Program-made: the position numbers and the translations under genes | Shown here: one piece after another, positions 1 to 64,000 of the stretch | Layout: each line of letters opens with the position of its first letter | Numbering within the stretch: the first letter of the stretch is position 1 | The notes under the pieces: model-generated | Database searches by the model: none | What the model saw: the letters and a program-made list of their open reading frames with translations, nothing else | What the model was told of the DNA's origin: nothing | Assembly: GCA_951406725.2 (NCBI GenBank) | Contig: OX597835.1 | Location: 30,628,001-30,692,000 of the forward strand | DNA length: 64,000 nucleotides | Source of the DNA: Octopus vulgaris | Lineage: Eukaryota | Direction of reading: 5' to 3'

Positions 1-510
1 TATCACTATTAAACACGTTTCTCAAAACAAGCCGATAGAATTTCTAAAATAATCCGTTATTGCCGTATTGGTCCAAATTTCAGAATTAATTCATAAGAAT
101 TTTCTCCTCCTCAGCGATAAATACGTAAGACATAAATGAAATACTCATACCCATGGAAAAAGCAAACACTAGGTCCTGAGCAGACCTAAGTACCCTAAAT
201 ATATCCAAAATAGAAAATCTTCAGCACATCTCGAGGCACGTGTGATTCGAACTAGAAACTTTCACAGAGTGAGAGTCCGGAAGTGAATATTATTAAATTT
301 ACATCTAAAACTTTTCGAAAAAATTTTTATCAATGGCCAGCATATTAAAAAATACCTTTAAAGGTTAAATTTATAAATAACTTATAAAATAAGGGCAAAA
401 GAAAACATTCTAATGCCAAATATGCCAAAAATAGACAAATTGTCAATAACCAATTATAATTTATCACTATTAACACGTTTCTCAAAACAAGCCGATAGAA
501 ATTTCTAAAT
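1..510. repeat. Direct repeat with ~460-bp period (1-49 recurs at 462-510), truncated by the window start
   Basis: tatcactattaa(a)cacgtttctcaaaacaagccgatagaa occurs twice. Confidence 0.75.
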
Positions 511-1611
511 TTTTTTTTAATATGCTGACCATTGATAAAATTTTTTTTTGAGGCTGTCGTAGAACACATCTGCCGAAGGCACCACTCAGTGGCACTGAAC
601 CCGAAACCATATGGTTAGGAAGCATTGTTCTTACCACACGCCTCCACTGGGTCCTGGGCCAATGTTGGGTTGGGAAAAAAATCACTGATTTGTTTTCTTT
701 CAAAGGAATACATAAAAGTTAAAGACTACTCTAAACGCTTAAAGCTTGTTCAGAGAAATGTTTTCCCTATCAGGATTAATTGAGTGTATGTGTCTGTTAG
801 TGAATGTGTGTGTGTATGTATGTGTGTGAAGGTGTGTGCGTGTGTGAGTGTGTGTGTATGTGTGTGTAAAACCCATTCGTACATAATATTTTCAAAGACA
901 TTTAATTTAACTATAAAAAAAGGAAAGCTAAGACAACAGCAAAAATCCACAAACTCGATATGAAATAGAAGGAAACATTTCTTTCTTTCTTTCCGTGCAT
1001 CCATACTTTTATTTACTCTATCATAACCCTACGTCTAACACGTTACAGCGTAACAAAACATAACGTATCATAACACGGCATATCGTAGCGCAAACTAGTT
1101 TCCATTCAAGAAGCAAATCAGAAGACGAGTACAGCAACAACAACAACCACAGCAACAACATCAACAGGAACAACAAACAACAAACACGAAAATAAAGATA
1201 AAGAAACTAAGAACTACCGAGAATTAAATAAGCGAGTTTATAAGCCTGTTACATATAAAGAACGCTTAGCAAAATAGAAATATATTTTTGCAAAAACTCA
1301 ATATCGTTGGCTGTTTTAAAAGATCTAACTAATCTCCGAGGCTTCTCATTTAAAGAATTCCGTAAAGTCTCTTAATAAATTCTGCAAGTCAATCAAAACA
1401 AAATGGTGAATGTTTCTTATCGAAATCTTTCAAAAGACTTGAGATTTCTGATGAGGGATGGAGTCAAGGGATTGCTAAGTGCTCTGAAATCTTAGAAGAT
1501 GGAGTAAGATAAAAATTAAATTATCCATATCTATAGCATGTAGCAATATAATATGTCCCGCCTATACGGGCGACTATAATATGATATTTCAATAGATACA
1601 TACATACATAC

Positions 1612-1699
<88 letters not shown>

Positions 1700-1932
1700 C
1701 ATACATGCATATATATATATATCCACATATAAATATATATATATATATATAAGTACATATATATTTAAACATATATGTATGTGTGTGTTTACATATATGT
1801 TTATATATAGGTATATATATATATATATATATATATATGGGTGTGTCTTTGTGTAGTTATTTATGTATATATATATACATATATAGATATAGATATTATT
1901 GGCGGATGCACTTACAGATACGTATACATGAT

Positions 1933-1964
<32 letters not shown>

Positions 1965-2317
1965 TATATATATGCACATACATACATATATATAAATGTG
2001 TGCATACATACATACATACAAGCATACATACAAACATTTATACATACCTAATATGGGGAATACTATTAAATATATTATTCTCTCATTTTCAAATGCATAT
2101 TTTTTAGCATATATATGTAGCCATATGTGCTTGTATATATGTGTGTATAAATTTATGAATTTATAACATATGTACCTACCTACCAACATACATACATACC
2201 TACCTACCAACTTACCGACTTACCTACCTATCTAACTTACCACCTATGTATGTATCTATGAAGATATCTATGTATCCATCTATCTATACCTATATACATA
2301 CATACATACATATATAT

Positions 2318-2380
<63 letters not shown>

Positions 2381-2487
2381 CATATACATGTATATATACA
2401 TATATATATATGTGTATGTGTGTGTGTGCGTGTGTATGTATATGTATATGTATATATATACATATATATATATATATATGTATATGC

Positions 2488-2537
<50 letters not shown>

Positions 2538-3321
2538 GTATTGGTTGATAGTTGGATAACTAAATAGATAAATAGATACACATCTAAACAGATATAGTTC
2601 AAAATTTGTATACATATATACATACGTATATACAATCATATTCTCCCTATATTTGTGTCAAATTGAAAGCTACTTTGCAAACGAAAAAACTTTAATACGT
2701 ACGTATTAATCTGTGTCGGTTTATGAATATTATAGAATGCATAAGTACAACTGTGCATCTAAGCACATGTGAAAAACTGACTCAGATGCAGAAGCTATGA
2801 ACTAACAGAAAAATCACAACTATAGAAACTTACATGTACAGAAACTTACATGTAGCATACAGAGATGCACGTACATGGCAGTAATGGAATATATGTACAC
2901 AAACACACACACATGTATACATATATACATTTACACACACACACACACATACACACAAGTATATATATATACTTATATATATATACATACATGTTAATAT
3001 ACACATATATATATGTATACATATATATATACAAGCATAGACATAGACATATGAATTTATATATATACGCATATGTATATGAATATATATATATAGTCAT
3101 ATATACAGGTGCACATATTTATATACACACATATATATATACATATATATAAATATATATATAATACGTATATATATATACGTATATATATATCAATATA
3201 CATGCATATATAGATATATATATATTCATGTATACATATTGATATATATATATATACATATACATATATATATATATATGTGTATATAGACAAGTATGGC
3301 TGTATGTCTAGATATATATGC

Positions 3322-3364
<43 letters not shown>

Positions 3365-3777
3365 GGTATATGTGTGTGTGTATACACATTCATATATGAA
3401 TGCAAAGAAGTGGTAACCTAAACATATGGAAAAACACACGTAGCACATATACGTGTTTATATAAGCATAAAATTATATTCATAAACACACTCGCACAGTC
3501 AATTACTACTGTATGTATGTAGAGATAAACATAAGTAGATATGGATAGCTAGGACAACGAAATACATGATATGGACCCAGAGGGCATGGAAGTGAAATTT
3601 TTACTAAAAATTTCTAAAAGTTCTGATTTTCTAAATGTGTTAAGATGATGGGAATATGTTGGGGAAGGAGGGCATCATCGAACAGATGCCATGAAATGGT
3701 TAACTATTGATTTATACTCGTGGGAGAAACAATACCAAGGAATGAAAAATACGTTCATATATATACATACATACATA

Positions 3778-3814
<37 letters not shown>

Positions 3815-3821
3815 TATTGTT

Positions 3822-3871
<50 letters not shown>

Positions 3872-3980
3872 TATGTATACGTGTGTGTATACATTTATGT
3901 ATGTATATATTCAAAAGGTAACCGCATATGAATCGCTGGCGATTTTTTTCCCTTCGTCTTCCTTTTCTATTGGACTCTCT

Positions 3981-4015
3981 GTTTATGAAGAAGAGCATTA
4001 CTCGAAATGTTAAAC
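3981..4015 (+). ncRNA. Degenerate ultra-short hammerhead (extra-A class) inside element 3911-4120
   Basis: GUUU AUGAAGAA GAG-cauua-CUC GAAA UG UU AAAC; C3 is mutated to A. Confidence 0.5.
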
Positions 4016-4169
4016 CATCTTTCTTTCTTTCCCTGGGCGTGTTTGTTCTTCTTTGTTTGGGGAATACAATTAAATATATTATTCTCTCATTTTCAAATGC
4101 ATATTTTTTAGCATATATATGTATTTGCGTGTGTATGCTTGTGTGTGTATAGCAACAGTAGCCATATGT

Positions 4170-4690
4170 GCAAAGCAAATTAAATATAATTTGGGATTTT
4201 TTGCGAAGGGATAAAAGTGGTAACAAGAACAGGACAGTAAAAACAAAACAAATAAATGCGGTAAAATACAGGACAAGGAGAATAACACAGTAAAGACAAA
4301 CGGTAAGGGCTGTTAAGCCTTTGTTTTTACTGTCCTGTTTTTGTTACTACTTTTATCCCTCCGCAAAAAATCCCGAATTTTATTTAATTTGCTTTGCGGG
4401 AAGGACTGCTTCAACAAAGTCGAGTCTTGCCCTTACCTTCGAAACACGGTGTAGACGAAATAGAGGCGGCTGAAGAAGAGGAATATTCCTTGTGTTGTAT
4501 GTCTTATACTCTGTTTTTTCGTTGTTTGAAAAAAAGTCCGTTTCCATGGTTTTGTTTTTATGTTTTCGTTATTCATTGTGTTCGACGTCTTTTTAGTGTC
4601 CTGTACTTATATATGCATGTATATATGCATATAGATGTAGGTATGTACATATGTGTATGTATATATGGATATGGTTTATTTATTAGTTTG
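4170..4690. mobile_element. Hairpin (arms 4170-4247/4320-4397) plus tail element; tail family recurs at about 14190-14440
   Basis: About 78-bp imperfect inverted repeat. The segment cgaaa(t/c)agaggc(g/a)gctgaagaag..aaaaaagtccgtttcc is shared with 14210-14300. Confidence 0.6.
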
Positions 4691-4691
4691 T

Positions 4692-4738
<47 letters not shown>

Positions 4739-4895
4739 CGTACATACATGCACACACATACGAACCCCCACACACATATACATACACACACATAAATATA
4801 TAGGGAAAATTCAAGAAAAAAACAACAAAAGACGAAGACAGGTGGTGTAGAAAACAAGCAGATGTATTAGTATAACGCTCGGGAATTGAAAAAGT

Positions 4896-4931
4896 CTTTA
4901 ACGTTTCAAGCCTACGTTCTTCCACAGAAAA
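4896..4931 (-). ncRNA. Ultra-short hammerhead variant (CUGUNGAA core) inside element 4801-4970
   Basis: UUUU CUGUGGAA GAAC-GUAG-GCUU GAAA CG UU AAAG; stem II partly decayed. Confidence 0.5.
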
Positions 4932-4966
4932 GAACACACAAACAAACAAGGAGAAATACAAGGAGA

Positions 4967-5004
<38 letters not shown>

Positions 5005-5374
5005 TAAAGACATTGTATTGTTGCAAATAGCAGAAGCTGAGGTTTTTGCCCTCATTCCATGGTGTCTGAAGATTTCAAAACTAATAGATTCAATATCGAA
5101 GCTTCTCTGATCATAAGTCCGTTCGCTTGGAGCTATGATACAGTTAAATAGCAATAACTAATCAATCAATCAACCAACCAGCCAACCGAACGTCACGCCA
5201 AATAACTAACTAATTAAAACAATTAATGAACAATACAATTAATGAACTAGCAATGTATTTTCTAATATATTTTCTAATTCGTTGATAAAATATCTTTGAA
5301 ATATTCTTTTGTGTTAATATGTTTGGATGTGGGTGTATGGGTAGGTGTGGGTAGTAAATATGTTCATTTAACTG

Positions 5375-5425
<51 letters not shown>

Positions 5426-5661
5426 ACACAAAACATCCATGATGGAAACAACAAATGCACATCGATGCACACACACGCACACATATACACACACACGTAT
5501 ATGAATATATGTATACATGCACATACATATATTCAGATACGTATATGTGTAGATGTATATATATACATATACGTATATGTAGATCTATTCATACTTATAG
5601 AAGCATGTGTGCATGTATATATATATATACATACATATATATATATATATATATACATATA

Positions 5662-5822
5662 TACGACGGGCTTCTTTCAGTTTCCGTCTACCAAATCCAC
5701 TGACAAGGCTTTGATCGGCCCGAGGCTATAGTAGAAGACACTTGCCCAAGGTGCCACGCAGTGGGACTGAACCCGGAACCATGTGGTTGGTAAATAAGCT
5801 ACTTACCACACAGCCACTCCTG
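5662..5822 (-). mobile_element. SINE family A, 5' part
   Basis: Reverse complement of 42734-42893. Confidence 0.85.
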
Positions 5823-5828
5823 CTGTGT

Positions 5829-5899
<71 letters not shown>

Positions 5900-6707
5900 G
5901 TGTATATATATATTATTTGCATTGGTTCCAGATAAACTCTCGTTTATCCTGTTGTTACTTGCACTCTACATGTATGCTGTGTCTGCACACCAATGCCCGG
6001 GGATAAAACATAAAACTCAAACCGATAGCATATATGTGGATATTTTATCCCTTAATCCATTATTATAACCGCTAACTCTGTTTACACACGCACATGCACA
6101 CACATACACTCACACATACACTCACATACACACACCCACACATATATTGATGCACACAAGTAAATACATAAATGTAAAACAAATTGGAATAGATAGTACT
6201 CGATTACCGAAGATAGAGTTTTTAATTGAAGTCGAATAATATTCTCACAAACTGTCCCTCGGAGTATTACGTTACCGTGTGTCGGACAGTTGTAATCAAA
6301 ACAGTCCAACGAATGCTAACGTGATACACAGAGTGACAGTCTTGTGAAGAATATTTTCGTTTCTAGTACATGCGAGTGTATGAGAGTGTATACGTGTGTA
6401 TAGATAAATAGATAGACACATAGATGAAATTGATAAATTAGATAAATAGGTGTGGTAAGAAGCTTACTTCCCAACCACATCACTCCATGTTCAGTCCCAC
6501 TGCATGGCACTTTGTGCAGTTGTTTTCTACCAGAGCCCCGGGCTGATCAAAGCCTTGTGAGTGGATTTGGTAGACGGAAACTAAAAGAAGCCCGTTGTAT
6601 ATATATATATATATATATATACATATATATGTATGTATGTATGTATATATATATATATATGTATATATATGAATAAAAAATGGAGTTAACGCAGGCTTAA
6701 ACAAGTA

Positions 6708-6804
6708 TTTTTACTTTCTACACATGTTTCGAAAATTCCACTGATACTATTCAAAAGAATAAATGGTATAAACAATGCAATCTTCTCTTCGGGAAAGTGA
6801 AAAA
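6708..6804 (-). ncRNA. Type I hammerhead ribozyme in PLE pLTR (U4C core variant)
   Basis: Stem I UUUUU-C-ACUUUC/GAAAGU-AAAAA; core CCGAAGA; stem II GAAGAUU/AAUUUUC; GAAA; stem III ACA-UG-UGU; predicted GUA cleavage between 6719 and 6718. Confidence 0.75.
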
Positions 6805-6997
6805 AACGAAACTCGTCAATACGACATTTTAGCAAAAAATGATGGATTTGTATAGCGATAGACAGAACGCTATTAATATTGTTTAAAAACGTTATATGAT
6901 ATAACGTCATAAGTAGCTAACAGAAAGAGTAGGGATATTAATAGTGAATGTTAAATATAAAGGAAATTAAAGTTTAAATTATATATAATGATAGAGA

Positions 6998-7568
6998 CTA
7001 CTTATATGCACTAAATGTATGTTTCTGCCAATGCTTACATCTGTATGCTCGTTCTATAACCGTGTTTACTAGAGTATTTTTAGAAAAAATAATGAAAAAT
7101 AGCTCAGAATTGCAGAGAAGACAGAATTTCTTGCCTTTGTCATATGGTATCGAAATTGAGAGGATCAATCATTCTAAATGAAATTGTTCATTGTGGTCTT
7201 TTAAATCCCAAAATCAGTTTGCTGAGACCGGTACTATTCCGTTTATTTCTATCCCTAAATGTTGAGTAATGGATAGAAATTCTTTTAGATAACTCTAACG
7301 ATGTGCTTCCAATGTAAAATCGTACTTCATTACGAGTACTGATTATACACTGGTATATAGAATTTTTAATCTTAGAGTTACTTGACATAATATTTCTAGA
7401 GGGTTTGATGGTATTAGCTAAATTAATGTTAGTATTAGTAAATGTATTAATATTTAACAGTTTGTTATTATGAGAGAATATAATTTGCAAGAGATTTTTT
7501 GTGTTTGAAAAACCTATCCTAACCTTATGTGAATTAATTATAGAGTAATATCTAGAATTGTTTGGAAA
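6998..7568 (-). pseudogene. PLE ORF C-terminus: GIY-YIG endonuclease (frameshifted)
   Basis: Reads FPNNSRYYSIINSHKVRIGFSNTKNL..HNNKLL..KNSIYQCII..FYIGST..KRISIHYSTF..STGLSKLI/WDLK..PYDKGKKFCLLCNSE..RCKH. A 1-nt frameshift near 7211 is absent in the inverted copy at 7569-7790. Confidence 0.85.
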
Positions 7569-7787
7569 AGTACCGGTCTCAGCAAACTGATTTGGGATTT
7601 AAAAGACCACAATGAACAATTTCATTTAGAATGGTTGATCCTCTCAATTTCGATACCATATGACAAAGGCAAGAAATTCTGTCTTCTCTGCAATTCTGAG
7701 CTATTTTTCATTATTTTTTCTAAAAATACTCCAGTAAACACGGTTATAGAACGAGCATACAGATGTAAGCATTGGCAGAAACATACA

Positions 7788-7869
7788 TTTCCCGAAGAGA
7801 AGATTGCATTGTTTATACCATTTATTCTTTTGAATAGTATCAGTGGAATTTTCGAAACATGTGTAGAAA
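7788..7869 (+). ncRNA. Second (inverted) copy of the PLE hammerhead, stem I shortened by a deletion
   Basis: UUUC CCGAAGA GAAGAUU...AAUUUUC GAA ACA-UG-UGU A GAAA. Confidence 0.65.
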
Positions 7870-8914
7870 GTAAAAATACTTGTTTAAACCTGCGTTAACT
7901 CCATTTTTTATTCATATTATTCAAAATATTCAACGTAAACACGAAGTTTCAACCTTTATAAACAAGGAGTTACAACATCTTTAGTTGTGAGATTTTTGCT
8001 GCCCTGGTAACTATTCATTTATTTTTCCGTGTTAATTGTTAACAAGGTAAAAATACACTCATCTATTTATATGTATATATATATGTATATAGCTGTTTGT
8101 GTTTTCCTCCAACACCCCTCCTCACCATCTCTTGACAACCAGTGTTCGTATGTTTACGTCCCCGTAACTTAGCAGTTCAGAAAAAGAGCCTGATAGAATA
8201 TCAGGCAGAAAAACTTCAAGATGCTCCCCCAGCATGGCCGCAGTCTAAATACTGGAATAGGTAAGAGATCAAAGATGTATATCTATGTACGTGTATGTGT
8301 GTATGTATGAATGTATGTACGTGTGCATGCATGCGTGTGTGTGTGTATGTGTGTATGTATGTATGTATGTATGTATGTATGTATGTATGTATGTATGTAT
8401 ATGTTAGCCTGTTTTGTGGTTTCATTAGACTTCCAATTTATACAGTGAGTCACACGGGTCATATATATATATATCCTGTTTCTTTAGCTTATTGTGTACA
8501 TATAATACAATACGACCATACCAGCTAAATACAGTTAGTATATTTAACTTTCAGGGACCCCGTCAATCTAAGCATATAGAAAAAGCAGAAATTATGGTCC
8601 CAACAGGCCTCCGTATAACGTACTTTATAATAACTCGCTCAAGACTTCCTCCGCCATCATGGACGTAAAAAACGATCCCCCCCTCCACTGCCATTGCCAA
8701 CTGCTTAAAAAAGAATAATAAATATAATCAAGAAACAATAATATTTAGTATTTCATAAAATTCTTTTCTCTGTATCCAGGTCCCAGAGGTAAATGTGATT
8801 TAAATGAACGGGTTCCGACTGGGAATCGAAATCAGATCGTGGTTTTGGTCCGTCGGGATTCAACAGCTTCTGGTTGAAGAACTTGTGGGCGCTCTCAACC
8901 ACTTTAGTATTTCC

Positions 8915-9690
8915 CACAACCACCAACATCGCCACTACAACCACGACGACGACGACGACGACCACCACCACCACCACCACCACCACCAACATCAACACCA
9001 TCAACACCACCACCATCACCGACACGAACAACGTCGCTGTCACTACCATCTCTATGACCACTACTGCTACTACCAGTCATCATCACCAACACCGAATCCC
9101 TCACCACCACCACCACGACCATCATCATCGTCATCATCGTCGTCGTCTTCGTCACCATCGCCACCGCCGCCACCGCCGCCGCCACTGCCGCCGCCGCCAC
9201 CACCACCGCCGCCGCCACTACCACCACCACAACCACCATCAGCAATATCAGCAGCAGCACCGTCGTAGTCGTCATAATCATCATCGTCACCATCATCGTC
9301 GTCGTCATCGTCTTCCTCATAATCATCGTCGTCGTCGTCATCATCATCGTGGTCATCATTGTCGTCATAATCATCATCATCATTGTCACCATCGTCGTCG
9401 TCATCATAATCATCGTCGTCGCCGTCGTCATCATCATCATCATCATCATCATCGTCGACATCGTCGTCGTCGTCGTCATCATCATCATCACCATCGTCAT
9501 CGCCTTCATCATAATCATCGTCGTCATCATCATCATCATCATCATCGTTATCGTCGTCGTCATCGTCGTCATCATCATCTTTACCATCATCATCATCACC
9601 ACCAGCATCTTCATCAACATCGTCGTCGTCGTCGTCGTCTTATTCATCATAATCATCGTCGGCGGCGGCATTGCCATCATTGTCATCAAC
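8915..9690. repeat. Compound trinucleotide tract (CAC/CAT/CGT/CGC)
   Basis: Direct inspection; it yields spurious ORFs in most frames. Confidence 0.9.
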
Positions 9691-9849
9691 ACTTGTCCAT
9701 TGCTGTCCTGAGTCCTAGAACTCACTAGGCCGGTTACCCAGCCACCATGGCATATAAATGAGCGAAATCACCGCTTTTCCCCCTTAAACGAGACATCCGT
9801 CCGCTGCACGGTTACAGAGAACAGAAAGTATCTACAAAAAATCAGGTCC

Positions 9850-10115
9850 GGTAAGTTCACCGTCATCAATTCACCACATGGAAAAGTCGCCATCATCAAT
9901 TCACGTTTTTTTTTTTGTTTTCAATAAAATAGTTTTTATTTTATTATTATTTTATTATTATTATTTTTATTTTATAATTATTAAAGGTGAAATCCTGTGG
10001 ATATATTTTCTTGGTAAACCTTCCTCGCGGTGAACTTCCTTCATGGTGAAATTTTCTTACAGTGACTTGATGGCGGTGAACTCGCCTGCGATGAATTGGT
10101 GGTGGTGAACTTACC
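9850..10115. mobile_element. Foldback-type MITE with ~15-bp subterminal repeats
   Basis: TIR ggtaagttcacc / ggtgaacttacc; repeated ttcacc units on the left and ggtgaa units on the right; AT-rich middle. Confidence 0.65.
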
Positions 10116-10579
10116 TGTAATCATAAAAAATGTCTGCGAGAATGTCATAGGTAATAAAATGTTTGATATATCAACACACACAGACAAGCAAATTAAGGAT
10201 TATTGAACCGATATTGGCGTTACGGATGATTCAGAAAGCAAGTACCGGTACAACACATTGGACATCAGTGTCCAATTTCTGGACACTAATAGTCCAGAAT
10301 CTGTTATGATACGCACTAATCTACGAAGAGCAACTTCAAATCACATCGGCCTTCAAACCAGTTCACTGGTACCTTGCAAAGAGCACCTTACATAGTACAG
10401 TATCGGTAAACTTGTATTATTTATACTGATCTCCAGCTCCTTGTATTTGATTTGATTAAATGAATTTAATGTTTTATTTAGAGTTTGTTGACGAAGGTGA
10501 TCTATCCTTTGTCCAGAAAAATTTAGACCAGAATGGCTTTGCAACCAAAAGTTTTGAAAAATCGGTGCTGCTCCTATAC

Positions 10580-11232
10580 CATCTTTCCTTTCTTCCTTCT
10601 TTCTTTCTTTCTTCCTTTCTCTCTTTCTTTCTTTCTTTCTTTCTTACTTTTTTTCCTTCTTCCCTTTTTCTTTTTCCGTTTTCCTTTTTCGCACTTTTTT
10701 AAAACTTTTTTCTTTCTTCATTCTTTCGCTTCCTTTCATTATGCTTTCTTTTTCTCTTGTTTTCTATCTTTATTTCTTTCTCTCCTTTTTCTTTTTTCTT
10801 TATTTCACTTTCTTTATTCTCTCTTTCTTTCGTTCTTTCATTTTCTTTCTTTCTTTCTTTCTTTCTTTCTGTCTTTCTTTTTCATTTTCCTTTCGTTCAG
10901 TTTAAACCTTTTTCCTTCTTTTTTTGCTTTCTTTCACCCATTCTTTCTTTTTTCTCTTTCGTTTTCTTTCTTTCGTTTTCTTTCTTTCTTTCACTTTCTT
11001 TCCGCTTTCATTCTTTCTGTTTTTCTTTCTTTTTCTCTTTCGTTCTCTCGTTCTTTTTTCTTTCCTGTTCTCTTTTCTTTCTTTCACTTTCTTTATACAC
11101 TTTCTTTACGCTTATTTTGTTCTTTCTTTCTTTTCTTTCTCTTCATCATGCTTTTCCATTTTTCTTTCTTTCAGCTTAAACCTTCTTCTTGTCTTTCTTC
11201 TTCCTTTTGATTTCTTTCACTTTCCCTGTTTT
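10580..11232. repeat. 650-bp polypyrimidine (CTTT-like) tract
   Basis: Direct inspection. Confidence 0.9.
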
Positions 11233-12789
11233 GCAGGCATCGATAACCACGCACTAGCAAAAGAGTGGATATCAAATATCGGAGGAGGTCAACAAAACTA
11301 CACACCAATCGACTATCGGCCGAGGATATTGTTAGCCAATTATTGCAAAAATTCGATATAATTATACATTAGTTAAGTATTAGGTTGATTATAAATTATA
11401 TATCCTGGTTACTTATTGTAGGAAGGAAGTAAAGAATGCATTGATCTGCTATTAGAAACGGTCTTATGAAATGAATATTGGTCAATTTTGTGGAACGATT
11501 ATTAAGTTATGAACCGGTCGACTATGAGAAGAAATCAACAAAAGTCGATTCTACCGAATAGTTGGTCCCTAATATATGTCTCTGTGAGAAAAATACAAAA
11601 TAGTTGAGATATTTGAATTAGCAATGTATGTATCATACTTAATGCAGATACATGTCGGAAATCCAAATCAACTGCTGTAATCATCCGGAGATAATATCTC
11701 ATATAGATGTACAGTGATAAATAATGCAATAATATATCAGTTGCCGATGAAAACCGATGAAATAGATACGTATTTCTGCTTGTTTTATCTTGGTCGGTAT
11801 TAATTACTCATTGGCGATTGCCTATCCGTTGTCATTCATATGGAAAAACAATAACTGAAAATATCACTGATGTTACAATTAAATGGCGCGCTGAATACAA
11901 ATTCTTTATGTGCAGTAAAAGGTTAAAATATGCATCTGTATATCATACTTTGAGAGATAACAGAATAGTACAAGTGGCAGATGAAAAGCTTTGCAGTTGT
12001 TGTTGTTGATGATGATGATGTTGAGGTCGTTGCAGCTGGCGTTTAGCATCATCATCAGCAGCAGCAGCACCACCACCACCACCACCTGGCTCTTGAGCAA
12101 ACTTAACAGAAGAATCCATCTGTTGTAAATTTGTAGATCAGGTCACCAATCATAATGGCTCTGAAAAGGAGTTCTTGTTACTGCCTTTCCTGATATGACT
12201 ACCACTAATAAGGCAGTAATCTGGCAGAATCGCTAGAATCTTAAAATTTTTTAGTGTAAATGCCGCTGAGGTCGAATTGCCTTTCATCCTTTCGGTGTCG
12301 GAAAAATAAGTACCAGTGTAGTACTGGGGTCGAAGTAATCTACTTGCCTCCTCCCCCGAAATTACTGACGTTGTGCCATAATTTGAAATTGGCTTGACTA
12401 ACACCAGTTCTGACTGAGCCGAGTTATCACCAAAGAAATTCTTGTTGTCGCCATTCGCTAAGCCATCCATGACATGCCGTCTTTCTCAACCGTCTGTCTC
12501 TGTTTCACGCCTGTTTGTCTATCTGTCTCTTAATTCGTAGATTGTATATATTGTTGTATGGATGTGAGTGAAAATGTTTGTCTAACTTGGACTCCATCTT
12601 TCAACGTGTCCAACGTTTCTAAACATTTGAAACAAAATTTACAGGAGATTCGAGTGCTATGTATTGCACGTTAGGCGATCACCTGCTACAGATCCCTTAA
12701 TTAATCAGTCCCATCCATATTCATACGTTTTATATTTAAAAGTCTTTCAGGTAAAACTTTGATTCATTCGCAGCAGTTTTTGTGTTATA

Positions 12790-13300
12790 TAAACTACCAG
12801 TGATACAGTGTTGTCTATTAATTGTCTATAATGATTGTCTGTAACCCACCTCCTAGCACAGTAGTTTTGTACCTACTGATATACTGCGGGATAGCATATT
12901 TGGCTATAAACTTACTCCTTAGATGGTCGCCTTGTACTTATTAATACACTGGTTTAACATAACTGAGGGCAAACTTATTCTTTAAGCTGTGGTATTTACC
13001 TACAGATATACTGGAACTAACATAATTCTTCTTAAACAGTACACTTGTCCGTTCTGCAATACTGGAACTAATATATTTGAGTGTAACCCTACAGCTTAGT
13101 TTTGAACCTACTGACAGACTGAATAAACATCCCTGACAAAAAAGCTACTCCTTAAAATGTGGTCTAGTACCTACTGATACACTAGAGATAATATCGCCAA
13201 CTGCAAACCTACACCTTAAACTGTAGTCTTGTAACTTCTCATGTACTAATGTACAGTGTTAACAGCATGGACTGTAACCCCATTCTTCAAACTGTATTGT
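12790..13300. repeat. Degenerate ~60-65-bp tandem repeat
   Basis: Recurring aacctac..cttaaa.tgt.gt.ttgtacctactgata.actg, about 8 units. Confidence 0.65.
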
Positions 13301-15613
13301 TATTTCGCTGGAACTTACCTGGCAAGGAGCTGGCCAATATTCATTTCAGATACTGGCAGAATGACGGCAATTTCGGGAGAGGGGTTAAATCGATTGCATC
13401 CACTCCACTGTTCACTATTTCAAAGGGATGAAAGACGAAGTTGACTACGATGCAATTTGAACTCAGAAAGTAGAGATGGACAAAATGCCGTAATGCATTT
13501 TGGCCCGTGAGCTAACGATTCTATCAGCTCGCACCTTAAGGTTCTAATGAATATTAACAGCAAATGGAGACGTTATATACGATACACTCACTGAAGTTCA
13601 TGACTTTTGTTGCATTTGTATCTTTCTTTTCAGCTCTCATTTTTCCAGGTGTTCGTGATCGTTGCCCTCTTCCCTATGACAAAGTCTGAAGATACGTGAT
13701 TTTTCTCGGAATAAAGTACAGCACTAGTTTCACGTTGCATTCTGCGATTTATCTAGTTTAGTCTGTTAATTTCCTGAGAGCTCAAGTTTACCCTTGCGGC
13801 AGAGCGCATATTTTAAAACATAGGCATAGAGACATGTTCACATGGGCGTATCTAACACATGCGTAGATGCTAGGATTGCTCCGAGTTTTGTATGCTAAAG
13901 CCACAGGTCTATCTGCTATTTGATACAAAACTTCACAGGCCAGAATATGTCTGGTATTAATGGTGTCTGAACATACGAACTGAAGCCTCACTGTTGGAAT
14001 TAATTTAATGTGCTTCCTAGAACATTTGTATGACCCGAGGAAAGTGTTACCCGAGTTTTCTGAACAGATCCTTCGTCAGTATATTTCTCATCTCCATGAC
14101 ATACAAACTTTTCCAAATTCACAAACGTCGCTATGTTATATTTCTTCACTCACACCAACCACCACTTGTCTTTTAAGACTGATTGTATTTCGAAGGTACG
14201 CAATGAGTCGAAACAGAGGCAGCTGAAGAAGGGGAATGTTCCTTGCGTTGTTTGTCTTGTACTCTGTTTTTCGTTGTTAAAAAAAGTCCGTTTCCTTCTT
14301 TTGTTTTTATGTTTTCGTTTCTCGTTGTGTTCTAAGTATTTTTTGTGGTGTCCTGTACCCATATATGCATGCATATATACATATAGATGTAGGTATGTAC
14401 ATATATGTATGTATATATGCACATGTTTTATTTATTAAATTGTTATTATATATATATGTGTGTGTGTGTCTTCGTACGAATGTAGATGTTTCATTTTAGC
14501 TGAGAAAAATCATACATATAAGTTGACAGCCTTGGCGAATTATAATATTTACGGAGTATGTAATAAAACATTGACTGTAATATGTGGCGGCATTTTTAAT
14601 TCAGCGTTACACATGTTTCATTACAAGAGAGGAAATACATTTTATGATAATAAATATTAATATTAATAATCATATTATAAACTCATAAAAGAAATATGCA
14701 TACATCTACAAACATCAAGAACATTCTTAATCTGTCAACTTTGAGTGATAGATTAAAATAATTATTCAGAATCTATGCCTGGACATTAACAAATAGTAGG
14801 TGTTCTCTATGTTTATAAATGTATGTATATATTTATTATGAATTTATTATATTTATAGTATTATTAATATAAACATTTATATTCATATAATGCATTCTTC
14901 ATATTGTTATGAAAGGTGTAACAGAATTGAAATGGTACTACATGTTTTGGACTATCATTTTATTTCTTTTATTTTAAGTAAATTTGCAGTGTGTTGAATT
15001 TAGCTTTATTAATTTGTATCTCGAATTATACCGCGCTGGAGTCGCCAGAGTGGATGAAATGGCGCTATACACAACTCTTTTGTTAACTTTGTTACAATTA
15101 AGAGAAAAAAAGAATAAAAACTAAAAAATAAATATCTATGTTCTGTAACTTAATTTAAACTAGAAGTGATTCTTTTCCCTTAATGGAAAAATTCACCGGA
15201 GGAAAAAAACATATGTACGAATGTGTGTATGTATATATATATATATTTTTTGTTATCTCCCTTGTACCTTTCCCTCTGTCCCTTCCTCTCTCCCGCCTCT
15301 CTCTCTCCTTATCTAATTCTTCAATCCCTCAGCCTCTTACCTCTCTCAGTTCCTCCCACCTGATCGGTGCTCGGTCAAGAATGATCTTTCTTTCTTGGCC
15401 TGATCGCCGAGCGCACAACACTATATTTTCCTGTCTTCCGATACATAATTATGTTTGTTGCCGCAAGGCTTCTACTTCAAACGTCAGCATAACTTAATTT
15501 GTCCTTTTAGTCAAAAGACACCTGTTGTTATTCTTGTTAGTTGTATTTGTAATCGTGTAACATTTTCTCGTTTTATTTTTGGTCCTTGTTGTCGAACATA
15601 TTCGCTTGCTTAC

Positions 15614-15685
<72 letters not shown>

Positions 15686-16846
15686 GGAACAAGAACGTAA
15701 CGGACTACAATAAAAATATACGGACCGGTGGGTGATATAAAGACAGACAGGAAAATCAGGACTGAACATTCGTGGCTTTCTATTCATCAGTCAAGCTTCC
15801 GCTCGTCATTACAATTTCGGCCTGTTACACTTGAGACTATTCAAAAGTGGTAGGCTGCAGAGATCTATTCTAAGGTTATTAAAATTTTGGAAGTATATAC
15901 ATATGTATGTATGTACGTATATTTGTATATATATATGCATTTGCTTCTACGTGTGTGAATATATGCCTCTGTGTGTGTGTATACATATATATACATACAT
16001 ACATATATGTGTGTGTATCAGAATGATCGGCGTAGCGGTTCACGAGAACGACAAGCGCGTGAGAACCACGCCCTTTACAGTGACCCACTTATACGGATAT
16101 GCTGCTTTATTTTTATTAAGAAAGTCTATGAAGAACTTTTATCTCAGACAGTTCAACAGCTTCGTTCCTTTTCACGGTTTGTATACATTTAGTATGATAC
16201 AGACGGATGGTTCGTATGCCAGAATTACGAAGCCAATCGTTCACAAGGCACAGATGAACGTTTCACTTAACAACGAAACAATAAACGATATTGTCCTAGA
16301 TAGACTATGACAAAAAAGAGGCACTGGATGATCAGAGAGCAAAGGCTTGAATAACTTTGATCGTAACTCTTCTCGACAATGTAAAGGACCAAAAACTGAA
16401 CTGTAGCAACTCGGAAAGAAATAATTTACCGGTTTTTCAATTTTCCGTAAATTAAAAAGAATTAAATAAAGCAAATACACTTTTTGCTTTTTTATGCTTT
16501 TATAATGAAAAATTGAATATATTTTTGTTTCCTTTCAGGTTTGTTTCCTAAGAACTCTCTCTGTCTCTCTCCCTCACACACTCGCTCGTTCTCGCTCTGT
16601 CTCTTTCTTTTTCTCCCTTGTTAAATGTTCACATAAATTTGAAAAGTTTAATGCAAGAAATATATTTATTTATTTTAATTTTTTAAATTATTATTTTTTT
16701 TTTAAATATCTTTTTTGTTTTGGCATCAAAGATCTGCCAATTGTCATTCGTATTAAATTTCTGAAAACACACACATTTCAAATTTACGCTTGCCCGAATC
16801 AGCATACCATTTTTTGAAAAGAGCAAAAAGAAAGAAAAAGGAAACC

Positions 16847-16907
<61 letters not shown>

Positions 16908-17152
16908 TGATAATAATAATAATAAAGATAATGATAATGATGATAATAAAACAATAAGGTTGATAATAATAATAATAATGATGATGGCGATAATAATAAT
17001 AATAATAATATTAATATTAATAAAAACAATAAAAATAGTAATAATAGAAATATCTAATTCCGTAACAAGCCAAATGTAGAAAAAGAAGCAAAACACAGCA
17101 ACAATTTATTGGTATATATATATTTTTTATACACAGTAATATATTCATTTGC

Positions 17153-17187
<35 letters not shown>

Positions 17188-17825
17188 CATACACACATAT
17201 ATATATACATACATATGCATACACATGTATACATATATAAAAGTACCCATATATATAAATATATACATATGCATATATATGTAAATATATATATATATAT
17301 ATATACATATATGCATTATGTATACATATGTTAATTTTCCTTTTTTTATACACAGCGATAAATCCATACGTGTGTGTGTAAGTTGCTTTCTTTTTTCTTC
17401 GTACCTTATTTTCTCTTATATTTTTGTTCATATTTCTTGTATATTTTACCGTTATTTAGAAATATTAATTTTTGTTATTATTTTCATTATTTTCAATTTC
17501 TTGGATTCCATTCCACTCAGCCGTTCTGTTCAGTTCATGAGGAAAATGTTTATTGAAGTTTTATTCTTTTCTTGTTTTATTTTAATTTTTTTAATTTTAT
17601 ATTATTAGTGATATTTTCTGTCCATTTTCTTTTCTCAACACATTCTTAAAAAAATTGGAATCGCTTGCTTCGTAATATATATATATATGTGTACGTATGT
17701 ATACATGAATCTATGTATGTATGTAGATATGTAAATATACATATAGATAGATAGATATATACATATATATATACACAAATATATATACATATATACATCT
17801 ATATATATATATGTATATATATATG

Positions 17826-17885
<60 letters not shown>

Positions 17886-18009
17886 CAACACATCTATATG
17901 TCTCTCTTGTTGAAATCCATTAGTTCACCTTTGTTAATATATATATGTGTGTGTATGTATAAATGTATGTATGTATATATATACATACATATATATATGT
18001 ATATATACA

Positions 18010-18041
<32 letters not shown>

Positions 18042-18429
18042 CAGATATATATATATATATACATACATTTATGAATATATATATATATATATACATATAT
18101 ATATGTATATATATAATATAATATTTTTTTGTCATTTTATTTGCAGTTCCATTTTTTTCGGGATGTCTCTCTTATTTCTGGAATATTGTCCAACAAGTGC
18201 AGTTTTTAAAGAAACACAGTGATGGGAAACGAAAACCGGTCGTGAAAGATAATTAGTTTTCATTTCGTACGCTTTTCGCATTTTTTTTTCCTTTTTTTTT
18301 TTTTTTTTTGCTTCAATTCTTATCGAAATGTTTATCAGTGTTCATTCCTTCCTTTTGCTTATACATGTTTTGTGCATCGGCAGAGATTTACAAAAGTGAG
18401 TGACTTCATATATACGTCTGTATGTGTGC

Positions 18430-18484
<55 letters not shown>

Positions 18485-18524
18485 TTCATTTATATATGTA
18501 TATGTGTGTGTAGGCTTTGTAAAT

Positions 18525-18563
<39 letters not shown>

Positions 18564-19325
18564 AGGTATTATACATTGTATATATATATATGTTCGTATA
18601 CTGTATATGTACCATATATTCATTCGACATCCCTTGACCACGTAACAGTTGGTAGTAGGGTGATAGAGGTATTTTTTGTGTTGCCCCTAGCCGGCATTAA
18701 TTAGACAGATCAATCCATAATAAATGTCACTCATTCATCGATATCCTTCATTCGTTCCCAGACAATAAAACATAGGTGTCGGTGGCTATTTTGTACAAAC
18801 CTGGCTTACCCACAGAACGGTCCCATTCCTAACATTTCATTTGGCAATTTATCATATAACAGCCATCTCAGTATTGTCTTAACTCGTAGAACTTATCTAA
18901 TAAATGATATAATGACTTTTATGATGTTCCTGAGTTCTCCGGAGTGAATGCGAAATTGTGAAAGTGATTAAGAAATGGTTGTAGATGATTTTCGCTAAGT
19001 TTAAAGTTTTATTTATTGTTAGGACTATAGTTTATGACATACTTAATACTAAGTCTATGGTTAGTGTTAGATTTGAAAGTATGGTTATTGCTAAATTTTA
19101 CCGTTTTACAGATTTTTGTCATGGAACTGCAGCCATAGTATTCTTTGAAGTCATAACATAGATTCAGATCAATTTACAATGGATATAAATTTTGCTAACT
19201 GGGGTCTGCATAACTTAATGAAAGGAATGTTAGAGTAAGAAAATGTGGAGTAACTGAGTCAGCGAGAGAGGAAAGGAACAAGAAAAATAATTAGAGAGAA
19301 ATATTGATAGAAATCGAGGTGGCAG

Positions 19326-20416
19326 AGAAGTATTTAAGCAATGTTTACTTTGACAATGATTTCAGTGTTATTTGGCTACTACACCTAGTATATCCAGATT
19401 ATTAACACGCCCTAGAATTTAAGTCCAGGTCAATTAATTTCTAGCGTACCTATCATGAAATATGACCCAGCCATGACCAGCCTGCTCTGTTGTTTATTGT
19501 CCATATCTAGAACTATATAATCCAGAGTCACATTTATTTAGTAGAATTTTGTTCCTATTTCCAGCAATATGTTGTAAACAGTATGAAATTTGTTAGAAAG
19601 AAAGGAAGCTTTAAAGTTCCCAGAAATTCATTAGTGTTTGACAAACGTGGATTGGATTTCTACTGAAGTTTCTCCTGAAAATCGAAACCTTGTTCCTAGG
19701 TATCGGTTGACACAGAACCAACATAATTTTGCCGCAGGTGATTCTGTATAGTAAAGTCTGTGATTTTTAACAGCCGTCTTTAGATTATACTTCATTCGGA
19801 TTTTTCTGGCATTAGGTGGAAAGTTGATATCTAAGTTTGAGGCATTTGGTGGTCAGTTGATATTCGAGTTCGCGGTTTGAGTTCGAGGTCTGAACCCGGA
19901 AGTTTCATTTGAGATTAGGGCTTGAAAGTGATTCGCAGCATTTGAGCCTGATAACCGGATGAAAAACACTAGACAGATATATTATATACTCATCACTTTG
20001 ATTGCGTTCACCGTTGTGCCAATTGGAATGGGATTTCTTCTCAAAGATGGACATTTCTGTGAGTAGAACTGTCCTGATATTCAGTGTTCTCACTATTTGC
20101 CTACTCTTGCTGGTTTGTTGTGACTCAGACCAAAAAAAGTAGATCCAGCTTCGACCACTCCGACTTTTATTCAGATAAAATGTATCTAGAAGTATTTTAT
20201 GCAATGTTTACTTTGACAATGATTTCAGTTCTATTTGGCTGCTATACCTAGTATATCCAGCTTGTTACCACGCCCTAGGATTTAAATCCAGGTCATTCAA
20301 TCTCTAGCCATGACCCAGCCATGACCAGCCTGTCTTTGTTGTTTATTGTCTATATCTAGAACTATATAATCCAGGGTCACATTTACTTGGTAGAATTTTG
20401 TTCCTATTTCTAGCAA
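19326..20416. repeat. ~235-bp diverged direct repeat (19326-19567, 20188-20416) around a probable LINE endonuclease remnant
   Basis: Shared gcaatgtttactttgacaatgatttcagt...gtagaattttgttcctattt. Confidence 0.8.
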
Positions 20417-20711
20417 ACATGGGTGACATCTATGCGGGTCCTCTGTTATCGCAATAGCTGAGGTTATGATCATGTGTATGCAAAACAGAATACATATTAT
20501 TCATTAAAATTTGTGACTGTTTGATCTATGCATGAGATCGTTTTATATAGAAAATATTAATGATTTTTCTTTAAAACAAACAAGCAACAATTTCATCATT
20601 CTTTACTCATTAAACTTCTGATAAAATATCATTCAGTTACGCCAATCGTAAGCAGTATATGTATTCTGTATTCTCTCCCGTCACCTATGTATATGTGATT
20701 GTGTGAGTGTT

Positions 20712-20759
<48 letters not shown>

Positions 20760-20823
20760 TGTGAGTATGAGTATATATGTGTATGCATATATATATATAT
20801 ATATGTGTGTATATATATGTATA

Positions 20824-20881
<58 letters not shown>

Positions 20882-21157
20882 CCATATGAGTGTGACAATG
20901 TATGTCTATGGGTGAATTTGTAACTCGTACGGACGCACAGAAGTAATGATTTTGATTCGGATTAACGCCTGTTCATTTGAACCTTCTTCCGTTATATATT
21001 TCTTTTCGTATGAATTCTGCATACATTAGCAGATTTCCACAAGTATATCCAGTATAAGGAGATAAGGTGTATACCTGCAGCAGCATAGTAGCATATGGTA
21101 GCCGATAACCGTAGAGAGGCTATGAAATGCACCTTACATGTTTATAACTTTGAGGCC

Positions 21158-21200
<43 letters not shown>

Positions 21201-21424
21201 GTGCATATGTGTAGAGAGAGAGGGGGAGAAAGAGGAAAATAGACAAGTGAGAAAATGGTAGAATTGTGGGAAGGATAGAATAAATTCAGTAAGACTGGCA
21301 GTGTCACCGAATGCCGCCGTTCGGGGCTAGTTGGAAGAGACTGAATGTTTGATGTTTGTTTACATATATATATGGATGTAGCTTTATGTATACGCATATT
21401 TGCTCATATATGTACGTGTATATT

Positions 21425-21500
<76 letters not shown>

Positions 21501-21827
21501 GATGTATGTATGTATGTAACATATGTTATAATTATAAACAGGCAAATTTTAGCCGTTCTCCGTATGTATGTATGAAAGAATATATGCATGTTTCCGTATT
21601 TATGCAGGCACCTACCAGGGTGGGTTGGACATCTTAGTCAGGGTGGCAAGACATCTAACCCAGGAGATGGCGAACCCTATTAGAAATGCCAGTGATATGA
21701 AAACACCATATACACACATACATAATACATACATACATACATATATATATGCATGTATGTATATAATATATGTATGTTTATATATTTCTTTATATGTATA
21801 TGCATAAATATATACATATATATATGC

Positions 21828-21861
<34 letters not shown>

Positions 21862-21928
21862 TTCATTCTTTTATTCTGTCACTTGTCTCAGTCATTTGAA
21901 TGTGCTATACATACATACATATATATAC

Positions 21929-21985
<57 letters not shown>

Positions 21986-22240
21986 CATGCATGCATACGT
22001 ACATATATACATACATACATGCACTTGCCTCATGTCTTGAAGTCTTTCAAAGAGACCTTCAGAATGCTTGATTCCTTTCGTCAGTTCTTTGTACCTCCTT
22101 TGATAGTTTCATTTAGTATCATAGTTATTGCTGTTTTTGTTTACGCTGCTCTGGCATTTGCTTGTTTGCTTGTTTTTGTTTTTGCATTTTTTTATTGTTC
22201 GTCTTTCTTTCAATTTATTTCGATATTCCGCCATTGTCGT

Positions 22241-23263
<1,023 letters not shown>

Positions 23264-23570
23264 TTATACAGAAGTAAGTATGAGAACTAAAAACAAAGCC
23301 ATACGCACATATGTGTATGTATGTATGCATGTATGTATGTATGTATGTATGTATGTATGTATGTATGTATGTATGTATGTATGTATGTGTGTATGTATGT
23401 ATATATGTATGTATGTATGTATGCATGTATGTATGAATGCATGTACGTATGTATGCATGTGAATTGTTCGATGTGAACTTGTGTGTGTGTATAGTATATA
23501 TATATTCATGTATATGTATCTATCTATCTATCTATTTATCTGTTTATCTATCTATTTATCTATCCGTCTG

Positions 23571-23644
<74 letters not shown>

Positions 23645-24394
23645 AACACGTACAGAGATCAGCATTGCATGGGACTGCAAAAATTTCTTTACAGGGTTCT
23701 TGGAGGATGACCAGTAAACAAGTGTCACCTTAGTCTGGTGGCTGTGGACAGCTGACACCATCATACCGAGAAGAATAAGCTGTGAGTTTTCATCAAATAA
23801 TAACAATAAATTATTTCTTTTATTGGCCACAAGGGCCCAAGACGTCGAAGAAAATATTGAAGGACGCGTTACAGTACACAAAACAAGCAGAAAGACATAC
23901 ACATAGAAAATCCAGGAATGGAGGCGATGTACGATATTTATTTATTACGATGGTTTCCACAACAGATGGTTCAGAAACACCATAAATATAAATGTCTGCG
24001 TAATATTCTTTTCAAGTTTTGGCACAAGGCCAGTGATTGCGGGAGAGGAAAAAAGTATATTACATCGACTGCCAATTATTTTATCGCCCCGGAAAGATGA
24101 AAACATGTTGATCTGCGCGGGATTTGAACTCAGAACGTTAAAGACGGACGAAATTCCGCTAAGCATTTTCCCCGACGTGATAATGATTCTATCAGCTCGC
24201 CACCTTGAATGACTATGCAATATTATTGCATGTTACATGTTATCCGTGTTCATGTGGTCAGAAAACAGATTCTTTCACATTACATATTAGGTAATGTCGT
24301 TCATGTAGATTGCACACCCACTTGCGCGTTAATTTCACGAACAAGCTGTTCCGCTGATCGGATCAATTGGAGCCGTAACCGACGGAGTGCCAGT

Positions 24395-24456
<62 letters not shown>

Positions 24457-24462
24457 TGTATT

Positions 24463-24517
<55 letters not shown>

Positions 24518-24542
24518 TTATTTATGTATATATATATATATA

Positions 24543-24834
24543 TAAAATTATTAATATTTCAGGCAATAAAATCCAAAACTTACAAAGCAAAAATTCAATT
24601 TAGATATACTAAATCAAATTTAACACAATATTATATATATAAAAAAAATTAGTAAAAATACCACATTTTATCAATTCAAAATGAGCAATTAAATTACACC
24701 ATCTAGAAAATTACATATGTTAAAAATATTAACATTAAAATGTTAATATTTAATGTTAATATTTTTATTATATGTAATTTTCTAGATGGTGTAATTTAAT
24801 TGCTCATTTTGAATTGATAAAAGGTGTTTTTTTC

Positions 24835-24839
<5 letters not shown>
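24543..24839. repeat. AT-rich palindrome (arms 24647-24739/24749-24839) with one-sided tail, between (TA)n tracts
   Basis: ttttatcaattcaaaatgagcaattaaattacaccatctagaaaattacatat and its reverse complement. Confidence 0.8.
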
Positions 24840-24881
<42 letters not shown>

Positions 24882-24976
24882 GGGAAGCTTTACGAAAATA
24901 AACAAAAGACGAAGGCAGGTGGAGTACAAACAAACAATTGTATTAGTATGGCGCTCAGGAATAGAAATAAAACATG

Positions 24977-25014
24977 TCTTTTACGTTTCGAGCCTACGCT
25001 CTTCAACAGAAAGA
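24977..25014 (-). ncRNA. Ultra-short hammerhead variant (CUGUNGAA core) inside a ~170-bp element (24878-25050)
   Basis: UCUUU CUGUUGAA GAGC-GUAG-GCUC GAAA CG UA AAAGA. Confidence 0.65.
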
Positions 25015-26027
25015 TACACAGAAAAGAAACACGGAGAGAAACAAGGAGATATATAATTTTAGCATTATCGATGCCACATATAATGTACGTGTGTTGCTAA
25101 ACGCAGACTGAACACGTTTAACAACGCATATTTAATGTGACATCGGTAACGTGTGTGTGTGTGTACGTCTGTATGTGTGTGTGTTCATGCATATATACAA
25201 GCTGACTGAATACTCAAAAAACAGAAGAATCACAGTTTAAATAAATCACCAAGAATCAAATTTTAAACATCGAAAGCATACGCACACTCGGAGATGCATT
25301 AATAAACATATACGCACATACACCTGCACACTTAAACATACACAGACACACATATACCGAACTAACGCACATAAACATACACACTTCTCATGTATAAACA
25401 TCAATACATAGATATAAGTATTGATGTTATATACACTCACTCACTATCGTAAACTCGTGTAGGAGCAGATAAACACGGCCATACATTTGGACAACTGAAT
25501 GCACATTGCATTTCGAGCGATTATACGCCTTAACACATGACAATACCTCAATGAAATTTCCCCTTGAATCCCGAAAGTTAGAAAGCAAACGAAAGAAATT
25601 CCACATTTCTTCCTTTTTTTTTTATGTCCCCTTATTCTCACCCATTTTGTCTCCACTCGATTATGTCTCTTCTCGTTCTTTATTTACGGACGCACAAAGA
25701 ACAAGACAGTAAATTGAAGACATCGTATCTAAAACCAAACTACAAGCAGTGCAAAATACATACGCACGCGCACTCTGACAAATGCATACATCAGGCAAAA
25801 CACAAAGCAAAAAAGGCGAGATATACAACAGCAGCCCACACAAGACGTACAACAGATGACAACACACAGAGTTTAATAACTGAAGTAAACTAAGAACAAT
25901 GTATATTTATTGAAATACACAATCGTTGTATCAAAATTATGTACAAATGATCAAACATCTCGGATTGGGAAAATGAAAAAAAAAAAGAAAAGAAGCTAAA
26001 ATGATATAAATACAATCGTAGTAAATA

Positions 26028-26062
<35 letters not shown>

Positions 26063-26066
<4 letters not shown>

Positions 26067-27679
26067 ACGCGGGGAGCAAGATCGGATGAATAGGGTGGGT
26101 AGTAAGCGGGGTCACGATTTTTGGGGTTAAAAAATGTCTCACACTCAAGAGAGTGTGCGCAGGTGCATTGTCATGTTAAAACTACCTCTCTTCCACTTTG
26201 CTACAGGTCGGGACGTTTTCGTCTCACTGCATCTCACAAACGCTACAGAACTGCTAAGTAAAATGTCTAGTTAAGAGTTTGGCCAAGAGGAACAAACTCT
26301 GTGTAGACAATTCCTTTCGCATCGTCTTCACATTGAACTTTAATTGAAGCGCTATTGTTGGGCGTGCTTCCATTGACTTGATTGTGGCTTCGTTAATGCG
26401 CCCTTAAATATGGTTTCTGATTACAAATATCTTGGATCATACATATCATCATCTGGAAAAGACTTTCTAACTAGAAAGGGTATGGCCTGGTCAGCCTGTA
26501 ATGACATGCATAAGATCTGGTCATCAAATCTAAGTAGAGACTTCAAACTTGAAATCTTCAAAGCCACAGTCGAACCAATTCTACTATATGGCTCAGAAAC
26601 CTGGACGTTATCAAAGAAGCTTGAGAGGCGGTTGGATGGAACCTACACTCGCCTCCTTATGAGAGCTCAAAATCTCTCGTGGAGGCGCCATCCAACCAAA
26701 ATGCAAATATATGGGAAACTACCACCTGTGTCATCTCTTGTGAAAAGTAGGAGAGTCCAGTTTGCTGGACATTGTTGTAGAGCTGAAAAATAATTTCTAC
26801 TCTTCTCCTCTGGAAGCCATCTACTCGCAATACCAGAGGGCGCACACTCTCCTACCCTGATGTAATCTTCAGGGATACAGGCATCCAGCGACAGGACCTC
26901 CGTAATGCCATGATGGACCGTGAAGTCTGGCGTAGCATGTTAAATTCCACTGTCTCGACCACGGTCGAACAATGATGATGATGATGATGTGGCTTCGTTT
27001 CTGGGTCGCAGCTGTAGTACCAGCTTTCATCACCAATCATGACCTTCAGACAATGGTCCAGATCATCTTCCAGCTGTTCTTTCAGTTCACGAGACGCATT
27101 TAGTCATGACTGCTTTTGATCTTCCTTGAGCAAGCGAGGCACAAATTTTGCTGCAACCCTTTACTTTCGCAATTTCTCGCTCAAAGTTCGTTGGCAGAAG
27201 CTCCAGAACGCACCTGTCATACCAACAAGTTGATCAACTGTTGGTATGACTGACGGTCCTCCAAGATCAGTTCCTGAAATTCTATGAAGTTTTCATTCGT
27301 TCGGGAGGTCGACGGTCTCCCTGAATTAGATTGGCCCTCAAGCGAAAAATGACAGTTCCTAATGCGTAAAAACAACTCGTAAACTTGTGTTTTGCTCACG
27401 GCAGCGTCCTTGTAAGCTGTTTGAAGCATGACAACTATTTCGGACGCCATTTTGCCCAGCAGAAAACAGAATTTCAGAAAACAGAAGCACGCTGTTCCTT
27501 TGTTTCAGCCATTGCAAAACAAAGACGCACCATGTGGCAGTACGACTCCACTCGATGACGCCTTTCAGCAGACTGATGCCTGAGGGTCGCATCAAGTGGC
27601 TTCTAGCGGAGAAAGTCTGAACTACAACTGGCTTGCTCTACAAAGAATGTTTCCTGTTACTTGTGGGTAACCCCACGTA
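26063..27679 (-). mobile_element. Decayed mariner transposon, interrupted by an RTE LINE
   Basis: HTH region (MLQTAYKDAAVSKTQVYE..SGRPSTS), GDESWYYSCDPETKP|QSSQWKH, HDNAPAH and PPYSSDLAP motifs appear in the correct order with stops and frameshifts; TA at the 5' end. Confidence 0.9.
26395..26987 (+). mobile_element. 5'-truncated RTE-clade LINE with (ATG)n tail and 12-bp target-site duplication
   Basis: YKYLGSYI..PILLYGSETWTL..FAGH is an RT C-terminus. TSD tgtggcttcgtt at 26383-26394 and 26988-26999; 3' hairpin tcgacc-ac-ggtcga. Confidence 0.9.
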
Positions 27680-27984
27680 TATGACAAAATTGCAGTGCGA
27701 TAAACAGGTTAGACATGGACTTCACAATACAGGTTCAGCACAGACTTTCTCTCAACTGAAGATTAATGCAAATTCGACGCATTTTAAAACAGAACGAAAA
27801 GTTCTTGCTTCAGCGAGTCCGAGTTTGCTGACAAGACAGGACAACAGCTAGCGTAGTAAAAGGAGAAATTAGTTCTTAAGGCTAAGTCGAACCAAATACA
27901 AGAAAACGTTGAGATACAGATTAAAGAGTTGGGTCTTTAAAGAAAAGTTATTAAGAACGAACTGGAGTCAATGATACGGTATAT

Positions 27985-28097
27985 ACATACATACGTCTAT
28001 TTGCACACGAACATATATATGTACAACCAAACATATATCCATGAGAGTTTCTACACATTTGAACGTATATGCGTTGCATACAAGGACATATATACGC

Positions 28098-28155
<58 letters not shown>

Positions 28156-28440
28156 GTATCCATATATATACAATATATAACCACGCATACACAACTACAT
28201 ACGAATATTTAAAAATAATATATATACATATTTACTACCATATATATATATATATATATACGAACACATACACATACGTACATACACACACACACATATA
28301 TATATACGTACGTACATACGTGTATTCGTACTCAAACATATATATGTGCAGCCAAACATATATCCGTGAGAGCTTCCATACATTTGAAGGTATATGCGTG
28401 GCATACAAGGACATATATACGCACATGTATATATATATAT

Positions 28441-28523
<83 letters not shown>

Positions 28524-28577
28524 CATATGTATTCATATATATACAATATATAACCACGCATACACACCTACATACGT
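27985..28577. repeat. Local tandem duplication containing (TA)n
   Basis: ccaaacatatatcc..cattgaa..catacaaggacatatatacgca..caatatataaccacgcatacac is present twice. Confidence 0.8.
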
Positions 28578-28969
28578 CTATCCCTTCTGTTTCAATATGT
28601 ATACCTAGCTGCTCTCTCACATTCACATGTGTATGTATGTATGCATGTATGCATGTATATACGTACGTATGCGCGCATATATACATATATGCATACATGT
28701 ATGTATGCGTGTCAGTGTGTACTTGTATGTACGTATACACATGCACACATGAATATAAAGAAAAATCATTTAAGTATAGTGAATAAAGAATACCCTACAA
28801 TTTGTTTTAAATCTGTTTATTTTTGTCACTGCTGTGCTTTTTATTGTTGTTGCCGTTGTTGTTGCTGTATTCTATCTACTTAAAGCTATTTCTATACGAC
28901 AAAATGTAACCAAGTAACCTTATAATACCATCATGTGTTCCTTGTGACGAAGGTGTTTACACAAGCGAC

Positions 28970-29078
<109 letters not shown>

Positions 29079-29355
29079 ATATACACAAATACATACATAT
29101 ATATATATATATATACGCATGCGTACATATATATGTGTGTATATTTATATATATATATTAATGTATACATATATGTATATATATAAGCATACATACATGC
29201 ATACATGTATATACATATATGCACGCACGTACATATATATGTGCATATGTTGATATGCATACACGCGTACACACACACATATATATACATAGATAGACAT
29301 ATATATATGTACATATATATATATATGTATATATGTATATATGTATATAAACATA

Positions 29356-29402
<47 letters not shown>

Positions 29403-29451
29403 ATGTATATATATCATATATATATACACACATATATATATACATAAATAC

Positions 29452-29501
<50 letters not shown>

Positions 29502-29506
29502 TTCTA

Positions 29507-29558
<52 letters not shown>

Positions 29559-29672
29559 TTCTACCATATATATATATATATATATATACGAACACAAACA
29601 TACATAAACACTCACACATGTATATGTACATACACTCACGAACACAGACTCGGACACTCACACACTAACGCT

Positions 29673-29703
<31 letters not shown>

Positions 29704-30381
29704 CCACACACACACACACACATACCCACATGTTGTTTGAGTAGATCTGGCATTTAGTCAAAATACATACAAGTGCCATCCATTTAGTTTAGGTGCAAAA
29801 GGTAGATAGCTTTAACCATTGTTAATGTACGTCCTATGCCGACATGTTGTAGGGAGAAATGTTACATCGACGTCTCCGTTATGTTTCAATGTGTAGCTAA
29901 GAATAATTGCTCTGCGTCTTGTTTTTGGTTCCTTCCAATATGGCCGAAGCGTTAAGTGCCATATGGTTTTTTTTAAGCATTTTCGAATGTGAAGGCTAAC
30001 CTTTAGATAGCTAGAGCACCTAACCCTAGTCGTGTGTGTATGTGGGTGTTTGACTCTGTGTGTGTGTATGTGTGTGTCAGTCTGTATGCGAGTGTGTATG
30101 TGTAGGTTTGTATGTATGTACATATATCTTTATAAACTCACTTTTTCTTTCACACACAAACACCCACTTACACTTACATACACACATATATATATAAACA
30201 CACGTACACACACATACACACACGCAATGTATACATATATATGCACTATATACATTCATATATATGTACACATGTATAAGGTATATTTGCATCTGTCTAT
30301 CTATCTGTCTATCTTTCTGTCTGTCTATCTATCTATTTAACTGTCTGTCTATCTATCTATCTATCTATCTATCTCCCCCCA

Positions 30382-30472
<91 letters not shown>

Positions 30473-30892
30473 ATACATTGCACATATAAATTTTGTTTTT
30501 TGCGAAAATATGTCGAGTCGAAGTTTATCCGTTCTTGTGGAGCCTTAGCATAGTAATTTTCAGTGATTTGTTGCGTGTAGGATTTTTTCTCACTGTTGTG
30601 CTGGCATTTACAATTGTTTGCCATTACAGCTTTCCGTTTATCTCAGTTTATATATATATATATATATATAAATTCCACCTCCCTCAGGCATTCGCTCATA
30701 ACTGTTCTAGGATAACTCGGTATTCTAACAGCGAACCGTGTTTCACTTATCACAGATTGAGCAGTGATATCACGGGTTGGCTATCGGTCGAAGATTCTGC
30801 TTGGACTGCAAATATGCGTCCCAGCGATTCATCCACAACATAAGCTACGCAGTTTGCCTTGGTGATTACTTCTCTTTATATAATTTCCTTCT

Positions 30893-31182
30893 CCAGCCAC
30901 GCCTAGCTCATAAGGGCCGGTCTCCCGGTTTCCTTAGCGTATAGATTTCCCACCTGGACGGGACCCCGGTCCGTCGCAGGTGAGCTGCAAGATGCAGGAG
31001 GAAAGAGTGAGAGAAAGTTGTGGCGAAAGTGTCAGCAGAAGTTCGCCATTACCTTCTGCCGGAGCCGCGTGGAGCTTAGGTGTTTTCGCTCATAAACACA
31101 CACATCGCCCGGCCTGAGATTCGAACTCGTAATCCCTCGACCGCGAGTCTGCTACTATAACCACTAGGTCATGTACCTCCAC
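30893..31182 (-). mobile_element. SINE family C, tail type 2
   Basis: Head similar to 42300; near identical to 52895-53180. Confidence 0.8.
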
Positions 31183-31687
31183 CTCTTTATATGATCGTAC
31201 AGTGAGTCTGCATACGTTTCTTAGATGGATTTACTGATCAACATGGTACCCGGGGACGCAATAAACACAAAGCGCCTGACTCTATCAAGCGATGCAGATA
31301 AATGAATTCGCTACAGCAGAGATGATCTGGAAAATACTTGGTACTGGAAATTTAGCTGAAATGAGCCCGAGAGTTTAGAGCTAATGTATCTACATTCGTT
31401 TCATTTACAAAGTGCGTGGAGACGATTCATTTACTACTGTTATTTTTTCGCACTATGCATTTTGTCCGACGCGCTAACGATCTTGCCAGCTGGCTGCCAT
31501 ATTATGTCTAAATAATAAAAGATGGGGAAAGCATCCAAACGCTTTGGATCATAGGTCTGTTGGATCTAGATTAGCCAGGAACTAGACAACAGCATCACGA
31601 AAAACATCATCACCAGCATCATCCTTATGCTTCTCCTACTCCTCCTGACCATCATCGTATTCTTCTTCTTCTTCTTCATCATCATCG

Positions 31688-31764
<77 letters not shown>

Positions 31765-32005
31765 GTCATCATCATCATCAAAAACAACAATAACAACTGC
31801 AACTACAACAATTATCACAGCAGCAGCAGCAGCAGCAGAGGCATCTGTAACTGAAACAACAGCAATTTGATGCAACGAAGGAGTGTGTAAGGGGGTACAC
31901 GATCTGCTAGAAATAACTGCCAAGTTTCTCTAAACATCACGGTCAACTAACTTTAAAGGGAAATGATATATTGGGCAACGCTGACAGAGATCAGCTACGT
32001 CAGAG

Positions 32006-32037
<32 letters not shown>

Positions 32038-32581
32038 CGAGAAGGCCACGGCTGGAATATCTAAATATATTTGGTTATAGGTTGATTATAATAGGGAAAG
32101 ACCTGGGGCTATAAAGCTACCAAAAGGCTATTAAATCCAAGACATTTTGATGACGATGACGCCACCAGCGACGTCGACGACGATGATCATGATCATGATC
32201 ATGATGATAGCGACAAGCCAAGGGAATGACGATGATGGTGATGAAGATGATGGTGGTGACGATGACGACGAGGATGATGATGACGACGACGGCGACAGCG
32301 AGGAAGACAACGATGATCCTGATGCGGGCTACGTTAGACGAACCTGTCTAAGTCGCCTTTATTATTGTTGTTATTGTTGTTGTTGTTGTTACTGTCATAA
32401 TTGATAATATCTTTGTAAAACTGACGAGTAAAAAACATATACAAAAACACTTCAAAAAAGAAGAAAAAAACAATAACAATAATACAAACTAGAAAAAAGG
32501 GAATGAAACAAGAGCAAAAGCAACAACAACAGCAACAATAACGATGATAATAATAAGGATAACAACAACAGCAATAATTAC

Positions 32582-32630
<49 letters not shown>

Positions 32631-32708
32631 ATTATTATTATTATTATTATTATTATTTTGTTTGCCACATGCGCGAAGGATGAGGGGGACAATAATAATA
32701 ACAACTAC

Positions 32709-32783
<75 letters not shown>

Positions 32784-33400
32784 AATATAATAATAACATC
32801 TATGGTATTATTAATAATGCTGATAATAGCATAATCAAAATGGCGAACCGTGGGGATAAAAACAGAGGGAAAAAAATTATGGAGACAAAATGGATGAGGG
32901 AGAGAAAAAGAAAAGTAGAAGAAAAAAAAGGAGGAAAGAAGAGATAAAAGAGGGGAGAGAGAGAAAGAGAGAGAAGAAGAAGAAGAAGAGAGAGAGAAAT
33001 TATGGAGGAAAGAGAGAAAGGGAAAAAAATGACTTTCGTATTTACGGGCGTAGTTGTCATATCAGCTTTAATTTCTGCATGTGATGCGCAGTCAAATACA
33101 GATGGCACTGCGTGCACTCTCTATGCATGTGCACGCATGCACATTCACATACACACACACACACAGACACACGGACACAGGGAAGCATACACGTATACAC
33201 ATATCAAAATGTACACAGACGCATACCCTCACATACACACGCATGTAGACCTATATGTTAAACGTGTATGTTTACTGGAAAACCCTAATAACGATCTCAA
33301 TGAACCAGTAAACTGGGTAGACAGAGTTTGGGGGAAGCATAGAAAATCTATTAATCAGCCGTCAATTGTTCGTGCATCTGTTTATATACATATATATATA

Positions 33401-33630
33401 TCTGTAAAATAATATGTGACAATTATTCAATAGCCAAGATAAAACTCTGAGTTTCGGATGCCGAGGTGGAAATCCACAACACCATCTCTTCGGTTATATG
33501 GCGCCTGAAACTCAAAGCTTTATCCTGGCTATTGAATAATTGTCACATATTACTTTAGGGATAAATTTCCTCTATTTACATAATATTGAGGTCTTTTTCT
33601 TTCTTTTGTTATCTTACCGTTTTTACCAAC
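33401..33630. mobile_element. Short hairpin-plus-tail PLE-related element, copy 1
   Basis: Inverted arms of about 50 bp (33410-33457/33504-33552) followed by a tail ending ...cttaccgtttttaccaa; TA flanks; homologous to 48477-48697. Confidence 0.75.
33433..33502 (-). ncRNA. Type I hammerhead-like motif (U4C variant)
   Basis: GCCA-U-AUAA CCGAAGA GAUG..GUGGA-UU-UCCAC..CAUC C GAA ACUC-A-GAGU U UUAU-CU-UGGC. One unpaired C precedes GAAA. Confidence 0.65.
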
Positions 33631-33674
33631 ATATATATATGTGTGTGTATGTACACACACACACACACACACAT

Positions 33675-33714
<40 letters not shown>

Positions 33715-33742
33715 AAATAAGCAACAATGATATCCAGAGGTA

Positions 33743-33831
33743 ATGCAGTACGATCGTTTCATGCGACTCATTTTAATTGAACAATGAAAAATTTACATAA
33801 ATTTAAAATGTAGAGCAATCTTCAGCTGCAT
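33743..33831 (-). ncRNA. Type I hammerhead ribozyme, canonical core, long stem II
   Basis: AUGCAG CUGAAGA U UGC..CAUUUUAA..UUAAAAUG..GCA U GAAA CGAUCG UA CUGCAU. Stem I is 6 bp, stem III is the palindrome ACGAUCGU, GUA site. Confidence 0.85.
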
Positions 33832-34120
33832 AAAAATATAGAATTTATTTAAATTGGAAGGACTCATTTGTATAATTTTCATTTTATCCAAAATCTCCAA
33901 GAGGATAAGGAAATAGACAAAGAACATGTTTTACCAACAACATCACAGTTGTAACAGCGATCCCTGCTGTACTCTTTCATCACAACTTTACCTCACTCTT
34001 TCTTCTGTTGGCATGCTCGCTTAGCTAGCGGGGTGGAGTCATTGAAGGCTAAAGCAATGTGAAGCGCATTGTGACCAGCGATGTGTAGCAACATCTGTTG
34101 GCCTGTTCGGTCACGTGATC

Positions 34121-34197
<77 letters not shown>

Positions 34198-35294
34198 ACA
34201 CCTTTGTGTGTAACGACTGTCAATATGAACCCATACTTTATAGGAATAGGAAGAAGAAAAAGAATATTATTATCACTAGCAACAACAAAAATAAAGAAAC
34301 AATGACAATAACCCTTAATAGTTATATGTTTTTAGATATTTCAAACTTCGTTGTTCAGAAATTGCTGAACGTATATCCCTAGATACTTCGACATTAACAC
34401 GTAATGACACCAGCGTGTCGTTGATGATGCTAAGGCGACAATGTGTCAAAATGGTTAGCACCCTGGGACAAAATGTCTTGCGGCACTTCGTCCGTCTTTA
34501 CGTTCTGAGTTCAAATTCTGATGAAAATGGCTTTGCCTTTCGTTGTTTCGGGCTCGATAAAATAATTACAAGTCGAGCAGTTGGGTCGATGTATTTGACA
34601 TACCCGCTCCTCCAGAAATTGCAGGCATTGTGCGAAAATTTAAAATCGATATGCGATGATAATGGCGTTAATAATTATTAGTCTGGTAAGGGTCGTTTCG
34701 TTATTTGTTGCAATCAACCTTTCAAATATAATCGAATTACTAAATGATCGATATATTGTAAAGATTAAGACCGACAGAATCGTTAAGTATATCGGACAAA
34801 ATGCTTAACGGCTTTTCTTTCGGCGGTCATGCTGGGGCACTTGCCTTGAAGAATTATTAGTTGATTGAATCGGCCACAGTACTATTTTTTTAAAGCTTGG
34901 TACTTATTCTATCGGTCTCTTTCGCCGAAGAGGCTAAGTTACACGAGGGTAAGCACACTAAAATCGGTTGTAAAGGGGTGGTGGGGGACAAACGCAGACG
35001 CAGAGAAACACAAACATAGGAATATATACGACGGGCTTCTTACAGTTTCCGTTTACCAAATTCACTCAGAAGGTTTTTTGTCAGCTCGAGGTTATAGTAA
35101 AAAGATACTTATCGAAGAGGCCATGCAAGGGGACTGAACCCAGGAACCCTGTGGTTGAGAAGCAAATTTCTTACTACACAGCCACGCAAGTTATGAGTTC
35201 AAATCATTTCGAATTAAACTTAACCTTTCAACACTTCGAAGTGAATAAAAAGGAGTACCAGTCAAGTCCAAGGATCAATATAAAGCGGTTCAAA

Positions 35295-35690
35295 GCTGCG
35301 AGCTGGCAGAAACGTTAGCACGCCGGGCGAAATGCTTAGCGGTATTTCGTCTGCCGCTACGTTCTGAGTTCAAATTACGCCGAGGTCGACTTTGCCTTTC
35401 ATGCTTTCGGGGTCGATAAAAGAACTACCAGTTACGCACTGGGGTCGATATAATCGACTTAATCCGTTTGTATGTCCTTGTTTGTCCCCTCTGTGTGTAG
35501 TCCCTTTCGGGCAGTAAAGAAATAGGTATGTCGTTTGTCTCTACGTTCTGAGTTCAAATTCCGCCAAGGTCGATTTTGCCTTTCATTCTTTCGGGGTCGA
35601 TAAATCAAGTACCAGTTGTGTACTGTAATGATCTAATCGACTGGCCCCCCTCCCCCAAAATTTCAGTCCTTGTGCCTAGAGTAGAATAGA
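35295..35690 (+). mobile_element. SINE family B (gagctggcagaaacgttagc..gagttcaaattcc); further copies at about 12215-12390, 13330-13538, 24005-24205, 34440-34650, 35773-35990, 46170-46375, 55148-55285, 60600-61185 and 61870-62152
   Basis: B-box-like gagttcaaattcc and conserved ctttcatcctttcggggtcgataaa..gtaccag core; more than 10 copies in the window. Confidence 0.85.
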
Positions 35691-36419
35691 AAATAAAGTG
35701 GTTGTTTCTTCAACTCAAAATTGTTGGCCTTGTCCCATTATTTCAAACAAATCTATTATTATGAACATCAATGTGGTGAGCTGGCAGAACCGTTAGGATG
35801 TTGGACAAAACGCTTAGCCGGGTTTCTTCTGGCTAGTCACGTTCTGAGATGACATTCCTTCGAGGTGAACCTTGCTATTATTTCCACCGGGGTCGATAGA
35901 ATAAAGTCAAGTATTTAGGTCAATTTAATCGGTTTGCTTACTCTCTCTCTCTCTCTCTCTCATCAAAAATGCTGGCCTTGAGTTCTATACACATTGTTTC
36001 CTGCTGCTCCCGTTCACTCAGCTGTAGAAATGAGTTACAACATCACTGGTGCCAAGCTGTATCGGTCTTTGCCTTTCCCTTGGATAACATCTGTAACGTG
36101 GAGAAAGGTGACTGGTATGCACAGGTAACAGTTAGAAAGGAAATTTCTTGGTGCAGTCCCATGGTTATTCATGACCGAAGGTGTCTTTACCTTTTATATA
36201 GATAGATATTTACACATACATTCATACATGCAATTTTACAAACTGTATATGTATATGTATTCATTGGTCTCTATTTATGTCTTTCCATATCCCATAACAC
36301 GTGTATTTGAAAAACTAAACAGCGAAAGCAAACCTCACTGTCATAGAGTTAGTGACATTTTCTTGATTTTAAATATTTTTTATGTAATTAATATAAATTT
36401 TGTTTTAAGAAAATATTTC

Positions 36420-36476
<57 letters not shown>

Positions 36477-37099
36477 GCAATGCCGCTATCTCTATGAGGT
36501 CAAGCGACTTGGTCGGAACTTCCTCCATTGGCAGGAGATTTGAGTGGATGCTGTTCTTGTTGCAACGCTGAAGTTCGAGGTAATAGCATTGGAAGGTCGT
36601 AGTGGTGGAAGCGATGGCAGGGGTGGTGTGTTGTGGCAGGCAGCGATGTTGTTGCCGTTGTTGTTGTTGTTTGAGGTAGCGGTGGTGGTGGTGGTGGGGG
36701 CACAGCATGTACTGTTGAACAAAGGTGGAGGAGAGAAGGTAAGGTGTGGGGGTTAGGGGTTGGGGTAAATATACTTTTGCGAAAGGCGTGGTCCTTGAAA
36801 ACATCAAAAGCTGCACACAGAAGTTAAAATAGGAAACAACAACAACAGCAGCAGCAACAACAAGAACAACTACAATAACAATGGTAACAGCGTTAACAAT
36901 AAGTAAATAAAATAAGAGAAACAAACAGTTGCCAAAAGAAAAAGAAAATATTCCCGGCGACACAAATCCTTTAAAAGGTTGTCTCCTTAAGCCGCGCTCA
37001 ATATTTATATCTTATGTATGTGTATGTGTGTGTATGTGTGTGTGTGTGTGACTGTGTATACTTGTATGTATGGTTGTATATACGTATGTTTGTATGTTT

Positions 37100-37690
37100 C
37101 TATGTATTTGCGTATGTGCTTGTATAGATGTTTGTATGTATGTGCATCTGTGTGTATGTGTATATCTGTGTGTATATGTGTGCGCGTGTGTCTGTGTATG
37201 CGTGTATGTATGGTTGTATGTATATGTGTATGTGTTTGTATATATGTTTGTATGTATGTGTATCTGTGTGTATGTGTGTATCGGTGTGTATATGTGTGCG
37301 CGTGTGTCTGTGTATGCGTGTATGTATGGTTGTATGTATATGTGTATGTGTTTGTATATATGTTTGTATGTATGTGTATCTGTGTGTATGTGTGTATCGG
37401 TGTGTGTATGTGTGCGCGTGTGTCTGTGTATGCGTGTATGTATGGTTGTATGTATATGTGTATGTGTTTGTATATATGTTTGTATGTATGTGTATCTGTG
37501 TGTATGTGTGTATATGTGTGTATATGTGTGCGCGTGTGTCTGTGTATGCGTGTATGTATGGTTGTATGTATATGTGTATGTGTTTGTATATATGTTTGTA
37601 TGTATGTGTATCTGTGTGTATGTGTGTATCGGTGTGTATATGTGTGCGCGTGGTGTTTGTATATATGTTTGTATGTACGTGTATATGTGT
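37100..37690. repeat. ~116-bp TG-rich minisatellite, about 5 units
   Basis: The gcgcgtg marker recurs at about 37182, 37298, 37414, 37530 and 37647. Confidence 0.85.
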
Positions 37691-37908
37691 GTATGTGTGT
37701 CTTTGTATGCTTGTATTTATGTATGTAGGTTTATATGTTTGTATGTATGTATGTGTGCATATATTCATATGTATATGTATCTCTATGCATGATGCTACAT
37801 ATGTTTCTAAGGATAAATGTGTGCGTCATATACGTATGCTTGTATGCATTTGTTTATATATATATATATGTATGTATGTATATGTATATATACATATTTA
37901 TTTATTTA

Positions 37909-37942
<34 letters not shown>

Positions 37943-38085
37943 TAAAAACTAAATAGAAACATATATATATATAGATAGCGAGTAGATTAGGTAGGCAAAT
38001 ATATGTATATAATATATAGCAGTATATATATATATTGTGTGTGTGTCTATAAACACACGCGCGCACACACACACACACATATATA

Positions 38086-38542
38086 CAGGTCGTCATCACC
38101 TTACGACCACAATTGGTTCCGACTGAGTGGTCGTAAGTCGATTTTGTCGTAAGTCGGGCTATCGTCCTACAATGATTTGTTTCAGATTTTTACATTCTTA
38201 ATGTTCATTCTCAGGTAAAAGTCATACACAGCATTCTGTATTATACTATTATATTGGTGTTAGTCAAAAGTGTCGGAGTCTCAAGCAGTCGTCATATAAA
38301 CAAATACGACGTTGCCTCGATGTCGCCGCGACAGGATAATCATCCAACACAGTGGCGATCCATAACGGAACCAAGAGGAAGCTTTTGTTAGTTGACATCA
38401 TCCGTGGATAGGTTAATTTCTAAGAAATTAGCCAAATAGATTTCAACTGGACTATAAATTATTGCAGCCGATAGGTGACACGCCAATCGTTGTAAAGTCT
38501 ATCGGACGTAAGTCGGACAAACCTTAAGTCGGCGACGACCGC
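38086..38542. mobile_element. pogo/Tigger-like MITE
   Basis: TA-flanked; TIR-like ends caggtcgtc..cttacgac / taagtcggcgacgacc; subterminal cgtaagtcg repeats. Confidence 0.6.
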
Positions 38543-38560
38543 TATGCATAATATATATAT

Positions 38561-38636
<76 letters not shown>

Positions 38637-39119
38637 CTGTAAATGTACGCATATCTGTCCCTGAAGGAATCATATAAATGAATTTTGAATATAAGAAAAT
38701 GTGTGTTTTATAGCTACCATCTAAATCTAGATTTTACAGTGCCTGCTCGACTCCTCAGCCAGTGTTCAAATGTAAAGATTCTGCTGCTCCAAAAACGGTA
38801 AAAATATGAGGAGTAATATATATGTGTGTGTGAGTGTGCGTGTGTGTGTGTGCGTGTGTTTGCTTGTGTGTGTGTGTGTGTGTACGCGCTCATGTTTGTG
38901 TGTGTGTGTTCAATCTAGTCGGTGTTTGGACCAAACACAGACACCAAAACACACACACAGAAACACTGAAACGCATACGTGCAAGCATGCGCGTGCACAA
39001 ATAAAAACCTATACATATATCATATTATATACATACATACATATATATATATATATATGTGTGTATGTATGTGTGTGTGTGTGTGTGTGTGTGTATAAAT
39101 ATATATATATATGTATATT

Positions 39120-39163
<44 letters not shown>

Positions 39164-40117
39164 AAGGGCTTCTTCCAGTTCCTTTCTGCAGAATCCACTG
39201 ACAAAGTACTGGTGGACCCCAGGCAATGTCAGAAGACACCTTTCCAATGTGTCCCGCAATGAGACTGAACCAGGAACTATGTGGGTCGGAAGCAAAGGGA
39301 AGAGATTCAATGGCTGTACATAAAACTGGTGAAGCTTTGTCTTAAAACTAAGAAACGTGAAAATACGTGGAAACCTGGTCCTGGAAAGGCATTAAATGGT
39401 AAATGTAAAGAACAAAAATAAAGAAATGGGGGAGGCTTAGACATTTTTAGCTAGGCATTTTTAGCTGTGATAACGAACGATTATGATTGTAAAGATCAGG
39501 ATGATGATGAGGAGGAGGATGACGATGATGATCATGATGATCATGATGATGATGTTGAGGAGGAGGAGGAGGAGAAAGTGGAGGAGAAGGAGTTCGATGA
39601 CTACGCTGATGTCGGTGATGATGCTGATGATGCTGATACTGCTGCTGCTGATAATGAGGATGATGATAATGAGGAGGAGGAGGAGAAAGAGGAGGAGGGG
39701 AGGGGGAGTTCGAGAACTACGCCGATGGCGATGAAGATAGTGATGATGCGACACTGCTGCTGCTGCTGATGATGATCATGATGATGATGATCATGATGAT
39801 GCTGGTGATGGTAACATTGAATATGATGAAGACAACGACCATGACAATGACGACATCGATGATGACGGTGACGACGACGACGACGATGTGGAGGAGGAGG
39901 CGAAGGAGGTAGAGGTGGGGAGGATGACAGTGACGATGTTGACGGTGATGTTGTTGTTGATATTAGGGGTGGTGAAGTTGGTCGCGGTTGCAGTGCTGAT
40001 GGTGCCAGTGAAACTGATAATGCTACTAGCAATTTGGAGGACAATGATGGTAACTGCATGACGTCATTGACACCACTAAGCGGTTCTAATAACACCCACA
40101 CTTTCTCCTTCACTTTC

Positions 40118-40595
40118 GCCCAATGGTTTCTCTACATGGCAGAATTAATAGTCAAGACTATTTAAGCATCTTATTTGATCAAATTCATCCTATAGTTGTG
40201 GAACTGTTTCCGGAGGGAAACGCAATCTTTGAGGATGATAATGCGCCAATTCAGGCAGATAAAGTTGTTACTGAATGTTACGAGGAACATTCTAGTGAAG
40301 TTGGACATCTTATCTGGTCACCACAGTCCCCAGTTCTCAATATTATTGAACATTTATGGTGCATTTTAGAAAACCATGTCAGGAGTCGATATCATCCTCA
40401 ATCATCACTACAATAACTGGAGACTGTTTTCGTTTAAGACTGAACAAAAATGTCTTTGGAAACAATTCAAAATTAGTACGAGTCCATACCTCATAGAATT
40501 CAAGCTGTAATTACTGACAAATGCGGTCCTACTCCATATTAAAATAAATTTGTTTGAAACTTTAAGGTGTTTTCTTTATTTTGCCCAGCTTTTGT
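40118..40595 (+). mobile_element. Tc1-like transposase 3' fragment
   Basis: IFEDDNAPIQ...WSPQSPVLNIIEHLW matches the Tc1 DDE motifs; stops follow downstream. Confidence 0.85.
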
Positions 40596-40671
40596 ATGTA
40601 TAAAACTAGAAACAGACACAAGAAGTCAGAAGCAGATAAAAGAAATAATATATACACACACACACACACAT

Positions 40672-40751
<80 letters not shown>

Positions 40752-40964
40752 GACTAGCTTCTTTCAGTTTCCGTCTACCAAATCCATTCACAACACAAGG
40801 CTTGGATCGGCCCGAGGCTATAGAAGAAAACAGTTGCCCAAGGGGCCACGCAGTGGGACTGAACCCAGAAGCATGTGGTTGCGAAGCAAGCTTCTTAACA
40901 CGCAGCTAAGCCTATATATATATATATATATATATATAAGTATGTATGTATCTATATATGTACG

Positions 40965-40996
<32 letters not shown>

Positions 40997-41510
40997 ATTG
41001 TATGTATGTATATTTCATCATCATCTTCTTCACCTCATCCCTTTTCTTCTACATCTCCTCCTTCTCCTCCACCATCCCCACCTTCATCTTCATCTCGTCC
41101 TTCTCTTCCTTCATCACCTTCATATATTCATTTCCCACTCCTCGTATCCCTGTGTTGTTGCAGTTCTTGTTGCTGTTGTGGCTTTTGTATTTGTATTTGT
41201 TGTTGTTGTTGTTCCTCTTCTTCTTCTTCTTTCCCCACCTCTTTCTCCTATTCCTCTCCTCCTCACACCCTCCCTCCCTCCATTTCCCATACACGCATTC
41301 CGCTCTCTGATGGGATTTAACTTGTATGATGTGGACGTAGAATTTCAAAATTAGCCAACGTGTCACGGAACATTCCGTTTATATATGTTACACAGAAATT
41401 GAGAATTATCAAGACCAACCTTGTACAACGGATCATTGATGCGTGAACTTGTTGTCATCTCTCTCTCTCTCTCTCTCTCTCCCACAAACATAAACACATA
41501 CACATACTTG

Positions 41511-41571
<61 letters not shown>

Positions 41572-42232
41572 GCATACGCATACACACATGCCAAGTATTG
41601 TTCTCTCACATGCAAACACACAAACAAGCGTTCGCAGAGACACATATCTAAATAGATACGAAAATATAGTCTCTCTCTCTCTCTTTCTTTCTCTCTCTTT
41701 CTCTATCTCTCTCACACACTTTCTTTACATGTGTCTCATTCACTCTCTCTCCCTCCCTCCCTATCTCCTTTCCTCTCTCTCTTTCTGCATATACATATGC
41801 TTATTTGCATATAATATATACAATTTTATATACATACGTACATGGATGCACACATATATTCATATATTCACACATACGCGCGTGCACACACATACATACA
41901 TACACATACATATACATATATAAATTCATATACATATATATATATATTCACATATATAATGTGCCTAAGTTGTGTTAAATATACAGAAACATTTCATCTT
42001 ACTCAGCACTGTATGGAGAAACGAAACTTCAATCCTAAAAAGAAGATTGAAAAACATCAAAAATCAGACACACACGTTTATGTATATGCATGCGTTTATA
42101 TCTATATATATATTTGTGTGTGTATATCTATCTCTTCATGTATGTATGTATGTATGTATGTATGTATGTATGTATGTATGTATGTATGTACGTATGTATG
42201 TATGTATGTATGTATCTATCTATCTATCTATC

Positions 42233-42285
<53 letters not shown>

Positions 42286-42299
42286 GTGTGTGTTTGCAT

Positions 42300-42607
42300 G
42301 GAGGCGCAATGGCCCAGTGGCTAGAGCAGCGGATTCGCGGTCGCAGGTTCGCGGTTTCGATTCCCAGACCTAGCATTGCGAGTGTTTATTGAACGAAAGC
42401 ACCTAAAGCTCCACAAGGTTCCGGCAGGGGATGTTGGCAATCCCTGCTGTACTCTTTCGCCACAACTTTCTCTCACCCTTTCTTCTGTTGGCCTGCTCGC
42501 TTAGCCCGCTGGGTGGCGTCATTTGAAGGCTAAAACAAAACAATGTGAAGCGCATTGTGATCAGCGATATGTAGCAACATCTGACAGCCTGGTCGGTCAC
42601 GGTGATC
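42300..42607 (+). mobile_element. tRNA-derived SINE family C, tail type 1 (3' part also at 33935-34118)
   Basis: tRNA-like head ggaggcgcaatggcccagtgg..ggtttcgattccc. Confidence 0.8.
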
Positions 42608-42666
42608 ACTTTTGCATAATAGCAAGGATATGTATGTATTTGTATGTATATATATATATATATACA

Positions 42667-42733
<67 letters not shown>

Positions 42734-42736
<3 letters not shown>

Positions 42737-43129
42737 TGGCTGTGTGGTAAGTAGCTTGCTCACCAACCTCATGGTTCCGGGTTCAGTCCCACTGCGTGGC
42801 ATCTTGGGCAAGTGTCTTCTGCTATAGCCCCGGGCCGAACAATGCCTTGTGAGTGGATTTGGTAGACGGAAACTGAAAGAAGCCTGTCGTATATATGTAT
42901 ATATATATGTATGTGTGTTTGTGTGTCTGTGTTTGTCCCCCTAGCATTGCTTGACAACCGATGCTGGTGTGTTTACGTCCCCGTCACTTAGCGGTTCGGC
43001 AAAAAGAGACCGATAGAATAAGTACTGGGCTTACAAAGAATAAGACCGGGGTCGATTTGCTCGACTAAAGGCGGTGCTCCAGCATGGCCGCAGTCAAATG
43101 ACTGAAACAAGTAAAAGAGAAAGAGAAAG

Positions 43130-43130
<1 letters not shown>
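42734..43130 (+). mobile_element. tRNA-derived SINE family A (CORE-like), full length; further copies at about 552-642, 6449-6600, 8095-8275, 34825-35188, 39165-39295, 40749-40905, 55005-55148 and 60179-60592
   Basis: A/B-box-like head (tggctgtgtggt..ggttcagtccc), cttgggcaagt CORE-like block, internal (TG)n and purine-rich tail; many near-identical copies in the window. Confidence 0.85.
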
Positions 43131-43160
<30 letters not shown>

Positions 43161-43281
43161 TAAAAAGAAGTTCAACCTTGTCTGATTTTCACGTTTTATT
43201 TACAATCTTATAATGATATAAGATAATATAACATATAATAAAATAAAATAAAATAATAGAATGTTAAATGTTCATTCTGAT

Positions 43282-43326
43282 TGAACTAGTACTTTCATGC
43301 ATTAAATTCTGCAATCTTCAGGTTCA
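43282..43326 (-). ncRNA. Minimal type I hammerhead ribozyme (inverted copy)
   Basis: Reverse complement reads UGAAC CUGAAGA U UGCA gaauuuaa UGCA U GAAA GUAC UA GUUCA. Confidence 0.85.
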
Positions 43327-43404
43327 TGTAGTAGTGGTGACAGTCATGCTTCACAATTTTTGACAGTGAAAAAATTGTGAAGCATGACTGTCACCACTAC
43401 TACA

Positions 43405-43449
43405 TGAACCTGAAGATTGCAGAATTCAATGCATGAAAGTACTAGTTCA
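43405..43449 (+). ncRNA. Minimal type I hammerhead ribozyme, canonical core
   Basis: UGAAC CUGAAGA U UGCA gaauucaa UGCA U GAAA GUAC UA GUUCA. Stem I is 5 bp, stem III is the palindrome AGUACU, predicted CUA cleavage after 43444. Confidence 0.85.
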
Positions 43450-43603
43450 ATCAGAATGAACATTTAACATTCTATTATTTTATTTTATTTTATTATATTA
43501 TATTATCTTATATCATTATAAGATTATAAATAAAACATGAAAATCAGACAAGGTTGGACTTCCTTTTATTAATATATTCTTCTATACACAATCACACACA
43601 CCC

Positions 43604-43650
<47 letters not shown>

Positions 43651-43841
43651 TGTATTTGTGTATGTGTGAGTTTAGGTGGATATAATATCCGGGTGGATAT
43701 CGTATTAGCTCTCAGCTAAGTTCCAGTTAACCACAACGATTAGTATTTAGCACCTGTTGTTAGTCACTCCGTGAATTATTCCAATGGGTAATTCCGTGTA
43801 CTTTTCACTGAACGGTGAAAATTGTCTAGAGTATTTATTTT

Positions 43842-43902
<61 letters not shown>

Positions 43903-43915
43903 TAATAATAATAAT

Positions 43916-44615
43916 TGTCTGTAGCTGCATAAGATCAAGTATTAAGGACTAATTTGATAAAAGCCGAGATAGACAAAAACTAAGTAGTATCTCAATGTAT
44001 ATTATACAATACAAAACAGGAAAACTTTACTCACATAGTAAGTGAATGTAGCATGCTGGCACAGAAAGAATACAAAAAAAATCATGACAATCCAGGGAGG
44101 GCAATCCACTGTGAGCTATGCAGGAAGCTAAGATTTAAAGATACTGATAAATGATATGAACATGAAGTTAGTAAAGTACTAGAAAGTAAGAAGCACAAGA
44201 TGTTCTGGGACTTTAACAGTCAGACTGACAGATTAATAGAAGCTAGAAGGCTTGATACAGTAGTAGTAGATGAAGAGAGTAGAAAGTGCAAGAGAATTGA
44301 CTTTATAATCCCAAATGAAGAAAACATTTATATGAGAAGTATAGAAAAAATAGGAAAGTACTAGGACCTAGCTATTGAATTACAGAGACTATGGAAAGTG
44401 CGGGTAAAATGTATCCCAGTAGTTATAGGTGCATTGATTTGAAGGGATGGCTAGAGGAAATAGGCTTCAAATCCAGTTTAGTGCAGCTGCAGAAAAGTGC
44501 TATTAGGAACAGCTAGGATACTAAGGAGATTTCCTGACATCTAAGGTTACTTGTTGCCCGATGTTAGGGTTTTTTCTTTTCCATCAGTCTAATCTGTTGA
44601 GTGTATATGAAAATA
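43916..44615 (+). mobile_element. R4/Dong-like non-LTR retrotransposon 3' fragment (zinc knuckle plus restriction-like endonuclease), next to (TAA)n
   Basis: THIVSECSMLAQKEYK..HD..IH.ELC..YEH..WDFNSQTDRLIEARRLD..IDF.IP..KY.DLAIELQRLW..IPVVIGAL, with in-frame stops. Confidence 0.85.
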
Positions 44616-44664
44616 ATACACACACACACACGCACGCACGCACACACAGACACACACACGCACA

Positions 44665-44711
<47 letters not shown>

Positions 44712-44742
44712 TTCTTTTTCTCTCCTTGTTTTTTCTGTGTAC

Positions 44743-44778
44743 CTTTCTGTAGAAGAGCGTAGGCTCGAAATGTAAAAG
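44743..44778 (+). ncRNA. Ultra-short hammerhead variant (CUGUNGAA core) inside element 44710-44868
   Basis: CUUU CUGUAGAA GAGC-GUAG-GCUC GAAA UG UA AAAG; (TA)n on both sides. Confidence 0.55.
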
Positions 44779-44865
44779 ACTTTTTCTATTCCTGAGCGTT
44801 ATACTAATACTTCTGTTTGTTTTGTACGCCACCTGTCTTCGTCTTTTGCTTTTTTCGTAAACTTC

Positions 44866-44909
<44 letters not shown>

Positions 44910-44911
<2 letters not shown>

Positions 44912-46049
44912 AAACATAATTATTTCTCAATCTCTCAAAGAGTGATATGCAGTTACATTTCTTTAAAGTAAACATTTGCCAACATAATGTGGCTGTCCTG
45001 GAAGCGACGATTGTTACTGTTTTTTATTGCAGCCCTTATTTGTTCCACGTACTTATCGAGATTTTTACTCACTTTTCCTAGGGCTCCGACAATTATTGGT
45101 ACTACTGCAACCTTTTTCATCGAACACAACTGCTAAACTTCCTAAGCTAACCTGTCATATCTCTCAACTTTTCTTTCCTCCCTATCTCATACCTTGTTCT
45201 CGGCAGGGCATGCTATATCTATGATCCAGCATAGTTTGTTTTCTTTCTCAATTAAGACTATGTCTGGCTTCCTATTCTCTATCTTATGGTCGCACTGAAT
45301 CATAAAATCCCATAAGATCTTTGTATTTTTATTTTCGACAATGCCTTTTTCTTTTCCTTCGAGAGCATTCTAACCCTGTCTGGATTCTTCTTTTCCACCA
45401 TGGATCTTTTCTTTCGTCACTCCCATTATGTTCCTTTTTCTTGGCATTATCACCCACGATTTCAGCTACAACAATACTTGCTGCCTTGATCAAATTATTT
45501 GTTTCTGTGATGTTGTTTGTTCTGACGTATTTCAAAATTTCATTGACATATTTCGTTTCTTGGTTCAATTTCCATCGATCAACCTTTATAAGGTTGCAAA
45601 TAATGTCGCTATCGTTCTCCTGTAGTCTTGCCTTTATTCTGTCTTAGATTGCCTTTTGTTCATTTGTCATGTCACCATTAGTTTTATTGCCTTCTTTTAG
45701 ATCATCTCTATGTCTCTCATCAAGTAAACTACCACTGCTCCTTTCCTGTACTATGGGATTACGCTTATTAATAAGAATTGTATATATATATATATATATT
45801 TGTTATCATTGCTGCTATTTTCCATGATCCGACTTTTGATAGCTTCAAGTTCTATTTCTGTAAACCAACAATTTTTCTTTTACTGCTCAAGCTTCATCAC
45901 ATAGATTCTATTCCGTGAATGGAAACAGTCCCTTTTCCCTCCAATGATCATACATACGTTGTCGACAACACCTAATTTGGGCACCATTTTCATCTATTGG
46001 GCTGCTCAGGTAGTAAGACTCTATGAGCACAGCATTAATTTGCTTGCAC

Positions 46050-46050
<1 letters not shown>
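44910..46050 (-). mobile_element. R4/Dong-like non-LTR retrotransposon N-terminal fragment, next to (TAA)n
   Basis: ESYYLS..RQRMYDHW..TEIELEAIK and NITETNNLIKAAS..PWWKRRI resemble the N-termini of R4/Dong ORFs. Confidence 0.6.
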
Positions 46051-46101
<51 letters not shown>

Positions 46102-46373
46102 GTAACCCCAAGACTGCGAGTTCAATTCCAGGCAGTGCCTTGAATAAAAAATAATGATAATAATAATTTATTTCTTTATTGCTCACAGGGGATAAACATA
46201 GTGGGGAGAAACAAGGACAGACAAGGGAATTAAGTCGATTACGACGACTCCAGTGATTAACTGGTACTTATTTAATCGACCACGAAACGATGAAAAGTAA
46301 AGTCGACCTCGGTGAAATTTGAACTCAGAACGTAACGGCAGACGAAATACCGCTAGGCATTTTTCCGGGCGTG

Positions 46374-46448
<75 letters not shown>

Positions 46449-46514
46449 TCAACATCAGCAAAAAAAAACCCTTAGGAATGAGAACCCAAGGTTAGATTCA
46501 GAATACTACCAGGA

Positions 46515-46556
46515 CACCTAATGAAGGCTGGAGAGTTAATCAGCCGAAACTTTGTG
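46515..46556 (+). ncRNA. Degenerate hammerhead (extra-A class) inside element 46468-46612
   Basis: CAC CUAAUGAA GGCUG-gagaguuaau-CAGCC GAAA CU UU GUG; G5A and stem III mutations. Confidence 0.45.
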
Positions 46557-46609
46557 GTAGCAACAAAGATGAGGACACATATCCGTCCAATGTAAATAAT
46601 GTAAATAAG

Positions 46610-46692
<83 letters not shown>

Positions 46693-46693
<1 letters not shown>

Positions 46694-46729
46694 AATGACC
46701 ATTCCTAAATACAACAATATGTATATATA

Positions 46730-46815
<86 letters not shown>

Positions 46816-46920
46816 TATACATATTGTTGTATTTAGGAATGGTCATTTTGCCAGTTTAGCCAATAAATACAACAGTATGTTTCAACACACGATTTCACAT
46901 CAAAAATCTTGCAAAACAAA
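46693..46920. repeat. Palindrome with a (TA)n centre and a one-sided tail
   Basis: aaatgaccattcctaaatacaacaatatgtata ... tatacatattgttgtatttaggaatggtcattt (46693-46848). Confidence 0.8.
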
Positions 46921-46957
46921 TATATATATACATGTATATATACATATATATATATAC

Positions 46958-47064
<107 letters not shown>

Positions 47065-47534
47065 TGTATGTATGTATGTATGTATGTATGTATGTATGTA
47101 TGATGATATGTAAATGTAAGAGCTAAGGATCAAGATGTGGGAGGTTAGTAAATTTCGAGCAGTCCGTAGAAGCTATAAAAAAAAAGTTTGGGGAACTATA
47201 GTGGTTTATTGACCTAGAAGGGTGTAAATGTTTCCCATATCGAAGTTCGATAATCTGAAACAAGTTATTTTATAGTTCAAGGTTAACAGGTAGGTTTGCT
47301 GAGTATGCAAACAAAAATCTAAAATGAGGAAATGGAGTAGATAATATAAAGGCTATACTTAGGTTTCATAGCTTGCAGAACCTCGGAAGTAGCAATTACC
47401 CAAACGATTGGCAATCCGCTTGCAACTTGTTGGGTCAAAGACAACTTAATCAAATATATATATATAACTTTTTTCCGTAATGAGATAAAAAAAAACCAAG
47501 GCTGTGTAGATTTTAGAACATTTATAAATAGAAG

Positions 47535-47582
47535 GTCTTACAGCTGTTTCTAGGATATTTATTATATCCCTTTATCGGAGAC
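47535..47582 (-). ncRNA. Degenerate type I hammerhead
   Basis: GUCU CCGAUAA A GGGAUAU-aauaa-AUAUCCU A GAAA CAGCUG UA AGAC. All three stems are intact, stem III is the palindrome ACAGCUGU, and the core carries U4C and G8A. Confidence 0.6.
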
Positions 47583-48400
47583 GGTGTGAGAAGATGGTTA
47601 AGCAATAGTTAATTTAGATGCGATACGAAGTTGAGAGTGAGGTGGAGGAATGAAAATAGATGAGATATACAAGGATATTTTATTTGTAGATCCATTATTT
47701 AGGCAGAATGTTATACATATAAGATTCCAATACCTTATGAGTAAAATCCAATAGTATTTAAAATTGTCATTGCAAGTTAGAACCACATTCAGGCATATAG
47801 ACAGTTCAACTCAAAAACGATCGTATGAAACATGGAAGAGATGCATAAAGACCACAAAAGCCATGATTGGCATCCATTAATGAATATACAGTCGTTGCCA
47901 AACGATTGGAAAATAGGTCTGAAAATTAGGATATTTATATTAAATTTTCAATATATTATTACTTTTGTATATTATTGTATATTATTACTTAAGTTTGGAA
48001 GATAGCTCTGAAAATCTTTTCTTCTAGATGTTCATTTATACTCTAGGCACAAAGCTTTTATTTTCACGGACCCTCAAATAATCTGTAACTTATACCGATT
48101 GATAGAATGCATGTGTATGTGTGTATGTCTGTTTGTGTGTGCGTATGTATTTATGAATATATATGTGTATGTGTGTGTGTGCATCTCTGTGTGTATGTGT
48201 GCGAATTTAAATGTTTGTGTGTGTGGTTTTCGAAAGAATTCTTGGTGCAATCATAATACCTTTCTTAAATTCAGAATTATTACATATATAAAATAAGATG
48301 TTTAAAATATAAAGCAGAATATCAAAAGAATTTCTTTTTTTCTATGTTTTTAAAGACTTCGTTTATTTAATTAATGACATTTAAATTAGGAGTACACACT

Positions 48401-48476
<76 letters not shown>

Positions 48477-48478
<2 letters not shown>

Positions 48479-48697
48479 TGTAAAATAATATGTGACAATT
48501 ATTCGGTAGCCAAAATAAAACTCTGAGTTTCGGGTGCTGAGGTGGAAAACCACAACACCATCTCTTGGCATCCGAAACTCAGAGTTTTATCTTGGCTACC
48601 GAATAATTGTCACATATTATTTTACAGATAAATTTCCTCTATTTACATATTATTGAGGTCTCTCTCTTTCTTTTGTTATCTTACCGTTTTTACCAAT
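48477..48697. mobile_element. Short hairpin-plus-tail PLE-related element, copy 2 (hammerhead core cut at the inversion point)
   Basis: Arms 48477-48537/48568-48628; same tail as 33401-33630; TA flanks. Confidence 0.75.
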
Positions 48698-48917
48698 ATA
48701 TATATATGTATAAACACAAATATGCGTACATATTTATGCAAATGCATATGTGCGTGTGTATTTTGCAGTCATATTCCAAAATTATATTTTCATATATTTC
48801 CGTAACTTTGTACTTTTAGGTTTTGCCTGAAACGTCAGGTAAATATATATATTCATATATGCGTGCATTTATGTATGTAAGTATGTGTACGTGTCTGCAT
48901 GTATAAATATATATATA

Positions 48918-48968
<51 letters not shown>

Positions 48969-49012
48969 TTATGAACGTATTCACATATGTATGTGCACCT
49001 ATCGAAATTTAT

Positions 49013-49067
<55 letters not shown>

Positions 49068-49385
49068 CATATATGTATACATCTACGTATGTATATAACT
49101 TCTGCACGTTCAAGCGAGCACGTTGCACGTGTGAAGATATCGAAGTGTCTTCTAAACGACGGCTGTTCTGTGTGTTACGTCACAACTCTAGCATAAATGT
49201 CAACTATGATGACATCATAGCTGACACAAATGTAACAACCAATTGTCAGAGGGATTTTCCTTCGATCACTTCACACAGACCAGCATATACAAACGGACAT
49301 CTAGAGTCGCTCATTCTACTTCTTATCCTTATCTCTAATATCTGAGTCCCTCTGCTATCTCTCCTTCTATCTTGTACACACCTAT

Positions 49386-49428
<43 letters not shown>

Positions 49429-49524
49429 TGTGTCTGTATCTATGTCTGTGTGTGTAGGTATGTAAGTATGATTGCATCCGTGTATACACTCTTATCTACT
49501 TATTTATATCTATTTATCTATCTA

Positions 49525-49573
<49 letters not shown>

Positions 49574-49734
49574 GTCTGTCTGTCTGTCTGTCTGTCTGCC
49601 TGTCTGTCTGTCTGTCTGTCTGTCTATGTGTCTGTCTGTCTGTATGCCTTCCTGCCTATCTACCTATCTGTCTGTCTGTCTATCTATCTATGTGTTTGTC
49701 TGTCTGCCTGTATACCTGGCTGTGTATCTATCTA

Positions 49735-49797
<63 letters not shown>

Positions 49798-49886
49798 GTC
49801 TGTCTGTCTGTCTATCTGTCTGTCTATCTGTCTGTCTGTCTCTCTGTCTATCTATCTATGTGTTTGTCTGCCTGTATGTTTGCCTG

Positions 49887-49936
<50 letters not shown>

Positions 49937-50767
49937 AATCTATCTATCTACATGCTTGTTTGTTACGGTGAATAGGCTCAAATATTTTATTTGAACGGAC
50001 AACAATACGATTGCATATACACGCATGCGTAACACGCACAAAGAAAGAGAGAGAGAAAGAGAAAGAATTTTTCTAAGCCTTGTAAAGGAACTCGTAAGAT
50101 TGGTTCTCCAGCCAGGCCTTTCGCGACACCCTTAAAGCCAAGAACCCCCCAGCCGTCCTCCTTTATATGAGGATATGATGGCAGTACTCTGGTGACTGAG
50201 GTCGATCATCACCGACCATAGCTCATGCAATATGCCTGTAATATGTGCATGTAGTTATTGTACTCCCAATAATCTTTACTCGGATTTGCATCCAGGACTC
50301 ACATTATGTCCACGCTACCCTCCAACTCGACATGGCAACCGAAAAATGCTCACTATTGCATAACCTAAAATTTTAGGTGCTCTAAGTCTTGATGAGCACC
50401 TCATAGACTGTCTCTACCAGTTTCAGATGATCCAGAGACAAGCCAAGGTAAGATACCCAATAACAAAACGGGTTGCAGGCTCAGGAATATGTGCTACTGG
50501 TGACATGGGATCCAGTGAAACCTGTTGCATGCTCGGTCGGTGGCGACTAAACTAGTCTTTCTTTGTGAGGGGCTTCTGCTAGTCATACAACAGGTCAAAA
50601 AATAAGAACTGCCAAAAGGCCGAAAGGACTTTGTGAAGAGTAAACGATTATCACGGACACTCAGAAATTCCGAGTTGGTGTCCGGTCTGTTGGGAGACCA
50701 TTGAGAGGGAGGCATTCCTTGTCTTTTATTTCCGGCATGTCTCTAAGAGAAGGTCAGTCTGATATAA

Positions 50768-50998
50768 TACCTATTTCTTTTCTACCCACAAGGGGCTAAA
50801 CACACAGAGGACAAACAAGGACAAACAAACGGATTAAGTCGATTATATCGACCCCAGTGGGTAACTGATACTTATTTTATAGATCCCGAAAGGATGAAAG
50901 GCAAAGTCGACCTCTGCGGAATTTGAACTCAGAACGTAGCGGCAGACGAAATACTGCTACGCATTTCGCCCACCGTGCTAACGTTTCGGCCAGCTCGC
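50768..50998 (-). mobile_element. SINE family B
   Basis: Reverse complement of 35295-35525. Confidence 0.85.
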
Positions 50999-51180
50999 AA
51001 GGAATGGCATCGAACACATACACTCAGATATACACAGACTCAGACACACACTCAGACACACACATGCACATGCACAGCGCACACCTATCCACAGACACAC
51101 AGACACATACGCACAAAGGCATACACACATATATAAATAATTAGATAGATGGTTGGATGGATAGATGGATGAATAGGTAG

Positions 51181-51251
<71 letters not shown>

Positions 51252-51988
51252 CAGATAGACAGATAGATAGATAGGATTGGTTAAAAGAAAATAACAGTAT
51301 GATCAATCAATTATGATCTTATTCAACATATTCCTCTCTCAGATTCACACACTTATTACAGCAGTCCTTCCATTTTTCTAAGCCTTGTAAAAAAAGTCGG
51401 AAGTTTGGGCCTTCGACCAGGCCTTTCTCTGTCCCTTTAAAGCCAGGAACTTTAGCAGCAACCCCTCATGGATAGATAGATTGATAGACAGATTGACAGA
51501 TTAATAGTCAGATAGAAAGAGAGATGAATCGATCGATTGATTGATTGATTGATTGATAAATGAATATATTTCTTCGCCGTAGTGTTGGAGCAAGTTTAAA
51601 ACATTTAAAAGTCATCATCATTTTATAAAACCTAGTAACATCTTATCCGGCACCTTTTCTCAATCCTTGCAACTTGTCTACCGGAAGCGACGGGGGATCC
51701 GGTCTCTCTCTTTGGGAAACACTGCATTAGCATGAGTGGTCATATTTGGATACATTACTCCAAATGAATGTTCCTTGAGGAATTTTGTAAGGTTAGTTGT
51801 CGTGAGAAGTGAAGCGTATATTAGTGTACGTGTGTCTGCCGCGTGCCGTGTGCCATTTGCCTTGGTATGTAACATGTGCCATTGCTGCATTAGACCGCAC
51901 CAATATGAGTTAATGTACTGCCACAACCATTAGTTTTGATGATGGGTGATCGACATATCCTCCGCTTTCTGACTTTGATTTTACAGCT

Positions 51989-52096
<108 letters not shown>

Positions 52097-52166
52097 CAGA
52101 TAGAGGAATATTAATATTTCCATTTCGCTCACTATTTGTCTACACTCTCGCGCACAGACACACGCG

Positions 52167-52225
<59 letters not shown>

Positions 52226-52294
52226 TCACACACACACACACACACACATAAAACAGCACAAACACATACGTAATTTTTCATGCATATATATAAG

Positions 52295-52424
<130 letters not shown>

Positions 52425-52468
52425 TATATGTATATATAATATATAATATATATATATATATGTGTATA

Positions 52469-52564
<96 letters not shown>

Positions 52565-52894
52565 CAAATATATGTGTCTGGTTTTATGTTTTTGCTTTTT
52601 CTAGGAACCCAATCTCCTATGTTACGCGCACAAGCGCACACACACAATTACACACGGACATACACGCAAATATAAATATGCTCTATTAAAAATAATTATA
52701 CTGTAGTTTTAATTTGTTTAATCAAAGTACTTTCATATTTTTGTGTGAGTAACATTGATAAATTTTCTCATTCATGCAGTTTATAATGTTGTACCAAGCC
52801 CATAAAATTTTTTGTTCCTAGCAAATATGAGTAAGCATTTTGCTCTCTGTACTCGAGGAAAGGCACCATAGAGAATGACAGTTGTTCCTTCTCG

Positions 52895-53180
52895 AGCAAT
52901 GCCTGGCTCATAAGGGCCAGTTTCCCGGTTTTCTTGGCATATAGGTTCCCCACTTTGACGGGACGCCGGTTCGTCGCAGGTGAGCTTCAAGATGCCGGAG
53001 GAAAGAGTGAGAGAAAGTTTGGCGAAAGAGTCAGCAGAAGTTCGCTATTACCTTCTGCCGGAGCCGCGTGGAGCTTAGGTGTTTCGCTCATAAACACACA
53101 CATGACCCGGTCTGACATTCGAACCCACGATCCCTCGACCGCGAGTCCGCTGCTCTAATCACTAGGCCATATGCCTCCAC
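52895..53180 (-). mobile_element. SINE family C, tail type 2
   Basis: Near identical to 30893-31182. Confidence 0.8.
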
Positions 53181-53199
53181 AGAATGACAGTAGCTTTCC

Positions 53200-54120
53200 T
53201 AAAAGCGCTGCTAGAGTGGTGCTCTCGCAGGATGCCTAACAAGGCTTTGAGTGTAATATGAGACACCATGTGTAGTCATTGCAAGCAACTTCGCCCGATG
53301 TAGATCACCACCTTTGACAAGATTGGCGAGAAGAAAATACCCGTTGCTAGTTCTATGCCTTGGGTCAATCTACAACAGTTAATGACTGGGAGCTGAACGT
53401 TGATCTTAAGAAGCAGATGAAACACCTCAAAACTCTCCCTTCGCCATCATTACGAGAATTGCGATTTTGATCCGAGAAGCATCCAAGCAGCTGATTGTGC
53501 TACAACAGCGGTTCGAAACCCTTTCATTACTGTTTTACACTTGTGGACCCTCATAGCCATTCGTTGCTTAAAATCCTTTTTCTAGAAACTTCCTTCAAAA
53601 TTCTTCAAACTTCCCATTCCTTTGTGTAGGCTGACTTGTGTAAAACGCTAGAGAAAGAAAATGAACTACTCCTTACATCCTAAGCAAAGTTTGTTCACGG
53701 ACCCTTAAAATACTACGCGGATCCCCAGATTACTATTTTGCTTACGTAGGTCCCTTTTATTACTATTTTATTCTGGTGGAGTCCCATAGCCATTTGATGT
53801 TTAAAAACTAGTTTTACAGAATATTCCTTCACAATTCCTAAGTTGTTTTCCACCCATTCGCCTCTGTAGGCTGACTTGGGAAAACGCTAGAGAAAGAAAT
53901 GAACTTTTTCTAATAGTTACATCTCAAGTAAAATTCGTTCATGGATCCTTAAAATACTACGTGGATCCCGAATTTATCATTTTACTCGCAGGGAGCCCCA
54001 AATATCTTATATGGACTCTCATGGATCGTATGGACCATGGTTAAAGACCACTATATTAGAAGTCTCTGTTCCCTGGGAGGACAGCAGTGAGGAAGCTAAC
54101 GAGAAAAAAACTCGGAGGAT
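53200..54120 (+). mobile_element. Hero/NeSL-like RLE non-LTR fragment interrupted by a MITE
   Basis: NDWELNVDLKKQM...SKQLIVL|..EVSVPWEDSSEEANEKK, comparable to the ELTVPWE motif. Confidence 0.6.
53506..54053. mobile_element. hAT-like MITE with internal ~235-bp tandem duplication
   Basis: Degenerate TIRs cagcggttcgaaacc / ggttaaagaccacta; repeat units at about 53543-53730 and 53777-53970. Confidence 0.6.
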
Positions 54121-54285
54121 CAGCAGAGAGTAACCTTCTCTCTAACATGAATATTTATATTTGGTATTGCTTTGAGCAGGTTTTTCTGTTTGTAAATTTG
54201 TAAATTGAAACGTACATGCATATACATGTTTGCACGCATATGTATGTATATATGTATGTATGCATATATACACACACACACACAT

Positions 54286-54329
<44 letters not shown>

Positions 54330-54352
54330 GTAGTTCCATGTTCATATATTCA

Positions 54353-54397
<45 letters not shown>

Positions 54398-55316
54398 ATA
54401 TAGATATATATATATTGATACACATATATGTAGTCACACATACATGCACAATCACACACACATACACACACATATAGATGTACGCATATGCAATGAGACA
54501 CATGCACACACACACACGCCCCTCCCCCACACACACACACGTCTATACTTTAGCTAGCTCGCTAGATAGTTACGATGAAAAATAACATGAGAATATAGGA
54601 ATTTCGTATGAGCAATAAGTTATCCGCCACTCAAAGTTCATGACTTCTCCATTAAGATATACTTCAGAATAAATTAGAATGGAACTTCAATTCTAAGGAA
54701 TATATTTCTTAAAAGCATGGCCTACATTTCAGGAGAGAAAACTGTCAAGCGGAGATATTTCACAAGAATTTCGACTCCATTTTGTTATGTAGGTATAGGT
54801 CAGAAATTGCTAGATGTAAGATTGACGAGAGATTTGAAATAAAATGCAACCATATAAATCAATCTATTCTATCGATTTGTTTTCACTAAACATACTGCAA
54901 ATTTTCACGAGAGTTGAGTTATGCTAAATTGAATGGACAAAAACCGGGGTATATGACTGGTGTATTTAAGTTACCAGCCAGCGAAAGGATGTAGGTGAAG
55001 GTGGAAGCTGTATGCCAAGGAAGGAGTTTGTTTCTCAACCACTTGGTTTCGTGGTTCGCTTCCACTGAAAGGCATTTCTTTGGCTATAGCCACGGGCCGG
55101 CCAAAGACTTGTGAGGGGATTTAGCTAACGAAAACTGGAAGAAACCAGTTCTGAGTTCAAACACCGTAGAGGTCGACTTTGTGTTTCAACTTTTCGGGGC
55201 AGATACAAATAAGTACAAGTTGAGCACTGTGGTTAATGTAATCGACCTACCATCTTCCCCAGGCCTTGTGTCTTTAGTAGAAAAGATTATTATTATTATT
55301 ATTATTATTATTATCA

Positions 55317-55368
<52 letters not shown>

Positions 55369-55455
55369 CAAAATCATCATCATCATCATCATCAATATTA
55401 TTATTATTATTATTATTAATATTATTATCATTATTATTATTATTATCATTATTAA

Positions 55456-55489
<34 letters not shown>

Positions 55490-55525
55490 ACTATCATTAT
55501 TATTACTATTATCATTATCATCACT

Positions 55526-55569
<44 letters not shown>

Positions 55570-55593
55570 TTATTATTATCATTATTATTATTA

Positions 55594-55843
55594 TTCAGTA
55601 GTTTTATTTTTATAGCGTGCTTTCACTTCACTACCGAGCACAGCTCTGTGTGCCTTGGGTATGTGCTGTGATTTGTTGTGATGCTCTGATGGTTGTTGTA
55701 TGGAAAGTGTTCTGCGTAGGATGTGTGCAGTGCCTAGTAGTGCAATTTTCTGTATGTTATATGTGTTTGTAAGTCCTGGTGTTTTTGTTATGTATTTGTC
55801 TGAATATTTTTTTATCATGCCTAATGCACCTACTATGATAGGA

Positions 55844-55845
<2 letters not shown>
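55594..55845 (-). mobile_element. R4/Dong-like LINE 3' end within (TAA)n
   Basis: IPIIVGALGMIKK..IQKIALLGTAHILRRTLS followed by a 3' UTR; (TAA)n on both sides. Confidence 0.85.
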
Positions 55846-55905
<60 letters not shown>

Positions 55906-55917
55906 CATTATTATTAT

Positions 55918-56096
55918 TGCCTTTGCACAGCTTCTATCACAGGAGATGTACTACGGTATCAGCAGCTCAGTATCAGTGAACTAAGGCAAGATCTCTTATT
56001 TTTCGAGCACCTTCCGGAGTACTCAAGTGGTTCCAAGCAGTGCTCTTTTCTGCAAGTTCTCCATCCTTCTGGCAGCCTCTATTTGTTCCATGAACA

Positions 56097-56097
<1 letters not shown>
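55918..56097 (-). mobile_element. Second R4/Dong-like LINE 3' end
   Basis: LQKRALLGTT*VLRKVLE plus 3' UTR ending in (TAA)n. Confidence 0.65.
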
Positions 56098-56127
<30 letters not shown>

Positions 56128-56515
56128 CTTCTTCTTCTTCTTCTTCTTCTTCTTCTTCTTCTTCTTCTTCTCCTCCTCCTCCTCCTTCTTCTTCTCCTCC
56201 TCCTTCTTCTTCTTCTTCTTCTTCTTCTTCTTCTTCTTCTCCTCCTCCTCCTCCTTCTTCTTCTCCTCCTCCTTCTTCTTCTTCTTCTTCTTCTTCTTCT
56301 TCTTCTTCTTCTTCTTCTTCTTCTTCTTCTTCTTCTCTTCCTCCTCCTCCTCCTCCTCCTTCTACTTCTTCTTCTTCTTCTTATTATTATTATTATTATT
56401 ATCATTATTATTATCATTATTATTATTATTATTATTAGTATTATCATTATTATTATTATTCTTATCATTAATATTATTATTATTATCATTAATATTATTA
56501 TTATTATTATTAGTA

Positions 56516-56582
<67 letters not shown>

Positions 56583-56583
<1 letters not shown>

Positions 56584-56795
56584 GGCGATCTGGCAGAAAC
56601 GTTAACACGCCGGGCGAAATGCGTAGCCGTATTTCGTCTGCCGTTACGTTCTGAGTTCAAATTCCGCCGAGGTCGACTTTCCCGTTCATCCTTTCGGTGT
56701 CGATAAATTAAGCACCAGTTACGCACTGGGGTTGATATAATCGACTTAATCCGTTTGTCTGTCCTTGATGTCCCCTTGTGGGTAGTAAAGAAACA
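56583..56795 (+). mobile_element. SINE family B within (TTA)n
   Basis: Near identical to 35295-35520. Confidence 0.85.
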
Positions 56796-56891
<96 letters not shown>

Positions 56892-57871
56892 CTAACGGTT
56901 TTCTAAGCGTCGAACTGGGGAATAAGTAGAGCATCAGACGATGTATTTGAACTATTTACTCACAGCCCTTTACGTTCCGTGTTGAAATTCTACCGAGTCC
57001 GGTTTTTCCTATAATCCTTCTGGTGTTGATCAAATTAAGTACTTATCGAATACAAAGATCGATATAATCTATAACAGTGCTGTCCATCCGCAGCTACCTC
57101 CAGATGGGTGTAAGAAATCAATACGAAGCTATTTGGTGATCAAGAAGTGCGGCTTGTGTCTTCTTTCTTCTTTCTTCTCTTCTGCCATCATCATCGTCGT
57201 CGTCGTTGTTATCACCATCATCATCATCATCATCATCATCGTTATCATCATCTTCTTCTTCGTCGTCGTCATCAAAATCAGGATCATCGTCATCATCATT
57301 AATTTCACATTCTTCCTCGTCGTCGTCGCCGTCGTCATCATCATAATCATCACCATAGTCATCGTTATCATTATCATCAGAATCATTATCATCATCTTCC
57401 TGGGCATCATCATAATCATCATCAATATCATAGTCATCGTCATCTTTATCATCATCAGCATCATCTTACTTGGCATCATCATCATAATCATCATCATCTT
57501 ACTTGGCATCATCATCATAATCATCATCATCGTCAACATCATCATCATCACCATCATCATCACTTGAAAGTTAGCATTTTCATCGCAAATGAAAAGGAAA
57601 GAACAACGAATAACATTAGAAACACCACCACCATCACCACCACCATCACCACCACCACCACCACCACCACCACCACCACCACCGCAGCCGCTGCCACCAC
57701 CTCCGCCGCCTCTGCTATCACCACCACTACCACCCTCCATCACCACCATCACAAGCCCCACCAAGAATAACAACAGTAAACATCAATAACAGCAGCGACT
57801 TCACCCTCAGAAATGAACAAGAAAAAGAAGAAGAAGAAGAAGAAGAAGAAGAAGAAGAAGAAGAAGAAGAA

Positions 57872-57949
<78 letters not shown>

Positions 57950-59013
57950 GGTGATGATGATGATGATGAAGATGAAGGAGGAGGAAGAAGAGGAAGAGGA
58001 GGGGGAGGAGGGGAGGGGGAAGTGGAAAAGAGCAAGAACAACAGCAACGACAACAACAATAACTGTCAGAACAATAAGACAACCACAACCAGATCCACTA
58101 CCGCCAACACCATACAACAGCAGCAGCAACATCAACAACCACAACAGCAATAACAACAACCACAGCAGCAGCAAGAGCCAATGATAAAATCTGTATAAGG
58201 TGACCTTCCCTCCTCTCTCCTTCCCCACCTCATTACATAGATTTTTGTTTTTATATGTTCTTTTTTTTATTATTTTTGTTCTAAAATGTTGTTTCGTAGT
58301 AATAGGATTGATGTGGAGGTAAGCAATCATTTAAAAGAGGATTTCATTGGATTCGCTCAGAAGTTAAGTAGCGACATCTGTGCTGAAGTATGGGAAATAA
58401 TTTTATAAATAAATACAGCCAGGCAGCGAAAAGTAGCGGCGAATAAATAGACACAATGAGCGTGAAAGATTGATAACCTCACCTAATCAATAACCGATAA
58501 CCGATGGGAAGAACACGAAGATCAACATTAAGAAAATAACAAAAAAATCTATCACCAATGCCGACAACACCATCGCTGTCGATATTATCAATTGTGCCGC
58601 CGCTTCCGCCGCGAGGAGAGGAGCAATCTTAGTTTCTTTGTTGTCTTCACCCAGAGTGGTCCATTATGGCCAGAGGTGGAGCAGTTTTAACAAGAGGCGA
58701 AGGGTTTGTGTTCGCGTTGGTTCTTTTGGATATGTCTGTTGTTGTAGTTGTTGTTGTTGTTGGTGGTGGTGGTCGTCGTCGTCGTGTTGGGGATGTGGTT
58801 TTATTTGTGGTAAAGAAAGAAAGAGAGAGGGGGGAGGGAGGTAAGGGATAAAGAAAGGGAAGAGTGAACAGAAAAAGGATTTCATTCGAGGAAGAATATG
58901 AAAAATAACAAGGCAGAAACGGATTGAGAAGCGTTCGTGTAGACTGGCCCAAAATTGTGAAAATCGCCGTTTATTTTAAAACCTGATGCTAAAGACCGAG
59001 AGAGAGAGAGAGA

Positions 59014-59056
<43 letters not shown>

Positions 59057-59438
59057 TATGAGATATGAGGAGAGGAAGGAAAGCAAGGAGATAGGGGAGA
59101 AAAGGAAAGGGAGAGAGGATGGCGCCCTGCGGAATGCCAGATTTCTCAATCAAATTTCCTGACATGTAAAGCGCTAATAGCTTAGCAGTTTAACACGAAC
59201 ACAGGAGGCGGTGAGTTGATGGGTTTAAGCTATGAATAAGAGAGAAAGGAAGAGAGAAAGAGAAAGAGAGAAAAAGGGAGGGAGAGACAGAGAGAGAGAG
59301 AGGGGAATAGTGAGAGGACGATAAATCCACAAGCCGAAGGAGCACGGAAGAGAAGCATTGGCCATAGTAGTAGTAGAAGCAGCAGCAACAGCAACAACAA
59401 CAGCATCAGCAGCAGTGGCAGTAGTAGTAGTAGTAGTG

Positions 59439-59486
<48 letters not shown>

Positions 59487-59793
59487 CAACAACATTAGGA
59501 TAAATATGATGATGAAGAAGATGATGATGATGAAGGAGAAGTAGAAGAAGAAGAAAAAGAACAAGAAGAACAAGAACAAGAAGATTTAATAATAATACAA
59601 ACGAAGTCTTCTCCAAACGTCCCAGCGAGACAGACAGACAGATCAACCGACTGACAGACAGACGGTCAGACGGACAGACCCACCGATCGACAGACCGACA
59701 GACCGACAGACATTGCAATGAGATCAATGTCCAGTAATGGTATTACTAACCCCAACCAACTTGGATGGTTTTTTTTTCTTCCTTTTTCCTTTC

Positions 59794-59846
<53 letters not shown>

Positions 59847-60946
59847 GTCTTTCACTTTTCGATTTTTCTCTCCAGCTTGGAAGATTTCAGTACTTTGCAA
59901 ACACGCGAAATGAAATGAACCGACTAAAAACTGCACGATTACTACAGAGCATAAAAACACCACCACCAATAACAACAACAGCAACTCCACCACCACTACC
60001 ACCACCACCACCACTAGCACGAACAACAACCGTAGCAGCAACAGCAAAAACAGCGGTAGCAGCATCAAAAACTACAAGAACAACAAAAGCGTCAACAACG
60101 AAATGAATGCCATTTTCATCCATTTCACTAGAATTGTCTGCGTCCCGGACAAAATGCTTCAAATTTTGGCACAAGACCAACCACATGGTTCCGGGTTCAG
60201 TCCCAACGTGTGCCACCTAGGGCGAGTGTCTTCTAAAATAGCCATGAGTCGACCAAACCCTTGTGTGTGGGATTTGGTAGACGGAAGCTGAAAGAAGCCC
60301 GTCGTATATGTGTGTGTGTGTGTGTGTGTGTATGTGTGTGTGTGTGTGTGTGTGCGTTTTTCTGCGTGTGTGGGTCTGTCTGTCTGTTTGTGTTTGTCCC
60401 ACCAACTTCACTTGACAACCGATGCTGGTATGTTTACGTCCCCGCAACTTAGCGGTTCGGCAAAAAGTGCCCGATAGAATAAGTACTAGGCTTACAAAGA
60501 ATAAGTCCTGGGGTCGATTTGCTCGGCTAAAGGTGGTACTCCAGCATGATCGCAGTCAAATGACTGGAACAAATAAAAGAATAAAAGAATAAGTCCAGTT
60601 AAGACGGAGAAGGGGATAATTCGATTACATCGATCCTACTGTTCAACTGATGCCTCTTTTATCGATTCCGGGAGTATGAAAGGCTAAGTCTTCCTCTGCC
60701 GTATTTGAAATCAGTACAAAAAGACGGACTTTTTTTGCCTGGCGTACAAAGGATTCTGCCACGCTCACTGCCTTAGTAATACTAATAATAACAATAACTT
60801 TTTCTCCTATAGGCATACGGCATGGAGTTTTGGTGGTAGGGACTAATCGATTCCATCGACCCCAGTATTTCACAGATACTTAATTTATCGACCCCGAAAC
60901 AATGAAAGGCAAAGTCTTCATCATCATCATCATCACCACCACCATC

Positions 60947-60992
<46 letters not shown>

Positions 60993-62572
60993 CCACCACC
61001 ACCACCACCATTATGCTTCTATGGTGCGCAGCATATTTTAACAATTTTTTTAAATACAATAGAATTTTTTAAAACATTTAATGACGCGGCGGCCTCGGCG
61101 GAATTTGAGCTCAGAACACAAAGACAGGTGAAATACCGTTAAGTATTTGGGTCGGAGTTCTAACGATTCTGCCAGATCACCAACCTAATAATGAAAACTG
61201 GCAAGCGATATTCATGCAGTTGTTTCCTGTTGGGGTGTGTTCTCCAAGATATTTTTAAGACTGCTCTTAACTTTGGGGTTAACTTCCATCAAGTTTAGAT
61301 CTCATGTTTGGGTTAACACTCTACTCATGTTCTACATATAATAAGAGGGGGGATTTTCATAACTGGAATGTAGTTAACATCTTTAAGAACAATAACACTG
61401 TATAACATGATTTTTGTCCTTAGGTAGCAATAGTTATTTCCTATATGCTGACTTTCCTATATTTTCTTCCAACTCTGCTTTTGTTGCGATAATTATTCGG
61501 ACCCTAAAGAATCATTCTCTACACATGGCTATCATGGACACCACTATTCCTGCTCCTAATCAGAAATATACATATTGTCAGTCATTAAAGGATATGATCA
61601 GGTAGTTAAGGTCAAGCAAATGACAAGCAAATCTATGGTACTGCGCAGAATATTTGCTATAACGATATTTCCGCTTCAACAACTCAGTACTGTCTAAAAT
61701 GTAATGGAAGATAGGTCAGTTCCAAAATGTTGACGTCCAGGTCACAAAAGCAAAGTCTGAAGGGAATAGTAGTCATTTCATTTCGTTTCTAGGGAGTAAC
61801 ACTTAATAACGAAAGACAAAATTTTTAAAAAGTAAAATTAAAATTTCGTTACGTATTGTAATAATTCCTTCTTCTGTTGGCACAAAGCCTGAAATTATGA
61901 AGGGCACCAGTATTCAACTGGTGGTTGTTTAATCGACCCTAAAATGATGAAAAGTAAAGTGGAAAATTCTTTCTGGTTTTTGGCACAAAACTAGCAATTT
62001 TGAAGGAAAGTGCTACTCGATTACATCGACCCCACAGCTAAGAGGTAAATTAAAAGGATGAAAGGAAAATCAAGCTCGGTTATTCAGAACGGAAAGATGC
62101 GGAAGAAATGCTGCTAAATATTTTGTTCGACGCACTCACGTTTGTGCCAGCTAAGACATATTTACCGTAATAACGCTTTCTTTTCATTGCCACAAGGATG
62201 ACTGATGAAGATGATATTACAAGGGCAAGATACAAAAAGAGAGAGAGAGAGAGATAGAGGAAGTTGACCCGGATTCAATTAGAGAAAATGGCTGCCCAGT
62301 AAAAATAAAAGGAAATGGAGAAATAACGAAAGGTTTCAAATGAGACGTCCGTGGGAGAACTCCTAGTGGGATCCTCATAGATCCCGGTTTACTCTGGTTA
62401 CAGAGACAGTGAAGAACAACATGGTCTACATAACAAGTGACTTTGGAATATTCAACCACTACTTATACAAGTGCATATTTTGGCTGTTCTGTTGATAAGT
62501 TGATAAAGTGAGTGTTATACACGTCGAAGATCCATTAATTTATATTTCGTATATATACAGTGCTTTACTATT

Positions 62573-62982
62573 TTACTCTTGAATTTGTTAGTCATTTGAC
62601 TATGGCCATGCTGGAGCACCGCCTTTAGTCGGAACAAATCGGCCCCAGGGCTCATTCTTTGTAAGCCTACTACTTATTCTATCGGTTTCTTTTGCCGAAC
62701 CGTGAAGTTACGGGTATGTAAACACACCAGCATAAATTGTTAATCGATGGTGAGGAGGGGACACAGACACACAAACACACACACTCACTCTCTGACACAA
62801 ACACATACACATACATAAAGATATACGACAGGCTTCTTTCAGTTTCCGTCTACCAAATCCACTCTCAAGGCTTTGGTCGGCTGAGGTTATGGTACATGAC
62901 ACTTGCCCAAGGTGCCACGCAGTGGGACTGAACGCGGAAACATGTGGTTGGCAAGCAAGCTACTTACCACACAGCCATTCCT
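62573..62982 (-). mobile_element. SINE family A, full length
   Basis: Reverse complement of 42734-43120. Confidence 0.85.
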
Positions 62983-63696
62983 GTGCCTATGCATACATAC
63001 ACATATAAATGCACACACACATATTTATGCATACATACATACATAAATACATATACACATACATACATACATACATACATACATACATACATGCATACAC
63101 ACATACATACATCCATTCAGACAGACGGACAGACAGACAGATAGACAGATAGATAAATAGATATATATGACTATCTGTATATATAATTCTCTTAAGTACA
63201 TATGCAAATTTATATTAAAATGTTTGTGTGTGTGTTTATGTATCCGTGTTTGTGTGTGTGTGTGTGTATGTGTCTCTTTGAAAACTCAAAAACCATATAC
63301 ACACACATACTGACAAAGCCGCAAAACTATGTGTTCGTACACGTACACATATTTCTCTACGCACATACACCTATGTATGTATAAATATATCTATAGATAA
63401 TCTGTGATTAGTACTGTAAGTCAATCTCATTTCTTAGTAGTAACCCTGATAGGGAAATCCAACATTCCGCCACGTAGACACTCTCTGCCTGCCTGCCTGT
63501 CTGTCTCTCCATCCGTCTATCTATCTCTCTGTTTGTCCGACCCTTCCTCTTTCTCAATCTCAGCTATATAATGTCTCATAGGATGATATCATAGTCTCGT
63601 TTGACATATTTCAGAGGATATCAGCGAATATTACATATTTCTACAGTCACATTTTAATCTGCACGTGTATGTATGTATGTATATATGTATGCATGC

Positions 63697-63732
<36 letters not shown>

Positions 63733-64000
63733 GTACATTTGGATAGAAATATATATACGCATATGTATGTCTTTAGCAAACAGATTAGAAAATAATGTAC
63801 TTATAAGTTTGTATGCATTCATATATACGCATGTGTGCGTATACATAAATATGTTGAAAAATGTACGCGTGTATACAAAAGCTTATACAAGGGTTTAGAC
63901 GTGTCACTCTTAAACATATATCTGTGTATATATATATATGTGCATGTGTGGTGCGACAGCATGGCCACAGTCCACTGATTGAAACAAATAAAAGAATAAA

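Follow-up and report, generated by a model that had tools for sequence, protein, structure and literature searches.

The closest described systems are the Penelope-like elements (PLEs) of the Hydra clade. The passages of PMC8557442 that treat this clade, in which a single family comes from Octopus bimaculoides (Hydra-1_Obim), describe a C-terminal GIY-YIG endonuclease without CCHH and with CxxC and CxH around the residues E and N; DKT, RWK, CxxC, and CxH are given as marks of the clade. The same passages report, downstream of the ORF, a type I hammerhead whose helix III has 4 bp, together with insertion into (TA)n, an inverted 5'-truncated copy, and a one-sided tail; their authors hypothesize that the cysteine linker, a putative zinc finger, is connected with (TA)n insertion. 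Minimal hammerheads of PLEs, in the sections of Cervera and De la Pena 2014 (PMC4209133) devoted to them, are of type I with a long helix II and a short palindromic helix III; motifs 100 to 700 bp apart on opposite strands are tied there to truncated PLEs, and dimer pairing via helix III is proposed. For the anole element PAc (Poseidon clade, Anolis), the relevant parts of Frangieh et al. 2024 (PMC11167929) report cutting and extension of both strands of AT-rich targets, two start sites that define the tail, and a hammerhead that is protein assisted. Non-coding elements with type I hammerheads are proposed as non-autonomous PLE derivatives in passages of PMC7229834 and of Li et al. 2026 (bioRxiv 10.64898/2026.07.22.740005). 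Octopus vulgaris has 31 recently active Penelope-like families according to PMC13282606, from the main text of which the words "hammerhead" and "Hydra" are absent.

The window is the whole 64-kb stretch of O. vulgaris DNA that was analyzed, AT-rich animal DNA with many microsatellites, in which an ARAGORN scan found no tRNA gene. Positions 6669 to 8069 (Table 1) very probably represent the insertion of a Hydra-clade Penelope-like retrotransposon that was dead on arrival or has decayed since. Hammerheads, inverted copies, tails, and TA insertion have all been described for Hydra PLEs; the unusual traits are the lost linker cysteines in the protein and the U4C variant of the hammerhead core. The locus itself is ordinary genomic debris, and its value is that of a pointer.

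Table 1. Positions in the window of the insertion, its parts and flanks, and the short hammerhead elements
Feature	Position	Strand	Description
Whole insertion	6669..8069	.	Very probable 5'-truncated Hydra-clade PLE plus head-to-head inverted copy; 3' ends outward into TA tracts
Main copy	6669..7569	-	RT thumb end, linker, GIY-YIG endonuclease, 3' UTR, predicted hammerhead, short 3' end
Inverted copy	7564..7917	+	Endonuclease C-terminus (open frame) fused by deletion to predicted hammerhead
Inversion junction	7564..7569	.	4-6 nt imperfect microhomology between two 5'-truncated ends
Main-copy-only 216-nt segment	6797..7012	-	Last codons, 3' UTR, extended helix I 5' strand
One-sided tail	7918..8069	+	152 nt, without ATG
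Coding remnant 1	7203..7568	-	Post-RT segment, cysteine-free linker, GIY-like (SIY), YIG, R, H
Coding remnant 2	6998..7204	-	Endonuclease C-terminus with Hydra CxxC..E, N..CxH; natural stop TAG 7000-6998
Predicted type I hammerhead, complete	6700..6817	-	C3 6792, core CCGAAGA (U4C), GAAA at 6730
Predicted hammerhead, damaged	7788..7869	+	C3 7792, U4C core as in the minus strand, helix I reduced to 4 bp
Left flank	6450..6668	+	Part of older composite repeat plus TA tract (insertion target)
Right flank	8070..8289	+	Same composite repeat, continued
Short element G	43158..43604	.	Palindrome, CUGAAGA hammerhead in both arms (43321-, 43410+), ~30-nt tail, TA flanks
Short element F1	33402..33631	.	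Palindrome, ~75-nt tail, U4C-core hammerhead at 33493(-)
Short element F2 (sister of F1)	48478-48697		Palindrome, ~75-nt tail; hammerhead core cut at junction
Short family C	24880..25050, 4800-4965, 44710-44870	-, -, +	Minimal hammerhead

The coding part was searched with the translation of 7191-7598(-), which found 194 proteins at E ≤ 0.001 by phmmer in a database of 1.84 billion representatives. A family profile made from 151 stored phmmer matches, with the window sequence excluded, recovered the C-terminal frames lying outside the query, at 7533-7895 on the plus strand (E = 1.5e-17) and at 7168-7001 on the minus strand (E = 3.5e-8); the runner-up among 1593 six-frame segments had an E value of 0.17. 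A first-pass annotation had read the segment as the C-terminus of a PLE endonuclease, which is borne out, and had proposed an HMM search against GIY-YIG and PLE profiles, which gave a divided answer. Pfam returned nothing relevant for any of the three window frames, whereas the family profile matched, and 14 of the 76 aligned family members matched Pfam GIY-YIG at E ≤ 0.1 (best, 7.3e-6), one of the 76 matching RVT_1. The alignment shows the residues of EN+ PLEs, namely GIY (as SIY), YIG, R, H, E, and N, and the presence of CLLC..E and N..CKH in both arms without CCHH agrees with the Hydra clade as described above. Among the 29 relatives of at least 690 amino acids that bear a reverse transcriptase (RT), DK[TS], CxxC..E, and the cysteine linker are each present in all 29, RW[KR] in 26, and CxH in 27; the RWK/DKT region is missing in the window and in P0151. 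The closest named relatives are proteins of Octopus sinensis, of which P0151 has the RT motif LYRDD upstream of the same linker and endonuclease and retains the C-terminal half of the RT only.

The same annotation had presented the fragment as a candidate autonomous partner of the short hammerhead elements, and this part is contradicted. No RT was found anywhere in the window by tblastn with 13 relatives or with a profile of 22 RT-bearing relatives, the meaningful matches of both being confined to 6986-7790, and the main frame is broken by one additional base at 7213 (a frameshift) and by a premature TGA at 7171-7169; the fragment is therefore not autonomous. The predicted model of the window protein has a pLDDT of 77.5, and the top three rows of a wide fold search with it are GIY-YIG nucleases (Z, 2.9 to 3.1). 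Hpy188I, T4 EndoII, and I-TevI are the top rows, with Z values of 2.9 to 3.8, tied with unrelated rows and obtained with half-domain models, the second model, P0008, likewise ending mid-domain. Foldseek with the window model gave nothing at E ≤ 0.001, and a PDB sequence search with the 76-member profile gave 0 matches. A search of bacterial and archaeal genomes found no relative, and so there is no sign of an origin from a prokaryotic homing endonuclease. Assignment to Naiad/Chlamys, which have an N-terminal EN and lack a canonical hammerhead, was rejected: the endonuclease ends the ORF here, and the UTR and hammerhead then follow.

The linker departs from what is described for the clade. In the window protein, the 29-residue stretch leading up to the GIY strand is devoid of cysteine, whereas at least three cysteines are present in 164 of 177 assessable sequences (out of 233 stored sequences plus the window), and the CxCx5C pattern of Hydra linkers is absent; in Fig. 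S7 of PMC8557442, all nine Hydra rows, including Hydra-1_Obim, have the linker cysteines. Six sequences have zero linker cysteines: the window, P0001, P0003, P0151, P0009, and P0040, of which P0003 and P0151 form a single 90% cluster and P0040, named as O. bimaculoides, is mis-anchored. A quick tree (75 of 76 rows, with P0140 left out; 123 columns, linker columns included; SH-aLRT only) places the window within a 10-row group with a support of 96. Seven rows of this group cover the linker, none of the seven has the cysteine motif, and an LSSNSK-like motif stands in its place. In the sister group (P0011, P0040, and P0085), P0011 and P0085 have the cysteines, which are scrambled in P0040. Since the sublineage nests among Hydra-type relatives in this tree, the cysteine loss is read as derived, and the protein is classed as a variant within Hydra rather than a typical member. 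As judged from its sequence, the window protein belongs to an octopus-associated Hydra sublineage that lost the cysteine linker. Literature searched by title, opening of the abstract, and passages, with terms other than the name of the linker, described no cysteine-free Hydra linker. Such a sublineage lets the need for the motif in TA targeting be asked, this need being the hypothesis put forward in PMC8557442.

The insertion lies in an older composite repeat, four paralogues of which are found without it in the window (42742-43144, 62675-62972, 60177-60481, and 34905-35179), and the flanks are colinear with all four. Because the flanks are consecutive parts of a repeat that is unbroken in these paralogues, the element entered the internal TA tract of the repeat. 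This agrees with the (TA)n insertion of the Hydra clade, on the basis of one insertion; TA-type tracts make up 5.7 to 8.7% of the 64-kb window, and a single TA insertion is for this reason suggestive of targeting but no proof of it. The TA-rich flanks on both sides, the one-sided tail, and the duplication in inverted orientation had all been noticed in the first pass and stand. By blastn, 7013-7240 and 7564-7790 are 98% identical and 6667-6796 and 7788-7917 are 99% identical; outside the junction, which has one mismatch, the arms differ by three substitutions and one indel (~1%), which means either a recent insertion or homogenization of the arms. The inverted 5'-truncated copy with a one-sided tail is as described for Hydra and EN+ PLEs, although the tail of 152 nt exceeds the 30 to 40 bp given for EN+ PLEs in the passages concerned. 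The 216-nt segment missing from the plus arm is bounded by TTT microhomology at both ends, and a spliced intron was rejected as its cause, as neither GT-AG nor AT-AC results wherever its ends are placed.

As in EN+ PLEs, a type I hammerhead, here a predicted motif, lies in the terminal repeat. It has a 55-nt helix II, a near-palindromic 8-nt helix III, and a GUA cleavage triplet, cleavage in the minus strand being predicted after GUA at 6719. It resembles the Hydra hammerheads in its position downstream of the ORF and its 4-bp helix III, and the minimal PLE hammerheads of PMC4209133 in its type, long helix II, and short palindromic helix III. The first-pass reading of a complete U4C hammerhead adjoining the coding end was correct in its pieces and not in their combination: U4C is present in both arms, the motif is complete in the minus strand only, and the plus arm alone has it abutting the coding end, as a result of the 216-nt deletion, whereas 206 nt lie between the stop codon and the core in the main copy. 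The deletion also accounts for the shortened helix I of the damaged plus-arm motif. Helix I in the minus strand consists of 6 bp and two further stacked helices, and its computed formation probability is 0.39 in the main copy versus 0.0004 in the plus arm.

With a hammerhead descriptor that was tuned after the motifs were seen, the scores are 17 at 6792(-) and 15 at 7792(+), a score of at least 15 occurs in 0 of 100 locally shuffled windows, and the window gives seven matches versus a mean of 0.04 over 100 shuffles. Rfam gave 0 matches at the gathering score, and in an E-value run dominated by microsatellite matches, no hammerhead family was present among the 150 of 603 rows shown. Folding of the fragment hammerheads as monomers gives z values of about −2.2, weak evidence either way, and pairing of helix III between two molecules is computed at −6.0 kcal/mol. 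U4C is a known natural variant, which in the passages of PMC3088659 on it has lower activity in vitro and supports a viroid in vivo. The motif would be the element's own RNA-processing motif, and the candidate hammerhead probably needs dimerization through helix III or help from a protein, more so with U4C.

The core also separates the fragment from described hammerheads. The Hydra rows in File S2 of PMC8557442 all have CUGA cores and a shorter helix II, and the descriptor given there would have passed over CCGA; by eye, the hammerhead of Hydra-1_Obim is unlike that of the fragment. The core variant reported in the sections of PMC4209133 concerned is U3-A8, in contrast to U4C in the fragment and A6U in short family C. 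Two unrelated families of the window, the fragment and F1, have the U4C core. Variant cores in several co-resident families suggest that PLE ribozymes are undercounted by standard searches and that palindromic PLE remnants are misfiled as MITE-like repeats. If this is true, the occurrence of U4C and A6U in three families of a single 64-kb window would mean that CUGANGA descriptors fail to find many of the ribozymes of PLEs. Hammerhead variants in PLEs are reportedly the topic of Lunse et al. 2017. That paper may already list U4C or A6U; titles, openings of abstracts, and passages of the literature searched contained no U4C hammerhead of a PLE.

How the palindrome arose can be weighed from its ends and its junction. 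Both 3' ends point outward, as required for priming from two target 3'-OH ends, and the four palindrome-plus-tail insertions in the window fit priming from both cut ends, which the in vitro system of the anole protein makes testable. By this route, a full-length family member elsewhere would have supplied the RT-endonuclease, which would have cut both strands within the TA tract, each target 3'-OH then priming inward reverse transcription on element RNA. One cDNA would have begun at an inner start, 50 nt beyond the cleavage site, and the other, which yields the tail, at an outer start 204 nt beyond it; the two would have ended early and been joined via the 4-6 nt microhomology, and the 216-nt deletion, frameshift, and stop would have arisen during or after insertion. 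The scheme is like that of PAc in its AT-rich target, two-strand cutting and extension, and two-start tail. PAc differs in its clade, in a hammerhead that overlaps the ORF start, and in a tail of 30 to 40 bp, and in the passages of PMC11167929 on initiation this takes place at non-homologous sites, whereas a few TA bases are common to the target and the short ends of the fragment. We regard the case for insertion from both target ends as about evenly balanced. The inverted arm may instead have been made by fold-back, in which the RT or a polymerase switches its template to the cDNA being synthesized, or by DNA recombination at a later time. The microhomology at the junction and that bounding the deletion fit template switching, and the junction positions of F1 and F2 are so nearly equal that a ready-made palindrome may have been copied whole. 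This explanation is nonetheless somewhat unlikely, since fold-back cannot add a tail that is absent from the main copy, unless the main copy lost its tail later, and all four palindromic elements of the window have their tail on one side only. Among titles and openings of abstracts in the openly accessible Penelope literature on inverted copies and twin priming, none dealt with a PLE mechanism. Near-perfect inverted repeats can also arise artificially. An artefact of assembly or amplification is nevertheless extremely improbable as the source of the palindrome: the arms differ by the deletion, the tail, and the substitutions and indel given above, the flanks are colinear with paralogous empty sites, and PLEs with this layout are on record, the Hydra family Penelope-13_HM among them.

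What the insertion says about the cysteine-free protein depends on which enzyme made it. A tentative reading, somewhat short of probable, is that a hitherto undescribed octopus sublineage, with a conserved cysteine-free motif in place of the cysteine linker, has been recently active, is still inserting into (TA)n, and carries U4C as a family trait; if true, it would be a natural test of the role of the linker and of two-ended priming as a source of PLE palindromes. The lineage could also be non-autonomous or decayed and moved in trans by a Hydra family with the cysteine linker, in which case the TA insertion would be uninformative about the lineage's own protein. This agrees with the state of the members seen, all of which are partial or broken gene models, and with word-index protein searches, weak evidence in themselves, which found no longer or intact full-length member. 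Against it, P0151 still has RT motifs, and sequences with only ~46 to 62% endonuclease identity to the window protein still keep the motif that replaces the cysteines as well as catalytic Y, YIG, R, and H. This conservation suggests that the protein was under selection once the cysteines had been lost, and movement in trans appears unlikely. The fragment has further been taken to link the hammerheads of the window physically, its family being the autonomous partner, source, or specific mobilizer of the short elements. F and G do share the palindrome, the one-sided tail, and the TA flanks, and F1 has the same 9-nt core start as the fragment, CCGAAGAGA. Even so, blastn with a word size of 7 between the fragment and the short families found only microsatellite and one 18-nt end, helices I to III are unlike in both length and sequence, and 20 of 22 local alignments do not rise above the shuffle range. 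The two others, equalled by at most 5 of 300 shuffles, are gappy, AT-rich, and not colinear; the one with the F2 tail beat 300 of 300 shuffles, but it is one of 22 tests, is not colinear with respect to the hammerhead, and has a counterpart in the sister F1 that is equalled by 228 of 300. The short 3' end of G is the best of 124 TA flanks compared with the short end of the fragment (score, 20; next, 14; mean, −4.3; standard deviation, 7.2), a match that was noticed before it was tested. As the four short families are also unrelated to each other in the nine cross-family pairs tested, a partnership with the fragment's family is quite improbable, and the physical link claimed for it is not upheld.

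The short elements, eight copies of four families (C, D, F, and G), were also said to share one design. Three of the eight copies (F1, F2, and G) have the palindrome-plus-tail design. Family C has a fixed length, one orientation, and a CUGUNGA (A6U) core in 3 of 3 copies. Family D, with two copies, was rejected as a hammerhead, since CUGAAGA is present there with no GAAA closing helix II and a stricter scan was negative. Non-LTR retrozymes, head-to-tail tandem units in the passages of PMC7229834 and bioRxiv 10.64898/2026.07.22.740005 on them, were rejected for C, F, and G: direct tandems occur in 0 of 6 copies, F and G being head-to-head palindromes and C a dispersed monomer. Judging by design, we take F and G to be what remains of other Hydra-like PLE families and C to be a non-autonomous family derived from PLEs, all of which would have used the same kind of machinery. 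The first-pass proposal that the short elements are derived from PLEs and moved by PLE enzymes is thus plausible for F and G by design and Hydra-like helix III, with the amendment that their partners would be other PLE families, not that of the fragment. The canonical hammerheads of G, like that of the fragment's damaged arm, have a very low computed probability as monomers, and two of six folding windows, those used for C (24880-24945 and 44810-44875), missed its hammerhead and are uninformative. By eye, F1 and the Hydra family Penelope-3_HM have the same helix III.

The hammerhead core of family C, a family of short elements, is the A6U variant (CUGUNGA), which is present in all three copies, with G, U, and A at position 7. 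Because the core is kept in every copy while position 7 varies, A6U would seem to be a trait of the family as a whole. Both copies of family D begin at the same point and present GAAA upstream of the canonical core word, CUGAAGA, and a hairpin downstream of it, with no complete hammerhead of any type evident in either copy.

Short elements and SINE-like repeats, by position in the window
Feature	Positions	Hammerhead
Family C	4800-4965, 24880-25050, 44710-44870	A6U core
Family D	4455-4695, 14206-14448	
Palindromic element G	43158-43604	canonical, both arms
Composite repeat	42629-43161, 62530-63085, 60177-60592, 34857-35188, 6450-6668 with 8070-8289	
Second SINE-like family (abundant)	35297-35529, 46169-46377, 50767-50999, 56585-56786, and others	

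The arms of element G differ by 8 mismatches over 206 aligned bases, and most pipelines would label it a "MITE-like hairpin." Judged by eye, the flanks of its hammerhead core resemble those of the Hydra-clade Penelope-like element (PLE) Hydra-1_Crog. The inversion junctions of the two family F palindromes (junction regions 33470 to 33530 in F1 and 48545 to 48595 in F2) lie only 9 nt apart in relative position. This near coincidence suggests that the palindrome was multiplied as a unit or else that truncation is recurrent at the hammerhead. In three of the four tailed elements (the exception being F2), the short 3' end (6669, 43158, and 33402) falls at an internal TA-like word, giving a match of a few bases to the TA target.

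Hammerheads were sought in both SINE-like repeats, and none was found in either. In the composite repeat, a TA/TG tract joins a pair of SINE-like halves that run in opposing directions; the second family often adjoins (TAT)n tracts.

Since introns are frequent in PLE 5' UTRs, the GTGAG word inside the tail of the main PLE fragment (7987) could, speculatively, be a 5' splice site. The tail closes with TCATCTA (8058 to 8066); in the supplement of Craig et al. (PMC8557442), inspection by eye shows this word close to the ends of both Hydra-1_Crog and Hydra-1_Ajap.

Four Octopus sinensis gene models (XP_029649382.1, XP_029632940.1, XP_029650703.1, and XP_036366068.1; P0001, P0003, P0004, and P0151) are PLE fragments with Asn-rich inserts; their annotations as "dyrk1," "myb-like protein I," or DDB_G-like are errors caused by low complexity.

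What the first reader, a model, noticed from the sequence alone, without database searches (positions are those of the whole stretch)
24878..25050. Family with a non-canonical CUGUNGAA core and a zero-loop stem III (3 copies)
Seen: copies at 4896(-), 24977(-) and 44743(+) all have U in place of the normally invariant A6, a variable N7 (G, U, A), an extra A before the GAGC-GUAG-GCUC hairpin, and GAAA(C/U)GU followed by A or U. Variation falls at N7 and H17, the free positions of a hammerhead. The motif is only about 38 nt. Inference: a hammerhead variant that can form stem III only as a dimer, or a catalytically dead relic retained as a recognition signal. I cannot tell whether this variant is already catalogued.
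Basis: partly seen in the sequence, partly recalled or inferred. Interest (0 to 1): 0.75.

Follow-up and report, generated by a model that had tools for sequence, protein, structure and literature searches.

The report
Penelope-element hammerhead with fixed U6 core
These repeats are leftover tail ends of a recently active jumping gene whose small hammerhead RNA motif carries a U at a core position that is normally A, in about 18,000 exact genomic copies and through ten successive generations of the element, which likely makes it a slowed-down self-cutter; cutting has not been tested.

Summary
The three copies are real (0 in 100 shuffles). They are 5'-truncated 3' ends of a young Penelope-like retrotransposon (RT + C-terminal GIY-YIG, 4.47-kb unit); intact copies carry the motif in both terminal repeats. 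U6 is the consensus: 17,944 exact matches, only 211 with A6. Over ten successive subfamilies 0 of 34 motif sites changed, against 32 of 88 downstream sites; only N7 (5 times) and H17 (3 times, never to G) moved. The missing stem III, the extra nucleotide and dimer dependence were described in 2014 for such elements (PMC4209133). The fixed U6 I found in no paper I could read, but Lunse 2017 was unavailable. Position-6 changes slow hammerheads, 5' junctions do not pile up at the cut site, and insertions end about 100 nt past it, so templates were uncut. Best reading: an attenuated hammerhead under strong selection; close rival: a non-cutting fold bound by the element's protein. The scan noted ordinary PLE hammerheads in other genomes, not this U6 family. 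New variant of a known kind; moderate interest.

The parts
24879..25049 (-). 5'-truncated 3' end (pLTR) of a Penelope-like element, subfamily S9; focal copy
   Evidence: 92% over 212 nt (including TA) to the 3' end of intact element L144; tree
24977..25014 (-). Minimal type I hammerhead motif: stem I UCUUU/AAAGA, core CUGUUGA (C3 25009, U6 25006), extra A 25002, stem II GAGC-GUAG-GCUC 25001-24990, GAAA, palindrome ACGU, H17 = A 24982
24952..24957 (-). Conserved downstream box YGAGCG, 20-27 nt after the cut site in this genome's lineages; repeats the 5' arm of stem II
24839..24878 (.). (TA)n microsatellite at the element's fixed 3' end (insertion target)
4803..4966 (-). Second copy, older subfamily S5 (core CUGUGGA, H17 = U; stem II decayed to GAAC/GCUU); motif 4895-4932
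44709..44868 (+). Third copy, subfamily S7 (core CUGUAGA, H17 = A; C15.2 changed to U); motif 44743-44778

Best explanation
The motif is the minimal hammerhead in the terminal repeat of a recently active Penelope-like retrotransposon lineage that has fixed U at core position 6, and it is likely an attenuated ribozyme that stays uncut in most transcripts. Shown: the location in both terminal repeats of intact elements, U6 as consensus, strong conservation, and 3' ends 94-103 nt downstream of the cut site. Inferred: reverse transcription primes at that downstream site, so cutting at the 3' hammerhead would separate the priming site from the element body, and a slow ribozyme is tolerated or favoured. 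U6 would slow the chemistry and is predicted to pair U4-G5-U6 with the ACG palindrome needed for dimer stem III. Residual cutting would need a second copy (tandem units) and probably the element's protein, as shown for the anole PLE. The three window copies are orphan ends, 20 kb apart, probably inert.
For: Intact elements: 7 of 20 regions, picked for long frames, hold an unbroken 964-966 aa ORF, 5 of them with the U6 motif on both sides; a tandem array has four motifs 4.47 kb apart. U6 in 76 of 78 copies sampled by an anchor outside the motif, A6 in 0. 0 of 34 motif sites change over ten subfamilies against 32 of 88 downstream sites (Fisher p 5e-6); N7 changes 5 times, H17 3 times and never to G. 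The stem I pair 2.4/1.4 is swapped in the sister lineage. Predicted G5-C15.2 pairing 0.30-0.98 with U6, 0.00-0.12 with A6. The young sister lineage fixed another core change, C4. Literature: natural A6C is slow but active (PMC3088659, PMC7151607); the anole PLE hammerhead cuts only with protein and uncut RNA is the main template (PMC11167929).
Against: No cleavage was measured. In a complete mutagenesis, all single mutants of the CUGA region had low activity (PMC9901934, passages). 5' junctions show no excess at the cut site: 6 of 79 loci at position 1.1, against 7 at A9, 5 at A13 and 16 at a TA microhomology in loop II (hand tally). Loop II and stem II are invariant in sequence, with no compensatory change in lineage A, which fits protein recognition as well as catalysis. 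Conservation of U6 alone is not significant (one site, background 0.6-0.9 changes per site). Avoidance of G17 rests on few changes, and some old copies have G17 (4 of 100 rows). The dimer hammerhead fold is far above the predicted dimer minimum (-14.9 vs -28.0 kcal/mol).
Confidence: 0.5

Rival explanations
1. Catalytically dead but selected: the hammerhead-derived fold, perhaps a rod closed by the U6-A15.1 helix, is kept as the RNA signal that the element's RT-endonuclease binds before priming about 100 nt downstream.
For: Invariant loop II and stem II sequence; U6-dependent rod predicted in all ten subfamilies; no junction excess at the cut site; 78 of 87 sampled copies run intact across the site; hammerhead mutants did not affect anole PLE insertion in vitro (PMC11167929).
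Against: The only free positions are the two that are free in an active hammerhead. C3, A14 and U16.1 stay fixed though unpaired or mismatched in a rod, and H17 never becomes G in a subfamily consensus; this evidence is weak by count.
Confidence: 0.33
2. U6 is nearly neutral: in the dimer, with protein or another metal, it cuts about as well as other PLE minimal hammerheads, and was fixed by drift in one master lineage.
For: A6C keeps good activity in Mn2+ (PMC7151607); PLE minimal hammerheads are weak anyway (PMC4209133); a weak hint of extra junctions at 1.1 in the first tally (15 of 98 loci).
Against: The hint vanished in the pure A17 subfamily. None of 39 motifs beside related elements from other animals has U6, and no reversal to A6 was fixed in ten subfamilies.
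Confidence: 0.12
3. The motif is conserved at the DNA level (internal promoter or endonuclease signal) or simply hitch-hikes, and the hammerhead likeness is only ancestry.
For: It lies 750-800 nt upstream of the ORF in the terminal repeat, where PLE promoters are reported (PMC6765202, passages).
Against: Hitch-hiking is excluded by 0 of 34 against 32 of 88 variable sites. A free N7 and H17 and the swapped stem I pair fit an RNA fold.
Confidence: 0.05

Closest known systems
Minimal hammerhead (min-HHR) of metazoan Penelope-like elements (Cervera and De la Pena 2014, PMC4209133)
   Same: Type I topology, no helix III loop, palindromic 15.2-16.2, extra nucleotide between 9 and 10.1, G10.1-C11.1, 4-5 bp helix I, U-rich 5' flank, place in both pLTRs, mostly solitary truncated copies, dimer model.
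   Different: Their consensus is CUGANGAH and every alignment row I saw has A6; the only core change named in the text read is U3-A8. Here U6 is fixed, stem II is 4 bp rather than 7-8, and the motif is very homogeneous.
Natural A6C hammerhead of phage Bcep176 (Perreault 2011, PMC3088659; Naghdi 2020, PMC7151607)
   Same: Natural change at core position 6.
   Different: C, not U; a single phage example with full stems, slow in Mg2+ and rescued by Mn2+. Here a fixed state in tens of thousands of eukaryotic copies, untested.
Anole Poseidon element PAc hammerhead (PMC11167929)
   Same: RT primes 85-92 nt downstream of the cut site (94-103 nt here); AT-rich targets; uncut RNA is the template.
   Different: C3/G8-dependent cleavage shown with protein, which is untested here; Poseidon clade; its motif overlaps the ORF start, here it lies 750-800 nt upstream.
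Dimer-cleaving small hammerhead variants of PLEs (Lunse, Weinberg, Breaker 2017)
   Same: Short stem III, dimer cleavage, PLE link (known to me from its title and citation in PMC6765202, and from recall).
   Different: Could not be read; it may already list position-6 variants.
Neptune/Nematis-type EN+ PLEs (PMC8557442, passages)
   Same: RT, linker CX2-5CxxC, C-terminal GIY-YIG, (TA)n targets, partial tandems with inverted truncated copies.
   Different: Clade not placed by a tree against named references.

Membership tests
Penelope-like element (EN+) | Single ORF with RT followed by GIY-YIG endonuclease | tested here: met
   RVT_1 31.9 bits, above cut-off 29.6; GIY-YIG E 0.0065 but below cut-off; DKG, YIDD and YIGQTG in one frame; 717 homologs with the same domains
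Penelope-like element (EN+) | Direct terminal repeats (pLTR) from tandem or partial-tandem units, fixed 3' end, 5' truncation | tested here: met
Neptune clade | Linker CX2-5CxxC finger upstream of GIY-YIG; (TA)n targeting | tested here: met
   CSRPRCRTC in the ORF; TA flanks. The finger is shared with Nematis (PMC8557442)
Neptune clade | RT phylogeny groups with named Neptune references | not tested
   no named reference sequences at hand
PLE minimal hammerhead | No stem III loop, palindromic 15.1-16.1, extra nt before G10.1-C11.1, short stem I, in pLTR | tested here: met
Hammerhead ribozyme | Core C3 U4 G5, G8 A9, G12 A13 A14, A15.1-U16.1, H17 | tested here: met
   72-78 of 78 copies at each fixed site; H17 A 63, U 12, C 1, G 1
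Hammerhead ribozyme | A at core position 6 | tested here: not met
   U in 76 of 78; A in 211 of 17,944
Hammerhead ribozyme | Covariation in stems I and II | tested here: inconclusive
   one compensatory swap in stem I between lineages; stem II invariant
Hammerhead ribozyme | Site-specific self-cleavage after H17 | not testable with these tools
   indirect junction test showed no excess; no raw RNA reads offered
Rfam hammerhead families | Match at gathering score | tested here: not met
   0 matches in three loci; no hammerhead among the 150 listed of 524 window hits
Non-LTR retrozyme | Short (170-400 nt) non-coding tandem monomers | tested here: not met
   copies are variably truncated ends of a 4.47-kb coding unit

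The most novel reading that the evidence does not exclude
U6 is a selected brake: it locks the monomer by pairing the core strand with the dimerisation palindrome, so the hammerhead cuts only when the element's protein and a tandem partner remodel it. The sister lineage reached a similar state by fixing C4. This would explain why PLE hammerheads are universal yet weak, and would show a natural, high-copy core outside the CUGANGA consensus that descriptor searches miss.
Probability: 0.25. Interest if true: 0.65.

Novelty: new variant of a known kind. Interest (0 to 1): 0.43.

Why it matters
What the hammerhead does in Penelope-like elements is an open question (PMC8557442, PMC11167929). This genome offers an apparently intact, recently active element and a dated series of ten subfamilies in which a 'forbidden' core base was kept while the free positions turned over. 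That makes the question directly testable (U6 against A6, with and without protein). It also shows that CUGANGA descriptors miss at least 18,000 motifs here. If U6 is simply dead, it is a clear case of a ribozyme fold kept for a non-catalytic role.

Tried and rejected
Rfam: no hammerhead match. The first elements found by RT search were a sister lineage with a C4/A6 core, not the U6 partner; the right partner came. An A6 subfamily at the base of the lineage was suspected from the tree and rejected: the oldest subfamily has U6 in 87, C in 8, A in 4, G in 1 of the first 100 of 398 matches (hand count), and the A6 copies are scattered across the tree. One search gave an A6 consensus for S4 only because A6-selected loci were included; redone without them. 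A register shift or a rewired hammerhead using the downstream CYGAGCG as core was rejected: it lacks G8/A9 and has no stem I partner. The downstream box as a general feature was rejected: it is absent beside related elements of other animals, which have other conserved boxes. Genomic cleavage signature: not found. Whole-motif folding is not better than shuffles. No RNA holder was listed on record; contigs of runs guessed to be RNA cover the motif, 5' region and ORF start, which shows neither strand nor ends. No U6 motif in metagenome contigs; no relatives in viral contigs. Lunse 2017 and the Scott 2013 review were not held.

Full report
Observation. The three motifs are present with C3 at 4927(-), 25009(-) and 44747(+). 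A degenerate 27-nt pattern finds exactly these three, and nothing in 100 shuffles. Each sits in a shared 160-175 nt repeat (77-84% pairwise) flanked by (TA)n. The copy at 4896 has a decayed stem II, and the U at 15.2 of the copy at 44743 is private.

Family. An exact 28-nt pattern with positions 6 and 7 free has 17,944 matches and its reversed control none; with A6 it has 211, or 1.2%. To avoid choosing copies by the motif, I anchored on a downstream tail (16,625 matches) and read 90 loci: 97 hits, 87 distinct, 78 kept and 9 dropped for more than 8 mismatches (those I saw are 5'-truncated, one is a diverged C6 copy). Of the 78, position 6 is U 76, C 1, G 1, A 0; N7 is A 27, U 25, C 17, G 9; H17 is A 63, U 12, C 1, G 1, gap 1. 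Contigs of four public runs with four other organism codes show no other letter at 3% or more at position 6, while N7 and H17 vary.

Parent element. Copies share a fixed 3' end and extend upstream to variable lengths, reaching endonuclease and RT sequence. A 200-aa query from such a copy returned 150 scored matches of 13,874 candidates, all listed at 100% identity. Of 20 regions that I picked for long frames, 7 hold an unbroken 964-966 aa ORF from Met to the end of the endonuclease, 98.8-99.7% identical to each other (21 pairs), and 5 of them have the U6 motif 745-799 nt upstream and 807-876 nt downstream. One array has four motifs 4.47 kb apart. The protein has RVT_1 above cut-off, GIY-YIG below cut-off (E 0.0065), and a CX4CxxC linker. 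With (TA)n targets this fits Neptune/Nematis-type PLEs (PMC8557442, passages); I made no tree with named references. The focal copy is 92% identical to the 3' end of an intact element.

Selection. A tree of 229 terminal-repeat ends is ladder-like. I grouped 142 copies by hand into ten subfamilies, leaving out loci picked for A6; divergence from consensus falls from 9.5% to 1.4%. Across them 0 of 34 motif sites change, against 32 of 88 downstream sites (Fisher p 5e-6); N7 changes five times (U, C, G, A, C, U) and H17 three times, never to G. The grouping used a tree that included N7, so the N7 count is not fully independent. U6 is already the majority in the oldest subfamily (87 of the first 100 of 398 matches, hand count). 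The window copies fall in S5, S9 and S7. A sister lineage keeps A6: an old branch is canonical, and the young intact branch has C4, with a 3-nt loop II and stem I GUUU/AAAC in place of CUUU/AAAG. A loose pattern covering both lineages has 37,930 matches (control 1); by hand count 66 of the first 100 are of the U6 lineage. Beside related elements in 80 metagenome loci I found 39 minimal motifs, some redundant: 31 CUGA, 6 CCGA, 1 CAGA, 1 CUGG, none with U6, none in shuffles. U6 is therefore derived and lineage-specific, while C4 recurs.

Mechanism. Shown: insertions end 94-103 nt after the cut site, at a TA-rich stretch, and 78 of 87 sampled copies cross the site intact. Inferred, from the anole PLE study (PMC11167929, main text read): RT primes internally downstream of the hammerhead on uncut RNA, and that hammerhead cuts only with the element's protein. 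A fast 3' hammerhead would cut the priming site off the element, so slowing it costs little or helps. Position-6 changes slow hammerheads: natural A6C is below 0.1 per min (PMC3088659, passages) and strongly impaired in Mg2+ but rescued by Mn2+ (PMC7151607, parts 1-2 of 4); all single mutants of the CUGA region had low activity in one construct (PMC9901934, passages). Folding adds a second possible brake: with U6, U4-G5-U6 pairs with A15.1-C15.2-G16.2 (G5-C15.2 probability 0.30-0.98, against 0.00-0.12 with A6), occupying the palindrome that must pair between molecules. A box YGAGCG 19-27 nt downstream, fixed in all lineages here, can compete with stem II in the model but shows no covariation, so it may instead be a protein-binding site.

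Results against active cutting. If cut RNA were copied, 5' junctions should pile up at position 1.1. In 98 loci (first 100 of 221 rows, hand tally) 15 did, against 21 at a TA microhomology in loop II. In a pure A17 subfamily (all 85 rows, 79 loci after merging 6 repeats, hand tally) 6 did, against 16 in loop II, 9 at U16.1/A17, 7 at U6/A7, 7 at A9, 5 at A13, 4 each at 1.2 and 1.3. This is the microhomology pattern, with no cleavage signal. Stem II and loop II are invariant, single-site conservation of U6 is not significant, and the dimer fold is far from the predicted minimum. Hence 0.5 for an attenuated ribozyme, 0.33 for a dead but selected fold.

Comparison with what is known. Cervera and De la Pena 2014 (PMC4209133; parts 1-2 of 4, and part 2 of 3 of supplementary file 2; file 1 not searchable) define this architecture: no helix III, a nucleotide between 9 and 10.1, palindromic 15.2-16.2, low activity only as dimers. 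Their consensus and every row I saw have A6. Other papers seen: PMC8557442, PMC6765202, PMC6155905, PMC7229834 (passages); bioRxiv 2026.07.22.740005 (part 1 of 5). Nine searches showed no natural U6 hammerhead; one search listed papers holding the strings, which I judged unrelated from titles and abstracts only. Lunse et al. 2017, the largest catalogue of such variants, was not held and may contain it. The motif works like, and sits where, a PLE minimal hammerhead does; it fails the A6 criterion, and catalysis is untested.

Verdict. Real, very abundant and under strong selection in a recently active element; most of the 'non-canonical' anatomy is known, the fixed U6 appears to be new. New variant of a known kind, interest 0.43.

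Noticed in passing
L113:3487-3575 and many loci: A second young intact PLE family (949 aa, 6.2-kb tandem unit) has fixed C4 (CCGACGA) with A6 and a mismatched stem I; C4 also occurs in 6 of 39 motifs from other animals.
   Followed up: partly
subfamily series S1-S10: N7 was replaced five times, far above the flank rate (0.6-0.9 per site); unexplained (diversifying selection or a mutation hot spot).
   Followed up: no
window 4386-4500 (+): A different repeat with hammerhead words in another order (GAAAC before CUGAAGA); homologs in several fetched loci. Probably the 'rewired' hammerhead noted elsewhere in this genome.
   Followed up: no
window 3944-4039 (+): Old, decayed related pLTR end with A6 (core read AUGAAGA), stem I GUUU/AAAC.
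   Followed up: partly
window 22241-23263 (-): Homeodomain exon (Pfam E 5e-22), NK1-like by recall, with a splice-acceptor-like start near 23240; the focal copy lies 1.6 kb upstream on the same strand, possibly in an intron. The first exon was not found.
   Followed up: partly
window 24647-24859: About 210-nt palindromic repeat directly beside the focal copy's (TA)n; also in several other loci.
   Followed up: no
window about 6700-8070: Folded-back fragment of another PLE with a GIY-YIG-type C-terminus (7533-7898 +), recognised by eye; no Pfam hit.
   Followed up: no
L042:1370-1640: Two U6 motifs 247 nt apart in a partial tandem, a natural substrate for a dimer assay.
   Followed up: no
L317, L318, L325, L326: Old copies with G at position 17; two of them are related and could be an extinct G17 subfamily.
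   Followed up: no

Follow-up and report, generated by a model that had tools for sequence, protein, structure and literature searches.

The window analysed in this study, a stretch of 64,000 nucleotides of Octopus vulgaris DNA, contains a long palindrome with a hammerhead ribozyme motif in each arm, which raises the question of how such a structure arose and whether its RNA has a role of its own. The initial annotation envisaged an RNA poised between self-cleavage and folding into dsRNA. Our analysis points to a different answer: the palindrome is probably one insertion of two short pLTR copies of a Penelope-like element (PLE), placed head to head in (TA)n, and likely produced by two reverse-transcription events, each of which reached the 5′ end of the RNA.

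Structure of the palindrome

The palindrome spans 412 bp (43159-43570), the length originally given for it. Its arms (43152-43361 and 43370-43577) pair over 210 aligned columns with six substitutions and one 2-nt gap (96.2% identity), in agreement with their earlier description as near-perfect and approximately 200 bp long. The features of the locus, in which the element is numbered from the A of CAGTC (+1), are as follows:

43130..43157, no strand: (TA)n target microsatellite on the left side, sharing its final letters with the tail-less end of the inverted arm
43152..43364, minus strand: inverted tail-less pLTR copy, element +2 to about +212
43282..43326, minus strand: left-arm type I hammerhead, with C3 at 43321 and cleavage predicted between 43287 and 43286
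43362..43369, no strand: head-to-head junction, a decayed form of the family junction GAC-W-GTC, with its centre at 43365
43365..43577, plus strand: direct pLTR copy, element +1 to +212
43405..43449, plus strand: right-arm type I hammerhead, with C3 at 43410 and cleavage predicted after 43444
43578..43604, plus strand: AC-rich tail (+213 to +239), certain for 27 nt and reaching 34 nt if the shared TA letters from 43571 are included
43605..43647, no strand: right (TA)n target microsatellite

Both flanks consist of (TA)n, as had been noted, which would hide any target-site duplication, and no stop-free frame of at least 110 aa overlaps the palindrome, in keeping with its description as lacking an ORF. 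Two details needed revision. The 8-nt loop is present at 43362-43369, but it is secondary: since 80 loci show the exact junction with a 1-nt centre, the loop of the window copy, which differs from the family junction by one substitution and one added A, is a decayed version of that centre. The tail is one-sided, but of the 34 nt proposed only 27 nt are certain, and the remaining 7 overlap TA-like letters that are also found on the left. The 446-nt stretch has a predicted folding energy of -290.9 kcal/mol (z -42), and none of 100 shuffled sequences folded as well.

The ends of the locus are asymmetric and its parent is an RT element, unlike a MITE, which has symmetric terminal inverted repeats and a transposase parent. 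It also comprises two inverted copies only, and not the direct tandem of non-coding hammerhead monomers found in a non-LTR retrozyme.

The parent Penelope-like element

A search with the right arm and tail as the query gave 1372 candidates, with 40 scored places at 96-100% identity, and many longer copies extend upstream into RT and GIY-YIG coding DNA. Each arm corresponds to the last 212-239 bases of a two-ORF PLE that encodes RT and GIY-YIG. The proposal that the architecture matches an inverted PLE pLTR insertion is thus borne out by the identity of the arms with the end of a PLE and by the one-sided tail.

The whole element, derived from eight long stretches, is a 4271-bp unit containing ORF1 (430 aa), ORF2 (775 aa) and pLTRs, with tandem hammerheads spaced 4271 bp apart. 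The autonomous partner that the initial annotation suggested searching for was found: ORF2 is open in four of the eight stretches (in L115, and together with ORF1 in L114, L119 and L120). Full elements continue after the tail with a short TA run, behind which unique sequence leads up to ORF1. The pLTRs are arranged directly in L114, L119 and L120, and inversely in L116, L117, L121, L034 and L035.

The ORF2 product of L115 (775 aa) contains a GIY-YIG domain above the Pfam cut-off (residues 687-773, E 3e-5) and an RVT_1 match (residues 290-442, E 2e-6) whose 27.9 bits lie below the cut-off of 29.6. By these predicted domains, the parent is an endonuclease-positive PLE, i.e. an RT with a C-terminal GIY-YIG. 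Direct reading of the translation revealed a C-x4-C-x2-C linker and a C-x2-C...H...H motif. A CX2-5CxxC linker before the endonuclease, together with a CCHH motif, is given as the signature of Neptune/Nematis in the relevant part of PMC8557442; judged by its linker and CCHH motif, the parent is of the Neptune/Nematis type and is placed with both clades jointly. At E<=1e-30, ORF2 has 894 relatives among 7991 scored, and those with names are mostly bivalve proteins or symbiont-labelled records. The family was also seen in DNA and presumed RNA runs (4 runs, short contigs).

Several further observations concern the element and its relatives. ORF1 (430 aa) has no Pfam match. ORF2 lies in the -1 frame relative to ORF1 (L114, L119, L120), and the overlap of the two ORFs (e.g. 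L119, minus strand, 5480-5570) contains a seven-T run in slippery register; a -1 frameshift between them is likely, to judge from the reading frames. Repeated ACGTCA/TGACGT words, which we take to be CRE-like, occur between the ORF end and the hammerhead in seven related elements (L157, L160, L162, L165, L166, L237 and L238). PLE sequences 37-54% identical to ORF2 (L237-L241, L162 and L165) are found on small contigs from records of bacterial genomes or metagenomes and are probably host DNA carried into the assemblies.

The fixed junction and the 5′ ends of the copies

The same junction, GAC-W-GTC, is present at no fewer than 80 loci (exact 23-nt matches), while a reversed-pattern control gave none. 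The 5′ ends of the copies cluster at +1. Copies joined to (TA)n at this position make up 130 rows, some plus-strand places being listed twice, or approximately 100 loci; the same pattern was found elsewhere at only three copies beginning near the predicted ribozyme cut and one at +38, and never at an upstream site that also reads TACAG. The 5′ ends were read with a 3′-only query and from pattern counts; a query starting at +6 biases the first 30 loci. Reading through +1 was observed in 1023 copies when both subfamilies are counted and in 179 of the old subfamily only.

Upstream of +1 the element contains a TATA-like box (TATTTATA) at -32 and CCAAT boxes at -138, -121 and -85, whereas both palindrome arms start at +1 and have no such motifs upstream. 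Because of the position of the TATA-like box, +1 is likely the transcription start of the element RNA, as far as can be read from the DNA. The distance from the TATA-like motif to the hammerhead varies among related elements (24-41 nt in L158, L162 and L238), so this spacing cannot confirm the start site.

Alternatively, +1 may be a pause or processing site (an RT stop, a splice acceptor or a cut not made by the ribozyme) within a longer RNA, which would leave the rest of the mechanism proposed below unchanged. The 1023 copies that cross +1 show that longer templates are frequent, the sequence just ahead of +3 looks like a 3′ splice site, and the Penelope element of D. virilis has been described with a TATA-less internal promoter and an intron in its pLTR (PMC2377424). 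However, the 5′ ends fall at -2 to +2 and thus keep the AG that splicing would remove, a single arm has no strong predicted hairpin at +1, and the TATA-like box and the three CCAAT boxes also speak against this explanation. We regard it as unlikely, though worth serious consideration.

Tails and priming sites

The 50 junction loci listed of the 80 were fetched; they were chosen by their exact junction and are therefore silent on palindromes with other centres. One tail is present at 47 of these loci, none at three (each with one arm cut short) and two at none. The tail-less arm ends at +211/+212 in 37 of 47 cases. Letters beyond the tail, toward ORF1, were kept in 7 of 39 scorable tailed arms versus 0 of 35 tail-less ends. 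These retained letters, together with the TA run behind the tail, indicate that priming is internal and that both start sites are TA-rich, like the target.

L003/L067, L021, L010, L029 and L074 have lost part of one arm while retaining the junction, a pattern that palindrome instability would be expected to produce. The seeming rule of a T at +198 in the tail-less arm was rejected as an effect of gap placement, since it disappeared in the 50 loci.

Proposed origin by double priming

In the mechanism that we propose, transcription of the element begins near +1, about 30 nt past the TATA-like box, and both strands of a (TA)n target are nicked by the GIY-YIG domain. The two 3′ ends released in this way would serve as primers at internal sites of the uncut RNA, one at +206 to +212 and the other at the TA run just behind +239, probably through pairing with these TA-rich sites. 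If the sites are used in the copy nearest to the 5′ end, both cDNAs would run off, after 212 and 239 nt, respectively. Around +1 lies an imperfect palindrome of 3-5 nt, through which the cDNA 3′ ends may then anneal; the T-T mismatch left at the centre would be repaired to A or T. The hammerhead would have to be uncut in the template RNAs. The match to the end of the element, the fixed junction, the one-tail rule and the concentration of 5′ ends at +1 are shown directly, whereas we infer the steps and their order from genomic copies only.

Several of these steps have a counterpart in the anole PLE protein studied by Frangieh et al. in 2024. According to the parts of that work dealing with in vitro insertion (PMC11167929), both strands are nicked and extended, synthesis starts at two internal sites that bound the tail, the uncut RNA serves as the template, and ribozyme cleavage is not required. 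The same source provides a point against the TA-pairing step, in that the anole priming site is not homologous to the target.

Alternative origins

In a fold-back origin, which is related to the self-priming model of Arkhipova et al. 2013 (PMC3846280), the tail-primed cDNA would reach +1, fold back and copy itself to +212. That paper takes palindromic junctions as a sign of self-priming, and the perfect one-base symmetry at 80 loci is in line with it. So is the composition of the arms: each of the 38 full palindromes draws on a single subfamily for both arms. Differences between the arms of a palindrome amount to 19 of 3609 columns across 22 young loci and 51 of 2591 across 16 old ones (AT-rich columns 105-160 being left out). 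Divergence is 0.5% within versus 1.0% between loci in the young group, and 2.0% versus 2.7% in the old one. Private variants occur in both arms of one locus in 10 cases, versus 58 in one arm. Such likeness of the arms fits a single source, but it does not separate double priming from fold-back or conversion.

Other evidence goes against fold-back. A 1-nt centre leaves no hairpin loop. Fold-back predicts that the centre letter, read in the tailed orientation, is always A, whereas it is A in 27 and T in 20 of 47 palindromes; the mixture could also come from later inversion between the arms, which would blur this distinction. Moreover, long direct copies also end at +212, and fold-back cannot produce the asymmetric inversions L116 and L117, where the tail is missing from the long direct copy and present on its inverted partner, a 3′ end of the element. 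We therefore consider fold-back distinctly unlikely, and double priming remains the preferred reading.

It is very unlikely that the palindrome is a non-autonomous element copied whole from a few masters, even though many loci agree in size and ends. Each subfamily contains centres of either letter (15 A and 9 T in the young one, 12 A and 11 T in the old one), which is a reason to doubt copying as a unit. In addition, single arms with the same 5′ end are equally common, long inversions have the same two ends, and the palindrome has no upstream promoter-like motifs. It behaves as a by-product rebuilt at each insertion.

The hammerhead motifs

The claim of one hammerhead per arm, on opposite strands and divergent, is correct: both cores are intact and point away from the centre, and C3-A9, G12-A14, A15.1-U16.1 and H17 are present in each. 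The description of the motifs as canonical applies to the core, but not to the stems. Stem I has 5 bp, stem II has 4 bp behind a U10.1-U11.1 mismatch, and stem III has 2 bp within a palindromic 6-mer. No Rfam hammerhead reached the gathering score in the 64-kb window, and none was among the 47 matches up to E 10 in 43100-43700. Rfam miRNA matches were below the cut-off and were dismissed as hairpin or TA noise.

For comparison, motifs were sought behind the ORF of related elements from metagenome and genome contigs; in 7 of the 17 tails inspected there was no hammerhead motif. The core is invariant in eight related motifs, except for N7 and H17. The Watson-Crick pair 10.1-11.1 (consensus G-C) is absent from the octopus family, which has U-U. 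This mismatch is shared by L158, L162, L165, L238 and probably L160, whereas L157, L166 and L237 have G-C, and other forms are found in L161 and L170. In the eight rows aligned, 93.7% of 79 stem cells are paired, a figure that leans upward because the rows were hand-picked as hammerhead-like (8 of 11 motifs behind close relatives). The controls slid along the alignment gave 29-40%. Ten of 11 pairs change on both sides, and none of 500 shuffles reached the stem score (the motifs exceeded all shuffles on four of five measures, and 1 of 500 equalled them on the fifth). This covariation, above shuffles and slid controls, indicates that the motif is, by comparison of its relatives, a conserved hammerhead variant; its stem III is of the dimer type.

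The youngest subfamily, whose copies are 99.3-99.9% alike and have intact ORFs, carries U4C (CCGAAGA), which was found in 58 of the first 100 listed of 1934 matches, those 100 all being on C1. Among 51 loci scored, both cores are whole in the T form in six, and the C4 form is present twice in 19. A predicted free cofold of two hammerhead copies did not produce the dimeric active fold, a result that speaks neither for nor against it. Dimeric PLE hammerheads were reportedly the subject of work by Lunse et al. in 2017.

In the part of their study on variants, Perreault et al. 2011 (PMC3088659) report that U10.1-U11.1 and U4C both occur naturally, that U-U is the best-tolerated mismatch, and that U4C lowers activity in vitro. 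In comparison with the variants covered there, the U-U mismatch here spans a set of related PLEs, and its combination with U4C marks the youngest subfamily. For the metazoan PLE hammerheads (min-HHR), PMC4209133 describes monomers that were uncut and dimers that cut weakly in vitro.

These data bear on the proposed switch between self-cleavage and a 200-bp dsRNA. Both cores are intact and the predicted hairpin is very stable; palindromic repeats are strong ADAR substrates in the frog, and the octopus is heavily edited (PMC5625713). The statement that dsRNA would mask the ribozyme also agrees with the predicted fold, in which a transcript across the palindrome would form a long hairpin hiding it. 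However, there is no promoter motif inside the palindrome. With the two ribozymes on opposite strands, any single transcript would contain just one of them in the sense orientation; the motif is of the dimer type, and a dimer cannot form in cis. Min-HHR monomers did not cleave in vitro in the experiments described in PMC4209133, and few loci retain both T-form cores, as given above. The window copy, with 6 of 161 columns differing between its arms, is among the more decayed and gives no sign of conservation at the locus. The switch is thus unsupported and has very little likelihood. In our reading the hammerhead simply travels with the pLTR; at this locus, read-through would mask it in a hairpin, and it lacks a sense partner in cis.

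An artefact of assembly or library preparation (a fold-back chimera) is highly unlikely, because the arms differ by six substitutions and one gap, 80 loci with different flanks share the junction, the one-tail rule holds across the family, and arm divergence follows subfamily age. No read spanning the locus was present in the four runs of short contigs.

Neighbourhood of the palindrome

No host exon was found near the palindrome among the seven candidate frames scanned. To its left, a high-copy SINE-like repeat (42735-43129, plus strand) with A- and B-box-like words points toward it; near its start, the left arm has T runs at which polymerase III would stop. An open frame at 22244-23263 (minus strand), some 20 kb from the palindrome, contains a full homeodomain (E 5.5e-22) and presumably represents an NK-class homeobox exon.

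The window also contains overlapping frames on opposite strands, at 7191-7598 (minus) and 7533-7895 (plus), which resemble pieces of a GIY-YIG endonuclease but have no Pfam match; judging by this resemblance, they are possibly another inverted PLE insertion. Fragments at 26377-26790, 40093-40413, 27220-27504 and 45332-45643 comprise a LINE-type frame (DUF6451, weak), a DDE_3 transposase, a Mos1-type HTH and one unassigned RT-like piece. Further CUGAnGA...GAAA word pairs, with stems unchecked, are located at 1448 and 27756 (plus strand) and at 22084, 15790 and 14079 (minus strand).

Significance of the family

Taken by itself, the locus is ordinary debris of an abundant retrotransposon, with a footprint repeated at dozens of sites in the genome. 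The family counts, by contrast with any single copy, constrain the open question of how the inverted pLTRs and tails of PLEs are formed: they require a fixed start, two fixed ends with one of each, a mixed centre letter and templates uncut by the ribozyme. With intact young copies available, an in vitro test is possible. Perfect hairpins of this kind would be ADAR substrates wherever they are read through.

A broader reading, which we advance tentatively and hold to be possible rather than probable, is that coupled double priming on a single RNA end has left a natural trace in the 80 palindromes. A dimer of the PLE protein would prime both target strands at two fixed TA-rich sites (one each, 47/50, never two tails), the cDNAs would run off the capped start, and the T-T mismatch would seal the junction. 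The weakened ribozyme (U4C with U10.1-U11.1) of the youngest, expanding subfamily would then imply that transposition in vivo can do without cleavage, or that cleavage is disfavoured there by selection.

Comparison with known systems

Inverted pLTRs with one tail and palindromic junctions have already been published (PMC3846280, PMC8557442, PMC2377424), as have opposite-strand hammerhead pairs (PMC4209133). We found no publication on the octopus PLE family in a literature search that took in few subscription papers and had supplements and Repbase outside its range.

The palindrome resembles the hammerhead pairs of Schistosoma PLEs, in which, as described in PMC4209133, two type I motifs on opposite strands, 100-700 bp apart, come from truncated PLEs and have a palindromic, dimer-type helix III. 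In the main text of the same paper (Cervera and de la Pena 2014), on which this comparison is based and whose supplementary alignments may hold the variant, G10.1-C11.1 is highly conserved, whereas here U10.1-U11.1 precedes a 4-bp stem II. The metazoan non-LTR retrozymes, as presented in bioRxiv 10.64898/2026.07.22.740005, are likewise non-coding, PLE-related and equipped with a type I hammerhead, but they are direct tandems, whereas the palindrome is an inverted pair.

With Poseidon of Anolis, in the portions of PMC11167929 concerned, the octopus element shares two internal RT start sites bounding an AC-rich tail, nicking and extension of both strands, and an uncut RNA template, the last two being part of our proposed mechanism. 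The Poseidon described there has a single ORF starting in the hammerhead and primes without target homology; the octopus element has two ORFs behind the tail, and both of its ends lie in TA runs matching the target.

A further parallel is with the insertions of endonuclease-positive PLEs described in PMC3846280 and PMC8557442, which share (i) a head-to-head inverted 5′-truncated copy, (ii) a tail of 30-40 bp at one end only, (iii) a palindrome at the junction, (iv) a (TA)n target that hides any duplication, and (v) TATA/Inr-like motifs in the pLTR. Unlike the insertions described in those papers, both octopus copies retain no more than the 212-239 nt behind one constant position, and 80 loci have one and the same junction.
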